Of a stretch of DNA of 64,000 nucleotides, positions 1-64,000 are shown in pieces (position 1 is the first letter of the stretch; each line of letters opens with the position of its first letter). Both the position numbers and the translations under genes were made by a program. The notes beneath the pieces were generated by a model. The model made no database searches and was not told the DNA's origin. It worked only from the letters and a program-made list of their open reading frames with translations. Origin of the DNA: a virus (Duplodnaviria; Caudoviricetes); the IMG/VR virus record IMGVR_UViG_3300005611_001698, positions 96,001 to 160,000 of that record; one strand, given 5' to 3'.

Positions 1-1
1 C

Positions 2-361
2 TTGTGGATCAGCAGTTGGTAGTATCTCTTTTGCTGCTAAGAGAGTATTGTGACAAGTATGTCTCTTACCATATCTATGCGTATATTCGTCGCATAATGC
101 AAGACCATGAGCAAGTAACCATTGCCAGTTATTGACAAATGAGTTTGCCCATATTGTGCATGGGTGATTACGAAAAGCACCTTTTTCAGTTATGTATGCA
201 GCACCATCTGCTTTGGGAAGAGTACCAAATCCATGACCCCATTTGTCAGAGCATACGATAGCAAGCATCTGACAAGTTTCCAGGGGCATTTTAACAATGT
301 GTTTATCTGGTAATACAACTGCCGATTTATACGGACTTGGATCGGTGACAAATATATTCAC
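2..361 (-). CDS. Pyrimidine-dimer DNA glycosylase/endonuclease V family protein (3'-truncated by window edge)
   Basis: Not in ORF track. GTG start at 361 overlaps the TGA of the upstream ORF (GTGA). Manual translation MNIFVTDPSPYKSAVVLPDKHIVKMPLETCQML...NHPCTIWA...EYTHRYGKRH matches the MNIF/DKHxVKM/HPCTxW pattern of the DenV-like family. Confidence 0.75.
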   Translation of the reverse strand, partial: MNIFVTDPSPYKSAVVLPDKHIVKMPLETCQMLAIVCSDKWGHGFGTLPKADGAAYITEKGAFRNHPCTIWANSFVNNWQWLLAHGLALCDEYTHRYGKRHTCHNTLLAAKEILPTADPQ

Positions 362-2487
362 GCGATCAGCTCCACGAACTCCGATAGAATTTTACGATTG
401 AACTTGGATTTTGTCAAGGATTTTTTAAAAGCAGCACGGATCGTTGATTTCTTTGCACCCTCTTCAACCTCAAAAGATGCATCTTGATTCAGATTGTTAG
501 AACTGATGCAGAAGAACTTAGCAAATGCTGGGATGTCAATTGCAGCTGCTTTATTGTTTTTGAAATCCGTAGAATATTTTTCATATTGCTGCCAGTCAAG
601 TCTATGGAAAGTGTAATGTTTTACAAAACGATTGAACTCATTAGGTGAAGTAAGACGAATGCCAATGAAGTTTACCTGAGAAAAGTTGTCTTGAAGGTTT
701 TTCAAAATAGAAGTTGTGTGACTTACCCAACTTTCAAGTTTGTAAGTGGTGCGAAGTTTACGATCACGCAGAAACTCACTACCATCTTCACGCAAGCGAG
801 CAGGGCAAATTTCAATATCTTTGTTATAGGTGTAACGCTCAGTAGATTTAAGAAGAGGTTGTGCATCACCATCGGTCAAAATGATTGTTTGGATTTTCTG
901 AGCACCAGTTTCGTTTTTAAACTGTGGAATGATATCATGAAGAGATAGCAATGCTTCATTCAAAGGAGTTCCAGACAAACCATACTGATGAAGAATGTGA
1001 CAGTATGCTCCAACATCGTTTGAAACGGAAGAAACCAAACGCCAGAAATTAATGCATTGACGTTCAAAATCTTTATTGCTGCCTTCACTTGTCAGAAATT
1101 CAAGCATACGAAATTCTTTATCAATCCAAAAACTATTGTTTACGGGTTTACTGGGATGAATACCATTTTCGTTATTCAAGCAGCAATAAGATGAAGTAAA
1201 TCCATAAACACGGAAAGGAATATTTACTTTACGGCAGAACCAAACCAGATTCAAGAGTTGTTTTACGGTTGATCCCATAATATTACCCATCGATCCAGAC
1301 CAATCCAAAACAAAAATCAATCCATGATTCTTTCCATCAGGGACAACTGAGACTTTCTTGAATAGATCCTCATTATATTTGTAAGTGTGAAGTTTAGTGC
1401 AATCCAAAATACCAGTGCGGCTAGTTGTAGCACGTGCATAAGAATCCGCAGATTTCTTACATTCAAACTCTTTCACAATGTAGTTGACCTCTTTCTGAGC
1501 AGAGTTCTTATATTCTTTGAAAAGAGAATCACACCGACCCAAAAATTCATCTTTCAACTCTTGCTCAACATAAACAGTCGCCCAATATTTTTCTAGATCA
1601 CTATTGATTTGTTCATTAGAGATAATGGTGTCTTCAAGATCAAATACAGGACGTTCGTAGTAATAGTAATCACGACTTTGGTGATTAATAAGATCTTGAA
1701 GTTTATCTTCCAGACTATCGGCAGTGTTTACATTAGGTTCATCAAATTGATCAGAACCCATGCTGCCATCAGTATCGTCATTATTGCTATCACCTTCATC
1801 AAAATCATCATCAGAATCAGTCCCATTGGAATCAAAATCACTGCCACTGGAACTAGAAGAAGAATTAGCACTGTTGCTCTCAGAGGACTGTTGTTCTTCC
1901 AGATCCTCTTGATTTTTTTGTTCAGATTTCGGAGAGTTGTTTTGTTTCTTGCAGTAGGCATAGAGAAGTTCAGCAGCAATCAAAGCATCTTCAAAAGTTT
2001 CAGCATCAGCAATCGCATTGATGATATCCATTTCTTCACCACGTTGAATTGGAATATCACTATACTTTCCAATCTTAAACCAAAGATTGGCACGGTCAGC
2101 AAGATTCATTTTATTCAGATCTTCATCTGCAATGGAAAAGAAATCCATTTCATGAAGTTCTTTGTAACCCTTGAAAAAAGTTTTGGCAAGTCCAGGAAAA
2201 CGGCGTTTGATAAGTTTCTCAATGCGAGCATCCTCAGTCACATTGACAAACTGTTGAGGAACCTTAACATTCTCTGTCCAGTCTTCATTTGGAGTATAAA
2301 GGGCATGACCAACTTCATGTGCCACCAACATATCAAAGATGGCATCTGTTGCCTTTTCCCAAATCGGAAGCGTTAGAACTCTGGTATCGACATTGAACTG
2401 TGCCGTTTGAACTTTACGGTGTTCAACAATAAGATTTTCTTGTGCCAGCAGTTTAGCGACCGTGCCTTTGACTTCCAGGTTGATCAT
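358..2487 (-). CDS. CobT-like protein: N-terminal HEXXH metallopeptidase-like domain, acidic linker, C-terminal vWA domain
   Basis: HEVGH motif, Ser/Asp-rich linker, MIDAS elements DWSGS, GTPL and LTDGD. This is the usual partner of the CobS AAA+ gene next to g46 in T4-like cyanophages. Confidence 0.8.
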   Translation of the reverse strand: MINLEVKGTVAKLLAQENLIVEHRKVQTAQFNVDTRVLTLPIWEKATDAIFDMLVAHEVGHALYTPNEDWTENVKVPQQFVNVTEDARIEKLIKRRFPGLAKTFFKGYKELHEMDFFSIADEDLNKMNLADRANLWFKIGKYSDIPIQRGEEMDIINAIADAETFEDALIAAELLYAYCKKQNNSPKSEQKNQEDLEEQQSSESNSANSSSSSSGSDFDSNGTDSDDDFDEGDSNNDDTDGSMGSDQFDEPNVNTADSLEDKLQDLINHQSRDYYYYERPVFDLEDTIISNEQINSDLEKYWATVYVEQELKDEFLGRCDSLFKEYKNSAQKEVNYIVKEFECKKSADSYARATTSRTGILDCTKLHTYKYNEDLFKKVSVVPDGKNHGLIFVLDWSGSMGNIMGSTVKQLLNLVWFCRKVNIPFRVYGFTSSYCCLNNENGIHPSKPVNNSFWIDKEFRMLEFLTSEGSNKDFERQCINFWRLVSSVSNDVGAYCHILHQYGLSGTPLNEALLSLHDIIPQFKNETGAQKIQTIILTDGDAQPLLKSTERYTYNKDIEICPARLREDGSEFLRDRKLRTTYKLESWVSHTTSILKNLQDNFSQVNFIGIRLTSPNEFNRFVKHYTFHRLDWQQYEKYSTDFKNNKAAAIDIPAFAKFFCISSNNLNQDASFEVEEGAKKSTIRAAFKKSLTKSKFNRKILSEFVELIA

Positions 2488-2660
2488 ACTGTTTTCTCAG
2501 GTATGTACCCATAATACGACGAAGGATCGCCTTTTGGGCGATCCATGTGACGCTTCTTCAACTGTCTAAGGGACTCCCTTCGGGCTCGGAGTCTCCCTTT
2601 ACAGGTTCCTTTACCTTTCTTTTCCTTACCAGAGTTGTGTTTCCAGTTTGAGGTTGTCAT
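2484..2660 (-). CDS. Small basic hypothetical protein (58 aa)
   Basis: Manual translation MTTSNWKHNSGKEKKGKGTCKGRLRARRESLRQLKKRHMDRPKGDPSSYYGYIPEKTV. ATGA overlaps with the g46 stop and the CobT-like start. Confidence 0.6.
   Translation of the reverse strand: MTTSNWKHNSGKEKKGKGTCKGRLRARRESLRQLKKRHMDRPKGDPSSYYGYIPEKTV
2511..2568 (-). promoter_or_regulatory. Early-type promoter cassette (palindrome plus -10 TATTAT) for the CobT-like gene
   Basis: GTGACGCTT-N4-AACTGTCTA at 2547-2568, 30 nt from TATTAT (2511-2516). Same architecture as the four cassettes at 59.6-62.8 kb. Confidence 0.6.
2524..2544 (-). terminator. GC-rich hairpin, possible weak terminator after the g47-g46 operon
   Basis: Perfect 8-bp stem GGATCGCC-CAAAA-GGCGATCC followed by a poor U-tract (TTCGT). 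Confidence 0.4.
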
Positions 2661-4369
2661 TGGACTTTATGCGAAAAACCTTTCACTTTCTCAAATTTTA
2701 TCACATCATCAAATTTGTCGAATAGACTATCTTTGTGCGAAATAATGAAGATATTGGCATCGCTAATAACATATTTGATGATTTTCAAGAACTCATCTGT
2801 TCCAAGTCCATCAAGAGAACTATCAAACACTTCATCCATGATCAAAAGATTTGTGCTAACGGAGTTCTTGAATCTTGCAACTTCACGCCAAGTGAACAGC
2901 AGTGCAAGATCAATCCTCATCTTTTCACCTTCACTAAAAGAAGCATAAGAAAAGTTATCATGAATTGGAGATTGAATACTCTCGTTGAACTCTTCATCAA
3001 GATTAAAGTTGATGTAGAAATCCATCAGTTGTAAATAACGATTCACTTGTTGATTAATAAAGGGGAGATACTGTTTGATAATTTTAGTCTTGACTCCCCC
3101 ATCCTTCAATAAGGAATATGCAAAATCGTGATTCTTAACTGATTCAGTTTTAGATGCTAACTCTTCATAAACCCCCTGTAAAGTTTCATTGAAGTCTTTT
3201 AACTTCTCATGCTCAGTATTTCTGTTTGCAAGTTGATCGGCAATTCTTTGAATTTCCGATTCCAGATCTCGGCATTGCCGTTGCAGTCCAGAAATCCGAA
3301 CAGTGTTTTGAGAAACTTCATTAGTTAGGGAAACAACCTCCTGTGAGAGTTCAGTAAAGTGGGACTCTCTTGACTCCTCTTCTTGTATTTTGGATTCTAA
3401 ATCGCACAAACCCTCATGCAACTTTTCTATTGAAGCATTGAGTGTCCCAATTCTATTTAATCTGAAAGATTCTTCAATATCTTGTGTGCAGGTAGGGCAT
3501 ACCGTATTCTCACAAAAGAATACAGTTTCTTCATTAATGGATTCTTTTTTTGTCTGAATCTGTGCTTTGAGTTGAGCATATTTAAATAGAGTCTTTCCAG
3601 CACCTTGAAACTCTTGCATTGAAGAATTGATTTCCTCAATCTTTTTGGAAAGATTGTCATTGGATTTCAAAAGATCAGTTGCTGTTTTTGCATGTTCTTT
3701 GATCTTTTCTTTTCTTTCATCAATATCACTTTTTCCTTGATTCTGAATTTTATCGATAAAATCTTTTTGCATTTTGATTTTATCTTTCAGAGAATCTTTT
3801 TTAAGTTCAAGAGTTCTTGACTCATCTCTAAGAGATCTGATTTTATCTTTAATCAACATATTCATTGAAGAAAAGATCTTGATATCAAGAAGATCTTCAA
3901 TCACCTCTCTGCGATGTGCCAAAGGCAACTGCATGAAAGGAACAAAGGTGGAGCTACCCAAGATCACAATCTGAGTAAAAGACTTGAAGTTGAGTTTAAG
4001 AATATTTTGTTCCAGTTTCTTTTGCTGATCAACCGCAGATGCATCTTGATCTTGCAGTTCTCCATTCACCCAAATCTCAAACTTTGCTGGTTTAAGACCA
4101 CGAACGATTTTATATTCCTTTCCCTTGATATCGAACTCAACTTCAACCAAACAATCTTTTTCGTTTACTGAGTTAATCAGTTGTGGTTTGTTAATTTTAC
4201 GAAACGGTTTGTTGAACAATGAAAAAGTAAGGGCATCTAGAATAGTCGATTTACCAGATCCATTACTTCCAATAATAATTGTATTGCTATTTTTATTCAG
4301 TTCAACTTCTGTCCATTGATTGCCTGTGGAAAGAAAGTTCTGCCATCTAATAGTCTTAAACGTTATCAT
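2657..4369 (-). CDS. g46: Recombination endonuclease subunit, SbcC/Rad50-like (gp46)
   Basis: Walker A GSNGSGKS, coiled coil with CPTC zinc hook, FSEGE signature, Walker B LLIMDE. Confidence 0.97.
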   Translation of the reverse strand: MITFKTIRWQNFLSTGNQWTEVELNKNSNTIIIGSNGSGKSTILDALTFSLFNKPFRKINKPQLINSVNEKDCLVEVEFDIKGKEYKIVRGLKPAKFEIWVNGELQDQDASAVDQQKKLEQNILKLNFKSFTQIVILGSSTFVPFMQLPLAHRREVIEDLLDIKIFSSMNMLIKDKIRSLRDESRTLELKKDSLKDKIKMQKDFIDKIQNQGKSDIDERKEKIKEHAKTATDLLKSNDNLSKKIEEINSSMQEFQGAGKTLFKYAQLKAQIQTKKESINEETVFFCENTVCPTCTQDIEESFRLNRIGTLNASIEKLHEGLCDLESKIQEEESRESHFTELSQEVVSLTNEVSQNTVRISGLQRQCRDLESEIQRIADQLANRNTEHEKLKDFNETLQGVYEELASKTESVKNHDFAYSLLKDGGVKTKIIKQYLPFINQQVNRYLQLMDFYINFNLDEEFNESIQSPIHDNFSYASFSEGEKMRIDLALLFTWREVARFKNSVSTNLLIMDEVFDSSLDGLGTDEFLKIIKYVISDANIFIISHKDSLFDKFDDVIKFEKVKGFSHKVQ

Positions 4370-4631
4370 GAAATGGAGTTCGCGGGGGGATTACAATGTC
4401 ATTCTTGGTTATAATAGCATATCTTGTCGAAGAAAACTCACATGCCTTAACCATCATTTGAGGATCTACTTCTATGACATGCATGAGAGGACAATCATCT
4501 TCCTCTAACATCATAGCATATCTCATAGCATCATCTTCTTCTTCAAAGAGGTAAAGCACACGTTCACCATCTTCATTTGCTACGGAGTATGCACCCTCGT
4601 CTTCTTTTCCTTCGATGGTAAGAACAAACAT
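4356..4631 (-). CDS. Conserved cyanophage hypothetical protein between g47 and g46
   Basis: 91-aa acidic ORF (LFEEEDDAMRYA motif) overlapping both neighbours. Confidence 0.8.
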   Translation of the reverse strand: MFVLTIEGKEDEGAYSVANEDGERVLYLFEEEDDAMRYAMMLEEDDCPLMHVIEVDPQMMVKACEFSSTRYAIITKNDIVIPPRTPFHDNV

Positions 4632-5671
4632 CAGATTACCTCACAAGCCTCCTGATAGATGTTTTTTATAATATCTTTGACCGCATTCTTATCTATATCA
4701 GTTTCAGATTCATCAAGATATCTACTCAGGATTGAAAGAGTATCTTCCGATTGTTGAATATCAAAATCTTCATTTTCAGCAATAGCAAAGTTTTCAACAA
4801 TCTTCAAATCAGCAACACCAGAATCAAGAAGTTTATCTACAAACTTTTCAAACTTCTTTGGATCTGTTTTCTTACGGACAATAAGTTTTACAATTTTATC
4901 TTTATACTCTGCTGTATTAAATGTTTGATATGGAGTATCCTCATAATAGAGACGATAAAACATCCTGAAAGGATTATTGACAGGAGTTGTTTCAAGTGTC
5001 TCTGTATCAAAAATGTGAAACCCTCTGGTTTCTTCTAGATCACTCCAATAAATCTCATATGGATTTCCAAGATAATTGATATTATCCTCTGTACTTCTGT
5101 GATGATAATGTCCAGAGAAAACTTTTTTAAATCTTGCATAAGGAGCTCGATCAGCACCATGATCCATTAAGTGCTGGCGATTAGCATAGAATCCTTGCAG
5201 TTCCAAGTGTCCCATGACAACAGGACATTCGGTTTTTTTAAGTGAATCGTAAGTTGAACTTTCATTCTCCTGATTGATCCAGGGAACCATTGCAATGTTC
5301 AGTCCACCAATTTCACACTCTTCATACTCAGGTATAACATATACATTATCATATTCTCGCAACAAAAGATCAACTGCATTGATACTATTGGTGTTTTTAT
5401 AATAGGCAGTGTGGTTACCAACGATTGTGTAAACCTTAATGCCCATCTTTTGAAGTCTGTCATAATAGTTCTTCTTTGCCCATGAAAGTGCTGAGAAGTT
5501 AATACCAGTGCGATTATCAAAGGTATCACCCATATCTATGACTACGGTGATTTTCTCTTTCTCTAAGGTAGGGAAGAATACCTCATTATAGAACTCCAAA
5601 AAGAAGTCGTGAAACAGTTTAGAATTTTTACGAGCACCGAAGTGCTGATCTGTTATGATTGCGACTTTCAC
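4631..5671 (-). CDS. g47: Recombination endonuclease subunit, SbcD/Mre11-like (gp47)
   Basis: Metallophosphoesterase motifs DQHFG, GDTFD, GNH and GHYH. Confidence 0.97.
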   Translation of the reverse strand: MKVAIITDQHFGARKNSKLFHDFFLEFYNEVFFPTLEKEKITVVIDMGDTFDNRTGINFSALSWAKKNYYDRLQKMGIKVYTIVGNHTAYYKNTNSINAVDLLLREYDNVYVIPEYEECEIGGLNIAMVPWINQENESSTYDSLKKTECPVVMGHLELQGFYANRQHLMDHGADRAPYARFKKVFSGHYHHRSTEDNINYLGNPYEIYWSDLEETRGFHIFDTETLETTPVNNPFRMFYRLYYEDTPYQTFNTAEYKDKIVKLIVRKKTDPKKFEKFVDKLLDSGVADLKIVENFAIAENEDFDIQQSEDTLSILSRYLDESETDIDKNAVKDIIKNIYQEACEVI

Positions 5672-6228
5672 GAACGAAGTTTTGTGTGGACGTTATCTTT
5701 GATTTGATTATAGTCCGAATAGTTGCTGCTGTCAAGGGTATTGTTATCCACGAATACTTCATCGTATCCAGAGCGTTCAAGAATCTTGTTCTTGATTTCC
5801 ATTTGCTTTTTCTCTCTTTGAATCCGTCTCAGAAAAGCGTAGTGAATAATCTGAGTGAAATATGCAAAGGGATTCTGTGATTTTTCTGGATTGAAGTTAT
5901 TAATATATTGAATACAGTTCTCAATACCATCACAAACCATGTCATCTTTGAACATGTAGTTGACAAAGTTTGGTTTATATGAAAGGTGTGTTGCAATCTT
6001 CAAAAAACATTCACCAAGATAGTTTGTGATTCTTGGTTTGTTCGGACTCTTCCAGGTTTTTAAGATTTCAAACTGCTCATCAGGACTCATACTAGCAAGA
6101 TTAGGAATCTCTTTCTCAGCAGCTCTACGAACCTTGATTTTATACTCAATGATAGCAGCAAGAAAATCTTTATTGTTGACGTAATGTTCTGATCTCTTAC
6201 GTGTTTTTGGCATATTAGTTATTAACAT
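5668..6228 (-). CDS. g55: Late-transcription sigma factor (gp55)
   Basis: HYVNNK, KPRITNYLGECFLKIA, YKPNFVNY and NPFAYFTQI motifs; position upstream of g47. Confidence 0.96.
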   Translation of the reverse strand: MLITNMPKTRKRSEHYVNNKDFLAAIIEYKIKVRRAAEKEIPNLASMSPDEQFEILKTWKSPNKPRITNYLGECFLKIATHLSYKPNFVNYMFKDDMVCDGIENCIQYINNFNPEKSQNPFAYFTQIIHYAFLRRIQREKKQMEIKNKILERSGYDEVFVDNNTLDSSNYSDYNQIKDNVHTKLRS

Positions 6229-6254
6229 GTTTTATAACCATTATTATTAATAAT

Positions 6255-6282
6255 ATTATACCATATTTTAGGGGCTTGACAA
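6255..6282 (-). promoter_or_regulatory. sigma70-type promoter for g55-g47-g46
   Basis: TTGTCA-16 nt-TATAAT with extended -10 TG (TGGTATAAT). Confidence 0.75.
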
Positions 6283-6304
6283 GTCCTTAAAATACCACTA
6301 GAAT
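6276..6304 (+). promoter_or_regulatory. sigma70-type antisense promoter pointing into the 3' end of the uvsW operon
   Basis: TTGACA (6276-6281), 17-nt spacer, TAGAAT (6299-6304). Confidence 0.65.
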
Positions 6305-6328
6305 AACTCTGTGGAGGTTCAAGAGAAA

Positions 6329-6727
6329 TTATAGCTTATATAACTTCTCTAATACCTCTTTTGCTTCGATTACACTAGATATATATCCCATTTCACGATT
6401 AATTGAAGATCTGCTACTAGATGAATCGAAAGATGATTCTCTAACATATGAATTATAGACTTCAATTATTTCAATATTATCACTTTCGCTGATTGTAAGA
6501 ACACGATTCATATCAATAATGAACATGTCATCAGATGAAGTTTTTAACCATGGTTCTACTTTATAACCAATGGCTCCCCATTTTTTCATCTTGACCTCTT
6601 CAAGTGTCACTGGATTAGAAAGAAGTAAAAGTGTTCTTTCATCTTCTTCGCATACAGAAACCTTTGCAAAGATTTCCTCACCAGAGATTAATTTTATTGA
6701 TGCGTAAAAATCGTCTTCCATATTCAC
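6329..6727 (-). CDS. Conserved Sm-like-fold hypothetical protein between uvsW and g55
   Basis: IKLISGEEI...PW pattern and conserved position in T4-like cyanophages. Confidence 0.75.
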   Translation of the reverse strand: MNMEDDFYASIKLISGEEIFAKVSVCEEDERTLLLLSNPVTLEEVKMKKWGAIGYKVEPWLKTSSDDMFIIDMNRVLTISESDNIEIIEVYNSYVRESSFDSSSSRSSINREMGYISSVIEAKEVLEKLYKL

Positions 6728-8187
6728 TTTAAGTTAACTGTGATGATTTCATAATTGAAGTTCTCCTCGTTGTAGATTTTGATACGTTCAATTAAATGAT
6801 TCAATGTGTAGTTTTTTCTTTGATTATGTGTACAATCATCAGCAATGTCATAGAGAACAGCTTTTACTTTGTTGTTCCCCTTTCTAAGAATTCGTCCAAT
6901 GCTTTGAAGGTTTCTGATTCGGGATTTACTAGGTGAGGCAAAGATAACATTATGGAGATTTTTAATATTGATGCCAGTAGAGAAAGTTCCATAAGAGGCA
7001 ACGATGATAGCGTTTGATTCTCTTTCTGTGATTTCCCTAACTAGTTCACGCTCCTGAGCATCTACTCCACCATGCACGAAGAAAACCTTTCGATTTTCAT
7101 CTGCTTTTTTGTTATTTATTTCCTCGTAAAGGACCTGACCGTGAGATTCAACTCTTGAATAAAGAACAAGAGTATTTCCTTTTAGATCTAATGTCAGATT
7201 TGTGATAAACTTATTTCGTTGTTGATGTCCAATAATGTATTGAACTTCATCCTCAAAGTTCTCAAACTTTTGTGGTGGATGTTTGAGTAGGATACAGTTG
7301 ATATCTAACTTAGAAAGATATCCTTTCTGCATTAACTCCTCTGTACGGATGATCTTGTATGATGGTCCAAACAGTCCCTCTAAGACCCATTTATGCGTCT
7401 GTGTGCCGTCTAATGTCCCTGTGAACCCAAATCTATGTTTAGCAGTATGTAACTTCGTCATGATCTGTATAAGAGACTTAGATTTGAAAAGATGAGCTTC
7501 ATCTCCAATCACAACATCAAATCTCTCAAACCACTTCCTATCAAGTTTATAGATAGATTGCCACGTAGTGATCACAATTGGCCGATTATCCGTCTTTTCG
7601 CGCCCAGAGTAGATGCGGTGACAATACTCCTCTGCCTCCCAGCCATAATCCTCAAAGTCCTTATACATCTGCTCTACCAGAGATGTCGTTGGAACAACTA
7701 CCAGGGTATTTTTGTTGTGCTCTGTATAATATCTGGCGAGAGAATAAATCATCAAAGATTTGCCAGATGCAGTTGGACTTATCAATAATCTTCTATTGTG
7801 TTTTAGAGCATCGTATACTCCCTCTATTTGGTATTCACGTGGTTCGTGAACGGAAATAGATTTCATATAATCTTTTATACCCTCCTTTGAGATAGACTCA
7901 TTGATTTCAAAAGGAGTTCCAAAAAACTTGTTATCAACAAACTTATATTCGTATCCGTAGCGTTTGCAAAATGATATAAGTTTGTCTAAAAGACCAACGT
8001 AGATTTCACCTGTTGCCGTAGAGAAAAGGCGAATCTTTCCATCCCAGTATTTGTTTCGATACTGAGGCATAAATTTTGCACCAGGAACATCAAATGTAAA
8101 CTCCTCAGATAGTTCCTGGTAGACATGAGGTTCTGCTTTTATTTTAAGATATACTTCGTTCTTTTTTTCAATACTGAGTTCAACCAT
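6724..8187 (-). CDS. uvsW: UvsW SF2 DNA/RNA helicase
   Basis: PTASGKS, DEAH, TGT and QSIGRILR motifs. Confidence 0.97.
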   Translation of the reverse strand: MVELSIEKKNEVYLKIKAEPHVYQELSEEFTFDVPGAKFMPQYRNKYWDGKIRLFSTATGEIYVGLLDKLISFCKRYGYEYKFVDNKFFGTPFEINESISKEGIKDYMKSISVHEPREYQIEGVYDALKHNRRLLISPTASGKSLMIYSLARYYTEHNKNTLVVVPTTSLVEQMYKDFEDYGWEAEEYCHRIYSGREKTDNRPIVITTWQSIYKLDRKWFERFDVVIGDEAHLFKSKSLIQIMTKLHTAKHRFGFTGTLDGTQTHKWVLEGLFGPSYKIIRTEELMQKGYLSKLDINCILLKHPPQKFENFEDEVQYIIGHQQRNKFITNLTLDLKGNTLVLYSRVESHGQVLYEEINNKKADENRKVFFVHGGVDAQERELVREITERESNAIIVASYGTFSTGINIKNLHNVIFASPSKSRIRNLQSIGRILRKGNNKVKAVLYDIADDCTHNQRKNYTLNHLIERIKIYNEENFNYEIITVNLK

Positions 8188-8611
8188 AACCTGCTACGAA
8201 TTTTTGCCACTCGATAGCATTCTTGATTTGATAAGTGCGATTACTTATTTGTTTTAGAATGCTCTCAATATAATTTAGTTGAGTTTCGTAGTAGTCGATT
8301 TTGAGATTGACATTCATCAACTTTTCATCAGCATCCAGATACTTTTGCATTGTATCTTTGTCACGAATCTTCTTTGGAAATGGATTCTCAATGTAAACTT
8401 CTGGATCTGCTTTTCCAGAAAAATATTCGTATCGTTCATGACGAATATTTTTTCTCTGCTGCTCTGCTTTCTTTCTTAGCAACAAAGTATTGTTAAACAT
8501 TTCATGATATTTCGCATGAAGTGCAGGTATCTTTAATGATTCGTCGTGAAGATTATCTTTATCAATCTGTGAGTCTTTCTCCCACATACTTTGTATATCA
8601 TCAAGATTCAT
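8180..8611 (-). CDS. uvsY: UvsY recombination mediator
   Basis: LHAKY, YLDAD and RTYQIKNAIEW motifs; lies between g3 and uvsW. Confidence 0.93.
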   Translation of the reverse strand: MNLDDIQSMWEKDSQIDKDNLHDESLKIPALHAKYHEMFNNTLLLRKKAEQQRKNIRHERYEYFSGKADPEVYIENPFPKKIRDKDTMQKYLDADEKLMNVNLKIDYYETQLNYIESILKQISNRTYQIKNAIEWQKFVAGYG

Positions 8612-9174
8612 AAAGGATTGCCAGCCAAGTCAGTGATAGTATATACAGTATACTTGAAAGTACACTCTGCTGTAAAGTAATCAACGTCTGTTGGGGTAGC
8701 ATCAAAATCCAAAGTTGTCAAGGATATCGGAAACATTCCTTTGAACTTCACAAGAAACTGTGGATTCATTGTGCTATTTAAAACTTCTAACGTAGCATCG
8801 GAATATAAAAGTTCTTCCGATCTGTTAAATTTTCTATTGTATAGTTCTGCATACTCGGTGTATTCCGAATATATCTCTGCCAAACTTTCTGGGAAACCAA
8901 GACCTCTCATCCAGTTTTGAATCTGCATGTAGTTTTTAAGATCTTCATCGACCAGAAATCTTAGGTTGAAATCTGAAAACTGTAACTTTTCACCTGGTCT
9001 TGGAATATCATTCAAATAGTTTGGTTGAGTTGCAACACCAAGATCAATACCAGGAATCTGTGCTGTATTAGAAAAGAAACTTACTTTGGGGCAGCGTTGC
9101 AAAGTGAAATTAAAACCTGTTGGTGCCAGGTAATTCCTATTTTGTATTTGCTTATCGTATATTGAACGTGCCAT
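8608..9174 (-). CDS. g3: Tail completion/sheath stabiliser (gp3)
   Basis: NYLAPTGF, FLVDEDLKNY and FPISL motifs; position after g23. Confidence 0.9.
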   Translation of the reverse strand: MARSIYDKQIQNRNYLAPTGFNFTLQRCPKVSFFSNTAQIPGIDLGVATQPNYLNDIPRPGEKLQFSDFNLRFLVDEDLKNYMQIQNWMRGLGFPESLAEIYSEYTEYAELYNRKFNRSEELLYSDATLEVLNSTMNPQFLVKFKGMFPISLTTLDFDATPTDVDYFTAECTFKYTVYTITDLAGNPL

Positions 9175-9177
9175 GAG

Positions 9178-9384
9178 TTATTTTCTATGAAATGCTTCTG
9201 GTTCTGTTTCGTGTATCCAATCTTTGAGGTTTCTTACGTAATCTCTTAATTTTTCTGCCTGTTTTTCGTGGAAGGGATCATTTGTATCAAGATATAATTC
9301 TGTGTGGAGATCTACTCCATCAAGGCAACTCTTTATGATAGGGTTCCACGGTTCCCTAAAAGAGGTATTCCATTCACGTGGCAT
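9178..9384 (-). CDS. Small hypothetical protein
   Basis: 68-aa ORF directly behind late promoter TCTAAATA (9419-9426). Confidence 0.7.
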   Translation of the reverse strand: MPREWNTSFREPWNPIIKSCLDGVDLHTELYLDTNDPFHEKQAEKLRDYVRNLKDWIHETEPEAFHRK

Positions 9385-9418
9385 ACAAGGTCACGATCAC
9401 CTCATATAAGTAACACAT

Positions 9419-9426
9419 TATTTAGA
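9419..9426 (-). promoter_or_regulatory. T4-type late promoter TCTAAATA
   Basis: Immediately follows the U-tract of the g23 terminator. Confidence 0.7.
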
Positions 9427-9427
9427 T

Positions 9428-9453
9428 AAAAAAAGGGACCCTTTCGGGTCCCT
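9428..9453 (-). terminator. Rho-independent terminator after g23
   Basis: AGGGACCC-GAAA-GGGTCCCT followed by a T-run. Confidence 0.92.
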
Positions 9454-9483
9454 CGCACTTCCTTCACACAAAGGATATTTATA

Positions 9484-10899
9484 TCACATCAAGTTGGTGA
9501 CCTTGACGCGACGATAGTAGCGGTTCTGGTTGGCAAGGAGTCTGCCAAGACCCTGATCAGTGCCCTCAGCAAATGGGTTAGCAACAAGACCGTAACGGGT
9601 CTTAAAGCCAATCTTAGGCTGGAAGTTGTTCTCACCAACGGCACGAACCATTTGGAGAGGAACATATGGACAGTAGAAGATACCAGCGTCATAAGGTGAA
9701 GAACCCTTATAACCTACAACGTAGTACTGGTTAGCAGCAACGTTAGCAGCATATGGGTCAATGTAGACGCGATACTTACCATTGATAGTACCAGCAAAAG
9801 TGTTGCCAGTGTCATCAACGTTCAGGTTAGCGTTCAGGGCAGGGGTGTAATCAAGTACACCAGCCATGGTCAGAGCAGAAGCAACGTCAGCAGAGGTCAT
9901 GATGATGTTGCCCTTTCCTCTACGAGTTCTTTGTGCGATAGCGTTAGCATCGCGCTCGATTTGGAACAGCAGACCTTTGAACTTCTCAACAGACCAACGA
10001 CCGTTGGAGTCAACGTCCAGGTTGAACTCACCAGCGGTAGCGGTGTTGACGGTAGCACCTTGCTCAGCAACCTTATAGATGGTTCTGATGACTTCACGGT
10101 TGATCTCAGCCAGAATCTCAGTGGAGAGGATGTTGGCGAGTTCAGCCTCAGCATTCAGACCATGAATTGCTTTCAGGTCTTGTGCCAGTTCCAGTGAGTA
10201 CTCAGCTTTCAGAGCACGTGACTTAGCAGTAACGGTAACTTTCTCAATCGAGAATGCCATCTCGTTGAAAGCATTGGTGGTAGTACCATCCAGTGCCTCA
10301 GCATCGGCAGTACCCATGCCCTGACCAACGTTATAACCGTCAGTAGCAGCAGTTCCAACAGGGTTGAGAACAGATGGGTTGGTGCCAGTCTGTGAAGTAG
10401 TACCGAAACCAGCAGCTACGTCAGAGAAGTAGCTGGTGTTGTCGAAGCCATGATCCATACCGGAGAATGCGGTATCAGCTTCGTTATAGAATGCCTCAGC
10501 ACCGCTCATTCCAGGAGTACCAGGAGCAGCGTAGCGTGAACGCATTGCGAAGATCAGTCCAGTAGGACCGTTCATTGGTTGAACGCCAGCCAGGTCATAA
10601 GCAACCAGGTTAGGCATTGAGCGTCTGATCAGGGAGATCAGAACAGGGTCGAAACCAGCAACAGGACCAGCAGCAGTGGCATCAGCAGAGAAACCAGCAG
10701 CAGAGGTTGAGGAGTTGGTGTTGACCGTTGGGGTCTCCATCAGGTTCATGCCACTGTTAAAGGCATTTTCCTCACGGAGGAATCTTTCTTGGTTTTCCAG
10801 CAGAACAGCGGTTACAGCTCTACGATGGGAATCTTTGATTCCACCATCATGATCGAGAAGAGGCTTCCACTTTTCTACCAGATGCTCGGATTGGAACAT
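9484..10899 (-). CDS. g23: Major capsid protein (gp23)
   Basis: GVQPMNGPTGLIFAMRSRY, KSRALKAEYSLELAQDLKAIHGL, FYCPYVPL and FQPKIGFKTRYG motifs. Confidence 0.99.
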   Translation of the reverse strand: MFQSEHLVEKWKPLLDHDGGIKDSHRRAVTAVLLENQERFLREENAFNSGMNLMETPTVNTNSSTSAAGFSADATAAGPVAGFDPVLISLIRRSMPNLVAYDLAGVQPMNGPTGLIFAMRSRYAAPGTPGMSGAEAFYNEADTAFSGMDHGFDNTSYFSDVAAGFGTTSQTGTNPSVLNPVGTAATDGYNVGQGMGTADAEALDGTTTNAFNEMAFSIEKVTVTAKSRALKAEYSLELAQDLKAIHGLNAEAELANILSTEILAEINREVIRTIYKVAEQGATVNTATAGEFNLDVDSNGRWSVEKFKGLLFQIERDANAIAQRTRRGKGNIIMTSADVASALTMAGVLDYTPALNANLNVDDTGNTFAGTINGKYRVYIDPYAANVAANQYYVVGYKGSSPYDAGIFYCPYVPLQMVRAVGENNFQPKIGFKTRYGLVANPFAEGTDQGLGRLLANQNRYYRRVKVTNLM

Positions 10900-10943
10900 T
10901 GGTTTTTACCTTGGTAAACGATTGGGTTTGGTTAATGTTAAAT

Positions 10944-12020
10944 TCACTTATTCATCTTGCTGAGAATATCAAGGTATGAAGACATACCACCAGCAACAGG
11001 TGCCTCGGTATGATCTACACCCTCAGAAAGAGTATCAGCGGTTGATGATTGAGATACTGACTTAGGAGCGGAGAAATAAGATTCTCTCAGGGTAGTCAGT
11101 TTTTCTCTAAACGATTCTTCACTTTCAAACTCAACACCTTCGGCAAGTGAAGCGAGCTTCTCTCTTTGAGTCTGTGCAAGACCCTCAGATACATCGGAGA
11201 GAATTCCATCAGCAACCGACTCTGCGAGACGCTTGTTAAGGGAAATATTCTTTTCGATTTGCTCGTTGAGTTTAGTCTCCATGTCATCTAACTTGTCTGT
11301 CATTGCAGACAAGACATCATATTTTTCTTCAGGGATTGATACATAATGTTCTTCAAAAAGTGACTTCATACCTTCAAGGAAGGATTCAGTCATTTCAGTT
11401 TTAAGACCTCTTTCAACAGCGAGTTGGTTCTCAGTGATCCACTCATCTGCAACATACTCCAAGTAAGAATCAACACGCTCTTGAAGTTCGGTCTTCATTT
11501 CTTCAATCTCTTCTGCAAGAGCAGCAGTATAGTGCTCTTCAAGAGATTCTCTGATTTCAGCAACTTTTGATTTGAGAGCAGCTTCAAAGATGGTTTTTGC
11601 TTTTTCTTTGAATTCTTCGGAAAGTTCTTCACCGCCAAGGAGAGCATTAACATCTTCCTCAACGTCGATTTCTTCCTCGACAACTTCTTCTTCATCAACC
11701 TCTTCGGTCTCAGCAAGAACTTCCTCGTCTTGGAGATCTTCCTCTTCCTTCATTCCTTTCATTGCATCAGCACCTTTTGCTCCTTTGTTGACAACATCTC
11801 TAACTTGTTTCAAAGTGCCGCCTGGTTCTCTCAGTTTTGCGCTATCGTCGTCAGAGCGATAGTTCTCAGGAGTAGGACCACCAAGGTCTTCTACACTACC
11901 AAGTTGTGTTCCAGGATCTGCCATTTTGGGCATTGGATCGCCCGCTTTGGCACCTGAGTTAACGGCGGTGCGGGACTGTTGTGTCTTTACTTCCATTTCT
12001 TGTAGATTTCCACGCGACAT
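10944..12020 (-). CDS. g22: Prohead core scaffolding protein (gp22)
   Basis: Acidic coiled coil with ELSEEFKEKAKTIFEAA and YLEYVADEW; lies between g21 and g23. Confidence 0.95.
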   Translation of the reverse strand: MSRGNLQEMEVKTQQSRTAVNSGAKAGDPMPKMADPGTQLGSVEDLGGPTPENYRSDDDSAKLREPGGTLKQVRDVVNKGAKGADAMKGMKEEEDLQDEEVLAETEEVDEEEVVEEEIDVEEDVNALLGGEELSEEFKEKAKTIFEAALKSKVAEIRESLEEHYTAALAEEIEEMKTELQERVDSYLEYVADEWITENQLAVERGLKTEMTESFLEGMKSLFEEHYVSIPEEKYDVLSAMTDKLDDMETKLNEQIEKNISLNKRLAESVADGILSDVSEGLAQTQREKLASLAEGVEFESEESFREKLTTLRESYFSAPKSVSQSSTADTLSEGVDHTEAPVAGGMSSYLDILSKMNK

Positions 12021-12053
12021 TTGAAATAAACCTATTTTGGTATTATCTTTATT

Positions 12054-12061
12054 TATTTATA
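12054..12061 (-). promoter_or_regulatory. T4-type late promoter TATAAATA (g22-g23)
   Basis: Exact T4 late consensus in the g21-g22 gap. Confidence 0.85.
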
Positions 12062-12062
12062 A

Positions 12063-12713
12063 TTAGATATTTTGCAAAAAGTCGTTAAAGAGACTTAATT
12101 TCTTTTCGTCAAGTTGTTTTTGATCAACAAGAGTGTTAATCTGGGCATATGTTTTAGCAGCATACTTTTCACGGAGGATGCCACCATCCCATACCCACTC
12201 TTTTCCTTCCATGATTCCCTCAACAAATGCATCAGGTGCGGAAGGATCAGCAACGATATCAGCAGCAGTTGCTAACATGAAATCATCACCTACAACATTG
12301 ATTCCCTCTCTTGTAAGTTTGAGTGAACCAATTCCTCTGGAAGAGACACCAAGTTTGACACCTTCCTCTACCAGAGAAGCAGCAATCTTACCCATTGGGG
12401 TGTTGAGGATTTTTGCCTTACCGATAAAGTTAGAACCACTCTCTCTGAGTGATACAATCTTATGTGAAACTCTATCAAGGTTTACAGTAGGACCTTCGGG
12501 ATGACCGAGTTCTCCAAGAGCACGTCCTTTTTGAATATGATTTTCGTTGTATCTTCCAACTTCACGGCGAAGTGTTTCCATTGGATACATGCGACCGTTG
12601 CGGTTCTTGATGTTTCCTTGCAGAAAAACACCTTCGATATAAAGTTGTTTCTTACCGCCTTTGTTTTCGATAAGAAATTCAACTGATTCGATTTCTTCTG
12701 TGATGAGTTTCAT
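12063..12713 (-). CDS. g21: Prohead maturation protease (gp21)
   Basis: NRNGRMY, GELGHP, GVSSRG and DIVADPSAPDAF motifs. Confidence 0.98.
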   Translation of the reverse strand: MKLITEEIESVEFLIENKGGKKQLYIEGVFLQGNIKNRNGRMYPMETLRREVGRYNENHIQKGRALGELGHPEGPTVNLDRVSHKIVSLRESGSNFIGKAKILNTPMGKIAASLVEEGVKLGVSSRGIGSLKLTREGINVVGDDFMLATAADIVADPSAPDAFVEGIMEGKEWVWDGGILREKYAAKTYAQINTLVDQKQLDEKKLSLFNDFLQNI

Positions 12714-13285
12714 TAGGAGATACCGCTTGTTTGAACTTGAATGAGTTGGACTGTTGTTCCAGTTCCGCTAGCTTTGGCAGAAACTTTAAGTGAGTTTCTC
12801 ATCTCAGAACCATTAAAGGTTGCTGTTGATGCACCAGAAACAGTTGCACTTGAAGTGTCTTTTGTGACTACAACTCTTGTGGAATAATAACCAGTTGCAT
12901 GAGATGCTGAGGTTAGAACTCTTTCAATAGGAAGATGAGTTCCGTTTAATGAATCGGGAGTGATACCTGTGATCGTAACAGTGTCACCAACATTAAATGT
13001 AGTTCCAGTTCCCTCTGGGAAGTGATAAACAGTTGAAGCACCAGTGGTGATTCCGCTGATTGGTTGTGACTTTGGTGTCAAAGAAAGAGTCGCAGAAGTA
13101 TCAGCAACAACAACGTAATCTAAATCAGTTGCAGTTGGATTAGTTCCAATAGCAACATTAATATCTTGTGACCCTACCGCACTGATTCTAAGAGAATCTG
13201 ATCTCACCGAAAATGGTTGAGATGTAGTTACACCATTTGCACTAGCAAAATATGTGCCAGTGCCCACTATTGGATTATGAGCCAT
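12713..13285 (-). CDS. Hypothetical virion-associated protein (Thr/Ser-rich, beta-rich)
   Basis: 190-aa ORF coupled to both neighbours inside the head operon. Confidence 0.75.
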   Translation of the reverse strand: MAHNPIVGTGTYFASANGVTTSQPFSVRSDSLRISAVGSQDINVAIGTNPTATDLDYVVVADTSATLSLTPKSQPISGITTGASTVYHFPEGTGTTFNVGDTVTITGITPDSLNGTHLPIERVLTSASHATGYYSTRVVVTKDTSSATVSGASTATFNGSEMRNSLKVSAKASGTGTTVQLIQVQTSGIS

Positions 13286-13482
13286 TACTCCTCCTCGGAT
13301 TCGGTTTCGATTTCATCTTCAAAGTCATCTTCAATTTCTTCTGCACCAAACAATGACGAAGCAGCAACAGGTTTCAGAGCATCAACTCTTTCTGCTGATT
13401 TTGCATAAAGAATTTCTTTCATTTTATCCGAAACCTCCGAAGGAGATTCACCAGTCACCATAAGATCCATTAATTCTTCCAT
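13285..13482 (-). CDS. Small acidic prohead core protein (gp67-like position)
   Basis: 65 aa with an acidic tail, directly after g20 and behind a late promoter. Confidence 0.7.
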   Translation of the reverse strand: MEELMDLMVTGESPSEVSDKMKEILYAKSAERVDALKPVAASSLFGAEEIEDDFEDEIETESEEE

Positions 13483-13509
13483 TGTTTAGAAATATATTAA
13501 GACTGTATT

Positions 13510-13517
13510 TATTTATA
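13510..13517 (-). promoter_or_regulatory. T4-type late promoter TATAAATA containing the g20 stop codon
   Basis: Exact consensus; the TAA at 13513-13515 is the g20 stop. Confidence 0.8.
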
Positions 13518-15186
13518 TTTCTCCACCTTCGGGAGCCACAGTTTTCTTACCTTCACCTTCAAGATCAGGTTCCATGATTGGTTGACCTAAATCTGGACCA
13601 GTGCCAACTGCTGATTGTTGACCCATTTCTCCCATACCATCCATTGACATTGCTGTTTCAAGAGGATCAACGATGATTCCATCCTTGATTTCTTGTTCGA
13701 TTTTTGCATCCTCTTCCAAAATATCAGCATCAGTTTGACGGATAATCTTACGACGGACATAATCCTGTGAGAAGTATTTGCCAATATAAGGTTCTGCAAT
13801 AGTTGCCAGATTGATTCTGTTCTCCATGAGTTCTGCTTCTTTCAGTTCAGCAAAGTGATTGTCATAGAGGAAATCAAACTGAATGTGCTCCGACATCCTT
13901 TCCCAATCTTCGGGAGTAACGACATTTTTCAGAAGCAATTGTGTTCTCAGCATGTCAAGGAACATCTGAGAAAATCTCTTTCTCAAACGCCCAACAAACT
14001 TACTAAATTTGAGTTCGTCTCTTAGAATTTCAGAAGAACGTCCTAGATTAAATCCCCCATCACCTTCAATACGTGAGATGGGAACATTGAGAGACTTATA
14101 CAGTTTTTTCTTGAAATATTCAACGTCAGTCAGTTCGCCAAGGTTTTGTCCACCAGGAAGAGTTGTAATTTCAGTTCCACGACCACCTTCTCTACGTGGC
14201 AACCAGAAGTCTTCCATCATGGACATAAACTTCTTGTCATCACGAATCTCACCAGTCGCTGCGTTATAAACAAGTTTATTTCTGTAACGTGACATCACAT
14301 CACGTAAGTATTGTTCTGCTTTAACTTTGGGAAGATTACCAACATCGATATAAAAGATACGACGCTCAGGTGCTCTACTCAAACGGTAGATAACCAGAGA
14401 GTCCTCAATCATTCTAAGCTGATTGAGTGCCTTAATTGCTTTATGAAGATATGAAAGTGTTGATCCTTTATTTCTATCTACAAGACCTGAGGTGCAATAT
14501 GAAATAGAATCTTTTGAAAACTTAACTCCTTTTTGATCCTGTGATGCGGAAGGATTGCCAACTGGATAGTTAAGTTTTGGAGTATAAACAAAATATTCTT
14601 CAATCTCTGGAAATGCCTGATCAACAGAATTAAGATCAGTTTTTCTAGCAGTTACACCTAAGTCTTTTGTATTTTTCTTTGCATGACGCACATATTTCAT
14701 CTTTGCTGCGTCAATATAACGAAGTTCTTTAATTCCTTCCTCTGGTTTTTTTAAATCAATAACTTTATGGTAGTATAATCTCCCGTCAATATACCAGTTA
14801 CGATAAATCTCATGTGATTTTTTATCAAAGTCAAGAAGATCTTTGATGTTTTTAAACTCATCTCTAATTACTTTCTTGATTCCATCAGAGGCATTAAGGT
14901 TTGACAGTTCAATCTCAACGGGACTGTCATTAAGGTCGCTTACAATTGCCTCATTTACAATATCTTCAATGGCACTGTCCACTTCTGGATGCAGTGCCAT
15001 CTCTCTATAACGACGAATAAGTTCAACTTCGTTTTTATATGTTCCTTCTAAATCTACGTAAGATCCGAAAAATCCAGATGTAATATAGTGGTCATTCCCG
15101 TCCTCGCTTGAAGGAGGAACAGGACTGACCACTGATTTAGATTCTTCTTGGGAATCTTCAATTGAAAAACCGAATAGTTTCGCCAT
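13513..15186 (-). CDS. g20: Portal vertex protein (gp20)
   Basis: YRLSRAPERRIFYIDVGNLPK, EDFWLPRREGGRGTEITTLPGGQNLG and ILRDELKFSKF motifs. Confidence 0.99.
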   Translation of the reverse strand: MAKLFGFSIEDSQEESKSVVSPVPPSSEDGNDHYITSGFFGSYVDLEGTYKNEVELIRRYREMALHPEVDSAIEDIVNEAIVSDLNDSPVEIELSNLNASDGIKKVIRDEFKNIKDLLDFDKKSHEIYRNWYIDGRLYYHKVIDLKKPEEGIKELRYIDAAKMKYVRHAKKNTKDLGVTARKTDLNSVDQAFPEIEEYFVYTPKLNYPVGNPSASQDQKGVKFSKDSISYCTSGLVDRNKGSTLSYLHKAIKALNQLRMIEDSLVIYRLSRAPERRIFYIDVGNLPKVKAEQYLRDVMSRYRNKLVYNAATGEIRDDKKFMSMMEDFWLPRREGGRGTEITTLPGGQNLGELTDVEYFKKKLYKSLNVPISRIEGDGGFNLGRSSEILRDELKFSKFVGRLRKRFSQMFLDMLRTQLLLKNVVTPEDWERMSEHIQFDFLYDNHFAELKEAELMENRINLATIAEPYIGKYFSQDYVRRKIIRQTDADILEEDAKIEQEIKDGIIVDPLETAMSMDGMGEMGQQSAVGTGPDLGQPIMEPDLEGEGKKTVAPEGGEI

Positions 15187-15208
15187 TATGCAATTTTTTA
15201 CGATGAAC

Positions 15209-15216
15209 TATTTATC
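15209..15216 (-). promoter_or_regulatory. Late promoter GATAAATA (g20)
   Basis: One mismatch to TATAAATA, at the end of g19 and about 20 nt upstream of the g20 start. Confidence 0.7.
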
Positions 15217-15847
15217 AGTTCAGCGCACCAGGACCACCAGCGATTTCAAAGTATTGAACTTGGAACTCAACAGTAAACTCCTCAATGGTGTTCTCAGTAT
15301 CATATCCAAGAGCAATCTCGGAAACGGCAGTTGGGAAAATATCGTAGAAACGATACGATCTCAGAACGTTTGCTTTTGTTCCAGTGGTTCTGCCTTGTCC
15401 TGCATCAGGAACAGCAGTAGTGGTTTCGATCTGACCAGATGAACCTCTGCCTAACTGATAGACATAAGCGTCTTTCATGTAAGCATTGGGGTTAGATGCG
15501 CCAGTATTGTTGGAGAGTTTGCTGATACCGTTCATCCACATTTCCATTGCATGACGAATTCTGAAATCCTCATCATTGATGATGGTGAGGGTCCAAGGAT
15601 CGAAAGTTCTATCGCCAGCAACTTTCAGAGTACGACCTCTGAAAGGAACATCGATAGAAGCAACGTTGGATGCTGGGAGGTTAGCAGCCTTACACATGAA
15701 GGTAAGGTCTTTCAGCATTTCACCATCTTTGGTAACATATGCTGGGAACTCAGGAATCGTTACCTCAAATAGATTGGGGCGGGCCCCGCCCCCTTTGAGG
15801 ATAGACTTAAAGTTGGAAAGTGTTTTGATTTGTGGTGCTTCGGCCAT
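15215..15847 (-). CDS. g19: Tail tube protein (gp19)
   Basis: GGARPNLF, PFRGRTLKVAGDRTFDPW and IEEFTVEF motifs. Confidence 0.97.
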   Translation of the reverse strand: MAEAPQIKTLSNFKSILKGGGARPNLFEVTIPEFPAYVTKDGEMLKDLTFMCKAANLPASNVASIDVPFRGRTLKVAGDRTFDPWTLTIINDEDFRIRHAMEMWMNGISKLSNNTGASNPNAYMKDAYVYQLGRGSSGQIETTTAVPDAGQGRTTGTKANVLRSYRFYDIFPTAVSEIALGYDTENTIEEFTVEFQVQYFEIAGGPGALN

Positions 15848-15887
15848 TGTTTTCTATGCTCCGTGGAATCTTCGTAAGGGGAATGAA

Positions 15888-18110
15888 TCAGACTCTACCA
15901 GCAACTTCCTCAAAGCTGACACCAGTTCTGGTGGCAACGAAGGTGAGGGAGACATAGTTGATAGACTTGGCGGGCTTCAAGAAGATGTCCGCTCTGAACT
16001 CGTTGTTATCAATAACATCAGGAGTGTTATTTGTTTCGTCACAAATAACGAGGAAGTCATAAATTCCTCTCTTTGCCTGAACATCACGCAGATAAGGTTC
16101 TACGATGTTGACAAAGTTAGCTCTTGTGATTTCATCATTGAGTTCAAACAGTTGCGCTTTTGCAGCACCCTCTAAGGCTTGTTCCACAGTCAGGAAGAGA
16201 CGCCTTACGTTGATTCTATCGAACGCGGAGGCATAACCAAGGGCAGTCTTATCACCGAAGAGCAGAATACCGATACCAGGTTGGAATGAAATTGGGTTTA
16301 CACGTGCCTGATAAAGTTCGTCTCTTTGATTTTGATTTGGATTATATGCCAGTTTAACGGCATTGTTCAGTACACCACGCTGCTGACCAGCAGGTGAGAA
16401 CCATGGGAACGCTCTAATGTTAGTGCGAACCATGAGACCAGCAACGTCAGCATTCGTAGGAATGTAACGGAACTGATTGTTGAAACGGTCATAAGTGTAC
16501 TTATAACCAGAATCAATGATGCCATAGGAGGAAGACTTAACTCCGTTGGCAAACTTGACGATGTTGGAGGTCTGAGTGTCATCATCGATAACACCAACAA
16601 CACCAGATCTGTGTGGAGAAACAACAGCAACGCAATCCTGTCTCTCTTCGGCAATCGAGATCAGTCTGTTTGCCTTAGCTTGTGACTCTTCAATACCATT
16701 GATCGAAGGACCCATGATCAGGTAATCAACCTCAACCTCTTCCTTATTACGGAACAGATTGTATGAGGTGATCAGATCACCCAGAGTTGCCTTGTGACCA
16801 CCAGTGCTGCTGTAATCAACACCGCCACTGAAAGCATAACCAACGTTACCCAGAGCAGAATAAGTAACACCCTGAGCATTTTGTCCCCACAGACCCTCAG
16901 AAGTGGTATAAGGAACAAAGTTGGTTGAGAATCCAGTTGCTCTTGGAACAGTTCCCCAGAAAGAATCTTCATCGCTAGATGGGTTAACACCAGCGTAGGC
17001 ATAACCAGAGAAATCTGCCAGGAAGTCCTTGTACCAGATTTTCTGTGGAGAGTTTACAGAAGATACTGCATCAAGTGCCTTGGACAGTGAAGAGAACTTC
17101 TCAACAATATTGCCTTGAATACCAGTTACATTTCCTTCATCATCAACGATACAGATGTTCATTCCATCATTGTATCCCTGACGCTCAGTGACGTAGTTGT
17201 TAGAAACTGGTTTTGGAGAAATGGACTTCCAGAAAACATTTCCATTTACAATTGGAAGTTGCTGTTGATCATACCAGTCAACAGCAGTAACAGCAGAAAT
17301 GCCAGAACCAGTTACTGCACCAGAACTGTCTTTGAAGGTAATCGAAGTATCATCTTGATAAGTGCTTCCGATTGAAATCGAAGCAGAATCACTATTCTTT
17401 TCGTAAGAAATTCTGGTCTCAGTTGAACCTGCGCCAGAGGCATTGACACGTGAGAACCACTTAACATCAAAAGTGGAATCTCCACCATCTGAATCGGTCT
17501 TAACACCAGTAACAATACCTTTCAGATATCCAGTGGTGATAGTTGAAATCGTACCAGTTGTTGCGTTAGGAATCACCAGATTAGTGAGACCAACTGTAAC
17601 TGCATATCCAACAGTAACACCAACACCAGCAAGGCTAGTTGTGGTAACGCCAACGGTTTGATCTGCCAGATCATCGATGAAGCAGAGTTTCAGACCGTTT
17701 GCCCACTTACCAGGAGTTTTGGCGGCATAAGTCCAACCAGTGTCAGTGGTGTAGTTTTCTTTATAGTCGTCGTAGTTTTTAATTTTGAGTGCCGTATCGG
17801 CATATACATCATTACCAGCGTTAGCGTTATTCAGAGTAGAACCATTGGTTCTTACAACTTTAAGAACACCACCGTAAGTAAGGAAAGAACTTGCACTCAT
17901 CCAGTACTCATACTGGGCATCAGTGCTGATTGGTTTACCAAAGACTTCAATCAGTTCTTGCTCTGTTTCAATGGTATATGGTTCATCAACTGGACCTTGT
18001 GTAAAAGGTCCGCAGATGCCACCAATGTTATCTAAAACGTTTTCGGCTCTACCGACAGTGAGATCTACCTCTCTAATCAGTACACCAGGAGACAATAATG
18101 CTACTGCCAT
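15888..18110 (-). CDS. g18: Tail sheath protein (gp18)
   Basis: SPGVLIREVDLT N-terminus, PWFSPAG, FDRINVRRLF and IKPAKSIN-like C-terminus. Confidence 0.98.
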   Translation of the reverse strand: MAVALLSPGVLIREVDLTVGRAENVLDNIGGICGPFTQGPVDEPYTIETEQELIEVFGKPISTDAQYEYWMSASSFLTYGGVLKVVRTNGSTLNNANAGNDVYADTALKIKNYDDYKENYTTDTGWTYAAKTPGKWANGLKLCFIDDLADQTVGVTTTSLAGVGVTVGYAVTVGLTNLVIPNATTGTISTITTGYLKGIVTGVKTDSDGGDSTFDVKWFSRVNASGAGSTETRISYEKNSDSASISIGSTYQDDTSITFKDSSGAVTGSGISAVTAVDWYDQQQLPIVNGNVFWKSISPKPVSNNYVTERQGYNDGMNICIVDDEGNVTGIQGNIVEKFSSLSKALDAVSSVNSPQKIWYKDFLADFSGYAYAGVNPSSDEDSFWGTVPRATGFSTNFVPYTTSEGLWGQNAQGVTYSALGNVGYAFSGGVDYSSTGGHKATLGDLITSYNLFRNKEEVEVDYLIMGPSINGIEESQAKANRLISIAEERQDCVAVVSPHRSGVVGVIDDDTQTSNIVKFANGVKSSSYGIIDSGYKYTYDRFNNQFRYIPTNADVAGLMVRTNIRAFPWFSPAGQQRGVLNNAVKLAYNPNQNQRDELYQARVNPISFQPGIGILLFGDKTALGYASAFDRINVRRLFLTVEQALEGAAKAQLFELNDEITRANFVNIVEPYLRDVQAKRGIYDFLVICDETNNTPDVIDNNEFRADIFLKPAKSINYVSLTFVATRTGVSFEEVAGRV

Positions 18111-18147
18111 TTGTTACTCCTTTTTTAGGTCCATATTTGTCTAAGAT

Positions 18148-18172
18148 TATTTATAAAATAGTGGTATTTAGA
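18148..18172 (-). promoter_or_regulatory. Tandem late promoters upstream of g18
   Basis: TCTAAATA (18165-18172) and TATAAATA (18148-18155). Confidence 0.8.
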
Positions 18173-18196
18173 GGGGGGAAATGAGACGTGAACAGA

Positions 18197-18436
18197 CTAC
18201 CAATCTGGATATACATCTTTTATCCTAGGAACTGGGTTGTATTCTTCTTTCCTCTTCTCAGTAATTCTTTTTATTGTACAATCCTTACATTCGTAAGAAT
18301 ATGATGACGGTACAGAACCTTTGTCTTTGCGAGTTCGATAAAATTCTTCAATCAAGTTTTTTTTCTCGCCACAAACTTTACACCATCTCTCTCTGAAAAG
18401 TAAGTGTTCTAGTTGAAACTGATCTTCTAAGTCCAT
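18197..18436 (-). CDS. Small zinc-finger protein (CxxC...CxxC)
   Basis: Start revised to MDLEDQF at 18436 (TAATG overlap with the g17 stop); CKVC and CKDC motifs. Confidence 0.75.
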   Translation of the reverse strand: MDLEDQFQLEHLLFRERWCKVCGEKKNLIEEFYRTRKDKGSVPSSYSYECKDCTIKRITEKRKEEYNPVPRIKDVYPDW

Positions 18437-20082
18437 TAGAGGTAATCCCACATATAAGATCGATCTCCATATTCATCCGCAAACCATCTATCACCATCAG
18501 CATCTACGAAACTATTATCACCTAGTCCATCATCTAAGAATCCAAATGGAGCCATATCCTGCTCAATTTGATTCTTCTGCTCTTCATATAATCTCTTACG
18601 AACATCCTGATCAGTAAGTTCCTTAAAGTAATCCTGTGCTACCAACCAAGCATAAATGACAAGACACATCGCAAGGTCATCATTACATCCCTCTTCTGCT
18701 TCAAATGAGTTTCCTTTTGAAATGAAGGTAGTAAGTTCACTGATAACTTCATAATCTTTAAACAGAAGTTTGTCCGCTTCAATCATTGTTTTAAGATTGA
18801 GTGATCCAACTTTCTTAACAGTCTTGGACATTTTAATGCCAAGTTGAGTTTTCTTTCCAGAGAAACCTTGTCCAACGATTTGTCCTGCTCTTCCGCGCAT
18901 AGAGCACATCAAAAGATTTTGATATTCGAGATCATATTGAAGAATTGAAGCTACCTGATCTCCAATATCATTTACCTCGCACAATATGAATGCATTATTG
19001 TATCCCTTACAAGTTTCCCATATCACGTTTGGGAAAAGCATTGGTTTGATATCGTTCTTTCTATACTTTGCTACAAGTTTATGTGGAAATGTTGTAATGT
19101 CCACAACAACAAAAGCAGAATAATCTTCACCAACTCCTCTTGCTACGTCAACGGTACAAACATAATCATGATTTGGAATCGGATCTTCATAAACATCTAA
19201 TCCTTGATTTGATTTGATTGGTGCATCATAAATCATACTTCTTAATTTTGCTGGCGCAATCAAAGTATCAACAGATCCTAAGAACTCACACTCAAACTCA
19301 ACACGGAACTGTTGTTCACTTGTGTTCTTAATTGTCTGTTCTCGCCAAACATCATCCCTACCAGGAACTTCTGACCAGTGAACCTGAGTTGGGACATATT
19401 CATTTGCACCTCTCTCCGCATCATGCCACATGCGGTAGAAATGATTCATACCCTTAGGGGTAGATACGATAATAATCTTAGTAGACTTACCAGATGAAAT
19501 CGTAGGATAAACTGAACTGAAAAAGTCGTCAGCAATATGATTTGGCACGAACGCAAATTCGTCCAAGAACAAGATATTAAATGTCATACCACGAACGGCA
19601 GCAGCAGATGTAGATGCTGCAAGAATCTTACTGCCGTTCTCTAACTCTAAACTACCTTTGTTCCATGCCAAAATACCTTGTTGCATCCATTTAGGAAGAT
19701 TCTCATATGCTGTTTGTAATCGAGCAAGAAGATCTCTTGCGGTAGATGCTTTGTTGGCAAGAATACCAATATTCACATTGTCATTAAAAACTGCATAATG
19801 CAACAAATAAGAAACCGACGTGGTAGACTTACCAGTCTGTCGTGGCATCATGCAGATATTAAATCTATTTTCGTGGAACTTACGAATCAGTCCTTCCTGA
19901 AACGGCCACATTTTAAATGGAACAAGACCTTCATCAACGTTAACGATCTTGATATAATTCAGAGCAAAGTATACTGGATCTTCTTTACACTTGATAAACT
20001 CTTGAATCTGTTCAGCAGTAAACTCAATCTTTGTATTTGCTTTTTTTAGATTGGGATTACCTAGATATACTTCGCCTGACAT
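18436..20082 (-). CDS. g17: Terminase large subunit (gp17)
   Basis: YLGNPNLK, RQTGKS Walker A, LFLDEFAF, VDVARG and NDDL nuclease motifs. Start revised to ATG 20082. Confidence 0.98.
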   Translation of the reverse strand: MSGEVYLGNPNLKKANTKIEFTAEQIQEFIKCKEDPVYFALNYIKIVNVDEGLVPFKMWPFQEGLIRKFHENRFNICMMPRQTGKSTTSVSYLLHYAVFNDNVNIGILANKASTARDLLARLQTAYENLPKWMQQGILAWNKGSLELENGSKILAASTSAAAVRGMTFNILFLDEFAFVPNHIADDFFSSVYPTISSGKSTKIIIVSTPKGMNHFYRMWHDAERGANEYVPTQVHWSEVPGRDDVWREQTIKNTSEQQFRVEFECEFLGSVDTLIAPAKLRSMIYDAPIKSNQGLDVYEDPIPNHDYVCTVDVARGVGEDYSAFVVVDITTFPHKLVAKYRKNDIKPMLFPNVIWETCKGYNNAFILCEVNDIGDQVASILQYDLEYQNLLMCSMRGRAGQIVGQGFSGKKTQLGIKMSKTVKKVGSLNLKTMIEADKLLFKDYEVISELTTFISKGNSFEAEEGCNDDLAMCLVIYAWLVAQDYFKELTDQDVRKRLYEEQKNQIEQDMAPFGFLDDGLGDNSFVDADGDRWFADEYGDRSYMWDYL

Positions 20083-20083
20083 A

Positions 20084-20245
20084 TTAAGTCCACTTTGGAG
20101 GATTATGTGGGCACTTTGCAAAGGGGAGTTTTGTCTTTAACTCCATAAAGCAATTACAAATAGAGCACCTCTTATATTTACCCTTCAAATATTCGCACGA
20201 TTCGCAAATTTTTAATCTTTCCTCAGCAGATAATTTTTCCATCAT
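20084..20245 (-). CDS. Cys-rich microprotein (53 aa)
   Basis: Not in ORF track. MMEKLSAEERLKICESCEYLKGKYKRCSICNCFMELKTKLPFAKCPHNPPKWT has six Cys and fills the gap before g17. Confidence 0.75.
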   Translation of the reverse strand: MMEKLSAEERLKICESCEYLKGKYKRCSICNCFMELKTKLPFAKCPHNPPKWT

Positions 20246-20268
20246 GATTGTAATATAATAATTATATA

Positions 20269-20559
20269 TTAGTCTTCACTTTCTTTTTTGAACATATCAG
20301 TCATTCTTTCATGAAGAGATCCGAATCCAGTTTCTAAATCTGCCATTCTCTTTTCCCAAGTATCTCCACCATCATCACCTTTTCTTGGGTTAATGCACTG
20401 ATGATTACCTAATCTATTACAAACAAGTCCAGCAAGGTCAAGTTCGTTCCCTTTCTTACCTGTGCCCGACCAATAGTGTTGGCCGTTAATCCAAACAGCA
20501 CCGCACTTAGGACATTCTGCTCTGCTCATGGACAGATCGGACATTTCTCTGTCGTTCAT
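20269..20559 (-). CDS. Small Cys-containing hypothetical protein
   Basis: CPKCGAVWINGQHYW...LVCN...CINP, typical of cyanophage ORFs near g17. Confidence 0.75.
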   Translation of the reverse strand: MNDREMSDLSMSRAECPKCGAVWINGQHYWSGTGKKGNELDLAGLVCNRLGNHQCINPRKGDDGGDTWEKRMADLETGFGSLHERMTDMFKKESED

Positions 20560-20564
20560 TTGTC

Positions 20565-20837
20565 TTATTCCTTATAGTTGGATAAATGAAGATTGAGTTG
20601 CTTCTTCAACCTCCTCCCCATAAACCACATTCTAGTCCTGACCCAAGCGTAGCGCAACTGTAAGTCAAGAAAAACAAAAACACGCAGAGTGCCTTCGACA
20701 CCTGCATATGCAATCATTAATACTACGATTAATAATGTAAAATAAAGTCCAATGATAGATGGATCCATTAAGGCACAGAGATATTTAATAATAGTATCTA
20801 TATGATACATTATTTCTGGATTATCGTCAAGTATCAA
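20565..20837 (-). CDS. Small membrane protein
   Basis: Hydrophobic stretch IIGLYFTLLIVVLMIAYAGV. The true start may be MDPSII. Confidence 0.6.
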   Translation of the reverse strand: MILDDNPEIMYHIDTIIKYLCALMDPSIIGLYFTLLIVVLMIAYAGVEGTLRVFVFLDLQLRYAWVRTRMWFMGRRLKKQLNLHLSNYKE

Positions 20838-20844
20838 ATGTTAC

Positions 20845-22200
20845 TTACCTAGTTTCTCGCCACTGAATAGTATTCCAAACATCTGTTGTCGTATTAGTAT
20901 CTAGGTTCCGAACAATAACGGCAAAAATATTACTGTCGTTGGAATCAATATTTTGTGCGATATAAGATCTTCTAGCAGTCGTTGGGTTAAATGCAACACT
21001 AGCAGATGCTTGTTTACCTGATGGATTATTAGCAGCAATCAAAGTTGCCTGTCTCAAATCTCCACCAGTTGTTGTGAAGTTAGTCCCTACCGTGACATTA
21101 TATTCAACTGCTGAATCATTATCAGCATCTACCCAAGTTCCACCAGTAATATTACTATTTCCAGGTAATCTCCAAAGTTCAATTCTGCAATTTGTAGAAT
21201 CACTCAAAACTTCAATGTCAGTTACTCTTACAGTTGTTCTGTTTGGAATTCCCTTAAATGTGTTCTTACAACGAATTGCCATAACACACTGTCTCGCAGT
21301 CGCACCACCAGCACTGGAAAAAGATATTGGACCATCAAAAGCACCAAACTCAACACCAGTCTCAACATATCCACCTTCACTCATTACAGTGGCACAAATC
21401 TGTTCCATTGATGTAATACCAACAGCAGTGCCAGTATTGGCAACTTCACATCGAATTGGTAGTGAAGGTAAACTCCAATATGCGTGTTCTAAATTATTTG
21501 CGTGTTGGAACTCATGGAAGTAATAATTTGTTCCATCTAAAACTAACCCACACCTAAGTCTTCCAACTCCCAACCACTGGAAGTCTGTGATAAACAGTTG
21601 AGTCTTTGTCCAATCAACAGTAATGCTGGAAAGACCCGTACCATCAAGTGGATCAAGACTCCAATTGACTTGATTAACTACAACGTCACTTGCAATGCCA
21701 GTATTATATGATCTTCTTACAATAGAAACTGTTCCATCTCCTGCCTGTTGCAAAAACACTCCGTTCCTATCATCAAAGTATCCAACTTTTTTTGTTGTGT
21801 TTTCTCTATAATCAATAAAGTTAAAACTTGCCATAGCAAACTGAGATTTGCCTGGCATATAGTGATGATACATTCTTGACTGGTGTATCACCTGTGAGGT
21901 TGAACCAACACCAACTATGAGTCCAATAGATGCTGTGTTTGCATTTACTTCTGTTGTAGAACCAGCACCAATTTTCTTCGTCAGTAATTCAACTTCTTCG
22001 CCATAAATGTGAGAATAGTCTGCAAGAGTATATGGTTCAGATACCCGCATTCTACCAAATGCATCATATCCTCCTCCACCTACTCCTGTGCCAACTCCAC
22101 AGTTTCCGATATTGCCATATCTATCGGCACACATGAAAACTTCATGAAGTGTCCTTTCTTGATTCAAATAATCTTGTGTATTCTTATTCCACTGAGCCAT
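20845..22200 (-). CDS. Putative virion structural protein
   Basis: 451-aa beta-rich ORF (DAFGRMRVS, YMPGKSQ, DFQWLGVG) in the late g16-g17 insert. Confidence 0.75.
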   Translation of the reverse strand: MAQWNKNTQDYLNQERTLHEVFMCADRYGNIGNCGVGTGVGGGGYDAFGRMRVSEPYTLADYSHIYGEEVELLTKKIGAGSTTEVNANTASIGLIVGVGSTSQVIHQSRMYHHYMPGKSQFAMASFNFIDYRENTTKKVGYFDDRNGVFLQQAGDGTVSIVRRSYNTGIASDVVVNQVNWSLDPLDGTGLSSITVDWTKTQLFITDFQWLGVGRLRCGLVLDGTNYYFHEFQHANNLEHAYWSLPSLPIRCEVANTGTAVGITSMEQICATVMSEGGYVETGVEFGAFDGPISFSSAGGATARQCVMAIRCKNTFKGIPNRTTVRVTDIEVLSDSTNCRIELWRLPGNSNITGGTWVDADNDSAVEYNVTVGTNFTTTGGDLRQATLIAANNPSGKQASASVAFNPTTARRSYIAQNIDSNDSNIFAVIVRNLDTNTTTDVWNTIQWRETR

Positions 22201-22206
22201 AATTTA

Positions 22207-22533
22207 TTAAACCCAATCTAATTTGGCAGGATGATATCTTTTACTGTTTGTAATGTTAATTGATTTAGTTCTTTTTTCTTCGACAGGATAAACGTTCTGA
22301 ACGATTGCGCCTGGGTATTCATCCTGAATATCTTCTGTCAAGTCTTTGTTGGAGGGAAGATCTCCATCAATAGAAAACTCCATTCGATAGAGATTACCTT
22401 CCCATACAACGTCAGCAACAAAGTTCTCGCCAACCGATTGTTGCTCTTGCTGTTCACCACCGATGATAAGTGTTCCGTTAAAGTCTCCTGCGATATTTAC
22501 GCTTTCGGAGAGAAATTGTTTGAAGGATTTCAT
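22207..22533 (-). CDS. Putative internal head protein with capsid-targeting-like N-terminus (108 aa)
   Basis: Start revised to ATG 22533 (TGATG overlap). MKSFKQFLSE resembles the T4 IPIII capsid-targeting sequence MKTYQEFIAE. Confidence 0.65.
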   Translation of the reverse strand: MKSFKQFLSESVNIAGDFNGTLIIGGEQQEQQSVGENFVADVVWEGNLYRMEFSIDGDLPSNKDLTEDIQDEYPGAIVQNVYPVEEKRTKSINITNSKRYHPAKLDWV

Positions 22534-24356
22534 CAGCAGTTCCACGCTCTAAGGGACTTATTGATTCTGCTATCGGGATCGTTAGCAGTCTTGGCAGAAG
22601 TCAGTTTCTTCTTCATGCCTTTCATTCTTGCACAGAATGATGCACGACGAGGATTGCCAACTTTCTTTGAAGGTGCTTTGAGATCCGAACCAGGATTCTC
22701 TCGCTCATAAGACTTACGTCCTTTTTCGTTCAAACCACCTGAGGGATTCTTGCCAGACTTCTTGGTCCAAGCAGCTGCTTCACTCATATCACTTGCAGCT
22801 TCTTCTTGCTCTTTCTCACTAGCATCATCTACACTATATTTTTCCCACATCTTAGGACCATATCCACATTGACTCTTGGTTTCTTTTTTCTTACAGAGTC
22901 TACAATATTTTTTTTCGGAATCAGACTCCTCTTGCATATGCATGTCAGTATTGCCACCTTTTTGAACTGCTTTTTGTTGCAGTTGAAGTTTTTGGCGATT
23001 AAGAACTAATTGCTTTCTTTGGATTGCCTGTTTTTGCTTATCCTCTTGTTCCGTTTGCTCACTTACTCTAATCAATGGTTGAGTTGGATCAACCGTAGAC
23101 TTCATATATTGAGTCACACGGGCATCAGGATAAATCTTTTGAACAGCATCAGTGACTTCTTGCTTAGATGGAATACTTAAACTTGGGAAAAACAGTTGCA
23201 TCATATAAAACTTTCCTCTGAAAGTGAGGAAAACTCTCATCAACTGACCATTTTCACGGGGAACCGTAACAGCCTCAATGACATTTGAACTATCTGCTTG
23301 TCCAGATACATTTTCAACCTCCTCTTTCTCGCAGCGGTTGTAAGTCTTACCAAAGAGTTTCTGTGTGCCTACTTTCTTATAACCTTTCCAGCACTTTTTC
23401 CCTGCCTCGTTAATCTCAATAGCACCAATTGATTCCAGAGCAGCGATCTGTGAGGGCGTGAACCCCTCTTTCTTGGTTTTATTGCCCCAACTATCGGCAC
23501 CGACTTTACGGCACTTTACAAGGGCACCAGAGGCATATGCAGAAGGCCATACTTTATAACGTGATTTGACCTTATGGTAACAAGCGTCTTTTTCCTCTCC
23601 ATAATGAAACTTTCTATCTTTTGTTTTTGTTGGAAGTTTACCACTTCTTACTTTTGTTGAAGAAGTTTCACCATATCCCTCAGGATGTTTACCAACTTTT
23701 GTTTTTCCAATGTTATCTGATTTTGCTTTACTCCCTTTTTCGGTATAATGCAACTTTGCTGGTTTATCTTTATCCTTTGTAATCACGGATTCCTGACCAT
23801 GTTTTCTACCAAGACGACGCATCACTTTTCCAAAACGCCTCTTTGACATTCCTTTTCCAGGACTGGTATGGTATGAAACTTCTCTTCCTGTTTCTCCGCT
23901 ACCATACTTATATTCACCTACACCTTTTTTATATCCAATACCATGTTTTTTTAGATCTTTTTCTAATCCCTTCCTCTTGGCACGATTTGCCTTTTCGTCA
24001 GACCCTCTATCTGCGGAAATGTGTCCAGTAGTTTGAGTCTTGGATTTGCTCATCGCTCTTGCAAGACCACCTTCTTGTACAAATTCTTCTGTCTTCACGT
24101 TGATTGCCTTCCCTGATCTTTCTGGATTTGGATCTTGACGATTCTTTCGACGAAATGCTCTCTCCTCTTCATCCTTAGAAAGATTGCGTTTCATCTTACT
24201 TGAACCACACTTTGGTTTAGTTGTTTGTCCTGGTTGCTTAGCACATGGTTTACCAGCATATTTGCCGCCAAGTTGAACCCAACCAGGTTTGCCATCAGAA
24301 GACTTACTCTTGCCAAACCAATCATGTAAAGAGGAGTCGCCGCTCTTGTTCGCCAT
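22533..24356 (-). CDS. Modular basic late protein, putative protease-processed internal head polyprotein
   Basis: Lys/Arg-rich modules separated by short hydrophobic-X-E linkers; late promoter directly upstream. Confidence 0.7.
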   Translation of the reverse strand: MANKSGDSSLHDWFGKSKSSDGKPGWVQLGGKYAGKPCAKQPGQTTKPKCGSSKMKRNLSKDEEERAFRRKNRQDPNPERSGKAINVKTEEFVQEGGLARAMSKSKTQTTGHISADRGSDEKANRAKRKGLEKDLKKHGIGYKKGVGEYKYGSGETGREVSYHTSPGKGMSKRRFGKVMRRLGRKHGQESVITKDKDKPAKLHYTEKGSKAKSDNIGKTKVGKHPEGYGETSSTKVRSGKLPTKTKDRKFHYGEEKDACYHKVKSRYKVWPSAYASGALVKCRKVGADSWGNKTKKEGFTPSQIAALESIGAIEINEAGKKCWKGYKKVGTQKLFGKTYNRCEKEEVENVSGQADSSNVIEAVTVPRENGQLMRVFLTFRGKFYMMQLFFPSLSIPSKQEVTDAVQKIYPDARVTQYMKSTVDPTQPLIRVSEQTEQEDKQKQAIQRKQLVLNRQKLQLQQKAVQKGGNTDMHMQEESDSEKKYCRLCKKKETKSQCGYGPKMWEKYSVDDASEKEQEEAASDMSEAAAWTKKSGKNPSGGLNEKGRKSYERENPGSDLKAPSKKVGNPRRASFCARMKGMKKKLTSAKTANDPDSRINKSLRAWNC

Positions 24357-24377
24357 TCCTAGAAGAGAGTCTCTTTT

Positions 24378-24385
24378 TATTTATA
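24378..24385 (-). promoter_or_regulatory. Late promoter TATAAATA for the 607-aa gene
   Basis: Exact consensus; contains the TAA stop of the upstream ORF. Confidence 0.85.
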
Positions 24386-26120
24386 CTTCTATGGCAGTAA
24401 AGACAGTTTTGAAAGTGGTTTGAGCACCAGATGCTGGATATCCAATCAATCTCAAAGATCCACCATTAATATCTGTTGAGAAAGTTGCTACTCCTACCGG
24501 TTGATTTATAGTTCCATATTCAGACATGTATGTAGTTGTTCCGTCATGTATCACACTAATAGTGGTTGAATTATAATTTGTACCCTCAGTTACTTGAATC
24601 TGATAGTTAACAGATCTATAAGTAGAAGCACTGATCGACATTACAACTGCTGGCCCAGTTGAATTTGTTGTTAAAACACCAGACTGAATATCACCAGCAA
24701 TGAGTTCTAAATTTGTTGCAGATACTGGCGCAAAAGTAAACTCAGAAGAAGATGCATCATACCTTAAAAATCTACCATCTCCAAGGTTTGAAGAGTTTAC
24801 ATCAGTCAAACTAATCAAAGTGGATGATCCACTTAATGCAGTGCTGGCAATACCAACCCATTTAGAATTTGTCTGATCGTAAATAAGAAGTTTGTTATTG
24901 CCTGTTGCTCCGTCAAATTCAACATCATCAAGATCTTTGATAAATCCTGCTCCGCCGCCACCCATTGTTGACAGTTGAGTCTGAACTCTGTTTATGAAAA
25001 TTCTATAATGCTCTGCCAGATCTTTTAGTGTGGCAAACTTTTGATCCATTGGGGTGAGTGGATCTTGTCCTGTTCCGATGTTTTCTGGTTCATCTGGTGG
25101 TTCCGTTAGGAGATAGTTCTCCTGTAAGTCCTCAATCCTTTCCTGCTTTATTTGAATCTGTTCAACGATCTCTCTTAAACTTTCAAAGTTTTTGAGATCC
25201 TCTTTTATCTTATTGATATCTTCTTCATAATATTTTGGTTTTGGTAAACCATTGAGTTTATTTTTGAGAGAATCTACTTCAACATCAATTTTATTTCCAA
25301 CATACTCAAATTTTTTATTTAAAGATTCTTCAATCCTTTTTACAGTCTCAGCAGTTACATCTGATACATCATCTATCTTATTATTAACTTGATCTGTTAT
25401 AACGATTTCAAACTCTTTTTGATTATCTTTAAGTTTCTTTTGGAGTTTCCAAATAATTTCAGATTGTTCTTTCAGTTGATTGAAAATCTGTTCTTTAAGA
25501 GTTCCAACTCTATCATGGATATTTTTAAAGTCCGTTTTGGATTCAAAAGCAAAAACTTCTTTTTCTTCTTCAATTCTGTTTAACTCATCTTGAATACGGG
25601 AAGAAATAGTTTCTACACAATCTTCAACTATCTTAAATCGCTCATCAACTGTATTGAAAGTTTGCCCAACCCATGTAAAATCAGGAACTTCTGTGACTTT
25701 ATCGATCCAGGATGGAAGTGAAGGAATCGATTGTTTTACTAACTGTATAGATTCTTTGATTATTTCAAGTTCTTCCTCATAATATCTTACCTCTGGAACA
25801 ACTGGAATAGATGCTTTTATATCATCAATAATCTCACAAATTGCTTCAAGTTCTTTGTCATATGTTTTTATTTCAGGTATTTCTGGAATATTTTCGCGGA
25901 CATTATTGATTAGACGTAAAAGTTCTCCCCATTCTGGTGCCTTAACAACATCAGATATTTCAATGCTGGGATTGCCATCAAGATCGTCAATAACTTGAAT
26001 ATCTTCTTCTACACTCTCTTCCTGCAAATATTCTTCAACCGAAGGAAGTAACACGGTTTGCCCAACGATATCTTCAATAGATGGTAATTCGTTACTATGC
26101 TTTTGGGGCATTTTAATCAC
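24381..26120 (-). CDS. Coiled-coil protein with C-terminal virion-type beta domain
   Basis: Acidic coiled coil with repeated PxxxYY(D/E)E motifs, a GGGGAG hinge and LxDLxDV repeats. Confidence 0.75.
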   Translation of the reverse strand: MIKMPQKHSNELPSIEDIVGQTVLLPSVEEYLQEESVEEDIQVIDDLDGNPSIEISDVVKAPEWGELLRLINNVRENIPEIPEIKTYDKELEAICEIIDDIKASIPVVPEVRYYEEELEIIKESIQLVKQSIPSLPSWIDKVTEVPDFTWVGQTFNTVDERFKIVEDCVETISSRIQDELNRIEEEKEVFAFESKTDFKNIHDRVGTLKEQIFNQLKEQSEIIWKLQKKLKDNQKEFEIVITDQVNNKIDDVSDVTAETVKRIEESLNKKFEYVGNKIDVEVDSLKNKLNGLPKPKYYEEDINKIKEDLKNFESLREIVEQIQIKQERIEDLQENYLLTEPPDEPENIGTGQDPLTPMDQKFATLKDLAEHYRIFINRVQTQLSTMGGGGAGFIKDLDDVEFDGATGNNKLLIYDQTNSKWVGIASTALSGSSTLISLTDVNSSNLGDGRFLRYDASSSEFTFAPVSATNLELIAGDIQSGVLTTNSTGPAVVMSISASTYRSVNYQIQVTEGTNYNSTTISVIHDGTTTYMSEYGTINQPVGVATFSTDINGGSLRLIGYPASGAQTTFKTVFTAIEV

Positions 26121-26128
26121 AGTTTTAT

Positions 26129-26545
26129 CTATTTATTTTGTGACTTTTGTGCATCTTTTAACATCTTTGTAAGATCGGCAGTTGATCCCACAAATAAAGC
26201 ATTTGTGACATTTGTTGGACCTTTTGGAATATCTTCCTCAACATCTTTCAGTTTCTTTTGAAGATCCATCAGTTTATCTGTTGCATCAGAAACACTCTTA
26301 ATCAACTGACCAGCAACCTCATATGCTCTTGGCATTTCACTTTCTTGTGCAAGTTCAAGAATACCATTAATAGCCTCCTGTCCTTTTTCAATGATGCTAT
26401 AAAGATTACCTCTGGTGTATTCATAATCTTTTCTAACATCAGATCGATCTGAGTTAGCTTCTGGTTTTTTTATTTTAACATCCTTTGTTGCCGCTACTAT
26501 TTCAGTGGCGACATCAAATGTTTGATCTAGGTCATCAAATTTCAT
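26129..26545 (-). CDS. g16: Terminase small subunit (gp16)
   Basis: DYEYTRGNL, PRAYEVAGQLIK and NALFVGST motifs; follows g15. Confidence 0.95.
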   Translation of the reverse strand: MKFDDLDQTFDVATEIVAATKDVKIKKPEANSDRSDVRKDYEYTRGNLYSIIEKGQEAINGILELAQESEMPRAYEVAGQLIKSVSDATDKLMDLQKKLKDVEEDIPKGPTNVTNALFVGSTADLTKMLKDAQKSQNK

Positions 26546-27570
26546 TAGTCTGCACTAAAATCTTGGAAGAAAGAAACAGTTTCATTGAAACCGAAGTCAT
26601 CTCCAACTTCAATGAGAGCATCATCAGCACTGTTCAGAATATTAACACCAGATCCTTTAACATGATCCACAGCGATTGTTCCATCTTTACCTCTCTGAAC
26701 CTTGATGTTGTTACCAGTGATGGATTCAATAAACATTTCTTCATCATTGATAGTAATATAGGTCTCCTCTGTAAATGGAGATGTATCTGTAAGAGTTAGA
26801 ATAGTCTCAGTGCTTTCAATATCTTCATCAAGGAATGCAGATGCATCACCAACATAATTTTGTGTTGCTCTTGGTGTTACAGTATAACGAAGTTCTCTTC
26901 TAGGATTCTTTGTATCTAAGTTAGTCATATAATCAAGAGTAGCTCTCTTAATAATACCAGCACTTTGATCAGGAACAGGACCGAACAGATAAGTCTTGGC
27001 AGTAAATCTTAAAGTATAAATCAGTGCCCTTCTTGTGGAAAAATCTCCTTCATAATCATCAGTAAAATTTACTGAATCTAAAACGATTGGAATATCTCTT
27101 TTTTCGTTTATTTCTCCAACGAGAGTTACAGTAACGTTATATGATGGTTGAAAATATGGAAGAATTTGTTCAACAATTTGCAATGCGTCATCATTCAACT
27201 TAGTCATAATACTAAGTTGAAAATCCATATTATATGGAACTGGCATATATGCTTTTTTAACCGTTGATCCAGAATCAACTTTTTTTGATAAAAATGTTTG
27301 AGTTTGAGAAACTTTTCTTGAAGGATCGTATGTCAAACCAGTAAACTCGAATGACATCCTTGGAAGAGTTAAAGATGTTGCTTTATTGAGATCTGCTTGC
27401 TGTTCAAGACGTGCCAAAAACTTCTGAGTTGGACCATAAGCCAAAGGAACTTTCATCACGCTAACAGTATTATCGCTACCGTCAGTATGTTTGATTGTGA
27501 TGTTATTAAATAAAGTTCCAAAGGCAATAACAGTCCTTCTTAGAACCTCATTGTAAAAATATTCAAACAT
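26545..27570 (-). CDS. g15: Tail sheath terminator/neck protein (gp15)
   Basis: FGTLFN, VPLAYGP, LPRMSFE, PVPY and QIVEQILPYFQP motifs. Confidence 0.96.
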   Translation of the reverse strand: MFEYFYNEVLRRTVIAFGTLFNNITIKHTDGSDNTVSVMKVPLAYGPTQKFLARLEQQADLNKATSLTLPRMSFEFTGLTYDPSRKVSQTQTFLSKKVDSGSTVKKAYMPVPYNMDFQLSIMTKLNDDALQIVEQILPYFQPSYNVTVTLVGEINEKRDIPIVLDSVNFTDDYEGDFSTRRALIYTLRFTAKTYLFGPVPDQSAGIIKRATLDYMTNLDTKNPRRELRYTVTPRATQNYVGDASAFLDEDIESTETILTLTDTSPFTEETYITINDEEMFIESITGNNIKVQRGKDGTIAVDHVKGSGVNILNSADDALIEVGDDFGFNETVSFFQDFSAD

Positions 27571-27607
27571 TTTAACTTATTAAATCTATGTTAACTATTT
27601 AACACTT

Positions 27608-28972
27608 TTATGCTTCGCCAAATGGATTTCTTTGAGTCCAATCAACAATTTCATCTGCTTCTCTTTGAATATTGTCATTATCCGCAAATGTATCTAATAA
27701 ATCATCCGTATTGGTATTCTTCAATGTATAAACCGCACCAGAGTCTGCCCCAGTGATAGATTCGCCATAAGTAAAGGTTCCAGTTGCAATAGTAACTCTA
27801 AGTGTATTGTTCGAAGAGTTCCATTCTTTGACTCTTGCCTGAGTTCCAGATGTTCCACCAGTGACAATTTCATTGAAGATAAAGTCTCCTGAACCAATCA
27901 ATGATGGATCGCTGATTGTAATCGTTGGAGAAATTGTATATCCATAACCAGCATTTGAGATTCTGATTGCTGTCACAGTTCCAGCAGAACTTACAATTGC
28001 CTCGCCAAGAGCAGTTACACCAGTACCAGGAGAACTAAACGTAACTGTTGGAGTTGTTGAATATCCAGCACCACCACTAGTAATTGTTAAGATGCCGACA
28101 CCACCTGTGGTGGCAATGCCCACCGTTGCAGCAGCACCTGCTCCTCCGCCACCAACAAATGCCACAGATGGTGGCACTGTATATCCAGATCCAGGATTAG
28201 TGAGAACAACACTATCAAGTGAATATGCTGTTGCAAATCCAGTTCTGGATGTTGTGATAGCAACAGCAGTTGCATTAATTCCAGGAGAGGAAGAAATTGC
28301 AACTATTGGTGTTGATGTATATCCTTGACCTCTATTTGTCAGACTAATAAACTGGATGCCACCATTTACAAACGTAGCAGTTGCAGTTGCAGTTGATCCA
28401 ATTCCAAGGAGAGTAAGGGTCTCAGAGTATCCAGCATCTTTTGTGCTGTCATCGATTTCATCAACGCCAGTATCGATGACCTCATCTTCATAGCGGAAGA
28501 CTTCACATCTCAGTTCATAGGTATAAAGTTTTTGTAGTTGATAGAAAGGATCAGCACGTTCTACAAACTTGATCTCATACAATCTATCGTCAAGTGGAAA
28601 ATATATTAAATCTCCTTCTTTTGGTCGTGTTACCAACTCAACATTTGATTCATTTTTCATCAAAGGTTGAATATATGTCTCCCACCTATCTTTTGAAATG
28701 ACAAGAGTAATATCTTCCTGTGCCTGAACACCAAACCTTGACATCAAAATGCCAGCACCCTCATAAGCATCTGATTTTACATATGCCTCAATGGGATATG
28801 CATCATCAAATTTTGATTGAATAACCTCTTTGATGATTGTATTTTTCGTTAAATACTTTCTTGGAATATAATGAACATCGACTCCATACATGCGAAGTTG
28901 TTCGTTGATCAGATCTTGAACAAGACTCTGCTCACCTCTGGTTCCTTGTGAAAAGTAGGGATTTAAAGCCAT
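27608..28972 (-). CDS. g14: Neck protein/head closure (gp14)
   Basis: YGVDVHYIPR, RPKEGDLIYFP, PFYQL and C-terminal NPFG, with inserted GxGYT repeats. Confidence 0.95.
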   Translation of the reverse strand: MALNPYFSQGTRGEQSLVQDLINEQLRMYGVDVHYIPRKYLTKNTIIKEVIQSKFDDAYPIEAYVKSDAYEGAGILMSRFGVQAQEDITLVISKDRWETYIQPLMKNESNVELVTRPKEGDLIYFPLDDRLYEIKFVERADPFYQLQKLYTYELRCEVFRYEDEVIDTGVDEIDDSTKDAGYSETLTLLGIGSTATATATFVNGGIQFISLTNRGQGYTSTPIVAISSSPGINATAVAITTSRTGFATAYSLDSVVLTNPGSGYTVPPSVAFVGGGGAGAAATVGIATTGGVGILTITSGGAGYSTTPTVTFSSPGTGVTALGEAIVSSAGTVTAIRISNAGYGYTISPTITISDPSLIGSGDFIFNEIVTGGTSGTQARVKEWNSSNNTLRVTIATGTFTYGESITGADSGAVYTLKNTNTDDLLDTFADNDNIQREADEIVDWTQRNPFGEA

Positions 28973-29817
28973 TATCCGATAAGATCAAGAGGTGGGATTT
29001 CGTAAGTAGATAACATCTGATCTTGTATTTCTTTCAGTTCAAGAACAGCATCGTCATATATCTGTCTTCCATTAAGTTCAATACCACCAGGTAACTTGAC
29101 TCCTTGAAACTTAATCAAGTTTTGTCCCCATTGTTTTTTCATGGTAGTAGTCAAATATTTTTTAATAAATCTATCGTTATATACTTTGGTATTATCGTTG
29201 GGATCGAGAACACGCCAACAATCAATAATAATATAATCGCCAGCAGCAAAGTCTGACCAGTCCGCATCAATATAAAGTCTTTGTTGTCTAATATTAAATC
29301 TTATCTGTTTTAGTGGATTTAATAAGAAATCAATATCTTCTAACTTTGTCTTGACCATTGCATATGACAACAGTTCAAGAGAATCAAAGAAATACACATC
29401 ATTCAGCATCAACTGATATTTTACATTGAACATTCCAGAACTCATCGTTTGAGTTCCTGGAAATCTATAAATCTTATTGACTCCAATGATGGAATCTGGA
29501 AGTGGAATATAATTGCCGTTTTCTTGGTAAGCAAAAGAAGATGTATTACCAACTGTTTGCGTTACTGTGGTTGTTGTGATGCCAACTGCCCCACCATCTC
29601 CTGCTGGTGCTCTACCTCTATTGATATCATCCTGAGTAATTTGATATCTCAGGGGCATTTGCATGACACCATCATAGTGTCTCTCTTGAAAATATTGAAT
29701 AGCATCATCCACCAGATCATCGATCTGTTCATCTGCAATATTGATTTCTAATACTGGTGCGCCAAGTTGCCTAAGGCAATAATCGATAAGACCTTGACGA
29801 TTTGATGGTTGAGACAT
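28972..29817 (-). CDS. g13: Neck protein/head-tail adaptor (gp13)
   Basis: YCLRQLGAPVLEIN and QWGQNLIKFQGVKLPGG motifs. Confidence 0.96.
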   Translation of the reverse strand: MSQPSNRQGLIDYCLRQLGAPVLEINIADEQIDDLVDDAIQYFQERHYDGVMQMPLRYQITQDDINRGRAPAGDGGAVGITTTTVTQTVGNTSSFAYQENGNYIPLPDSIIGVNKIYRFPGTQTMSSGMFNVKYQLMLNDVYFFDSLELLSYAMVKTKLEDIDFLLNPLKQIRFNIRQQRLYIDADWSDFAAGDYIIIDCWRVLDPNDNTKVYNDRFIKKYLTTTMKKQWGQNLIKFQGVKLPGGIELNGRQIYDDAVLELKEIQDQMLSTYEIPPLDLIG

Positions 29818-29836
29818 ATTATAAGTCCTCCTGATC

Positions 29837-29844
29837 TATTTAGA
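29837..29844 (-). promoter_or_regulatory. Late promoter TCTAAATA (g13)
   Basis: Contains the TAA stop of the upstream ORF; 20 nt before the g13 start. Confidence 0.75.
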
Positions 29845-30226
29845 CAGAGGATGTAACTCCTGCCCTGACCATTACATCTCCTTCAACAATTCTGTAAACT
29901 GTTGTACCACTATTGACAAGAACATCGTATTTGTATCTACCCTCTTTTAACCCAATTGTATTAGCAGCAGAAAGTCCAAGAGTAAGATTTGGATCAGATC
30001 CTGTTGTTCCCAGGCTGACGTTAAAAGATCTCAAAGCATACAATGATGATCCGATACTTACGGACTTAGTTAAACTTGCCGCACCAGAATATCCAGTGAA
30101 ATTAAATGCTGTTCCACCAATTGTTGTTACCGAATAATTGGCAACAAAACTAGCACCAGTAGAAATAACTTGATTTACTGCTTGGGCAACCCCAGAATTG
30201 GGGTCAAAGGTAAAACTAGCGTCCAT
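29840..30226 (-). CDS. Small virion-associated beta-sandwich protein
   Basis: FNFTGYS...LKEGRYKYDV...RIVEG pattern typical of cyanophage baseplate/fibre accessory proteins. Confidence 0.7.
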   Translation of the reverse strand: MDASFTFDPNSGVAQAVNQVISTGASFVANYSVTTIGGTAFNFTGYSGAASLTKSVSIGSSLYALRSFNVSLGTTGSDPNLTLGLSAANTIGLKEGRYKYDVLVNSGTTVYRIVEGDVMVRAGVTSSV

Positions 30227-30438
30227 TATTTTTCTGCGAGTTTGAGTAAAAGTTCTTTAATCGTTGACATATCTTCCTTTAAGGAATTTATGTCATCTTT
30301 CATATCTAGTATTTCTTGTGACTCAGCTTCGTTTTTTGCCTTATTGATCAGGTAGTTGTTATAGGCGTTACCGTTTGTATTGACGATAGCGCCAGTATTC
30401 ATATCACGTCTGAGATTTGGGTGTCCTTCAACTTTCAT
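30226..30438 (-). CDS. Small coiled-coil protein following the VrlC-like gene
   Basis: KVEGHPNLRRDMNTGAIVN followed by a heptad tail. Confidence 0.8.
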   Translation of the reverse strand: MKVEGHPNLRRDMNTGAIVNTNGNAYNNYLINKAKNEAESQEILDMKDDINSLKEDMSTIKELLLKLAEK

Positions 30439-30439
30439 T

Positions 30440-33400
30440 TTATCTCACTGCAATGGCACGAAGATTTTTGATAATCGGTGGTTTAGCCTGATTTGTGCCT
30501 GTCATAATAATCTTCAATTGGAATCCAGTAAACTCTGGAAGGTCATCAACAAAGAACTCATATTCTTTATATTGTCCAGGATTACTTGGAGTTACAAATG
30601 TATTTGAAAGTCCAGTATTGTTTGCCGGATCAATCACATTTCCAAGATCATCGATGTTACTGTATCCAGGGAAAAGATTATATGGAGTTGAATCAATATC
30701 ACTATCATTAGTAAAGATTTTATAGAGAACTCTAATCTCAGCAGTTTCATCTCTATAAGCATCTAGAAGAACTTTGATTGAGTTTGCTGGATTTGCCAAA
30801 TCAACTTTCTTAGTAATATAAATCGCAGCATTAGGATCATCACCTGTGACTCTAACTCTATTATCCTGAGTAAAATCAGAAATAGGTTCATTGAGTCTAT
30901 TTGAGGTTAAGATCATGTTAACTCTATCAAGATCAACTGCTGGTGAAACAAATGAGTTATTAGAGAAAAATTCAAGATCGAGAGTAAATGATTTATTGCC
31001 AGGAAGATCATTCAAAAGAACATCTTCATTTTTCTTTGATGCAAGGAGTCTTGGAGTAGAAAGATCATTTGGAACTCCAAGAGAAATGCTCTCATAACCT
31101 TGATCAGCAAATGACTGTTCGTTGCCATTAACACTTGTTCCACTAACTGTTCTTACACTTGCATTAAGAGTTGTTCCAGTTAACTTCAAGTTTTGTACAT
31201 TTGGAGTAATAGTTTCAAACTGAATATTATTTCCACCAGTTACTTTATCGCCACCAACTTTTTTGGTTGAGTTAAATCCAAGTTTGGGGAAAGATGTATT
31301 AACTGATCTGTCAATACCATTGCTAGACATATCAACCTTAATTGCATATGAATCAAGAGTTCTTGGATTGGGAACAGTTGCATCACTAAGAGTATGATCA
31401 CGATTGATTCTTCTAAGAGAAACGCCATTTAACTCATACTTTGCAATCAAATCACCAGAGTTATGCAAGAATGATCCTTTGTTATCAATATTTCGTGAAA
31501 TTCCAGTAAGGGCATTACCACTAAGTCCAGTATAAGAAATAATCTCATTACCAATGAGAGCATATCCTGGATTTGTTGTACCAACACCAACATTTTCAAA
31601 AGTATCAAACTTGGCAGTATTTGCAAGTCCAATATTACCAGTTGATGTTGCATCAATGTCAGCACTAATGCTGGTTGGTCTCATATCTGGTTTAATGTTG
31701 GAAATTGTAACACCATTTGTTCCAGAGTACATCGCATGATTTCTATGACGAACTTTAAAGTGAAGTCCATCAAAACTAGAATTTACGGTTACCGAGTCAG
31801 CAGCGATTCCAGTCAAAGTTGTAGTAGCACCAGTTGACTGATCAATATATGCCATAGTTGCCGCAACACCAGTGTTAAAGTCACCTTGAATACCATCAAG
31901 AACGACGGCATTAATCGCAGAGATTATACCAACACTAAATCTTGCATTTCTTCCAAGAGTTGTACTTCCTAGTGTCGTGATTCCAAGTTCATCTCCAACT
32001 GCATATCCAACACCACCATTAGTGACAAAACATGATGTAATACCGCCATTAAAAACAGTTACGTTGGCAACTGCACCAGAACCAGATCCAGATAATGTGG
32101 TTAGATTAGCAGTATATGTTCCATAACCAACAGATGGTGTGTATCCAATGCCTGCATTAATAATAGTTACAGAAGCTCCAATTCCTATAGAACCAAGAGT
32201 TTCAATAACAACACCAGTTGCAGTTGGGTTGTTTACCTGAGACATATTCACGCCATTGATAATAACCGATTCTTGTGAGGCAGAAAGTGTGGATCCAAAT
32301 CCAACAACTGCTCTTCTGGAAATCGTTTCAATGGGATTAGGACCAAGTTTTGTAATACCACCATTAGCAATACCCATAGTTGGGTTATAGAAAGATGCAT
32401 TGGCAGTTGTATTTGTTGTGAACTGCGCTCTATACATCGTAAACTTGATATCTTCAAATTGACTTGCGTCCCAAGTAGAACCGTTCTGGGACTTAAATAG
32501 AGATCCAAGAAGTGGTTGCTGTGAGATAATATTTCTAGGAGCATCTGGACTTGACAAAGTTCCAGTTACATCCTCTTCTCCCATTCTAGAAATCCAAGCA
32601 CCATAGTTTGTAGTATCCGCAAGGAGAACAAATGCATATTCTGTGTTTCCTTTCAGATAAACTGGTGAATCAAAAGTAAACTTAGTGGGAACAGATGCAT
32701 CATCGGAAATATTGACTTGATCTGGCATGAGATCAATTTCACTAAAAGGAAGAACCGAAGTAGTTGGTGTTCCATCACGCATAGTTCTAATCTGCATGGT
32801 GACTGGCAGTGTATCATCCTTTGCCTGGAAATAACACTCAATCGCAGTAATAAAACATCCATCAGCAGAGTTTACAAAGAACGATTGTGCCAGAGGATCT
32901 CTTTGCGAATTACACTTACTTGTAAATGCAGTAGCAGTTGAGCTAAGTTGTGCGGTTGGGATTAGATTTCCACCACTATCAAAGTTCCAAGTTCTTCCTC
33001 CTCTGCTATTATTAGATCTTCCGCCAAATCTACTTGAACTGCGAGAAGTTGATCTACTTCTACTATAACTTCTACTATTTTGTCCACGAATATCTACCGA
33101 AGTGTAAAGTGTTCTTGTTCTACTTAGATTTGCAGTTGGAATCAATCTTCCCCGAGTATCAAAGTTCCAAATTCTTCCACCTCTTCTACGTCTTCCACCT
33201 CTTCTACGCCTTCCACGTCTTCCACTTCTACCACCAGTTCTCCTTTGAGATCCTCTATTTGACCTACCACCAGCTCCACCACAAGATGCAGGAGCTCCTG
33301 GTCTTGTTAAAAGAACCGCAGTATTGTAAATCAATCCAGCTTCATAATCTCCAACAGCACGTGCATATGCTGTATAAGAATCATATCCATTATTGACAGC

Positions 33401-36400
33401 AGTTGTATATGCAACATAACGTGCATCACAGTTTGCTGATGGAAGTTGTCTTACATTTCTCAAAACTGTATCTTCATTAACTTCACTGATTACAGAATCA
33501 GAAGATCCAAGAATTCTTTCGGAAGTTGTAGATTGTTGGAAGATTGACTGATGAATCGCATTAGATCTTACAGAGAGAATGTTTTCTTCTGTAAATTCAA
33601 GTAAACCATTTGCTTGGAAAGTTGTTTCAGCAGAAGTTTGATTGAGAGATGAAATAAAGTTTGTATTTGGAACTGATGTAAGTTTAACTACTTTAGTTCC
33701 AGTAATAAACTGTGGATTGCTTGGTTTAGATGGATCTGGAACATAAACACATCCAACAACAAATCCAACTTCATCTGTAATGAGTTTGATATCAGATACG
33801 GTAGCCTGAGCTCCACTGGTCAAACCTTTTAGGACCATCCCTATACGTGGATATCCAAAGAAGTCTCCATTTACTTTTGATGCTAGAGAAGTTGTATCAA
33901 CGTTTAAGATTGTCGATACTGATGAATAATCATCTGGAAGTGTTTCATCATCATTGTATGGATTTAAATTAAAATATGAGAGTGGAGCATCATATGGTCC
34001 AGTTTTATGATTTGCAAAAGCAACTCTAAACTGGAAAGTTGGAGTCGATTCTTCTGGTGTTGGAGATATACCAGAATCAGCTCTAGACATAGTTCCAACA
34101 ATAGTTTCTCCAACCTGGAATGTGCCAGAAAGCATGGAGATTTCTAACAACTTAGGTGCCAGATACTCCGACATATTGTAGTTATCAAGAATTGGATAGA
34201 CTCTAGTTCTAGGTCTGAGTCTGGTTCCCCTGAATTCAATATTACGTGACCTCATAAACGTAATACTGGATCTATTAACAACTTTATTGCCAACATTAAT
34301 CTTTTCAATATGAGGAGTTTTTCTAAATGCAATACCCTCTCTTGTTTTCTTATGAAGTTCAACATCAGAAGTTGTTCTTACAACTTTTGTTGTTTTAGTC
34401 TGAATATCATCCGTTGCATTAAGTTGTTTTGTTTCACTAGTTACAATAGTATTGTCAGTTGTTCTGGTCTCTCTACCAATAACATTATCTACCCATGATC
34501 CCCATTCAATCTCAGCAAAACCACTTGCCTCTTCGATACCAAGTCTTTGTGTTGATGCTATAAAATCTGGACCATCTGAATCAAATTCATTAGTTTTAAT
34601 TACTTTTTGATCAACCCAAATATCAGATGATGGATAAAGATTAAGAGTTCCAATCCAGTTAGTAACAAGAAATGGGTTTACAGATTCAACTCTTGATGCA
34701 AAAACATTTTGCATATAAATGAGATCGGCATAATTAAGAGTGAGCAAGTCACCAGTCTTTCTAAGATTTGGATCAGTCAGTTGATCGTTGAATCGAGTAT
34801 CTAAAGTATTTGGGGTAGAAACTCCAATTCCAGTTAAAGCAGCAGTTGCTAATACTAGATCAACAGAGGTTGTATAGTGAGATGGTCTCAACTCTCCGTT
34901 AAATGTGTCAATGGAACAACCAAAATCTTCATTCGTTTGATCTTGGATTTGATGAGTTTTAAAGTTATCGACAAAGAATCCACTCTTGAATCTATCAAGA
35001 CCCTTTGCATCTTGGATTGTAAGTGCTTCGGTTTCTTTTTCAAGTAAAGATAAAGCAGTATAATATTCTAAGTTGGTGATTCTATTGTCCAAATCACCAA
35101 TATCCCTCATTGTGTATCTCTTGTGTTCAGTTCTCTTTATAGAAACTCCATCAAGAGAAAAGAGATATGGAGGAAGTTTGATAATAGCAACTTCTAAGTT
35201 GTCATCAAGTCCAGCTGGAAGTTGTGGATTCTCAGATGGAGTTCCCTGAACCACATTAAATCTCCCATTAGAGTCTAAGAAAACTCTATCAATTCTTCCT
35301 AAGTAATAATCATAGTTGATGATAATATTTTCATCAGATACCAGAATATTTGGAACTGATTGTCCACTTTGAGTGAAGTTTCTTGAAGCAAAATCAAATG
35401 GAGATAACGCAGAGGAAGTGTCATAATCACCAACTCTTGGTCTGATGTCGATAATGTCAGTATTTCTTAAACCATCAAATGATGGGATGTCATTACTATA
35501 AAGTTCATTAGCATAACTTTCCGATGTAAATAGATCTCCTGTGTCCTGAGCACCAACAACAAAGTTTTGGAAAATTATTCTAAGTTTTCTTCTCGGACTT
35601 TGCCTTTCCTTTTTACGAATAATTCTTCCATAATCATAGAATGATCTTCTCTGACCATTATCTAAAGCAAAATCATTCGTTACATTTTTATCTGGTTGGC
35701 CAGTACCGACTACTACTCCATTTACATTTGAGGTTTGTCCAGTTGCGTTTTCACCATCTGTAAATGTTTTCTCATTCAAATAAACAATCTCAATAGTTGT
35801 TCCAGATATTACAGAAACAACCCTAGCAACAGATTTACTTTGATTACCGATAATCTTTTCACCGACAATAAAATCAGAAGTTGTCTGATTTGGACCACTA
35901 ATCGAAGTAAGTGTTAAGGTTGGAATATTTGGATCATTTTGATCATCGGATTCATAAACAGCAAGAACTCTAAGAACATCAGGTTTATTCAAAGAAATTT
36001 CTTTATCTTGAACTCTCGTTCCATAAACATTACTAAATGTTAAACCATCATTAAGAGTTGTTGATCCGATTCCAGATGCAGAATTACTTGATCTAGTAAT
36101 TAAGATTGAAGATACATTATTCAGAGTTTTTTGTTTTTCAACAACTTTGTTCTTGTTGAGAGTCGCAGATACTCTAATATCTGTTTCCGATTCTCTTGAT
36201 AAACCACTGATTGTAACGGTTTTGAGGTTGGATGCAAAAGCAAACATATCCTCCGTCAGAGGTTGAATCGTTCCATCTCTATAAGCAACGTGATATCTCT
36301 CTTCATCAAATGGGAGATAATACTCATTGTCTATTGCAGTTGGAAGAGTTAAAGAACTTGAGGCAGAAGAAACGTTAGTAAATGTTTTTTTAATTACTAA

Positions 36401-38488
36401 CTGTGCTGTTCCAAGATCTACATTATCAATATTTTTACTTCCGAGTCTAGTATAAAGAGTGTTGTCTTCAACGTTTATAAGATCACCAGAAACTACCTCA
36501 AGATCTGTGATTTGTTGGACATTTTGAGGTGGAGCTCCGTCAAAAAGATTAGTTACAGTTTGAATGCCAGACAATGTAAGTTGAGAACCATCATTACTGA
36601 TACTCTTAACTTTCAATAGAACTGGATCAGAGATAGTGATATCAGTAGAAATAAATCTAACGAGATCATTAGTGGTTACGATACCAACAAATGTATTTTG
36701 ACCCGCAGTGATTGTACTGAGACCAGCTGGTGATGCGTCAGCACCATTTCCACTTCTACCACTAATGGTAAACGAAGTTCCAAACTTTCTTTTAGTGGTG
36801 AGTTTTAAATCTGCATTGAAAGTTTGGATTCCAACTGTGGTTCCTTGATAGATTGACTTAATGTTTGAAATATCGTAGTTAGTTGAAATAGCAACAGTTG
36901 TGTTATAATTTACTCCATCTACGGAGATCTTTTCCCCCTTGTGGAAAACTCCTTTAACTTGTCTAAGACTAAACGTTGAGATTCCAGAAGAATCTTCCAC
37001 AACAAAACCTGATGCACCACTATATTGACCTGAAATAAAAGCGCCTGGTCTAAGTGAAGTAAATGGTTGAGTGATTTCTAATTTAGTATATGGAGAAATA
37101 TCAAAAAGTCTAAGACTATACTCAGATTCTGGACCTTCAAAAATCTGAGATTCTAAGTTGTAATCATAAATCCTACATTCACCAATGGCGTTTCCTGCTG
37201 GTGAAGTAGAAGCCAAACCAACTCTTTCATCCCTTAGACTTGCAGCAATAGTTGTACCAAATCCAACTCTTGGCGCTCCATGAACATTATTGATTCTAAT
37301 TTTTGGTCCTATTGAAATAGGAACGGCTTCTTGACTTACTTCTCTTGTGGTTCTTGGTTTCGATATATCGATTACAGTATCAGTTTGTTTTTCTACTTCA
37401 AATCCTCTAACGTATGCCTTTCCAGAAGAAATAACATATTCGATCAAGTTTTCAGATGGAGTATTTCCTTGATATGTTACTGAATCTGCATCATAGATTC
37501 CATCATTACCAAGATAGTTATTTAAAGTGTTCTTAACCGAAATGTCAAATGGTTTGATATAATAATCACCCGATTCATCATAAGTTCTTCTAGCAAACTC
37601 TGCTTTGATAAAGTTATAATCGGTATTTTTTACAAACGTCTCGATTTCACCATTTTGAATCCTCATCAATTCAACAAAACTTGGATCATCACTATCTACG
37701 ATAAGTTTTGAAGTTAAAGTTGCAGTTATTTTTAATCTATCAGCACCAGGAGCAGTGTAATTGCTAAATCCCTGAGCATTATCATTTAGAGTTGGGTCTT
37801 CATCAGCATTAATAATCTCTTCGACCACAGTCAATCCAACTTTTACAGTTGGCATTGATGCATATTGCCCTAAAAGTATTGTTTGAGGATTTACTGTTAC
37901 AAAATTTCCTCTAAGAAAATATACACCTTCTTGAATATTAGCAGCAGATCCAACAATGTTGGCATTATTTGATATTACCGAGGCAAAACCTTGATTTGTC
38001 GAAATTACAGTATTACCATATGATAAGTTATCAAGAAGAATGAGATTCTCTCCCTCTACAAAATCTCCCGTGGAAAAATTGGTTCCAGATTTTGTGATTG
38101 TAAAATATAAAGTATCTAAACTTCTTTCAGAATCTCTTGATCTGAGGACATATTCAACTCTTGCCTCAATACCAGAAGTTTCACCTCTGAACTTTTTCCC
38201 GACAAGTTGATCAATATAAAGACTTATAGGAATCCCCGCAAAATCTGGATTTACACAGATTCCTGTAAAAACGTCCTGATATGAAAGTTGCCCAGGAATT
38301 ACTTTTGCACCCTCTTTAAAAAAGTGTGTGCCAAATTTTTCAATCTGATCTTGAAGAATCGACTGTAAACCGGTTAATTCTCTAGCTTGAACAGGAGTTC
38401 CTGCCTTAAAAAGAACTCTATGAAAATTATTTGTTGGATCAAAATCGTCATAATATGGAGTGATGTTGAGGTTAGTTTCCTGGGGCAT
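30440..38488 (-). CDS. Large virion structural protein, VrlC-like/DUF4815-type
   Basis: MPQETNLNITPYYDDF, APGADR, ARRTYDESGDY, RFKSGFFVDNF and DPLAQSF motifs; 2682 aa; follows g8. Confidence 0.88.
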   Translation of the reverse strand: MPQETNLNITPYYDDFDPTNNFHRVLFKAGTPVQARELTGLQSILQDQIEKFGTHFFKEGAKVIPGQLSYQDVFTGICVNPDFAGIPISLYIDQLVGKKFRGETSGIEARVEYVLRSRDSERSLDTLYFTITKSGTNFSTGDFVEGENLILLDNLSYGNTVISTNQGFASVISNNANIVGSAANIQEGVYFLRGNFVTVNPQTILLGQYASMPTVKVGLTVVEEIINADEDPTLNDNAQGFSNYTAPGADRLKITATLTSKLIVDSDDPSFVELMRIQNGEIETFVKNTDYNFIKAEFARRTYDESGDYYIKPFDISVKNTLNNYLGNDGIYDADSVTYQGNTPSENLIEYVISSGKAYVRGFEVEKQTDTVIDISKPRTTREVSQEAVPISIGPKIRINNVHGAPRVGFGTTIAASLRDERVGLASTSPAGNAIGECRIYDYNLESQIFEGPESEYSLRLFDISPYTKLEITQPFTSLRPGAFISGQYSGASGFVVEDSSGISTFSLRQVKGVFHKGEKISVDGVNYNTTVAISTNYDISNIKSIYQGTTVGIQTFNADLKLTTKRKFGTSFTISGRSGNGADASPAGLSTITAGQNTFVGIVTTNDLVRFISTDITISDPVLLKVKSISNDGSQLTLSGIQTVTNLFDGAPPQNVQQITDLEVVSGDLINVEDNTLYTRLGSKNIDNVDLGTAQLVIKKTFTNVSSASSSLTLPTAIDNEYYLPFDEERYHVAYRDGTIQPLTEDMFAFASNLKTVTISGLSRESETDIRVSATLNKNKVVEKQKTLNNVSSILITRSSNSASGIGSTTLNDGLTFSNVYGTRVQDKEISLNKPDVLRVLAVYESDDQNDPNIPTLTLTSISGPNQTTSDFIVGEKIIGNQSKSVARVVSVISGTTIEIVYLNEKTFTDGENATGQTSNVNGVVVGTGQPDKNVTNDFALDNGQRRSFYDYGRIIRKKERQSPRRKLRIIFQNFVVGAQDTGDLFTSESYANELYSNDIPSFDGLRNTDIIDIRPRVGDYDTSSALSPFDFASRNFTQSGQSVPNILVSDENIIINYDYYLGRIDRVFLDSNGRFNVVQGTPSENPQLPAGLDDNLEVAIIKLPPYLFSLDGVSIKRTEHKRYTMRDIGDLDNRITNLEYYTALSLLEKETEALTIQDAKGLDRFKSGFFVDNFKTHQIQDQTNEDFGCSIDTFNGELRPSHYTTSVDLVLATAALTGIGVSTPNTLDTRFNDQLTDPNLRKTGDLLTLNYADLIYMQNVFASRVESVNPFLVTNWIGTLNLYPSSDIWVDQKVIKTNEFDSDGPDFIASTQRLGIEEASGFAEIEWGSWVDNVIGRETRTTDNTIVTSETKQLNATDDIQTKTTKVVRTTSDVELHKKTREGIAFRKTPHIEKINVGNKVVNRSSITFMRSRNIEFRGTRLRPRTRVYPILDNYNMSEYLAPKLLEISMLSGTFQVGETIVGTMSRADSGISPTPEESTPTFQFRVAFANHKTGPYDAPLSYFNLNPYNDDETLPDDYSSVSTILNVDTTSLASKVNGDFFGYPRIGMVLKGLTSGAQATVSDIKLITDEVGFVVGCVYVPDPSKPSNPQFITGTKVVKLTSVPNTNFISSLNQTSAETTFQANGLLEFTEENILSVRSNAIHQSIFQQSTTSERILGSSDSVISEVNEDTVLRNVRQLPSANCDARYVAYTTAVNNGYDSYTAYARAVGDYEAGLIYNTAVLLTRPGAPASCGGAGGRSNRGSQRRTGGRSGRRGRRRRGGRRRRGGRIWNFDTRGRLIPTANLSRTRTLYTSVDIRGQNSRSYSRSRSTSRSSSRFGGRSNNSRGGRTWNFDSGGNLIPTAQLSSTATAFTSKCNSQRDPLAQSFFVNSADGCFITAIECYFQAKDDTLPVTMQIRTMRDGTPTTSVLPFSEIDLMPDQVNISDDASVPTKFTFDSPVYLKGNTEYAFVLLADTTNYGAWISRMGEEDVTGTLSSPDAPRNIISQQPLLGSLFKSQNGSTWDASQFEDIKFTMYRAQFTTNTTANASFYNPTMGIANGGITKLGPNPIETISRRAVVGFGSTLSASQESVIINGVNMSQVNNPTATGVVIETLGSIGIGASVTIINAGIGYTPSVGYGTYTANLTTLSGSGSGAVANVTVFNGGITSCFVTNGGVGYAVGDELGITTLGSTTLGRNARFSVGIISAINAVVLDGIQGDFNTGVAATMAYIDQSTGATTTLTGIAADSVTVNSSFDGLHFKVRHRNHAMYSGTNGVTISNIKPDMRPTSISADIDATSTGNIGLANTAKFDTFENVGVGTTNPGYALIGNEIISYTGLSGNALTGISRNIDNKGSFLHNSGDLIAKYELNGVSLRRINRDHTLSDATVPNPRTLDSYAIKVDMSSNGIDRSVNTSFPKLGFNSTKKVGGDKVTGGNNIQFETITPNVQNLKLTGTTLNASVRTVSGTSVNGNEQSFADQGYESISLGVPNDLSTPRLLASKKNEDVLLNDLPGNKSFTLDLEFFSNNSFVSPAVDLDRVNMILTSNRLNEPISDFTQDNRVRVTGDDPNAAIYITKKVDLANPANSIKVLLDAYRDETAEIRVLYKIFTNDSDIDSTPYNLFPGYSNIDDLGNVIDPANNTGLSNTFVTPSNPGQYKEYEFFVDDLPEFTGFQLKIIMTGTNQAKPPIIKNLRAIAVR
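33173..33208. repeat. 18-bp tandem repeat (2 copies) encoding RRRGGR
   Basis: TCTTCCACCTCTTCTACG at 33173-33190 and 33191-33208, followed by a degenerate third copy. Confidence 0.9.
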
Positions 38489-38492
38489 TTTT

Positions 38493-40049
38493 TTAGAATT
38501 CTAAAACGATTTTAATATCTTCTTTTTGGTTTGACGATCTTAAAACAGATGGTCTATTATCTACATAGATTATCTGTCCACTTTGAGGTTTTACCTCTGG
38601 GTTTGCTACACCTTTGTCAAACGTCTGGCCTAGGAAGTAGGTCCTATTATTTAGAACGGTAGATATACCTGTAAAGGAAGTATCGATAGCAACTGTTGCT
38701 GTTCCTCCTGCAATATTGAAAGACGCGCTTAGATCACCATCTGGAAGAGTGTTTTGGAATCGCAAAAGTTTATATCCGTAAAGAGGAGCAGTTCCGACAG
38801 TAGAAGAAGTCGCAACACGATCATCTTGCCAATATTTTAAAACACCAGTATTTGAATCCCAAGATACAACTCTACCAATCGCAGTTGATCCAAATCCAAT
38901 TGTTTGTGTTATCACATCATCTGGTGTAAACTCTATTTGATCAAGTTGAGAACCAGTAACTCTTAATGCATAAACTGCGCTTGCTTTATCCGATGAAAGT
39001 TTTGTTGTAGATCCATAAACAAGAGGATCTTTTACAACTCCAATTCTTGCAAACTCATTTCCAGTGATAAAATCTGGATTAGTACTATCATTTTCAAGTC
39101 TGGAATAGACCATAACTTTACGAGCACCCAATTCAGAGTAAATATCGGAACCATGACCACCATTTGGAGGAATCACAACACTTGTTACTGCATCAGTGCT
39201 TGCATTTGAGTTAGTGATTCCAGCACCTTCCAAATCAAGAGTACCAAAAGAATATCCAGATCCACCAGAGGAAACATCTACGGATTCTATTTTCCCATCA
39301 GCATTAACTGTAACACTAGCTTTTGCACCATCACCATCTCCTAAAATATCTACATTGCTATAAGTTGTTGCAGTTCCATATCCAGTGCCTCTATTACTAA
39401 TAGTTACGATTTTAATCTGACCACTAGTTGCAGCATTATCTCTGACTGCTGCATTTGCACTTCCAGTTTTCCAATCTTCTGGAACTGGAATGAAGTTAGT
39501 TGATTCAAATCTCAAAATATCAGATGGAGTAAGAGTGTAGAGATATTTCCACACATAACCATCACCACTGCTTCCAGCAGCTCTTGGTTCCAAATCAGTG
39601 AATACCGGTTCATCGAGAGATGGCTTACCAGTTGGATTTTCTGGAGAAAATCCATTATCTAAACAAATATAAACTCTATAATCTCTATTGATTATGTAAT
39701 ATTTTGAACTATAAAGTGTAGTAGAGTTTGAGACCGGAGCAAGATTATTTCTACTATAATCATGTCTATACATATCATATTTTTCACCAGAAGCCCATAC
39801 ATATTTTTCAACAACCCTCCTTATATCGGAAGCGTTAATTTTTTTCAAAGCAATCATCGTATCCCAATAACGATTCTCTTGATTTAAAGAATCAATCGGT
39901 GCAGGTGGACTGGTATTCCAAGTTGGAGATAAGTCAGTTGCATTTGGTAGTCCAACCCAAACGTAGTATGAACTGCCAGTTGACGCAATTCCTGCACGAA
40001 AGTTTTCAGCACTAAGTATACGAAACTGATCAGTAATGATTGCGGACAT
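38493..40049 (-). CDS. g8: Baseplate wedge subunit (gp8)
   Basis: MSAIITDQFR, YDMYRHDY, DGYVWKYLY and QKEDIKIVLEF motifs. Confidence 0.95.
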   Translation of the reverse strand: MSAIITDQFRILSAENFRAGIASTGSSYYVWVGLPNATDLSPTWNTSPPAPIDSLNQENRYWDTMIALKKINASDIRRVVEKYVWASGEKYDMYRHDYSRNNLAPVSNSTTLYSSKYYIINRDYRVYICLDNGFSPENPTGKPSLDEPVFTDLEPRAAGSSGDGYVWKYLYTLTPSDILRFESTNFIPVPEDWKTGSANAAVRDNAATSGQIKIVTISNRGTGYGTATTYSNVDILGDGDGAKASVTVNADGKIESVDVSSGGSGYSFGTLDLEGAGITNSNASTDAVTSVVIPPNGGHGSDIYSELGARKVMVYSRLENDSTNPDFITGNEFARIGVVKDPLVYGSTTKLSSDKASAVYALRVTGSQLDQIEFTPDDVITQTIGFGSTAIGRVVSWDSNTGVLKYWQDDRVATSSTVGTAPLYGYKLLRFQNTLPDGDLSASFNIAGGTATVAIDTSFTGISTVLNNRTYFLGQTFDKGVANPEVKPQSGQIIYVDNRPSVLRSSNQKEDIKIVLEF

Positions 40050-40066
40050 TTTAAACTTTTTCTAGT

Positions 40067-40074
40067 TATTTATG
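40067..40074 (-). promoter_or_regulatory. Late promoter CATAAATA (g8)
   Basis: Contains the g7 TAA stop codon. Confidence 0.7.
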
Positions 40075-43000
40075 TTAGGTATCCAACTGATTTCAGAGGA
40101 GTTTTTCTAAGAACAACAGGACCAGTTGATATTCCGGTAAACCCATCATTTAACTCTGGTGTAAATGATTTAGCAACCCCAGCTCTAGTAAAGTTTCTAA
40201 GTTTGCCCCAACTATATCTACCAAAGAAATCGCTATAACCAAGTCCTGTTAGGGAATTATAATCTTGAACACTTACGGTTACCTTTGCAACATATGTTGC
40301 TCCAAATCCAACTGCCTCAGTTGTTGCAATGGAGACAGAAACTGCCTCATAGACATTATCCAAGAAAGTAGTTCCTATTCCAAGAACAGATCCACCAAGA
40401 TCAAGAGATGTTACTCCATTTCCAATATTTGAATCAAATACAACAAATGGATATCCAGCAGCAATATTTGTAATCGTTTGGATTCCGGAAGGACCAACAT
40501 ATGCTGAACTTCTTAACGGAGAATCATTTGGAATCAATAAATCAAATACTATTCCAGTAGATGCTAAACCAACTGAAGTAGTTGCGATCCCTGTAATAAC
40601 TCCAAAATCGCCAGAATACTCAACTCCAGTCATCTCCTCTTTATCAAATATTGGTGGAGATATGAGAACGACTGGTGGATTTGTAAATGTATATCCTGCA
40701 CCAGCATTAGTAACTGTTATTGAAGTAACGGCAGTTCCGGTGATTGATGCGGATGCTGTTGCTCTTGTATCCGATCCAAATCCAACACTATTGGCAATGG
40801 ATACCAGAGGAGTTGCTGTGTATCCAAGACCACTATTTGTAACTGATATTGAGAGAACAGTTCCAAACCCAGAAATCACAGCCGTGGCAGCTGCCGCAAT
40901 TTTACTTCCTTGTTCAAATATATCAATTATCTGCTTCGCATCTTCAAGAGATTCATTATAAGAATCAAAAAATGGAAGAACATTGTCAACCCAAATCTCA
41001 GTTGAACCAAGACCAACAGGTTTGATAATATGAGTTTCTGGGAAGATATTTGCTTCATAGAGGATTCTATCTTTGGTAACTGACTGCCCATCAAAGAAAA
41101 GATCCTCTTGTTGTTTGCACCATATCATTGGTCTTTGAATAGTAATATCTGTTGTAAGACCAACACCAGAGTATAGATTTGTATTGAATCTGTCGGAGGT
41201 ATTAATACCAGTTACAAATCTGGATTCTTGTTCAAATGCGAATGAATTTAAATCATCGCCAGAAGTAATTCTAACTGTATCTCCAACCTTTATAGTTTCA
41301 ATAATATCTTTACTGACAACATCAATATCACCAGTTCCTTTATAGAAAAGAATAGAACATGTATCGCCAACTTTTGGTGCCTCAGCGAAAGTAATATTTG
41401 ATCCACCAGAGAACTGATATGCAATACCAGGTTCTTGTAATACATTGTTAAAGAAAACGAGAATTGTTTGTTCGATGTCAATTAATGATCCTCTTGCTGC
41501 TCTGATTGAAACAGAAACCTCTTCTTTTTTGAGAGTAAATACCTTGGTTTCTCCATCAAAGAAAGGATCTAACTTATCAAGTACATCAAGATCACCAAAT
41601 CTCCATCCAGTAAACTTATCAGAATCAACTCTATCAATATTAATTCTAAATTCACTGAATCCTGCCCCAACAGTTGAATCGGTTGGGATACCAGTTATAC
41701 CACCTGATGGGATTGTGAGGATTTCTCCATCTTTATATCCATATCCACTGTTGATGATTTCAAAGTTTGTGACACTTGAACCAAGTGAAACTTGAATATC
41801 GACATAAGCATTTGTTCCAATTTGAGTTCCAGGAGAATCTGGATGATAAATCAGAGGAATGCGAGTATATGGAGTTGGGTTATCAAATACAACAATAGGT
41901 GGATTGCTAAACGTATATCCAGTTCCTGGATTAGTAATCGATACTCCAACAACATTTCCGTTAGAAATAGTTGCGGTTCCAATCGAAACTACATCAACTG
42001 TATCAAGATCAGTAGTTCTCAGACCAACATTGTAAGTAAGTTCCTGAACAATGCCGTTTAAAGTTGCGATACCAGACCTATATCCAGAACCACTATTTCC
42101 AATACTAATAGAGGTTACTGTTCCAAATCCAGAAATATTAGCCGTACCACCAGCAGCAACTAAAGGTTGGTATCCAAAACCTTGTGTTGATCCAACAGAA
42201 ACTATAACACCACCAACAGGAACTGATCCTGTATTGACATCATTACTTACAGAAGCACCAAAACCACTGAATACAATTGATGTAATTCCAGCATTCTCAG
42301 TAAACGCAAAATCATTAATTCTGGATCCTTGAGAGGGAATCTGAGCGATATCATTTATTAGAATGAAAGCATGGTTTGTGCTAAATCCAGAGACATTTGC
42401 TTCATCTTGTTTGATCGCAAATGTTTTTCCGACACCAGTTAGCTGTGGAGAAATCGAATCAAAAAGATAGTTCGTTGCATAAGTATGGGTACTTGATCCA
42501 ACAACACCATTTCTGAGGAAAGTTCTTCCTTGGAAAGTTGATGATGTTTGAATACCAGTCCAATCAATCTCATCTGGATCAGTTGCATCTTCTGGCGGTT
42601 GAATACCATTTGGTGCAGTATAGAAATTAATAGTATTATCAACAATATTATAAGAACCTTCATATTTTTCAACTAATGTCCCACTTGGATGAGTAGAAAG
42701 TCCAGTGCCCATCCACGCTCTCTTTACAAGGAGAACGTTAGTGCTGCCAAATCCAACTTGATCAACTCGCATAAACTCATCTTCAACCTTTAATAAGTCA
42801 CCACCAAAGAATGAAGAAACTCCAGAAAGTCTTATAAACTGACCACCAAAACTCATATCCTCGATAAGAGTATGTTCAATGTTTCCTGGAATTACAGGAT
42901 CTTGAATATTATTATCAAGTGCGATTATACATTTGGTATTTTGATCCTGAGCAGTAAATGTATGAGAAGTTCCAATACCAACTGTTGTTAGGTCAAGATA

Positions 43001-46000
43001 GTTTCCTGATGCAGATGCTAGAGCATCTTCAGGAGTTGCTGCGAGACGAATTGATTTATCATCTATTTTAATAGCATAGACATAATCTGGAAGTTTATCC
43101 GTAGATCCATATCCAGAAATAGTTGTAGTGGCAATTCCAATAGCAGAGGTATTACCAGTTCCAGTTGGATTATATGTCAATCTCTCTCCAGAAGTGAAGA
43201 AGTGATTTGGTAAAACAACCAAATCATTATTTGTATCGACAATCAATGAATCACTGGCATCAAATGATTTAACAAATATTGGATCACCACCATGAAAAAG
43301 ACCAAATGCTCTTCTGACATCTGCTTGAGTATTTGTATAGGTTCCCTCAATACCTTCAATTCTAGTATCCTGGATGTCAATATAATTGATTTGTTCCACA
43401 CCACCTTTAACATGAGCAGCTGAAGTTACAAATGTTTTTGCGATTACATTTGTAGATACTGGTGGTGTGTAAACAACATTATATTTTCCGCCAACGGAGT
43501 TACTGCCAATAGTTCCAATTCCTGTATTTAAATTATCACTATCATCATCGACAGAACCAAATAAAGTTTGATACGTAATGCCATCAGTGTCGGATAAGAA
43601 AATACCTTCAACTAACTCATACCGGTCATTGGTAACATCATGAAGATGAATAATAACATAAGCACCGTCCTCATCAACAGTTGTATTATTTCCAAAATTG
43701 GCGATTGTGGTAATACCAGGAGAACCAGAAGATGGCACATTAGTATATTGTGCTCGTAAATCTCCATTAGTAAGTGAGATTGTTGCAACTCCTACTGTTG
43801 AAACTCCACTTAGGAAAGATGTTTTAAGAATATTAAAAGTAACTGCTGCTCCGACATAATCAGACGAAGGAGTAAAGTTAATATAAAGAACTCCGCCACT
43901 AATGTTTGATCCGAATGTGCCAATATTTGGGGATGAGGTGATGTTTAAATCAGCATCTCCAATGTTTCCATATTCAACACCATAGACTTCATTATTATTA
44001 TGAAGAATATTTAAATCAACAACCTCATGTGTATGATTAGTGTCCATCTGAATCATGAACTTATGTGAGGCATCAAAGGACGCAGTTGGGAAACCAACAA
44101 TATTAACAGCAGTGGAACCTGCTGATATTTGACAACCCCTTGCACTTATCTCAACGATATCTCCAATAGTTGTAACTCCTACGAGAGTTGAAAGACCAAC
44201 AGCAGAGTGAGTATCTCTATCGATATTATAAACTAACCCATGAATGTCATAGTTATTTGTATCATATTTTTGTGGGTAGAATAAAAGTTGACCTTCACTT
44301 CCAAGAGCTTGGAAATCAAAATATCCATTAAGATCCGATGGTCCATTAACGATTGCATATTCTTGAATATACCCATTAATGCCATCATCAAGAAGAAGTT
44401 CAACAATTTGCATTCTTCTTTCGCCAAGGAACTGAGTATCCTCAGTCATCAAGAAGTATTTTCTATATCGAGTTCCAGCAAGAGGGAATGTATCGATTAT
44501 AGAATATCTTGTTGCTCTTGGAGTATTATTAAATTCATCTGAAAAATTATCGATACTTAATACTCTATTTCCAACTGACTCTTCGTAATCTGTCAGTGCA
44601 ATAGTACTTGTTAGGATCTCGTCAGAGAAAAATGATCCAGATATAAATTTGTTTGTTTCAGAAACTAGATCAAAATCATATCTACAATATGTTTCTACCT
44701 CTGAAATGAGATCAAGTAACAACTCTATGTTACTTGAAGAAATGCCAACGGATTTGAATGTTTCATCACGAGATTCAATTTGTAGATCTGAGAATTTTTT
44801 GAATCCAATAGTGTGATCCATAGACGACACAATATCATTCCAAGTGTCATACGCAATTTTTGATTTTAATGAGTATGAAAAATATTGATAATAATCACTG
44901 TCAATCAATCTTTGCTCATTAGTACTTGGTTTGCCAGTGTCTTTTTCCCATCCCTTTATGACAGGTGGAGCAGCTTCAATATCGTACAGAGAATCTACAT
45001 TGATCTTATCAGAAACTTTTGCAATGGTCCCAGAACCAAGACCTTTAATATCATCGCCGGTTAAAATTTCTTTATTGCAGTTGATTTTTAAGATCTTGTT
45101 CGCGTTATCCCAAGTAGAAACCTTTCCATATTTTTGCTCATTTATATTTGTTATAACAACTTCTTCACCAATAGAAAAATCATTTTTCTTGAGAACTGGA
45201 TTGAAAACTGGAAAATCCTCAAATGGAATGACCCTACCAGAAGATCTAACAGTTGAATATGTTCCTGGATTAGAAACATTTGCATCAAGTTTATAAGTAA
45301 CCGATCCAATACCACCAATATTTGCGTCAATGTTAGTAATTTCAAAGAACTTGTAGTTATAGTCTACTGAGTTATATCCAGATCCAGTAGATGCTATTCC
45401 AACACCTTCAACAAAAATTTTGTTCCCAACAGAAAATGGAAATGATCCTACTGTTGAAAATCCAACGTTCAACTGAAGTGTTACTTCTTTTGTAATAGTA
45501 TTAAAACCAACTGTATTAATTCCGACACCATTTGAGTTGTTGATCGTAATAATCGATGGATTAGTGTCAGAGAGATTTTTTGCGTTTTCTTTTATGTTTA
45601 CCTTTGATACAGATCCATTTCTTACTTCTGCTTGAAGAATGACATTTTCAATCTTTTTATTTGTTATGGTGTCAATAACTACAAGATTTGGGGCAATATT
45701 GTATCCATTACCACCAGAACTAATCCCAATACTTTCAAAAGAACTTAATTCCTCAACACGCAAAATTTCTGGTGTATTTGCAATAACTTTTAAAGTTGGA
45801 TCAAAAGAGTAGTTATAACCATTATTTTTTGTTCTAGTTCTACTGATAGAACCCATAGTTCCATTCAATCTAATCAAAGCATTGGAACCAGTGGTTGATG
45901 CAATAGAGGTAATCCCTGGAAGATTTTCGTAATTTACATTACTATTTTTTATATTGATTGAATCAATAGGTCCAGTTGCATTTTCTGATTTATGAGTGTA

Positions 46001-49000
46001 ATAAAACTCTCCATCAGAAGATGTATATGATGTTGATTCTGGTTTTTCTGTAAGATTAAATTTGAATATCGTCGTACCGATACCAGTTGGGTATTCATCC
46101 ACTTGATATGAACTGTTGATAACTCCGATATTGTTAGCAGAGTCTTGCTCAGTATCAATCAATATTTCAGTTTTTGATGTTGGTGCAATATCAACATTAA
46201 TAGGTGTAAACTTATAATACAAGTTGTTCGGAACGAGAGAATTAGTTCTCAAACTAATGACAGCTGGATCTGTAACTCCAATCGTTCCTATCCCACTTAC
46301 TTCAAAATTTCTTGATAGTCCAGTAGTTTTAAACTCATTTCTAAAATATGGGTCAGTATAGAAGTTCAACTTAAAAGCTGAAAATGTTGATCCAGAGGAA
46401 GTAACTGATAGAGATGTGTCCGTAACAGCAAAAGATACTGTATTACCTCTTACAACTTCAATTTTTGGATTTATTTTTGAGATAAAGTGTTCTCCAGATC
46501 CAGTGCCACCAATAGAGATTGGTGTTGGATTTGGTCCAAGCGAATCAACTTTGTTTGCTGCTAGTTTAATATTATTTGAATCAATTTCAATGGCATAATA
46601 CATCCTTTGATCGGTTAAACCAGTTGGAGCAGATCCTCCTGTTGTATAAACAATCTTATCACCACTTATCAAATCATGATTCTGAATATTAATCGTGTCA
46701 GTGGATGTTGTGATTGCAGATGGTTCGAACTTCTTTCTATCAAATACGATTCTTCTGTTATAATCATTAAATTGAACAAACACGGTTTGCGTGTTATTTG
46801 GAAGTGGGACAAGTCTAATATTATCTTGGAAACTTAGTCCATGAGGTTCTTCTGTGGTCAGAGTTGCTTCATATACATTTACATCAGCAGTAATTGGTCT
46901 ATTTACTTTTTTAAAGCTATGTGTTACACCAGAACCAACAGATGTAAATGAAAGTTGGATTGCTGTTGATCCTAAACCAACAAAAGAACCTGTAGATCCT
47001 AACCCAACCTTAGTTGTTGAAATACCAAGAAGATCAGTAGAGTTTTTAATTGCATATACAGTTAACTGATCAGAGAGTACAAAAGTTCCAATACCGTCAG
47101 ATACTTCAATCGAAGTTCCTCCACCATTAGAATAAATCAACTCATCACCAGTATTAAATGAGTGATTAGGAATTAAAATAGTATTGATTGGTATGATCTT
47201 ACTTGTATAAGCAGTTCCTGGTTGATAGTTAGTATTTTCTTGAAGGTGTGGAGGAGCAATATTATTAATCTTATGATATGAAATCGTAGTTCCAACACCA
47301 ACAACAGCGGTGGTTCCAAGTCCAACTACTTCTGATGGATCAAAATATCTCTGGAAAGTTGGTGGATTACCAATATACGTATTAAATCCAACTCTGAAAC
47401 TAAAGGTGCTTTGAAATTCAATGGCAATTGTTCCCGCAGAATAAGCAGTTCCGACAGTTCCGTTGTGATTTCTTTGAACTCTCATTACAGAGTTAAGAGG
47501 ATCAACATTCAAAACTTTCAATTGCTCAAGGTTTTCAGCAGAAACTCCAATACCAATGATTGTATTTTCTCTTACATAAAGAGGATCATATGGACCAGAA
47601 AGCGCGATGTTGGTTGTTAATCCAGTATTTGCTGGTGTATCCAGATACTGCTCTAAAGTCCAAATTCTTTGAGGATTGAAAATATTTTTAGTGCCATTTA
47701 AGTTGGCATATGATTGCGTGGATAATCCAGAAACAACTACTCTGTTCTTGTTTTCAAAATTGTGTGGAGAGGTGCAATATCCAATAGCAAGACCACCACC
47801 AACAAATAATTCTGCATTCTCAGATGTTATCGTCGATGAAGCTATTGAAACTATTTCTTTACCTCTAATTCTACCTACACTTATTCTAGATTGTCTTCCA
47901 TATTTTGGTTGACCATCCAAATATACAATATCACCACTCTTATAACTGGTTCCAGCAGAAACAATATCAAAATCAGTAATCTCACCTCTTCTTGTAGATT
48001 CAATTACAGAAATCTGCCTTTCATCTTTTAAAGAACTATTGATGTATTCATTAAACCCATAAACATCACTTGTTTTTGATGGCTTAGTATTTCTGATCAA
48101 CGTCGAATATTCATAATCAATTTGATTGATCTGTCTATTGTAGTTAAAAGTATCTGGTTTTGATTTAAAAGTATCTCCGATTACATATGGGAACTGTGGC
48201 CTCTTATAGTTTTTAAAACTACCATCACTATCAACTTGTCCAGGATTTACTGTGGTAAAATATGCATAAACACCATCTGGATAATCTGGGGTCTTTGTAA
48301 ATCTTCCATTGTGTTCATCAAGATCTCCATTGTCAGTAAATGAATAGTCCTCGACAAAAAATCCATTTGAAAAACCTGGTGGTCTATCTGGACTTGGATT
48401 TAACTCATATCCAGATTCCATCGCCTTAATAGGACCACCTTCAATATTGTTATAACCATATGGACCATAAATCGGATGTCCATCAAAGGACCATCCAATG
48501 ATTGGTGAGTGATTTTTTGAATCTACTTCAAGACCATTTTGTTTGATCAAATCGAAAGTGTCTACACCATAATTTGGATTTCCACTCTCATTTCTACTAT
48601 AAATGATCTCTCTAAGCGCCCTGGGAGCACTTAGAGACGAATAAGAACCCTTTGAGTATTGATTTGTGCTTCTAGACAAAATACCATCATCTACACTCAA
48701 TTTTCTTCTCTTTTTCTCAAATTCGTTTACATTCCATCTTCTAATCGAAACTCTTGCTTTTGCTCCAATTCCCGTTGGAATAACCTCGACAAAAGTTGTG
48801 CTGGTTGTAAATCCAGATCCACCATTATTTACTTTAACTGAAGTTATAGATCCATTTGTTATAACAGGAGTTAAACTTGCATCTTTACCAGATCCAGATA
48901 TTTTTAAAGTTGGGGATGAGTTGTAACCATATCCACCATTTAGAACAAAGACTTCTGATATCCTACCACCCTGAATAATAGGTTTGAGTTGTGCAGAACT

Positions 49001-52000
49001 TCCATTCTCAAATGTTATTAAAGATTGACGCTCAAAATTTAAAATATCGGAACATCCATATCCAATACCACCCTTTTCCAGATTAATCTTATAAATGCTT
49101 CCTCTAAAGTTCGGTTTAACAGTTGATTGGAAGGCAATATTGTTAGTGGTTCCAATACCAATATTGCCAGAAATATTAACTGCTATTTGTGGATAGTTAA
49201 AGATGTGAGTTCCACCAGTTCCAACACTTTGTAGATCAACAAATATTTTGTTATCAAAGTTATAATAAGATGCTGTTGTGCCAATACCGGCGGATGATAA
49301 CTTAAAGGATCCATCATCAACTTTGGTAACCAAATAGTTCTGGTCAGTTGTTAACCCACTGATTTGAGATCCTTCATATTGATATTTGATGATTTCTCCT
49401 GTGGAAAACCCATGATCAATAAAATTAATCTGATCTTTACTTGTATTAATACCAGAAGAGGACACTCTAATTTGATTATTTGAATATCCAGATCCACCAG
49501 ACTCTACTGATATTGATGAAAGTATGTTTTTCTTTTTAACCGAAGTGAAATATTGATTACCTGATCCAAATGTAGTAATATTAATCGTACCAACTCCTGC
49601 CAAAGCAGATTTTTGATCACGGTGTAAAGTAATCTCAGTAAGAGATTTAGCATTTACATAATAGATAGAGTTATTTGAAAGATATGCATCTCTTATTTGA
49701 GATCCAACTGTACTACCAATACCAATAGGTGTTTGTGAATTTGAGTTATAAACAACTCCATCGCCATCTCTAAGGCGATGATATGTGCTGAATCCAATTA
49801 CATTTGTAGATGTGGAAATATAACTTGCTCCTGCACTCACATCAGTAAAAACTACCGTGTTTTCTGATCTAAGATTTGCTTTTGCCTTTGCACCTTTTCC
49901 ATTTCCACCAGATATAGTGATTATTGGTTCAGAAATAAAATCATATCCACTATCAATAACCTCAATAGAATCCAGAGAACCACGCACAGAAGCAGTTGCT
50001 GTTGCACCAGTTCCAACAGAATCTGAGATTATAATATTCGGTGGATTAATAATATCGTAATTTGATCCACCAGATAAAACTTTTACACCAGTTAAGTTGC
50101 CATAATAACAGTAATCATTTGATTTATAACTTAAAATATCAACACCATTAATAAAAACTCCAACATTTCCAGGATTCGTTTTTACTTTATTTTCTGGAGT
50201 TTCAATGAAAACTGGAATTTTTCTAACTCCATATGAAGAATCTAGTTGATATTCATAAGAGTTGATCGGATATATTACTTGATTACTTGCAATACCACTA
50301 ACATTAACAAAGGCATTATTAAAAATATCTGCTTTGGATTCGGATAATTTAAAATTACTTGGATCAACTCTTTTCACAAAATATCTACCCTCAATCAAAT
50401 CTCCAAGATTTCTGACTGTGGTAATGGCAACCGGTTCTCCATATCCAGTTAATAACTCTACAAATTTGTCTGGCTGATAATAAACCTCATCACCAGTGTA
50501 AAGACCATGATCTGGATAGTTAATGGTATCTCCACTTACAATGTAAGGTGAGGTTGCACTATTTCCATTATCCGTAAGGACAATATTTTCACTTTTAACA
50601 TTAATTGGATTCTGATATGACGGTAAAGAGTGTGACGCAAAATAAACAGAGTCGTTCTCATCATAAAAAGATTTAATGACATTAGATGGCAAATAGTTTA
50701 CACCATCATTTTGAGAACTTACCTTTCTGATAAGTCTTCGTACATCTCCACCAAGTTGCGGATCAAATCCAGATAAACCAGAAACATCAAAAATAAAATC
50801 AGAGATAATATTATTGACCACACCACTTGTTTCTAATCCTCTTGTTGTTATAACTTGAATAGAATCTCCAATTTGAAATCCATGAGGTTCAAAACTTTCA
50901 ATCTGATAAAGGGAGATAATATTTGGGTTTTGTCCAAGTTGATTTTGATTTAAAATACGTGATGTTTTGATTTTAAATCTACATGTCTCATTATGAATCA
51001 AAGAGTCCATAACTTTGTTGGACTTTGCATAACCGAGAGATTGGTTTTTGATTACATCACCAGGCGTAAAATATGGCGTATCAATATCCGTTGCCTTTAT
51101 TTTATATCTACCAAGAGAACCTTTGATTTTAAATTCATATTCTGTATCATCATCGAGAACTACATACGAACTCGTATTTTCAAATACCTCTTGCTGATCA
51201 ATGATAATATCTGTAACACCGTCAATATCTAAAAACTGAGTTGTATTTTTAGAGGAATATGTTACAATACCAGACTCTCCAGATTGATATCTTACTAAAA
51301 GTTCCCCAGTCTTAGGAAACCCAATTGTTGACTCAACATCAAAAAATGTAGATCCAGAACCAATGTTTCCAACTATTTTGGTTTGTTTGTCTATCTTGAA
51401 ATCCCCGTAAACAGATCCAAATGTATTTGTATCTTTATTTTCGACAAAATCAATATCAATCAGATAAAAAGTTTTATCTTCTCTAAAAATTCTTTCAATA
51501 TCTACAATCGAACCATATGATGTAATATTACCATTTCCATCTCTTTGATAAAGGGTTCTTGCAATAAGACCAGACAAATATTGTTGTGATATATCAACTT
51601 GACCTGGAAGAGGTTCTGCACATAGTCTAATAACTCTTCTATAAGAAGCATCAGATGGAATGAACAGATTATCTTGTGGTTTTAAAACTTCAACCTCATC
51701 ATTATATAAAGCTCTAAAAAGAATCTCAAAAGAATCTGGTGTTCCCTTTGATTTGTAAAAATCTACTGCTTGTTTTATAAAATTAGATGGTCTTAAACCT
51801 TTATATAAATCTACTTCTTCAAGACCAGGTAAAAACTGTGCTTTGATTTTTTTGAAAAACTCTTTTAAAAATAAAGATGAAAGATTAAGTACCTGATCAT
51901 CTTCAAAATGCTCACTTGCATTTGTATCTTCAAAGATTAGTTCATCGGGACCATTGTTGCTATGATAACTTGTGATGCCACTAAAACCCCTGATACATCC

Positions 52001-52339
52001 AGTAAAAGATGTATTTGTTTTTCCAGTATATGAAATAATCTCATTATTGATCTTTAAAAGTCCATATTGATCTGGCCAACCAGAAGTATCGCCAACATTA
52101 ATTGTCGTATCACTAAAACTGACGTTAGAAGTTGCAGTTGTAGACCCAATGATTGAGGTGTAAGTTCCTACCTTAACATATTGATCAATGTTTTCCAGAA
52201 TATTTACTGGACCACCTTGATACTCTTGTGACTTATAATATGTTTTAAGAAAATCCCCTGCTCCCTGAAGTTCAGAACCAAGAAAAATAGGAAGTTGATT
52301 TTCAACAACCGACTGGATTTTAACTCTTTTTTCTAACAT
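40070..52339 (-). CDS. g7: Baseplate wedge initiator (gp7-like), 4089 aa
   Basis: FYKSKGT, DSDYYQYFSYSLKS and HTIGFKKF core motifs, many GxGY and HxFxTG(D/E) repeats, position between g6 and g8. Confidence 0.9.
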   Translation of the reverse strand: MLEKRVKIQSVVENQLPIFLGSELQGAGDFLKTYYKSQEYQGGPVNILENIDQYVKVGTYTSIIGSTTATSNVSFSDTTINVGDTSGWPDQYGLLKINNEIISYTGKTNTSFTGCIRGFSGITSYHSNNGPDELIFEDTNASEHFEDDQVLNLSSLFLKEFFKKIKAQFLPGLEEVDLYKGLRPSNFIKQAVDFYKSKGTPDSFEILFRALYNDEVEVLKPQDNLFIPSDASYRRVIRLCAEPLPGQVDISQQYLSGLIARTLYQRDGNGNITSYGSIVDIERIFREDKTFYLIDIDFVENKDTNTFGSVYGDFKIDKQTKIVGNIGSGSTFFDVESTIGFPKTGELLVRYQSGESGIVTYSSKNTTQFLDIDGVTDIIIDQQEVFENTSSYVVLDDDTEYEFKIKGSLGRYKIKATDIDTPYFTPGDVIKNQSLGYAKSNKVMDSLIHNETCRFKIKTSRILNQNQLGQNPNIISLYQIESFEPHGFQIGDSIQVITTRGLETSGVVNNIISDFIFDVSGLSGFDPQLGGDVRRLIRKVSSQNDGVNYLPSNVIKSFYDENDSVYFASHSLPSYQNPINVKSENIVLTDNGNSATSPYIVSGDTINYPDHGLYTGDEVYYQPDKFVELLTGYGEPVAITTVRNLGDLIEGRYFVKRVDPSNFKLSESKADIFNNAFVNVSGIASNQVIYPINSYEYQLDSSYGVRKIPVFIETPENKVKTNPGNVGVFINGVDILSYKSNDYCYYGNLTGVKVLSGGSNYDIINPPNIIISDSVGTGATATASVRGSLDSIEVIDSGYDFISEPIITISGGNGKGAKAKANLRSENTVVFTDVSAGASYISTSTNVIGFSTYHRLRDGDGVVYNSNSQTPIGIGSTVGSQIRDAYLSNNSIYYVNAKSLTEITLHRDQKSALAGVGTINITTFGSGNQYFTSVKKKNILSSISVESGGSGYSNNQIRVSSSGINTSKDQINFIDHGFSTGEIIKYQYEGSQISGLTTDQNYLVTKVDDGSFKLSSAGIGTTASYYNFDNKIFVDLQSVGTGGTHIFNYPQIAVNISGNIGIGTTNNIAFQSTVKPNFRGSIYKINLEKGGIGYGCSDILNFERQSLITFENGSSAQLKPIIQGGRISEVFVLNGGYGYNSSPTLKISGSGKDASLTPVITNGSITSVKVNNGGSGFTTSTTFVEVIPTGIGAKARVSIRRWNVNEFEKKRRKLSVDDGILSRSTNQYSKGSYSSLSAPRALREIIYSRNESGNPNYGVDTFDLIKQNGLEVDSKNHSPIIGWSFDGHPIYGPYGYNNIEGGPIKAMESGYELNPSPDRPPGFSNGFFVEDYSFTDNGDLDEHNGRFTKTPDYPDGVYAYFTTVNPGQVDSDGSFKNYKRPQFPYVIGDTFKSKPDTFNYNRQINQIDYEYSTLIRNTKPSKTSDVYGFNEYINSSLKDERQISVIESTRRGEITDFDIVSAGTSYKSGDIVYLDGQPKYGRQSRISVGRIRGKEIVSIASSTITSENAELFVGGGLAIGYCTSPHNFENKNRVVVSGLSTQSYANLNGTKNIFNPQRIWTLEQYLDTPANTGLTTNIALSGPYDPLYVRENTIIGIGVSAENLEQLKVLNVDPLNSVMRVQRNHNGTVGTAYSAGTIAIEFQSTFSFRVGFNTYIGNPPTFQRYFDPSEVVGLGTTAVVGVGTTISYHKINNIAPPHLQENTNYQPGTAYTSKIIPINTILIPNHSFNTGDELIYSNGGGTSIEVSDGIGTFVLSDQLTVYAIKNSTDLLGISTTKVGLGSTGSFVGLGSTAIQLSFTSVGSGVTHSFKKVNRPITADVNVYEATLTTEEPHGLSFQDNIRLVPLPNNTQTVFVQFNDYNRRIVFDRKKFEPSAITTSTDTINIQNHDLISGDKIVYTTGGSAPTGLTDQRMYYAIEIDSNNIKLAANKVDSLGPNPTPISIGGTGSGEHFISKINPKIEVVRGNTVSFAVTDTSLSVTSSGSTFSAFKLNFYTDPYFRNEFKTTGLSRNFEVSGIGTIGVTDPAVISLRTNSLVPNNLYYKFTPINVDIAPTSKTEILIDTEQDSANNIGVINSSYQVDEYPTGIGTTIFKFNLTEKPESTSYTSSDGEFYYTHKSENATGPIDSINIKNSNVNYENLPGITSIASTTGSNALIRLNGTMGSISRTRTKNNGYNYSFDPTLKVIANTPEILRVEELSSFESIGISSGGNGYNIAPNLVVIDTITNKKIENVILQAEVRNGSVSKVNIKENAKNLSDTNPSIITINNSNGVGINTVGFNTITKEVTLQLNVGFSTVGSFPFSVGNKIFVEGVGIASTGSGYNSVDYNYKFFEITNIDANIGGIGSVTYKLDANVSNPGTYSTVRSSGRVIPFEDFPVFNPVLKKNDFSIGEEVVITNINEQKYGKVSTWDNANKILKINCNKEILTGDDIKGLGSGTIAKVSDKINVDSLYDIEAAPPVIKGWEKDTGKPSTNEQRLIDSDYYQYFSYSLKSKIAYDTWNDIVSSMDHTIGFKKFSDLQIESRDETFKSVGISSSNIELLLDLISEVETYCRYDFDLVSETNKFISGSFFSDEILTSTIALTDYEESVGNRVLSIDNFSDEFNNTPRATRYSIIDTFPLAGTRYRKYFLMTEDTQFLGERRMQIVELLLDDGINGYIQEYAIVNGPSDLNGYFDFQALGSEGQLLFYPQKYDTNNYDIHGLVYNIDRDTHSAVGLSTLVGVTTIGDIVEISARGCQISAGSTAVNIVGFPTASFDASHKFMIQMDTNHTHEVVDLNILHNNNEVYGVEYGNIGDADLNITSSPNIGTFGSNISGGVLYINFTPSSDYVGAAVTFNILKTSFLSGVSTVGVATISLTNGDLRAQYTNVPSSGSPGITTIANFGNNTTVDEDGAYVIIHLHDVTNDRYELVEGIFLSDTDGITYQTLFGSVDDDSDNLNTGIGTIGSNSVGGKYNVVYTPPVSTNVIAKTFVTSAAHVKGGVEQINYIDIQDTRIEGIEGTYTNTQADVRRAFGLFHGGDPIFVKSFDASDSLIVDTNNDLVVLPNHFFTSGERLTYNPTGTGNTSAIGIATTTISGYGSTDKLPDYVYAIKIDDKSIRLAATPEDALASASGNYLDLTTVGIGTSHTFTAQDQNTKCIIALDNNIQDPVIPGNIEHTLIEDMSFGGQFIRLSGVSSFFGGDLLKVEDEFMRVDQVGFGSTNVLLVKRAWMGTGLSTHPSGTLVEKYEGSYNIVDNTINFYTAPNGIQPPEDATDPDEIDWTGIQTSSTFQGRTFLRNGVVGSSTHTYATNYLFDSISPQLTGVGKTFAIKQDEANVSGFSTNHAFILINDIAQIPSQGSRINDFAFTENAGITSIVFSGFGASVSNDVNTGSVPVGGVIVSVGSTQGFGYQPLVAAGGTANISGFGTVTSISIGNSGSGYRSGIATLNGIVQELTYNVGLRTTDLDTVDVVSIGTATISNGNVVGVSITNPGTGYTFSNPPIVVFDNPTPYTRIPLIYHPDSPGTQIGTNAYVDIQVSLGSSVTNFEIINSGYGYKDGEILTIPSGGITGIPTDSTVGAGFSEFRINIDRVDSDKFTGWRFGDLDVLDKLDPFFDGETKVFTLKKEEVSVSIRAARGSLIDIEQTILVFFNNVLQEPGIAYQFSGGSNITFAEAPKVGDTCSILFYKGTGDIDVVSKDIIETIKVGDTVRITSGDDLNSFAFEQESRFVTGINTSDRFNTNLYSGVGLTTDITIQRPMIWCKQQEDLFFDGQSVTKDRILYEANIFPETHIIKPVGLGSTEIWVDNVLPFFDSYNESLEDAKQIIDIFEQGSKIAAAATAVISGFGTVLSISVTNSGLGYTATPLVSIANSVGFGSDTRATASASITGTAVTSITVTNAGAGYTFTNPPVVLISPPIFDKEEMTGVEYSGDFGVITGIATTSVGLASTGIVFDLLIPNDSPLRSSAYVGPSGIQTITNIAAGYPFVVFDSNIGNGVTSLDLGGSVLGIGTTFLDNVYEAVSVSIATTEAVGFGATYVAKVTVSVQDYNSLTGLGYSDFFGRYSWGKLRNFTRAGVAKSFTPELNDGFTGISTGPVVLRKTPLKSVGYLT

Positions 52340-54237
52340 TATCGCGTAATTTTATTATTGGAGAAACTGGAAGAAACAGTGTATCTCGATCCAGATACGT
52401 CAGCGCCAGAGGATATGGTGTCTGAAATGACACTTATGTTACTCTTACTTATATCTAGTTGCAAAAATAAATCCTGTAATCCGATAACATCATTTGAATA
52501 TGGAACTGCCTGAACCTCAATGATTGGGAAATCAGATTCAAATTTTGATGTACCAATGATCTTAATTGGATTTAAAAGTATCTCTCCTCGCTCATAATCA
52601 ACTGTTCCGACATTTCTTCTTAAAACTTGCATTTCAGTTTCAGAAAGAGATCTTATAAGATTAATAACACCGGTTTTCATATTTGCATCTGGGACATCTG
52701 AAAAGAATACCTCTCCAGAATAACCCTCTACATAAAATCCACTAGTTTTAATATTCACACCATCACCAATGTAAAATCTATTACCAAAACAAAGTTCATA
52801 ATCTGCAAAAGAGTTAATGACTGGCCTTAAATCTCTTCTCATCACAATACTTGTAATATTTGATGTGATTGAAGAATCGCAATCATCAATAACTCTTAAA
52901 AGTTTGCTATATTTCAATCTTGCGCCATAACTATTCAGTTCAGTTGTTTTTGAATAAGTTTCAAGACACTCAGTTACCTTAGTCTTGAGTGATGATGCTG
53001 ATGGAAACTGATTTGAGTTATAATATACATTTGAAGTGAGTTCAACATAAAGATATTTCAAATCAATAATTTGAGGAACAATTCCAGCAACTGTATGTCT
53101 TTTTAATTTCGCAATAATATCAGATTTTACAAAGTTTGAAAGATATGCACCATTTTTTGGTTTGATTGCAATAAAAACTCTTCCATATTGTGGTGGATTA
53201 AGTTCTTCACCACCAAAAGCAGATACAGATTCAGATTCTGGAAAAACTTGTTTCGTCAAAACTTCATAATCCTGAGATGTAACTGCTCTATTCTGCGATG
53301 CATACTTTAATGGAGCATATTTTCTTACAGAATCAACACTTTCAATATTACCACCACCCGTAGATGGATTAGTTAACGAAATTGCTGAAACACCAGTTGT
53401 TACAACACGATCATCATTATCCACAAGTCTTCCTGCAAATGAAAAGTTTCTGACACCATTTGCATCTGGACCATTTGTGATAATATAAGTTGCTGTAACG
53501 ACATTTCCGTTTTCTAAACGATTACCAAAAACTCCATCTCCAAAAAGAAGTTCATATTTTTCATCTGCTGCTTCTTGTAACAGATAGATTTTTGAAGTTC
53601 CTGTTACATCAATGATACTTTGAGCTAATTCATACTTAACTGAGGAAAGATCAAACTCACTCTCTTTAACTTGAACAACTAATGTTGAAGTATCAGTATT
53701 TGCATTTGGAATGACAAATCTTTGATCAATATTTGACGTATCTACTGTAAATGTCTTTGATAAAAATGTTCCTTCATAAATCTCAATATCATTAAAGAAT
53801 GCTGCGTCATTTACAACAGGAACAGTGATATTTTCTGGGATGCAGAAAGTATAGTTAGATCCTCCAAAACTGTCTGAGACCGCCACCAGACCCGCTCTAA
53901 GGGTCATTGTCGTTGGGTTAGTAGTCAGAGTACTGGTGTCAACAAAAAAACTTACCGTTGCCTTTGATGCTTTTTTAGATGATGGTAAATATCCAATATT
54001 TCGTGCAAGAGATACCACATTCTCTCTTAATGTGGCACTATCAATAAACACTTCATTTGCCACCATGTTGGCATTGTATGAAGTGATATATGTGTTATAT
54101 GCTAAGATATCAATCAGAACTGATAGGTTTGATCCTTCAAAATCAAAATCCGTGAAATTAGAATTTGAACGTAGATAATCTTTTATCTGCGTCTTAATTT
54201 GATCAAAATCTAAATTGGAGAACTTTGTAAGTGGCAT
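52339..54237 (-). CDS. g6: Baseplate wedge subunit (gp6)
   Basis: LDFDQIK, FTDFDFEGS, FGDGVFG and QNRAVTSQDY motifs. Confidence 0.97.
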   Translation of the reverse strand: MPLTKFSNLDFDQIKTQIKDYLRSNSNFTDFDFEGSNLSVLIDILAYNTYITSYNANMVANEVFIDSATLRENVVSLARNIGYLPSSKKASKATVSFFVDTSTLTTNPTTMTLRAGLVAVSDSFGGSNYTFCIPENITVPVVNDAAFFNDIEIYEGTFLSKTFTVDTSNIDQRFVIPNANTDTSTLVVQVKESEFDLSSVKYELAQSIIDVTGTSKIYLLQEAADEKYELLFGDGVFGNRLENGNVVTATYIITNGPDANGVRNFSFAGRLVDNDDRVVTTGVSAISLTNPSTGGGNIESVDSVRKYAPLKYASQNRAVTSQDYEVLTKQVFPESESVSAFGGEELNPPQYGRVFIAIKPKNGAYLSNFVKSDIIAKLKRHTVAGIVPQIIDLKYLYVELTSNVYYNSNQFPSASSLKTKVTECLETYSKTTELNSYGARLKYSKLLRVIDDCDSSITSNITSIVMRRDLRPVINSFADYELCFGNRFYIGDGVNIKTSGFYVEGYSGEVFFSDVPDANMKTGVINLIRSLSETEMQVLRRNVGTVDYERGEILLNPIKIIGTSKFESDFPIIEVQAVPYSNDVIGLQDLFLQLDISKSNISVISDTISSGADVSGSRYTVSSSFSNNKITR

Positions 54238-54635
54238 TATCTTGTTGATTGAAGAACAAACTCTAATACTTTGGGAGTTCTAGGTTGACCAACAATAAAA
54301 TACGAAATTAAGACGTTATATCCATTATTATCATACTCAGGGGTTACTTCAACTGTATTAATTTCAACTCTTGGTTCAAAATTTTTAATCGTAAGTTCAA
54401 TATCTTTTCTGATAATGGTTGCAGTACCAAAATCAAGCAATTCAAAGAGGCTTCTTGATACCCTAGAACCCAAATTTGGTTGAAATGGCCTCTCTCCTAA
54501 TGATGTTAATACTAAATTTCGTATAGAACGCGAAATTGCAGTCTCATTGGACAGCGTGATCACATCATTTGTGATCGGATGCTTCTGAAAAGACAAAGAA
54601 ATGTCTTTAAATGCCCGTGAGATCGGCTGCGGCAC
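54237..54635 (-). CDS. g25: Baseplate wedge subunit (gp25)
   Basis: FKDISLSF, GERPFQPNLGS and FEPRV motifs. Confidence 0.95.
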   Translation of the reverse strand: MPQPISRAFKDISLSFQKHPITNDVITLSNETAISRSIRNLVLTSLGERPFQPNLGSRVSRSLFELLDFGTATIIRKDIELTIKNFEPRVEINTVEVTPEYDNNGYNVLISYFIVGQPRTPKVLEFVLQSTR

Positions 54636-54659
54636 TAGTTATGACTAAAACTTCTGTGT

Positions 54660-54667
54660 TATTTAGA
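54660..54667 (-). promoter_or_regulatory. Late promoter TCTAAATA (g25-g6-g7)
   Basis: 25 nt upstream of the g25 start. Confidence 0.75.
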
Positions 54668-54727
54668 CAGAATTCTGAAGGAATACCGTATGGACTGTAA
54701 CCATGACTAAAATGTGAAGGTCCACAT

Positions 54728-55405
54728 TCAAAAATCGGTGCTTCTAATGCCAGAATTTCCTCTTTCGTTGCCAGTTTCCCAAAAATATTCGTCGGTATCG
54801 CCCAATCTACCCCATCTGACTCCATTTTCAACCTGATAATACCGTGTAGAGACCTTGAAATCGGGCGTAAGAGGCGTTTCGGGAGTGAGTGATAAGTCAT
54901 AAATTCTCATTCTATTGTTTGGATACAGTGCAAATTGCCCATTTTCAAGTTCAATACAGTTATGTGACTTGTGTTCATCGGGAATTTCACTGACATTACA
55001 GTTTGTTGTATCAATATCAGGGTGAAAGTTATCCAAAGTGAACAAATATTCGCCTTTGATATTACCAAAGTTACGTGTTCGAAGTTCAAAATCCATTGAT
55101 CCAATGAATTGTTTCTTAATACATCGAACTCCATAGTCCATACAGTTCCAAAATTGTAGATTTGGTAAATCTAAATCAGGATCTGGTGTCTCTGGACGCG
55201 AGAGAAACGCGCTAATGGGTAGTTTATCATACATTGCCCCATACTTAGGCAAATAAGTCTCAAAATAAAAAGCACGTCCAGGTATGGACTTTGCCGATAC
55301 CCAGACGCCCTCTACAAATTCCCCATAGCCGTCTTGTAAATCTCTCAAATATTCTTTACGAACCCACACTTTTTGTGGTGGGAGATTGACGACTAATTGA
55401 CTCAT
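54728..55405 (-). CDS. Conserved phage hypothetical protein
   Basis: 225-aa ORF (VRKEYL, DKLPISAF, EHKSHN, YPNNR) with ATGA coupling upstream. Confidence 0.85.
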   Translation of the reverse strand: MSQLVVNLPPQKVWVRKEYLRDLQDGYGEFVEGVWVSAKSIPGRAFYFETYLPKYGAMYDKLPISAFLSRPETPDPDLDLPNLQFWNCMDYGVRCIKKQFIGSMDFELRTRNFGNIKGEYLFTLDNFHPDIDTTNCNVSEIPDEHKSHNCIELENGQFALYPNNRMRIYDLSLTPETPLTPDFKVSTRYYQVENGVRWGRLGDTDEYFWETGNERGNSGIRSTDF

Positions 55406-55551
55406 CCTTTGCCTTGTCCGCGATATTTCTTACGAGCAGAGTTACGAGAGCTCGCAGCATATTTAGTATTTTGTCCATCACCTTGACGAGTCTTTTTTGG
55501 ATGAGACTCAATCATGGCTTTACCAGTGAGTGAAGATTTAAGTTTTGCCAT
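55402..55551 (-). CDS. Small basic protein (49 aa)
   Basis: Not in ORF track. MAKLKSSLTGKAMIESHPKKTRQGDGQNTKYAASSRNSARKKYRGQGKG; ATGA overlap; KKYRGQG tail common in phage microproteins. Confidence 0.75.
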   Translation of the reverse strand: MAKLKSSLTGKAMIESHPKKTRQGDGQNTKYAASSRNSARKKYRGQGKG

Positions 55552-55553
55552 AA

Positions 55554-56330
55554 TCAGATAATACGAGTTTTTTCATGACCAACGCGAATCCGAGGATCCA
55601 CCCAAATATCAAAACCAGCAGCAATTGCATCAAGACAGAATGAAACATCCTCTCCACACATATCTTGAACCTCACCAGATTCAAACTGCTGCATCTTTGG
55701 TGCAAACCATGGATACTTCATCTCAGAATGCTCAAATACTCCATTCTTGATCATCACCCAACCAAATCCAATATAATCAACTGTGAAAGGTTTGCGACGT
55801 TTTGAGATCGATTCCAGAGTTTCATGATTCATCACACCACCGTTCTTACGGAAGTCACCTTCCTCTAACCAGTGAGCACAGGAAGTTGTCTTCCCATCTT
55901 CGGTACAATACCATCCAGATACAATCTCTTTCTCTGTACCATCCTCTGCAATCGCAAGATCACACAGTTGCCAGAACTTGTTCGTGTCAAATACAATGTC
56001 ACTATCAATCCACAACTGATAGTCATACTTCAACTTACCATCCCAGGGAATCTGATCAGGTCCACGAAGTACATTTGCACCAAGACACTTACAACGTGCA
56101 AAGTTAACCATGGATGAGTAATCTTGTGAAATCTGAATACTCATTCCATTCTGAACCATGTCGAAACAAAGTTGAACAAAGTTCTTCAAGAACACATATG
56201 AAACACCACGACCAGGTAAACAGAACACAATGCTCTTTCCACGCATCCGTTGCTTAATTGCTTCAATATCAAACTCCTCTTTCCTTTGTGCAGGAGGAGT
56301 TTTTGCTTTTACAGTAAATCCTTTTGCCAT
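55554..56330 (-). CDS. Putative glycosyltransferase (GT-A fold)
   Basis: WIDSD DxD motif, GFGWVMIK, GEDVSFC and VGHEK. Start revised to MAKGF (56330). Late promoter TCTAAATA at 56366-56373. Confidence 0.75.
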   Translation of the reverse strand: MAKGFTVKAKTPPAQRKEEFDIEAIKQRMRGKSIVFCLPGRGVSYVFLKNFVQLCFDMVQNGMSIQISQDYSSMVNFARCKCLGANVLRGPDQIPWDGKLKYDYQLWIDSDIVFDTNKFWQLCDLAIAEDGTEKEIVSGWYCTEDGKTTSCAHWLEEGDFRKNGGVMNHETLESISKRRKPFTVDYIGFGWVMIKNGVFEHSEMKYPWFAPKMQQFESGEVQDMCGEDVSFCLDAIAAGFDIWVDPRIRVGHEKTRII

Positions 56331-56378
56331 AAGTTTGAATGACCTACAAATCAATTCTAAGTGATTATTTAGAGTTTG

Positions 56379-56570
56379 TCAATATGACCCCTCTATATTG
56401 TTGAGTTCAACTTGTTCATATGAAAGATCCTCAACTTTATATTCAGTCTTCATGAGACCTACCATACCCTTTAACGTTTTCCATTTATTTGTAAAATCTT
56501 CCTGTTGAAGATTATGAAATAAACATTTATCCTTTGCGTAGATGTGAAATCTATACTCTTGAATAGTCAT
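56379..56570 (-). CDS. Small hypothetical protein
   Basis: 63-aa ORF (FHIYAKDKCL...MVGLMKT) overlapping the cupin gene. Confidence 0.7.
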   Translation of the reverse strand: MTIQEYRFHIYAKDKCLFHNLQQEDFTNKWKTLKGMVGLMKTEYKVEDLSYEQVELNNIEGSY

Positions 56571-56904
56571 CTTTTAATCGTACAATGTCATCTTCCTCGC
56601 AACGAGATCCTAATTGAACCTCTATAATAGTTATACCATTTTCACCTCCCTTTAACCTATGATGTTCCTTTACAGCAATCTTGAAATGACTATGAGGTGA
56701 TGCATGATAACAGTTATCCCCAATAGTAACATAACCATCACCCTCGACCACAGTCCAATACTCTGATCGATGATAATGGTATTGTAAACTTAATTGTTGG
56801 TCAGGATTTACAACAATCCTCTTGACCTTATACGTAGACTCCTCTAAAAGATTCTCATAATAACCCCATGGGCGCTCAAATTTCTCCGAAGATTTTTTTT
56901 CCAT
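56551..56904 (-). CDS. Mannose-6-phosphate isomerase type II cupin domain protein
   Basis: ERPWG, KVKRIVVNP, LSLQYHYHRSEYW, IEVQLG and EDDIVRLKDDY match the C-terminal cupin of ManC/AlgA. Confidence 0.9.
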   Translation of the reverse strand: MEKKSSEKFERPWGYYENLLEESTYKVKRIVVNPDQQLSLQYHYHRSEYWTVVEGDGYVTIGDNCYHASPHSHFKIAVKEHHRLKGGENGITIIEVQLGSRCEEDDIVRLKDDYSRV

Positions 56905-57090
56905 AAGTCCAACCTATGAGGCATTTTTATATACCTCAGAATTTTTTTGAGACTTCGATATTTATCTCGCTTTTTGGGTTCGTTGTAGGTTAGGGTAGTT
57001 TGCTTTTTTATATACGCCCCATCGCCGCCGCGAACGCATCAACGCCCGCCGCAATAACTGCCAATAAGTCACAGCAACTGTCCTGCACCT

Positions 57091-57120
57091 ATTCTATCAT
57101 AACCACTGTCAAACTGTCAA
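57091..57120 (-). promoter_or_regulatory. sigma70-type promoter driving a non-coding G-rich transcript
   Basis: TTGACA-18 nt-TAGAAT with extended TG. Confidence 0.7.
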
Positions 57121-57124
57121 GTGT

Positions 57125-57313
57125 TTAGTGATACGCTGCTTCCCAGAGGTTCTCTACACTTTCTGACATATCTTCCACAGTGACTGTCAAGTTCTCCCCA
57201 CCTTGAATATCAAAGACCTTGTGAAAATCAATCTGATGAACATCAAAATCCTCAAAGACTTCAAAGTCTAATGTAACACGAATCTGCTGTTTTTGTGCGT
57301 GACTGGTGTGCAT
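57125..57313 (-). CDS. Small acidic hypothetical protein
   Basis: 62-aa ORF with its own promoter (57339-57368). Confidence 0.7.
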   Translation of the reverse strand: MHTSHAQKQQIRVTLDFEVFEDFDVHQIDFHKVFDIQGGENLTVTVEDMSESVENLWEAAYH

Positions 57314-57338
57314 CAGTTCAGGAGTGATTGACCTTAGT

Positions 57339-57368
57339 ATTATATAACAACCCTCTAAGGATTGTCAA
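57339..57368 (-). promoter_or_regulatory. sigma70-type promoter
   Basis: TTGACA-18 nt-TATAAT. Confidence 0.75.
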
Positions 57369-57407
57369 GGTTTTGTGTGGGTCTGATGATGAGAATCGGG
57401 GTGGGGG

Positions 57408-57436
57408 TTGACAGAATCGTCGTGTTATGTTATGCT
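57408..57436 (+). promoter_or_regulatory. sigma70-type promoter firing into the DnaA-box repeat array
   Basis: TTGACA-17 nt-TATGCT with extended TG; no plus-strand gene downstream. Confidence 0.65.
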
Positions 57437-57474
57437 CGCTTAGATCACAAGACCTGGACACATTTCCAGAAGAA

Positions 57475-57560
57475 TAACAACAGTTTTCCACAAGTATTAG
57501 AGGGACATTAACAACAGTTTTCCACAAGTATTAGAGGGACATTAACAACAGTTTTCCACA
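57475..57560 (+). repeat. 34-bp tandem repeat (2.5 copies), each with a TTTTCCACA box
   Basis: Unit TAACAACAGTTTTCCACAAGTATTAGAGGGACAT at 57475 and 57509, partial copy at 57543. Confidence 0.95.
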
Positions 57561-57690
57561 GGATTAAACACTGCAAAGTAACTGCTTAGATACCACAAAT
57601 ACACTGCAAAGTAACTCTTTCTGTGGAATTGTGGAAAACTCTTTAACAAACTCAAATACATTTTTTAATACGTTTTTAATACATTTTTAA
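57484..57690. other. Candidate replication origin or DnaA-binding locus
   Basis: TTTTCCACA at 57484, 57518 and 57552, inverted copy at 57630-57638; ACACTGCAAAGTAACT at 57568 and 57601; AATAC(A/G)TTTTT three times at 57655-57690. Confidence 0.55.
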
Positions 57691-57691
57691 C

Positions 57692-57901
57692 TCAAAACAT
57701 GCTATTTATTGATGTTTTTGGGGTGTAATCTACGTCATTCCAATGTCTCACAGCATTAGCAACAATTGCTACATTAGTGATAAGATAGGTAGCAAAGATA
57801 ACCGTTCTGATGATTGCTACTGTATCTGCTTCCTTATCATCTTTCCCTTGTTTTTCACCCAGAGCTTTACACCATAATCTCCATACAGTTTTAATCATCA
57901 T
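57692..57901 (-). CDS. Small membrane protein
   Basis: WRLWCKALGEK, a hydrophobic segment and VRHW. Confidence 0.75.
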   Translation of the reverse strand: MMIKTVWRLWCKALGEKQGKDDKEADTVAIIRTVIFATYLITNVAIVANAVRHWNDVDYTPKTSINSMF

Positions 57902-58124
57902 GTTTCGATTCTCTTGATTTAATGTAAGTTAATTCATGCCAACAATGACGTGGGCAAACAACAAGAACATGATCTTTTTGATGTCTGATTTGATTCACAT
58001 AAACAGGACGTTTTTTGGGGTAAGTGTTAATCTCGATTGAGAGTGTATCTTGGTCAATGTAATAAACCCAACCTTGTATGTGTTTCCATGAGACAAAATC
58101 ATTGAGTTTAGGATGATACGTCAT
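57891..58124 (-). CDS. Early hypothetical protein
   Basis: 77-aa ORF overlapping both neighbours. Confidence 0.7.
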   Translation of the reverse strand: MTYHPKLNDFVSWKHIQGWVYYIDQDTLSIEINTYPKKRPVYVNQIRHQKDHVLVVCPRHCWHELTYIKSRESKHDD

Positions 58125-58407
58125 AGAGCAAACTTTCTAGGGGATTGAGTTTAATCTGCATAGAAGTGTAACATCTAGTATCAGAAATGTCAACCTTTTT
58201 TCCTACTGTTTTATGATTGATTGGGGCATGATATGTTTGAGATTTTGTATTAAAAAACCCCCAGATTGATTTGGGAGTTTTTGTTGTGTAGGAAAAGTTT
58301 TGATGATTTACGATCCAAATAGCAATGAGATTACGTTTGAATTGTGTAACCTCATAAGAATAACCTTTGGGAGGTTTGTGTGTAAAACTTGTGGGTAGTT
58401 CAATCAT
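58108..58407 (-). CDS. Early hypothetical protein
   Basis: 99-aa ORF (PPKGYSYE, SIWGF) with TGATG coupling. Confidence 0.75.
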   Translation of the reverse strand: MIELPTSFTHKPPKGYSYEVTQFKRNLIAIWIVNHQNFSYTTKTPKSIWGFFNTKSQTYHAPINHKTVGKKVDISDTRCYTSMQIKLNPLESLLYDVSS

Positions 58408-58550
58408 CAGAACTCAGTGAACTCCTCCAAATAATACTCAGCAGAGACATTGAGTTTCTGACATTCTGTCATGATAGTATCCACTTGTTCACCATTAAGT
58501 TCACAAACTTCATACAGAAAGTGAAGATCTTGTTCGATAGTTGTAATCAT
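58407..58550 (-). CDS. Acidic microprotein (47 aa)
   Basis: Manual translation MITTIEQDLHFLYEVCELNGEQVDTIMTECQKLNVSAEYYLEEFTEF; overlaps neighbours at both ends. Confidence 0.7.
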   Translation of the reverse strand: MITTIEQDLHFLYEVCELNGEQVDTIMTECQKLNVSAEYYLEEFTEF

Positions 58551-58675
58551 TTACGCAGTGGAGAATTAAAGTAACGAGAGAAAGCAGTGAACAAAATAAT
58601 GGCAGTGGAGATGATACCAATCATCCCCAAAATTGTAACACCATCACCAGTGAAGTTGTAAGTTTCAGGCATCAT
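58547..58675 (-). CDS. Single-pass membrane microprotein (42 aa)
   Basis: Manual translation MMPETYNFTGDGVTILGMIGIISTAIILFTAFSRYFNSPLRK; ATGA coupling. Confidence 0.7.
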   Translation of the reverse strand: MMPETYNFTGDGVTILGMIGIISTAIILFTAFSRYFNSPLRK

Positions 58676-58837
58676 TCAAACAGTGTAATTATCCTGGGCA
58701 AATTCATCACATTGGACATTCATTTTCTCCTCATGAATAAACTCTTCAATCGTTTCATCATTTAACCAATGGTCATGGATTTCAGCATAATCTTTCTCCA
58801 TTGAAAGTGCAATTGTGCAGGGATCAGTGTAACTCAT
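58676..58837 (-). CDS. Acidic microprotein
   Basis: Start revised to MSYTDPC (58837), since the longer annotated N-terminus overlaps a hairpin. Confidence 0.55.
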   Translation of the reverse strand: MSYTDPCTIALSMEKDYAEIHDHWLNDETIEEFIHEEKMNVQCDEFAQDNYTV

Positions 58838-58937
58838 TTGATGTGTGATTTGTTGATGATTGTAATCCATTCGGTCGGAGGTGAGAGTTTGTTGAATACT
58901 TTCACCCACCGACCTTGAAACTTAACTAACGTATATT

Positions 58938-59282
58938 TCATGCAAACAAATAACCAGAAACGAAATCATCAGTTTGATAAACATTTTGACCGTTCACACA
59001 TCCAACAAACTTACGAACATACCAAAGAAAATCTTTCTGAAATACACCTTCACCAGCAATACAAAACTCCTGGCAAAGTGCATTAAGACGAGATTTTGTA
59101 GTGACAGACTGATAACCACCATCAAAGATTGTCATGCTAGTGTCATCAATAGTAGCAATCAGATGACCATGAAGATACACATTAGAAACATCTTCACCAA
59201 TATACTTAACCTCAGTGTTTGCACATTTCCAGTTTTGATTGTTCTTGACGGCAGCAATCATTTGAGATTCGATCTTACGCAT
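58938..59282 (-). CDS. Conserved early hypothetical protein
   Basis: MRKIESQM...LHGHLIA...TTKSRLNAL pattern. Confidence 0.8.
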   Translation of the reverse strand: MRKIESQMIAAVKNNQNWKCANTEVKYIGEDVSNVYLHGHLIATIDDTSMTIFDGGYQSVTTKSRLNALCQEFCIAGEGVFQKDFLWYVRKFVGCVNGQNVYQTDDFVSGYLFA

Positions 59283-59315
59283 GAGAGACGATTTGAGAGA
59301 GGTTAGTGTAAAGAA

Positions 59316-59552
59316 TCAGGCGAAGTTGTATTCAGTTTGGTTACGATTGTCTGCTGCTTCCCAATAAGTGTAGAAGTCATTCCATGCTGCTTCGTTATCA
59401 ACAAAGGAGTCGATTCCGAGTTGCTCGCAAACAAAATCGTATGCCATATCTACATCGGCATTTGTGTCATCGACAAAGGACAACATTTGTCCCATAACAT
59501 AATCCCAGGACTGTTGCATTTCAGGAGAGAGAGTGAAGATCGGTTGTGCCAT
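59316..59552 (-). CDS. Acidic early protein (78 aa)
   Basis: Start revised to MAQPIF (59552), directly behind promoter cassette 1. Confidence 0.7.
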   Translation of the reverse strand: MAQPIFTLSPEMQQSWDYVMGQMLSFVDDTNADVDMAYDFVCEQLGIDSFVDNEAAWNDFYTYWEAADNRNQTEYNFA

Positions 59553-59563
59553 GTCGGTTGTGT

Positions 59564-59635
59564 TCCTTTGACTCTTATAGAATACACGATTCTGGGGGTC
59601 GTGCCCATTTTGTGTGACACTTATCCAACTGGCAC
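59564..59635 (-). promoter_or_regulatory. Early promoter cassette 1
   Basis: Palindrome GTGACACTT-N4-AACTGGCAC (59614-59635), 29-nt gap, -10 TATTCT, leader GAGTCAAAGGA. Confidence 0.8.
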
Positions 59636-59643
59636 ACCTCAGA

Positions 59644-60033
59644 TTAAAGATAAAGGAAAGAACCGTAAGCATCACAAATATGAGGATTATCTGCCAACTG
59701 AGTGATCAGATAGCGGACACCTTTTGCAGGTGCTTTGTAACTAGCAGGTTTGTAACATTCACCAGTATTCTTATCAACGAACATCCAGCAAGAACGTCCA
59801 CGAATCTTATCACCAGCATCAGAAAGATAAGACCAAACTTTGATATACTTTCGACCTTCCTCAATTTCCAGTTGAGTATAAACAGAATGACCAGATTCAA
59901 TAGAATTAACTTTCCACTCATTGTTCAGCACTTCGATAAGTGCTTCAGTCAGAAATTGTGGTTTGGTTTGTGTGATCGTCATGTCAAGGTTGTCAGTCAT
60001 TTTAGTGTGAAGATAAGATTTGATAAGTGACAT
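59644..60033 (-). CDS. Early hypothetical protein (paralog A)
   Basis: GRKYIKV...FVDKNTGECYKPASYKAPAKGVRY; 3' end duplicated at 63894-64000. Confidence 0.8.
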   Translation of the reverse strand: MSLIKSYLHTKMTDNLDMTITQTKPQFLTEALIEVLNNEWKVNSIESGHSVYTQLEIEEGRKYIKVWSYLSDAGDKIRGRSCWMFVDKNTGECYKPASYKAPAKGVRYLITQLADNPHICDAYGSFLYL

Positions 60034-60037
60034 AAAC

Positions 60038-60265
60038 TCAGCAAGATGCGGGCATGTATTGTTGTGGTTCAGTCAGGAAATCTGTCACCTGATAACCATG
60101 AATGTCCAGACGAGAATTGCACGTTTCAATCATCTCTTTTTTGTTGAACAATCGCATGGACTGAGTTTCACCTTTGAACTTCAAAGTGTAGACAAACTTA
60201 TCAGTCAGGATAGCATGAGGGCGAAACTCGACAACCATAGAATGACGTTTGGAAGTAAGTTGCAT
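60038..60265 (-). CDS. Early hypothetical protein
   Basis: First gene behind cassette 2. Confidence 0.75.
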   Translation of the reverse strand: MQLTSKRHSMVVEFRPHAILTDKFVYTLKFKGETQSMRLFNKKEMIETCNSRLDIHGYQVTDFLTEPQQYMPASC

Positions 60266-60275
60266 GAGGTGAAAT

Positions 60276-60347
60276 CCCTTTGACTCTTTAATAATACATG
60301 GGATCGGACCCTATGGGGAAAATAGTGGGCACCTTGCCAACTGTCAC
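60276..60347 (-). promoter_or_regulatory. Early promoter cassette 2
   Basis: TGGGCACCT-N4-AACTGTCAC (60326-60347), 29-nt gap, -10 TATTAT, leader GAGTCAAAGGG. Confidence 0.8.
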
Positions 60348-60351
60348 ACCA

Positions 60352-60693
60352 TCAATAAGTATTCTGAAACTGACGAAATAAAATGATTTCCTGTTGCTCA
60401 GCAGCAGATTCTCTCTCCTCAGTATCAGTCAACCCACAAAGATCCTGAGAGACATGCACTAACTCATGAAGTAAAGTAACAATGAAATCCCGTTTTGTAA
60501 GGTCATTATGTAACTCAATCAGAAACTCATTGTCCTCATTGTGTGAGCAGAATCCAACTGCATAATCTTCACTCAAATCAGTGCAATTTACCTCAATCTC
60601 AATATCAGGTAACTGATGCTCTTTTGCATACCACTCAACAACTTCCGCAGCAAGATTGCGACGTTGATTGTCACCAGAAAAGAAAAGTTTCAT
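60352..60693 (-). CDS. Small HEXXH zinc-metallopeptidase-like protein
   Basis: TLLHELVHVSQ followed by a distal E; ATG 60693 in a TGATG overlap. Confidence 0.7.
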   Translation of the reverse strand: MKLFFSGDNQRRNLAAEVVEWYAKEHQLPDIEIEVNCTDLSEDYAVGFCSHNEDNEFLIELHNDLTKRDFIVTLLHELVHVSQDLCGLTDTEERESAAEQQEIILFRQFQNTY

Positions 60694-60863
60694 CAATCGT
60701 TGATAGGTTCGGGATACTTGAAAGATTTTAGAATCTCTTGATAATCACGTTGCTCAACTTCATCAAACTCATATTCTTGTTGTTCGAGACAATAAGAAAT
60801 CAGATCAATTTGGTCGGGAGAAAGTGTAACTTTGAACATTGATTTTGCAAGTGTTGACTTCAT
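60693..60863 (-). CDS. Acidic microprotein (56 aa)
   Basis: Manual translation MKSTLAKSMFKVTLSPDQIDLISYCLEQQEYEFDEVEQRDYQEILKSFKYPEPIND; coupled at both ends. Confidence 0.65.
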   Translation of the reverse strand: MKSTLAKSMFKVTLSPDQIDLISYCLEQQEYEFDEVEQRDYQEILKSFKYPEPIND

Positions 60864-61063
60864 TATTTTACCATATTACGTTGCTTTTTGCATATCGTAT
60901 CAATGTAAGTTCTTGCTGTGATGCAACTACGAAACTTACGAAATTCGTTCTTTGTTCCTAACTCTGTTAGTGCAATGTAACCCTTATTCTTGAAAGGCAT
61001 TGCGACATGATTACCACATTTACATACAATCGGAGGATGAGGATCAAAGATCTGAGTGTTCAT
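60863..61063 (-). CDS. Early hypothetical protein
   Basis: 66-aa ORF with TAATG coupling. Confidence 0.65.
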   Translation of the reverse strand: MNTQIFDPHPPIVCKCGNHVAMPFKNKGYIALTELGTKNEFRKFRSCITARTYIDTICKKQRNMVK

Positions 61064-61347
61064 TAGTCCTCCGTTAATTCTTGTTGAAGCAGCATAAATT
61101 GTTCTTCCGTAAATTCATCTACGCACTCCTGAATCACCTGATAGATGTAATCATTGTTTCCTACATCATTAAAGATTCTTTCAGCAAGTTCAGGATGTTT
61201 GTCGCAGACATAATCATGCTCTCCATCATTATCAACGATAGCACAATCCTCAGCAGTGTAAATCCATGCTGCACAAGGTGCATTTTCACCCTGCAATTCG
61301 ATCATCTTGGTGATACGATCTTTGACTTGTTGAAGAGTGTAGTTCAT
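61063..61347 (-). CDS. Early acidic hypothetical protein
   Basis: 94-aa ORF (QGENAPCAAWIYT). Confidence 0.75.
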   Translation of the reverse strand: MNYTLQQVKDRITKMIELQGENAPCAAWIYTAEDCAIVDNDGEHDYVCDKHPELAERIFNDVGNNDYIYQVIQECVDEFTEEQFMLLQQELTED

Positions 61348-61350
61348 GAT

Positions 61351-61512
61351 TCAGACAGAGAGAGTAACAGAAACTTCTTTAATGTTCAGTCCACAAAGTT
61401 GATTGTAGACCCGATTATTGATGAGATCGCAGGCACGTTTTGCCTTGCTTTTTTCATGCCAGATGGTAACACATCCGTCATTAGTTTCAACCCGAACGCG
61501 ATAGTTTTTCAT
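61351..61512 (-). CDS. Microprotein (53 aa)
   Basis: Manual translation MKNYRVRVETNDGCVTIWHEKSKAKRACDLINNRVYNQLCGLNIKEVSVTLSV; TGATG coupling. Confidence 0.7.
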   Translation of the reverse strand: MKNYRVRVETNDGCVTIWHEKSKAKRACDLINNRVYNQLCGLNIKEVSVTLSV

Positions 61513-61676
61513 CAGTTTTCCTCCCGAACAGTGATAATGTGAAAGTGAGGATTGTTACGGCGACAAGTAGCAATCGCATCCTCTCTTGTAGGAGCAATGT
61601 AACCTAAAAGATCATAGTTTTGATAACCATTAGGTCGGATAAATTCTCCGTAAATTAGAAACTTAGGTTCGTTCAT
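61512..61676 (-). CDS. Microprotein (54 aa)
   Basis: Manual translation MNEPKFLIYGEFIRPNGYQNYDLLGYIAPTREDAIATCRRNNPHFHIITVREEN; first gene behind cassette 3. Confidence 0.7.
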   Translation of the reverse strand: MNEPKFLIYGEFIRPNGYQNYDLLGYIAPTREDAIATCRRNNPHFHIITVREEN

Positions 61677-61695
61677 CAGTCGAGTCGGTTGCTGT

Positions 61696-61767
61696 TCCTT
61701 TGACTCTCTTAATATACACGGAATCGGGGTCCGTGGGGAGAATAGTGGACACTTCTAAAACTGGACC
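61696..61767 (-). promoter_or_regulatory. Early promoter cassette 3
   Basis: TGGACACTT-N4-AACTGGACC (61746-61767), 29-nt gap, -10 TATATT, leader GAGTCAAAGGA. Confidence 0.8.
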
Positions 61768-61970
61768 AATTTTGTTGTGCTGATGCAGAGCAAAAATGCT
61801 AACATGATAACAACATCCCATGACTTAGTTCGGATGAAGAATGGGATTGAAATCATGTCAGCAATTAAGTGCATCATCACTCCAAATGTTACATTTACAT
61901 GCAACACAACAAAATAGGCAGAAACAACTAGAAATGATCCGATGATTCTGCCTAAAATGTCAATCTTCAT
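61755..61970 (-). CDS. Small multi-pass membrane protein
   Basis: 71 aa with three hydrophobic segments. Confidence 0.75.
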   Translation of the reverse strand: MKIDILGRIIGSFLVVSAYFVVLHVNVTFGVMMHLIADMISIPFFIRTKSWDVVIMLAFLLCISTTKLVQF

Positions 61971-62395
61971 ACGGCAAGAGCTCCATCAGGAATCGGCACT
62001 TCCATGACATTATTAACAGTGTATGGATTAGGGCGAAGATCATGACACACCCATTCACCATTTACAAAGTGATAGGCATATTCACCACCACAATTATTAT
62101 CCGAATAAATCAGAAACTCATTGAGGTCTTTATGAAGAACAGGCGGGCAATCTTCACCTCGTTGAGAATAGTATTGGGGACCATAAACACCCTTCACGCC
62201 AGTATCATCCCAGCGTTCATCTGTCCAGCAACAGGACATATCACCACCATCAATCAGTTCCTCAACAAGTGATTTAGAGTTGTAATGTGTGGTGAGAATA
62301 CGACCCAACCACTCAGGATAACCATCCCAATGATGATAAACAGACAGAATAGATCCGTCTTGAAGTTGAAGACCAATGCGTGAACGAGTTGCCAT
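61967..62395 (-). CDS. Conserved phage early hypothetical protein
   Basis: MATRSRIG...YHHWDGYP...GGDMS...EYAY pattern, widespread in phages. Confidence 0.85.
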   Translation of the reverse strand: MATRSRIGLQLQDGSILSVYHHWDGYPEWLGRILTTHYNSKSLVEELIDGGDMSCCWTDERWDDTGVKGVYGPQYYSQRGEDCPPVLHKDLNEFLIYSDNNCGGEYAYHFVNGEWVCHDLRPNPYTVNNVMEVPIPDGALAV

Positions 62396-62397
62396 AA

Positions 62398-62538
62398 TCA
62401 GAAAAGGGAGAGTTGTTGAAAGTTAATATGGTCACAGCAAGAGTCATCGTCTTGCAAATCTATCATGTCGGTATCAACATGCTTCAAGAGTTTGTCAAAG
62501 AGATCATTAACAAACTCTCGGTCTTCGTTAGTAATCAT
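62398..62538 (-). CDS. Acidic microprotein (46 aa) with C-terminal QLSLF beta-clamp-binding motif
   Basis: Manual translation MITNEDREFVNDLFDKLLKHVDTDMIDLQDDDSCCDHINFQQLSLF; ATGA-coupled to the upstream ORF and ends 2 nt before the next ATG. Confidence 0.7.
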   Translation of the reverse strand: MITNEDREFVNDLFDKLLKHVDTDMIDLQDDDSCCDHINFQQLSLF

Positions 62539-62702
62539 CCGCCGAACATTTCATCAAAGAGAGGAGTTTCCTGAAGACGTTGCTGGTCATAAGCATCACG
62601 AACAGCAAAGATTTCTTGCTCAACCATACGAACCTCAGCACGTTTCATTTCAAGTTTGTGACGCAATTCGTAGAGTTTCTGATTACGTTCGGTGATGGTC
62701 AT
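62535..62702 (-). CDS. Coiled-coil microprotein (55 aa)
   Basis: Manual translation MTITERNQKLYELRHKLEMKRAEVRMVEQEIFAVRDAYDQQRLQETPLFDEMFGG; first gene behind cassette 4. Confidence 0.7.
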   Translation of the reverse strand: MTITERNQKLYELRHKLEMKRAEVRMVEQEIFAVRDAYDQQRLQETPLFDEMFGG

Positions 62703-62713
62703 TTGAGGTCGAT

Positions 62714-62786
62714 TCCTTTGACTCTCTTAATATACACGGGATTGGACCCCGTGGGGAGAATGGTGGACACTTTGACCAACTGGCAC
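62714..62786 (-). promoter_or_regulatory. Early promoter cassette 4
   Basis: TGGACACTT-N5-AACTGGCAC (62764-62786), 29-nt gap, -10 TATATT, leader GAGTCAAAGGA. Confidence 0.8.
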
Positions 62787-62949
62787 AGGGGCAGAGTCAG
62801 GGGCAGGGTGGTGAGACTCAAACTAGACTCAAACCGCCCCAGTGATAGCAAGGGTTCTCAAATTATAAACAATGGATTTTCTTGCATTTTGGTTCGGGAC
62901 GGGTGCTAGGTCATCAGCAACGCTCCCGATGCAGGAAAAAACAAAGTTA

Positions 62950-63159
62950 TCAATCAAGGCAGTATTCTTCGTAATTTTCAATACTACCAAACTCTTCCAA
63001 AAAGTAATCCAAAGTAAGATTTTGCTCCTTACAAAATGATACTATTTCATCATAATCTTCCTTGCAATGAAATACTGCTTCGTGCCAATCTGTCTCAACT
63101 GTGAATAACTCAGAAGAGCGGTCTTCAGTGATAATGCCGAAACGGGGAAAGTCCATCAT
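62950..63159 (-). CDS. Acidic early hypothetical protein
   Basis: 69-aa ORF with C-terminal FCKEQNLTLDYFLEEF. Confidence 0.7.
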   Translation of the reverse strand: MMDFPRFGIITEDRSSELFTVETDWHEAVFHCKEDYDEIVSFCKEQNLTLDYFLEEFGSIENYEEYCLD

Positions 63160-63306
63160 TTAACCTCCAACAATAGGGTTGACACCAATCACTTTTGCCT
63201 TAGGATTGCGGACACAGGCTGTCTCTCTTGCATCCTTATAATTGCTGGCATAAACTTCTTCGGTGAAGACTTTGCCACCAACGTATAACTTAACTTCCCA
63301 TTTCAT
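63160..63306 (-). CDS. Conserved cyanophage microprotein (48 aa)
   Basis: Manual translation MKWEVKLYVGGKVFTEEVYASNYKDARETACVRNPKAKVIGVNPIVGG; ATGA coupling. Confidence 0.75.
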   Translation of the reverse strand: MKWEVKLYVGGKVFTEEVYASNYKDARETACVRNPKAKVIGVNPIVGG

Positions 63307-63533
63307 TTTTGATAATACTCCCCGATTGCTTTACTCATTGCGATAAGTTGTTCATGAATCTGATCAACTTCTAGGCGGAGATTCTCATCTTCACCCAGTA
63401 AACTCATCAGATCAACTTCACTCCAGTCCTGCGTTTCAATGCCTCCACCGATATACATTGGGGTGTAATATAGTGTGCCCTCACTATCAATGGAATAGGC
63501 ACAACCTTGCTTGTCAGATGTAAGAATGATCAT
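63303..63533 (-). CDS. Early hypothetical protein
   Basis: 76-aa ORF in a tightly packed operon. Confidence 0.7.
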   Translation of the reverse strand: MIILTSDKQGCAYSIDSEGTLYYTPMYIGGGIETQDWSEVDLMSLLGEDENLRLEVDQIHEQLIAMSKAIGEYYQK

Positions 63534-63535
63534 GA

Positions 63536-63703
63536 TTACCAGATGTTAGTCCAACGAGTGTGATTTGCTTTGGTGATTCTACCTTCTGCCAACATATTGT
63601 CGCAGACATTAACAAATACTTGAAACTTTTCCTCTCTAGTAAGAACATGTGGTGCCGCAGTAGTTGCAATCACCTTGAGCATTTGTGCTTTAGAACGAAT
63701 CAT
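63536..63703 (-). CDS. Microprotein (55 aa)
   Basis: Manual translation MIRSKAQMLKVIATTAAPHVLTREEKFQVFVNVCDNMLAEGRITKANHTRWTNIW; ATGA coupling. Confidence 0.7.
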   Translation of the reverse strand: MIRSKAQMLKVIATTAAPHVLTREEKFQVFVNVCDNMLAEGRITKANHTRWTNIW

Positions 63704-63894
63704 TTTTTGTTCAGAAAGTGTGCTTCAATAATGTCTAAAATCTCACCACATTCATCTGCGGCATCTTCATCAATCAGAAGAGCATAATCCTCAACAGCAT
63801 CAGCAATCAGTTCTAATTGTCGGTCAGTAAATGTCATCTTACGGATTGAAAGATTGTTGAGTTGGTTGATAGTGTCAGTGAAAAGATCAGTCAT
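63700..63894 (-). CDS. Acidic early hypothetical protein
   Basis: 64-aa ORF with TGATG coupling. Confidence 0.7.
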   Translation of the reverse strand: MTDLFTDTINQLNNLSIRKMTFTDRQLELIADAVEDYALLIDEDAADECGEILDIIEAHFLNKK

Positions 63895-64000
63895 CAGAGA
63901 TACAGGAAAGAACCGTAAGCATCACAAATGTGAGGATTATCTGCCAACTGAGTGATCAGATAGCGGACACCTTTTGCAGGTGCTTTGTATGATGCAGGTT
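63894..64000 (-). CDS. 3' end of paralog B of the 59644-60033 gene (partial)
   Basis: Encodes ...PASYKAPAKGVRYLITQLADNPHICDAYGSFLYL*, identical in protein sequence to paralog A; 99/107 nt identical. Confidence 0.85.
   Translation of the reverse strand, partial: PASYKAPAKGVRYLITQLADNPHICDAYGSFLYL

Follow-up and report, generated by a model that had tools for sequence, protein, structure and literature searches.

A 46-residue microprotein family of T4-like cyanomyoviruses with a conserved C-terminal QLxLF tail, a probable ligand of the host sliding clamp

Phage proteins that bind the sliding clamp of the host are already known, and the staphylococcal phage product G1 ORF240 is a clamp inhibitor. 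In phage Mu, the proteins MuC and Mor carry near-consensus clamp-binding motifs at their termini and bind host DnaN, and over-expression of MuC is toxic by way of its motif (PMC12867686), while Gp168 of phage Twort shuts off the host beta-clamp, stopping host replication (PMC8565349). The motif itself is Q-phi-x-[L/M]-[F/L] or Q-phi-x-[L/M]-x-[F/L], and the pentamer and hexamer forms are equivalent; the Gln and the last two hydrophobic positions matter, position 3 is free, and Phe, Leu or Ile is accepted as the last residue (PMC11139829). The highest-affinity forms are QLxLF and QLxLxF, usually flanked by acidic residues or a free carboxylate, and a clamp-binding peptide from phage display reads LQLELDF (PMC11139829). 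An over-expressed peptide ending in QLDLF halts the growth of E. coli. In T4-like phages, gp45 is a core gene, and gp43 of both T4 and RB69 binds it through an epitope at the C-terminus (PMC2988020); a review describes a clamp-binding tail as retained in the gp55 homologues of T4-related phages.

The DNA analyzed here (the window, 64,000 nucleotides) belongs to the 194,408-bp genome of a T4-like cyanomyovirus. A sequence-only reading of the window had pointed to an ORF of 46 codons at 62398-62538, ending in QQLSLF and a stop, without assigning it a strand; this ORF is present and lies on the minus strand. It begins with ATG and ends in ...NFQQLSLF followed by TGA at 62398-62400, with the QLSLF codons at 62401-62415. 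The microprotein gene is the second in a tightly packed, minus-strand unit of four genes (55, 46, 142, and 71 aa), which is bracketed by two copies of a 60-nt cassette (61695-61754 and 62713-62772). The latter copy stands directly upstream of the 55-aa ORF, as expected from the earlier placement of the microprotein as the second gene behind the fourth cassette. The 55-aa ORF (62535-62702, minus strand, phrog_19748) opens the unit; its product is likely helical and has the tail PLFDEMFGG, and its TGA stop overlaps the microprotein ATG (ATGA). The third gene, a 142-aa ORF of phrog_1987 (61967-62395, minus strand), follows the microprotein after 2 nt and stands behind it in the two closest relatives only, and the final gene before the cassette at 61695-61754 encodes a hydrophobic 71-aa protein (61755-61970, minus strand, phrog_2318). 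Pfam holds no family for the microprotein or for its three neighbors in this unit.

The 60-nt cassette occurs in four copies (59563-59622, 60275-60334, 61695-61754, and 62713-62772), comprising a hairpin, a TATATT element, and the leader GAGTCAAAGG. Two of the copies share an identical 23-nt core, compared with zero expected by chance. The cassettes are putative promoters, possibly early ones. The hairpin is found in all four copies, with arms CACGGA..TCCGTG, CACGGG..CCCGTG, and CACGA..TCGTG, and is followed on the coding strand by the TATATT-like and leader segments. Because it is kept through compensatory changes between copies, the cassette may also be a structured operator or RNA element. 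Two further repeats are present in this part of the window: a 34-nt unit in three tandem copies at 57475-57576 (two identical, the third 68% alike), and a direct repeat of 108 nt, 93% identical, at 59643-59750 and 63893-64000, the copies lying 4.25 kb apart and the second reaching the window end.

The microprotein is a member of phrog_4032, matching the profile with E 6.9e-26 (residues 1-45 on positions 1-45 of 49), and represents a real and widespread gene family. A word-indexed search yielded 78 homologue clusters, a scan of IMG/VR yielded 262 loci, and an exhaustive profile search yielded 73 representatives, nearly all of 40-90 aa. Among GenBank phages, 82 records contain the gene, and all 82 are Synechococcus myoviruses, including "Prochlorococcus phage Syn1," whose isolation host is Synechococcus WH8101. 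The gene is without annotation in S-RIM8 A.HR5 and S-RSM4 (loci L445 and L446), and in Syn1 (locus L447) the annotation at this place is limited to Syn1_062, a fragment of 25 aa. A limited literature search found no paper on the phrog_4032 family or on a clamp-motif microprotein in cyanophages. The ESM Atlas gave no usable match, a PDB search with the family profile came back empty up to E 10, and a search of 151 Cyanobiaceae genomes for a host homologue or mimicked segment gave chance-level matches only (best E 0.002, in one genome).

Evidence for selection on the protein comes from 34 distinct 46-aa genes, in which the same conserved residue is often specified by different synonymous codons (L13 by six, L45 by six, and L43 by four); the ORF is therefore under purifying selection at the protein level. 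The ATG has no spaced Shine-Dalgarno sequence in front of it; a start/stop overlap with the preceding gene occurs in most relatives, whichever gene stands upstream, and such overlaps are typical of coupled translation. The genes on both sides of the microprotein differ among loci, which identifies it as an autonomous module of a hyperplastic region. A conserved operon partner, also considered, was rejected on this variation. Additionally, metatranscriptome contigs from four studies cover relatives of the ORF at 85–93% likeness, which is a weak hint of transcription given that RNA libraries may contain DNA and that the contigs carry neither strand nor level. Several of these contigs break exactly at the 3′ boundary of the ORF (62395-62398), matching the variable neighbors.

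The last five residues, QLSLF (residues 42-46; 62401-62415, minus strand), form by direct reading a canonical beta-clamp-binding motif at the extreme C-terminus. Across the 34 distinct 46-aa genes, position 42 is Gln (100%), position 43 is Leu (97%, by four codons), position 44 is any of seven residue types, position 45 is Leu (91%, by six codons), and position 46 is Phe (71%) or else mostly Ile or Leu. In a wider set of 148 distinct tails, 81 have the strict motif, 27 a loose form (e.g., QLELI, QLTIF, QLTLEV), and 40 have no motif, several of the latter being truncated, chimeric, or assembly artefacts. Hexamer forms also occur in the family (QLSLDF, QLALDF, QLTLDF). The range is illustrated by six cultured phages of six genera: S-RIM8 (QLSLF), S-RSM4 (QLSLL), Syn1 (QLTLDV), S-CAM7 (QLTLAI), S-H35 (QLELL), and S-T4 (QLELW). 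The terminal motif, whose conservation in homologues had been proposed as a check, is thus conserved, and it varies position by position just as beta-clamp-binding motifs are known to tolerate (PMC11139829). In one member (P0099), the motif has decayed at its usual place and a new EQLSLF is found eight residues further on, a relocation expected of a linear motif and not of an element of a fold; in another (P0092), the tail type of the upstream-ORF family (phrog_19748) takes the place of QLxLF. In both members, the tail acts as a portable linear motif attached to an unchanging core.

The tail is poorly explained by chance. In the 62,787 residues encoded by the 264-gene set of this 194-kb genome, there is a single instance of the strict pentamer, Q[LIVM]x[LM][FL], and about 0.004 genes per genome are expected to end exactly in it, where one is observed. 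A second candidate, a 112-aa DUF6561 protein encoded next to gp43, ends in ..SSSSNEQLDLGFAD and has the look of a QLDLGF hexamer; it was rejected as a chance likeness because the tail is not conserved in homologues, which have unrelated tails rich in Ser, Asp, and Thr, and it serves as a negative control. That gene aside, no other gene in the genome has a motif-like tail. Two adjacent DUF6561 paralogues, of 83 and 112 aa, lie beside gp43 on the minus strand, outside the window (genome C1:87316-87853). In its sequence, in its location within predicted disorder, and in its conservation, the microprotein tail has the features of a clamp ligand.

The AF2 model of the microprotein, made with the family alignment, has a mean pLDDT of 68.6 and contains the short helix and the acidic DLQDDDS segment that had been noticed earlier. 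The helix is amphipathic and N-terminal (residues 4-19; 62482-62529, minus strand; pLDDT ∼80), with an EFVxxLFxKL core in which F9, L13, F14, K16, and L17 are invariant in the 34 distinct genes. The rest of the protein, residues 20-46, is predicted coil (pLDDT 55–66). It includes a near-invariant acidic strip, VDTDMIDLQDDDS (residues 21-33; 62440-62478, minus strand), with the pattern D22-T-D-M-I-D-L-x-D-D-D32 (DTDMIDLxDDD), where D22, T23, M25, D27, L28, D31, and D32 are invariant. A linker, CCDHINFQ (residues 34-41; 62416-62439, minus strand), joins the strip to the tail; its F40 is conserved in 97% of the 34 genes, and its Cys and His residues are replaceable. A metal site at C34, C35, D36, and H37, as in a zinc-ribbon or other metal-binding microprotein, was considered and rejected because these ligands are not conserved: 7 of 34 genes encode Ser or Asp in place of C35, and in distant members SCCDH gives way to TAGIDA, SIQTAL, or THTTAL. 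CCDH is therefore not an obligatory metal site.

The helix and the acidic strip are conserved more strongly than the tail motif. Both are retained in the most distant members, the strip also in those without the motif. Together with the 40 of 148 tails that have no motif, this ranking indicates that the protein is more than a clamp-binding peptide, that the motif is not the sole functional element of the family and perhaps not the chief one, and that a second interaction exists besides that of the tail. A recurrent 193-aa protein (P0145, P0149-P0155; loci L456 and L457) fuses the helix and strip to a conserved 140-aa domain, which replaces the tail and leaves the fusion without the motif. This domain is also found without the microprotein core (P0156, P0157). 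Searched with the copy in P0145, Pfam and PHROG hold no family for it, and its AF2 model has a pLDDT of 33.

For comparison with the host, DnaN was taken from marine Cyanobiaceae genomes that were reached through a psbA locus; the chosen sequence is homologous to the beta-clamp over its full length (E. coli 1mmi, E 2e-33). The predicted complex of the microprotein with this DnaN scores 0.44 (runs 0.46, 0.44, and 0.40), compared with 0.18 for the best control, a score that may only mirror likeness because many clamp-peptide complexes have been solved. Agreement between runs is at least 52% of contacts, with a partner pLDDT of 39 or more. The mark set for such predictions is reached by 58 of 80 solved complexes and by 2 of 110 mismatched pairs; among the pairs reaching it, scores of 0.60 or below come from only 7 of the 80 solved complexes and from both passing mismatches. 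The structure-prediction check proposed for host-clade DnaN thus came out as weak support. In three Cyanobiaceae genomes, DnaE has GQGNLF or GQGNLL at the place homologous to the internal QADMF of E. coli; the loci are incomplete at the C-terminus, so the internal site alone is readable. If, by analogy, GQGNLF/GQGNLL is the clamp motif of the host polymerase, it would be below consensus at position 2, where Leu raises affinity (PMC11139829). The UmuC-like proteins of three Cyanobiaceae genomes contain no clear clamp motif.

Taken together, these observations make the microprotein a probable ligand of the host DnaN pocket, acting as an inhibitor or an adaptor. The earlier suggestion of a competitive inhibitor or adaptor is partly supported, by the conserved motif, the predicted disorder, and the presence of a separate phage clamp with a different gp43 tail. 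In the form we favor, to which we assign slightly less than an even chance, the tail would occupy the DnaN pocket in competition with replisome and repair proteins of the host and would leave the phage replisome unaffected. A largely disordered protein of 46 residues would be made from a region of small genes that is presumed to be early, and its free C-terminal QLSLF would insert into the hydrophobic protein-binding pocket of marine Synechococcus DnaN, where Pol III alpha, the clamp loader, and repair polymerases also dock. Because of its consensus strength and acidic flanks, QLSLF would out-compete the weaker internal GQGNLF/GQGNLL of the host polymerase, and host replication and repair would be disturbed. 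Insulation of the phage replisome from the microprotein would follow from its use of gp45 as clamp and from the different spacing of the gp43 tail (L[ED]xFF). A second contact, with another partner or with a different part of the clamp, may be made by the invariant helix and strip. The steps that we infer are the binding to DnaN, the competition, and the early timing. Each step has a precedent, in the peptide ending in QLDLF that halts E. coli growth, in MuC, and in Gp168, which shuts off the clamp by another route. Three features are not explained by pocket competition: the conservation of helix and strip above that of the tail, the roughly one quarter of divergent members without the motif, and the 193-aa fusion.

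Several alternatives bear on this proposal. That the ORF is not a gene, or is untranslated, is extremely improbable: it is very short, its ATG has no Shine-Dalgarno spacing, and annotation is missing in some relatives, but it is kept intact in 262 loci, its conserved residues vary widely in their synonymous codons (L13 and L45 by six each), its start/stop overlaps with varied upstream genes are typical of coupled translation, and the contigs of four metatranscriptome studies add a weak hint. A tail directed at the phage's own gp45, by which the microprotein would modulate the phage replisome or gp45-dependent late transcription, is also very unlikely, although the phage encodes gp45, gp44/62, gp43, gp33, and gp55, T4-type gp45 ligands are likewise short hydrophobic C-terminal tails (PMC2988020), and gp45- and DnaN-binding hydrophobic tails are chemically alike. 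The gp43 of this phage (genome C1:84824-87316, minus strand, outside the window) belongs to a group in which the tail is uniform, [NTS]L[ED]xFFx in 80 of 80 related loci (L202-L281; longer form EKTxxL[ED]xFFx). This L-x-x-F-F tail is PIP-box-like without the Gln and is presumably the gp45-binding epitope of the phage group, in agreement with the expectation that a T4-like phage has its own clamp with a different ligand motif. The end of gp33, ..MELNFLKRS.., also has no Gln. The microprotein tail fails the gp43-type pattern, since its Gln is invariant (100%) and its spacing is L-x-L-F where that of gp43 is L-x-x-F-F, and on these sequence grounds it appears to fit the bacterial motif and not the phage's own. 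Furthermore, all phage records in which the family was found are of Synechococcus myoviruses (82 of 82) even though gp45 is a core gene of T4-like phages. The end of gp55 (phrog_234; window 5668-6228, minus strand), ..DNVHTKLRS, shows no obvious hydrophobic clamp-binding tail. The coupled 55-aa ORF had been offered as a weaker hint of gp45 binding. Its tail is indeed conserved, as L[FY]x[ED]MFG[GE], in the 64 IMG/VR loci of its family, and we take it to resemble the RB69 gp43 tail ..SLFDMFDF; as a conserved partner of the microprotein it did not hold up, since the two adjoin in only 5 of the 64 loci. The 55-aa product may be another microprotein with a tail motif, perhaps one directed at gp45.

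Among the readings that keep clamp binding, the main rival is that the microprotein is a clamp-tethered adaptor, with the tail docking on DnaN and the helix and strip bringing a second protein, of phage or host, to DNA-loaded clamps. No part of the protein is better conserved than the helix and strip, which are kept even in members that have lost the motif, the recurrent fusion swaps the tail for a 140-aa domain while keeping the core, and the foreign tail type of P0092 suggests modular tails on a constant binding core; there is also precedent in MuC, by which the host clamp is used to activate late transcription (PMC12867686). Nevertheless, the neighbors on both sides vary, so that no partner is encoded alongside, the 151 Cyanobiaceae genomes contain no homologue or mimicked segment, and the fused domain is modeled with a pLDDT of only 33, and we consider an adaptor unlikely. 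It is likewise doubtful, at a similar level, that the tail forms part of a contact with a target other than the clamp, becoming folded with the strip once bound, and that its likeness to QLxLF is convergent; a DNA-mimic-like inhibitor of a host DNA-binding protein would be one example. Such a target could account for the invariant, acidic, and disordered DTDMIDLxDDD strip and for F40, two residues ahead of the motif, whose 97% conservation the clamp motif gives no reason for, and it would accommodate both the sizeable minority of the family without the motif and a DnaN complex score (0.44) that lies in the weak band. Against this, the combination at a free C-terminus of an invariant Gln, a free position 3, Leu, and a final Phe, Leu, or Ile, with alternation of pentamer and hexamer, is an unlikely coincidence, as is the motif itself where about 0.004 such genes per genome are expected.

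If clamp binding by the microprotein is true, what would be new is a micro-sized, mostly disordered protein that targets the peptide pocket, in ecologically dominant phages with an orthogonal clamp of their own. It would be the smallest known natural protein aimed at the clamp peptide pocket and the first pocket-targeting factor from a phage with its own clamp. It would also offer a testable mechanism separating the replication of abundant marine cyanomyoviruses from that of Synechococcus, and a natural scaffold, consisting of a consensus motif and an acidic flank, for clamp-directed antibacterial peptides. A broader proposal, which we hold to be somewhat less likely than not, is an "orthogonal clamp code" in which gp45 and PIP-like L[ED]xFF tails would serve the phage, and the microprotein, with its QLxLF tail of consensus strength and its acidic module, would selectively jam or hijack the host clamp. 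Were this so, nature would offer in the microprotein a minimal clamp inhibitor directed at the pocket, and a selective disturbance of host DNA synthesis during infection of marine Synechococcus would be explained. The family with the L[FY]xEMFG tail would then join it in a toolkit of microproteins with tail motifs. More generally, unannotated genes of fewer than 50 codons in the hyperplastic regions of T4-like phages may be readable through short linear motifs.

Compared with described systems, the microprotein is like MuC in being a phage protein with a terminal clamp-binding motif, here known from sequence. MuC is a DNA-binding transcription factor of ∼140 aa from a phage dependent on the host replisome, whereas the microprotein has no DNA-binding domain and no sequence relation to MuC, and comes from a phage that encodes both a clamp and a polymerase. 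Gp168 folds and oligomerizes to block the channel through which DNA passes in the clamp, whereas the microprotein is proposed to act at the peptide pocket; the family profile has no PDB match at E up to 10, the Gp168 complex included, and the two share no PHROG or Pfam family. The gp43, gp33, and gp55 proteins of T4 and RB69 dock on gp45 through short hydrophobic C-terminal tails, and the microprotein tail does not fit the cyanophage gp43 pattern. In eukaryotes, p21(CIP1) is a small disordered protein whose C-terminal PIP-box competes with polymerases for the PCNA pocket, which is an analogy only, since the clamp, the motif (Qxx[LIM]xx[FY][FY]), and the domain of life all differ. The cellular clamp ligands Pol II (QLGLF), Pol IV (QLVLGL), and Hda (QLSLPL), with the consensus QL[S/D]LF, use the motif to tether an enzyme or regulator domain, whereas the microprotein is viral and would present only a helix and an acidic strip. 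It shares with them the definition of the motif, the free terminus, the disordered segment, the acidic flanks, and the alternation of pentamer and hexamer forms.
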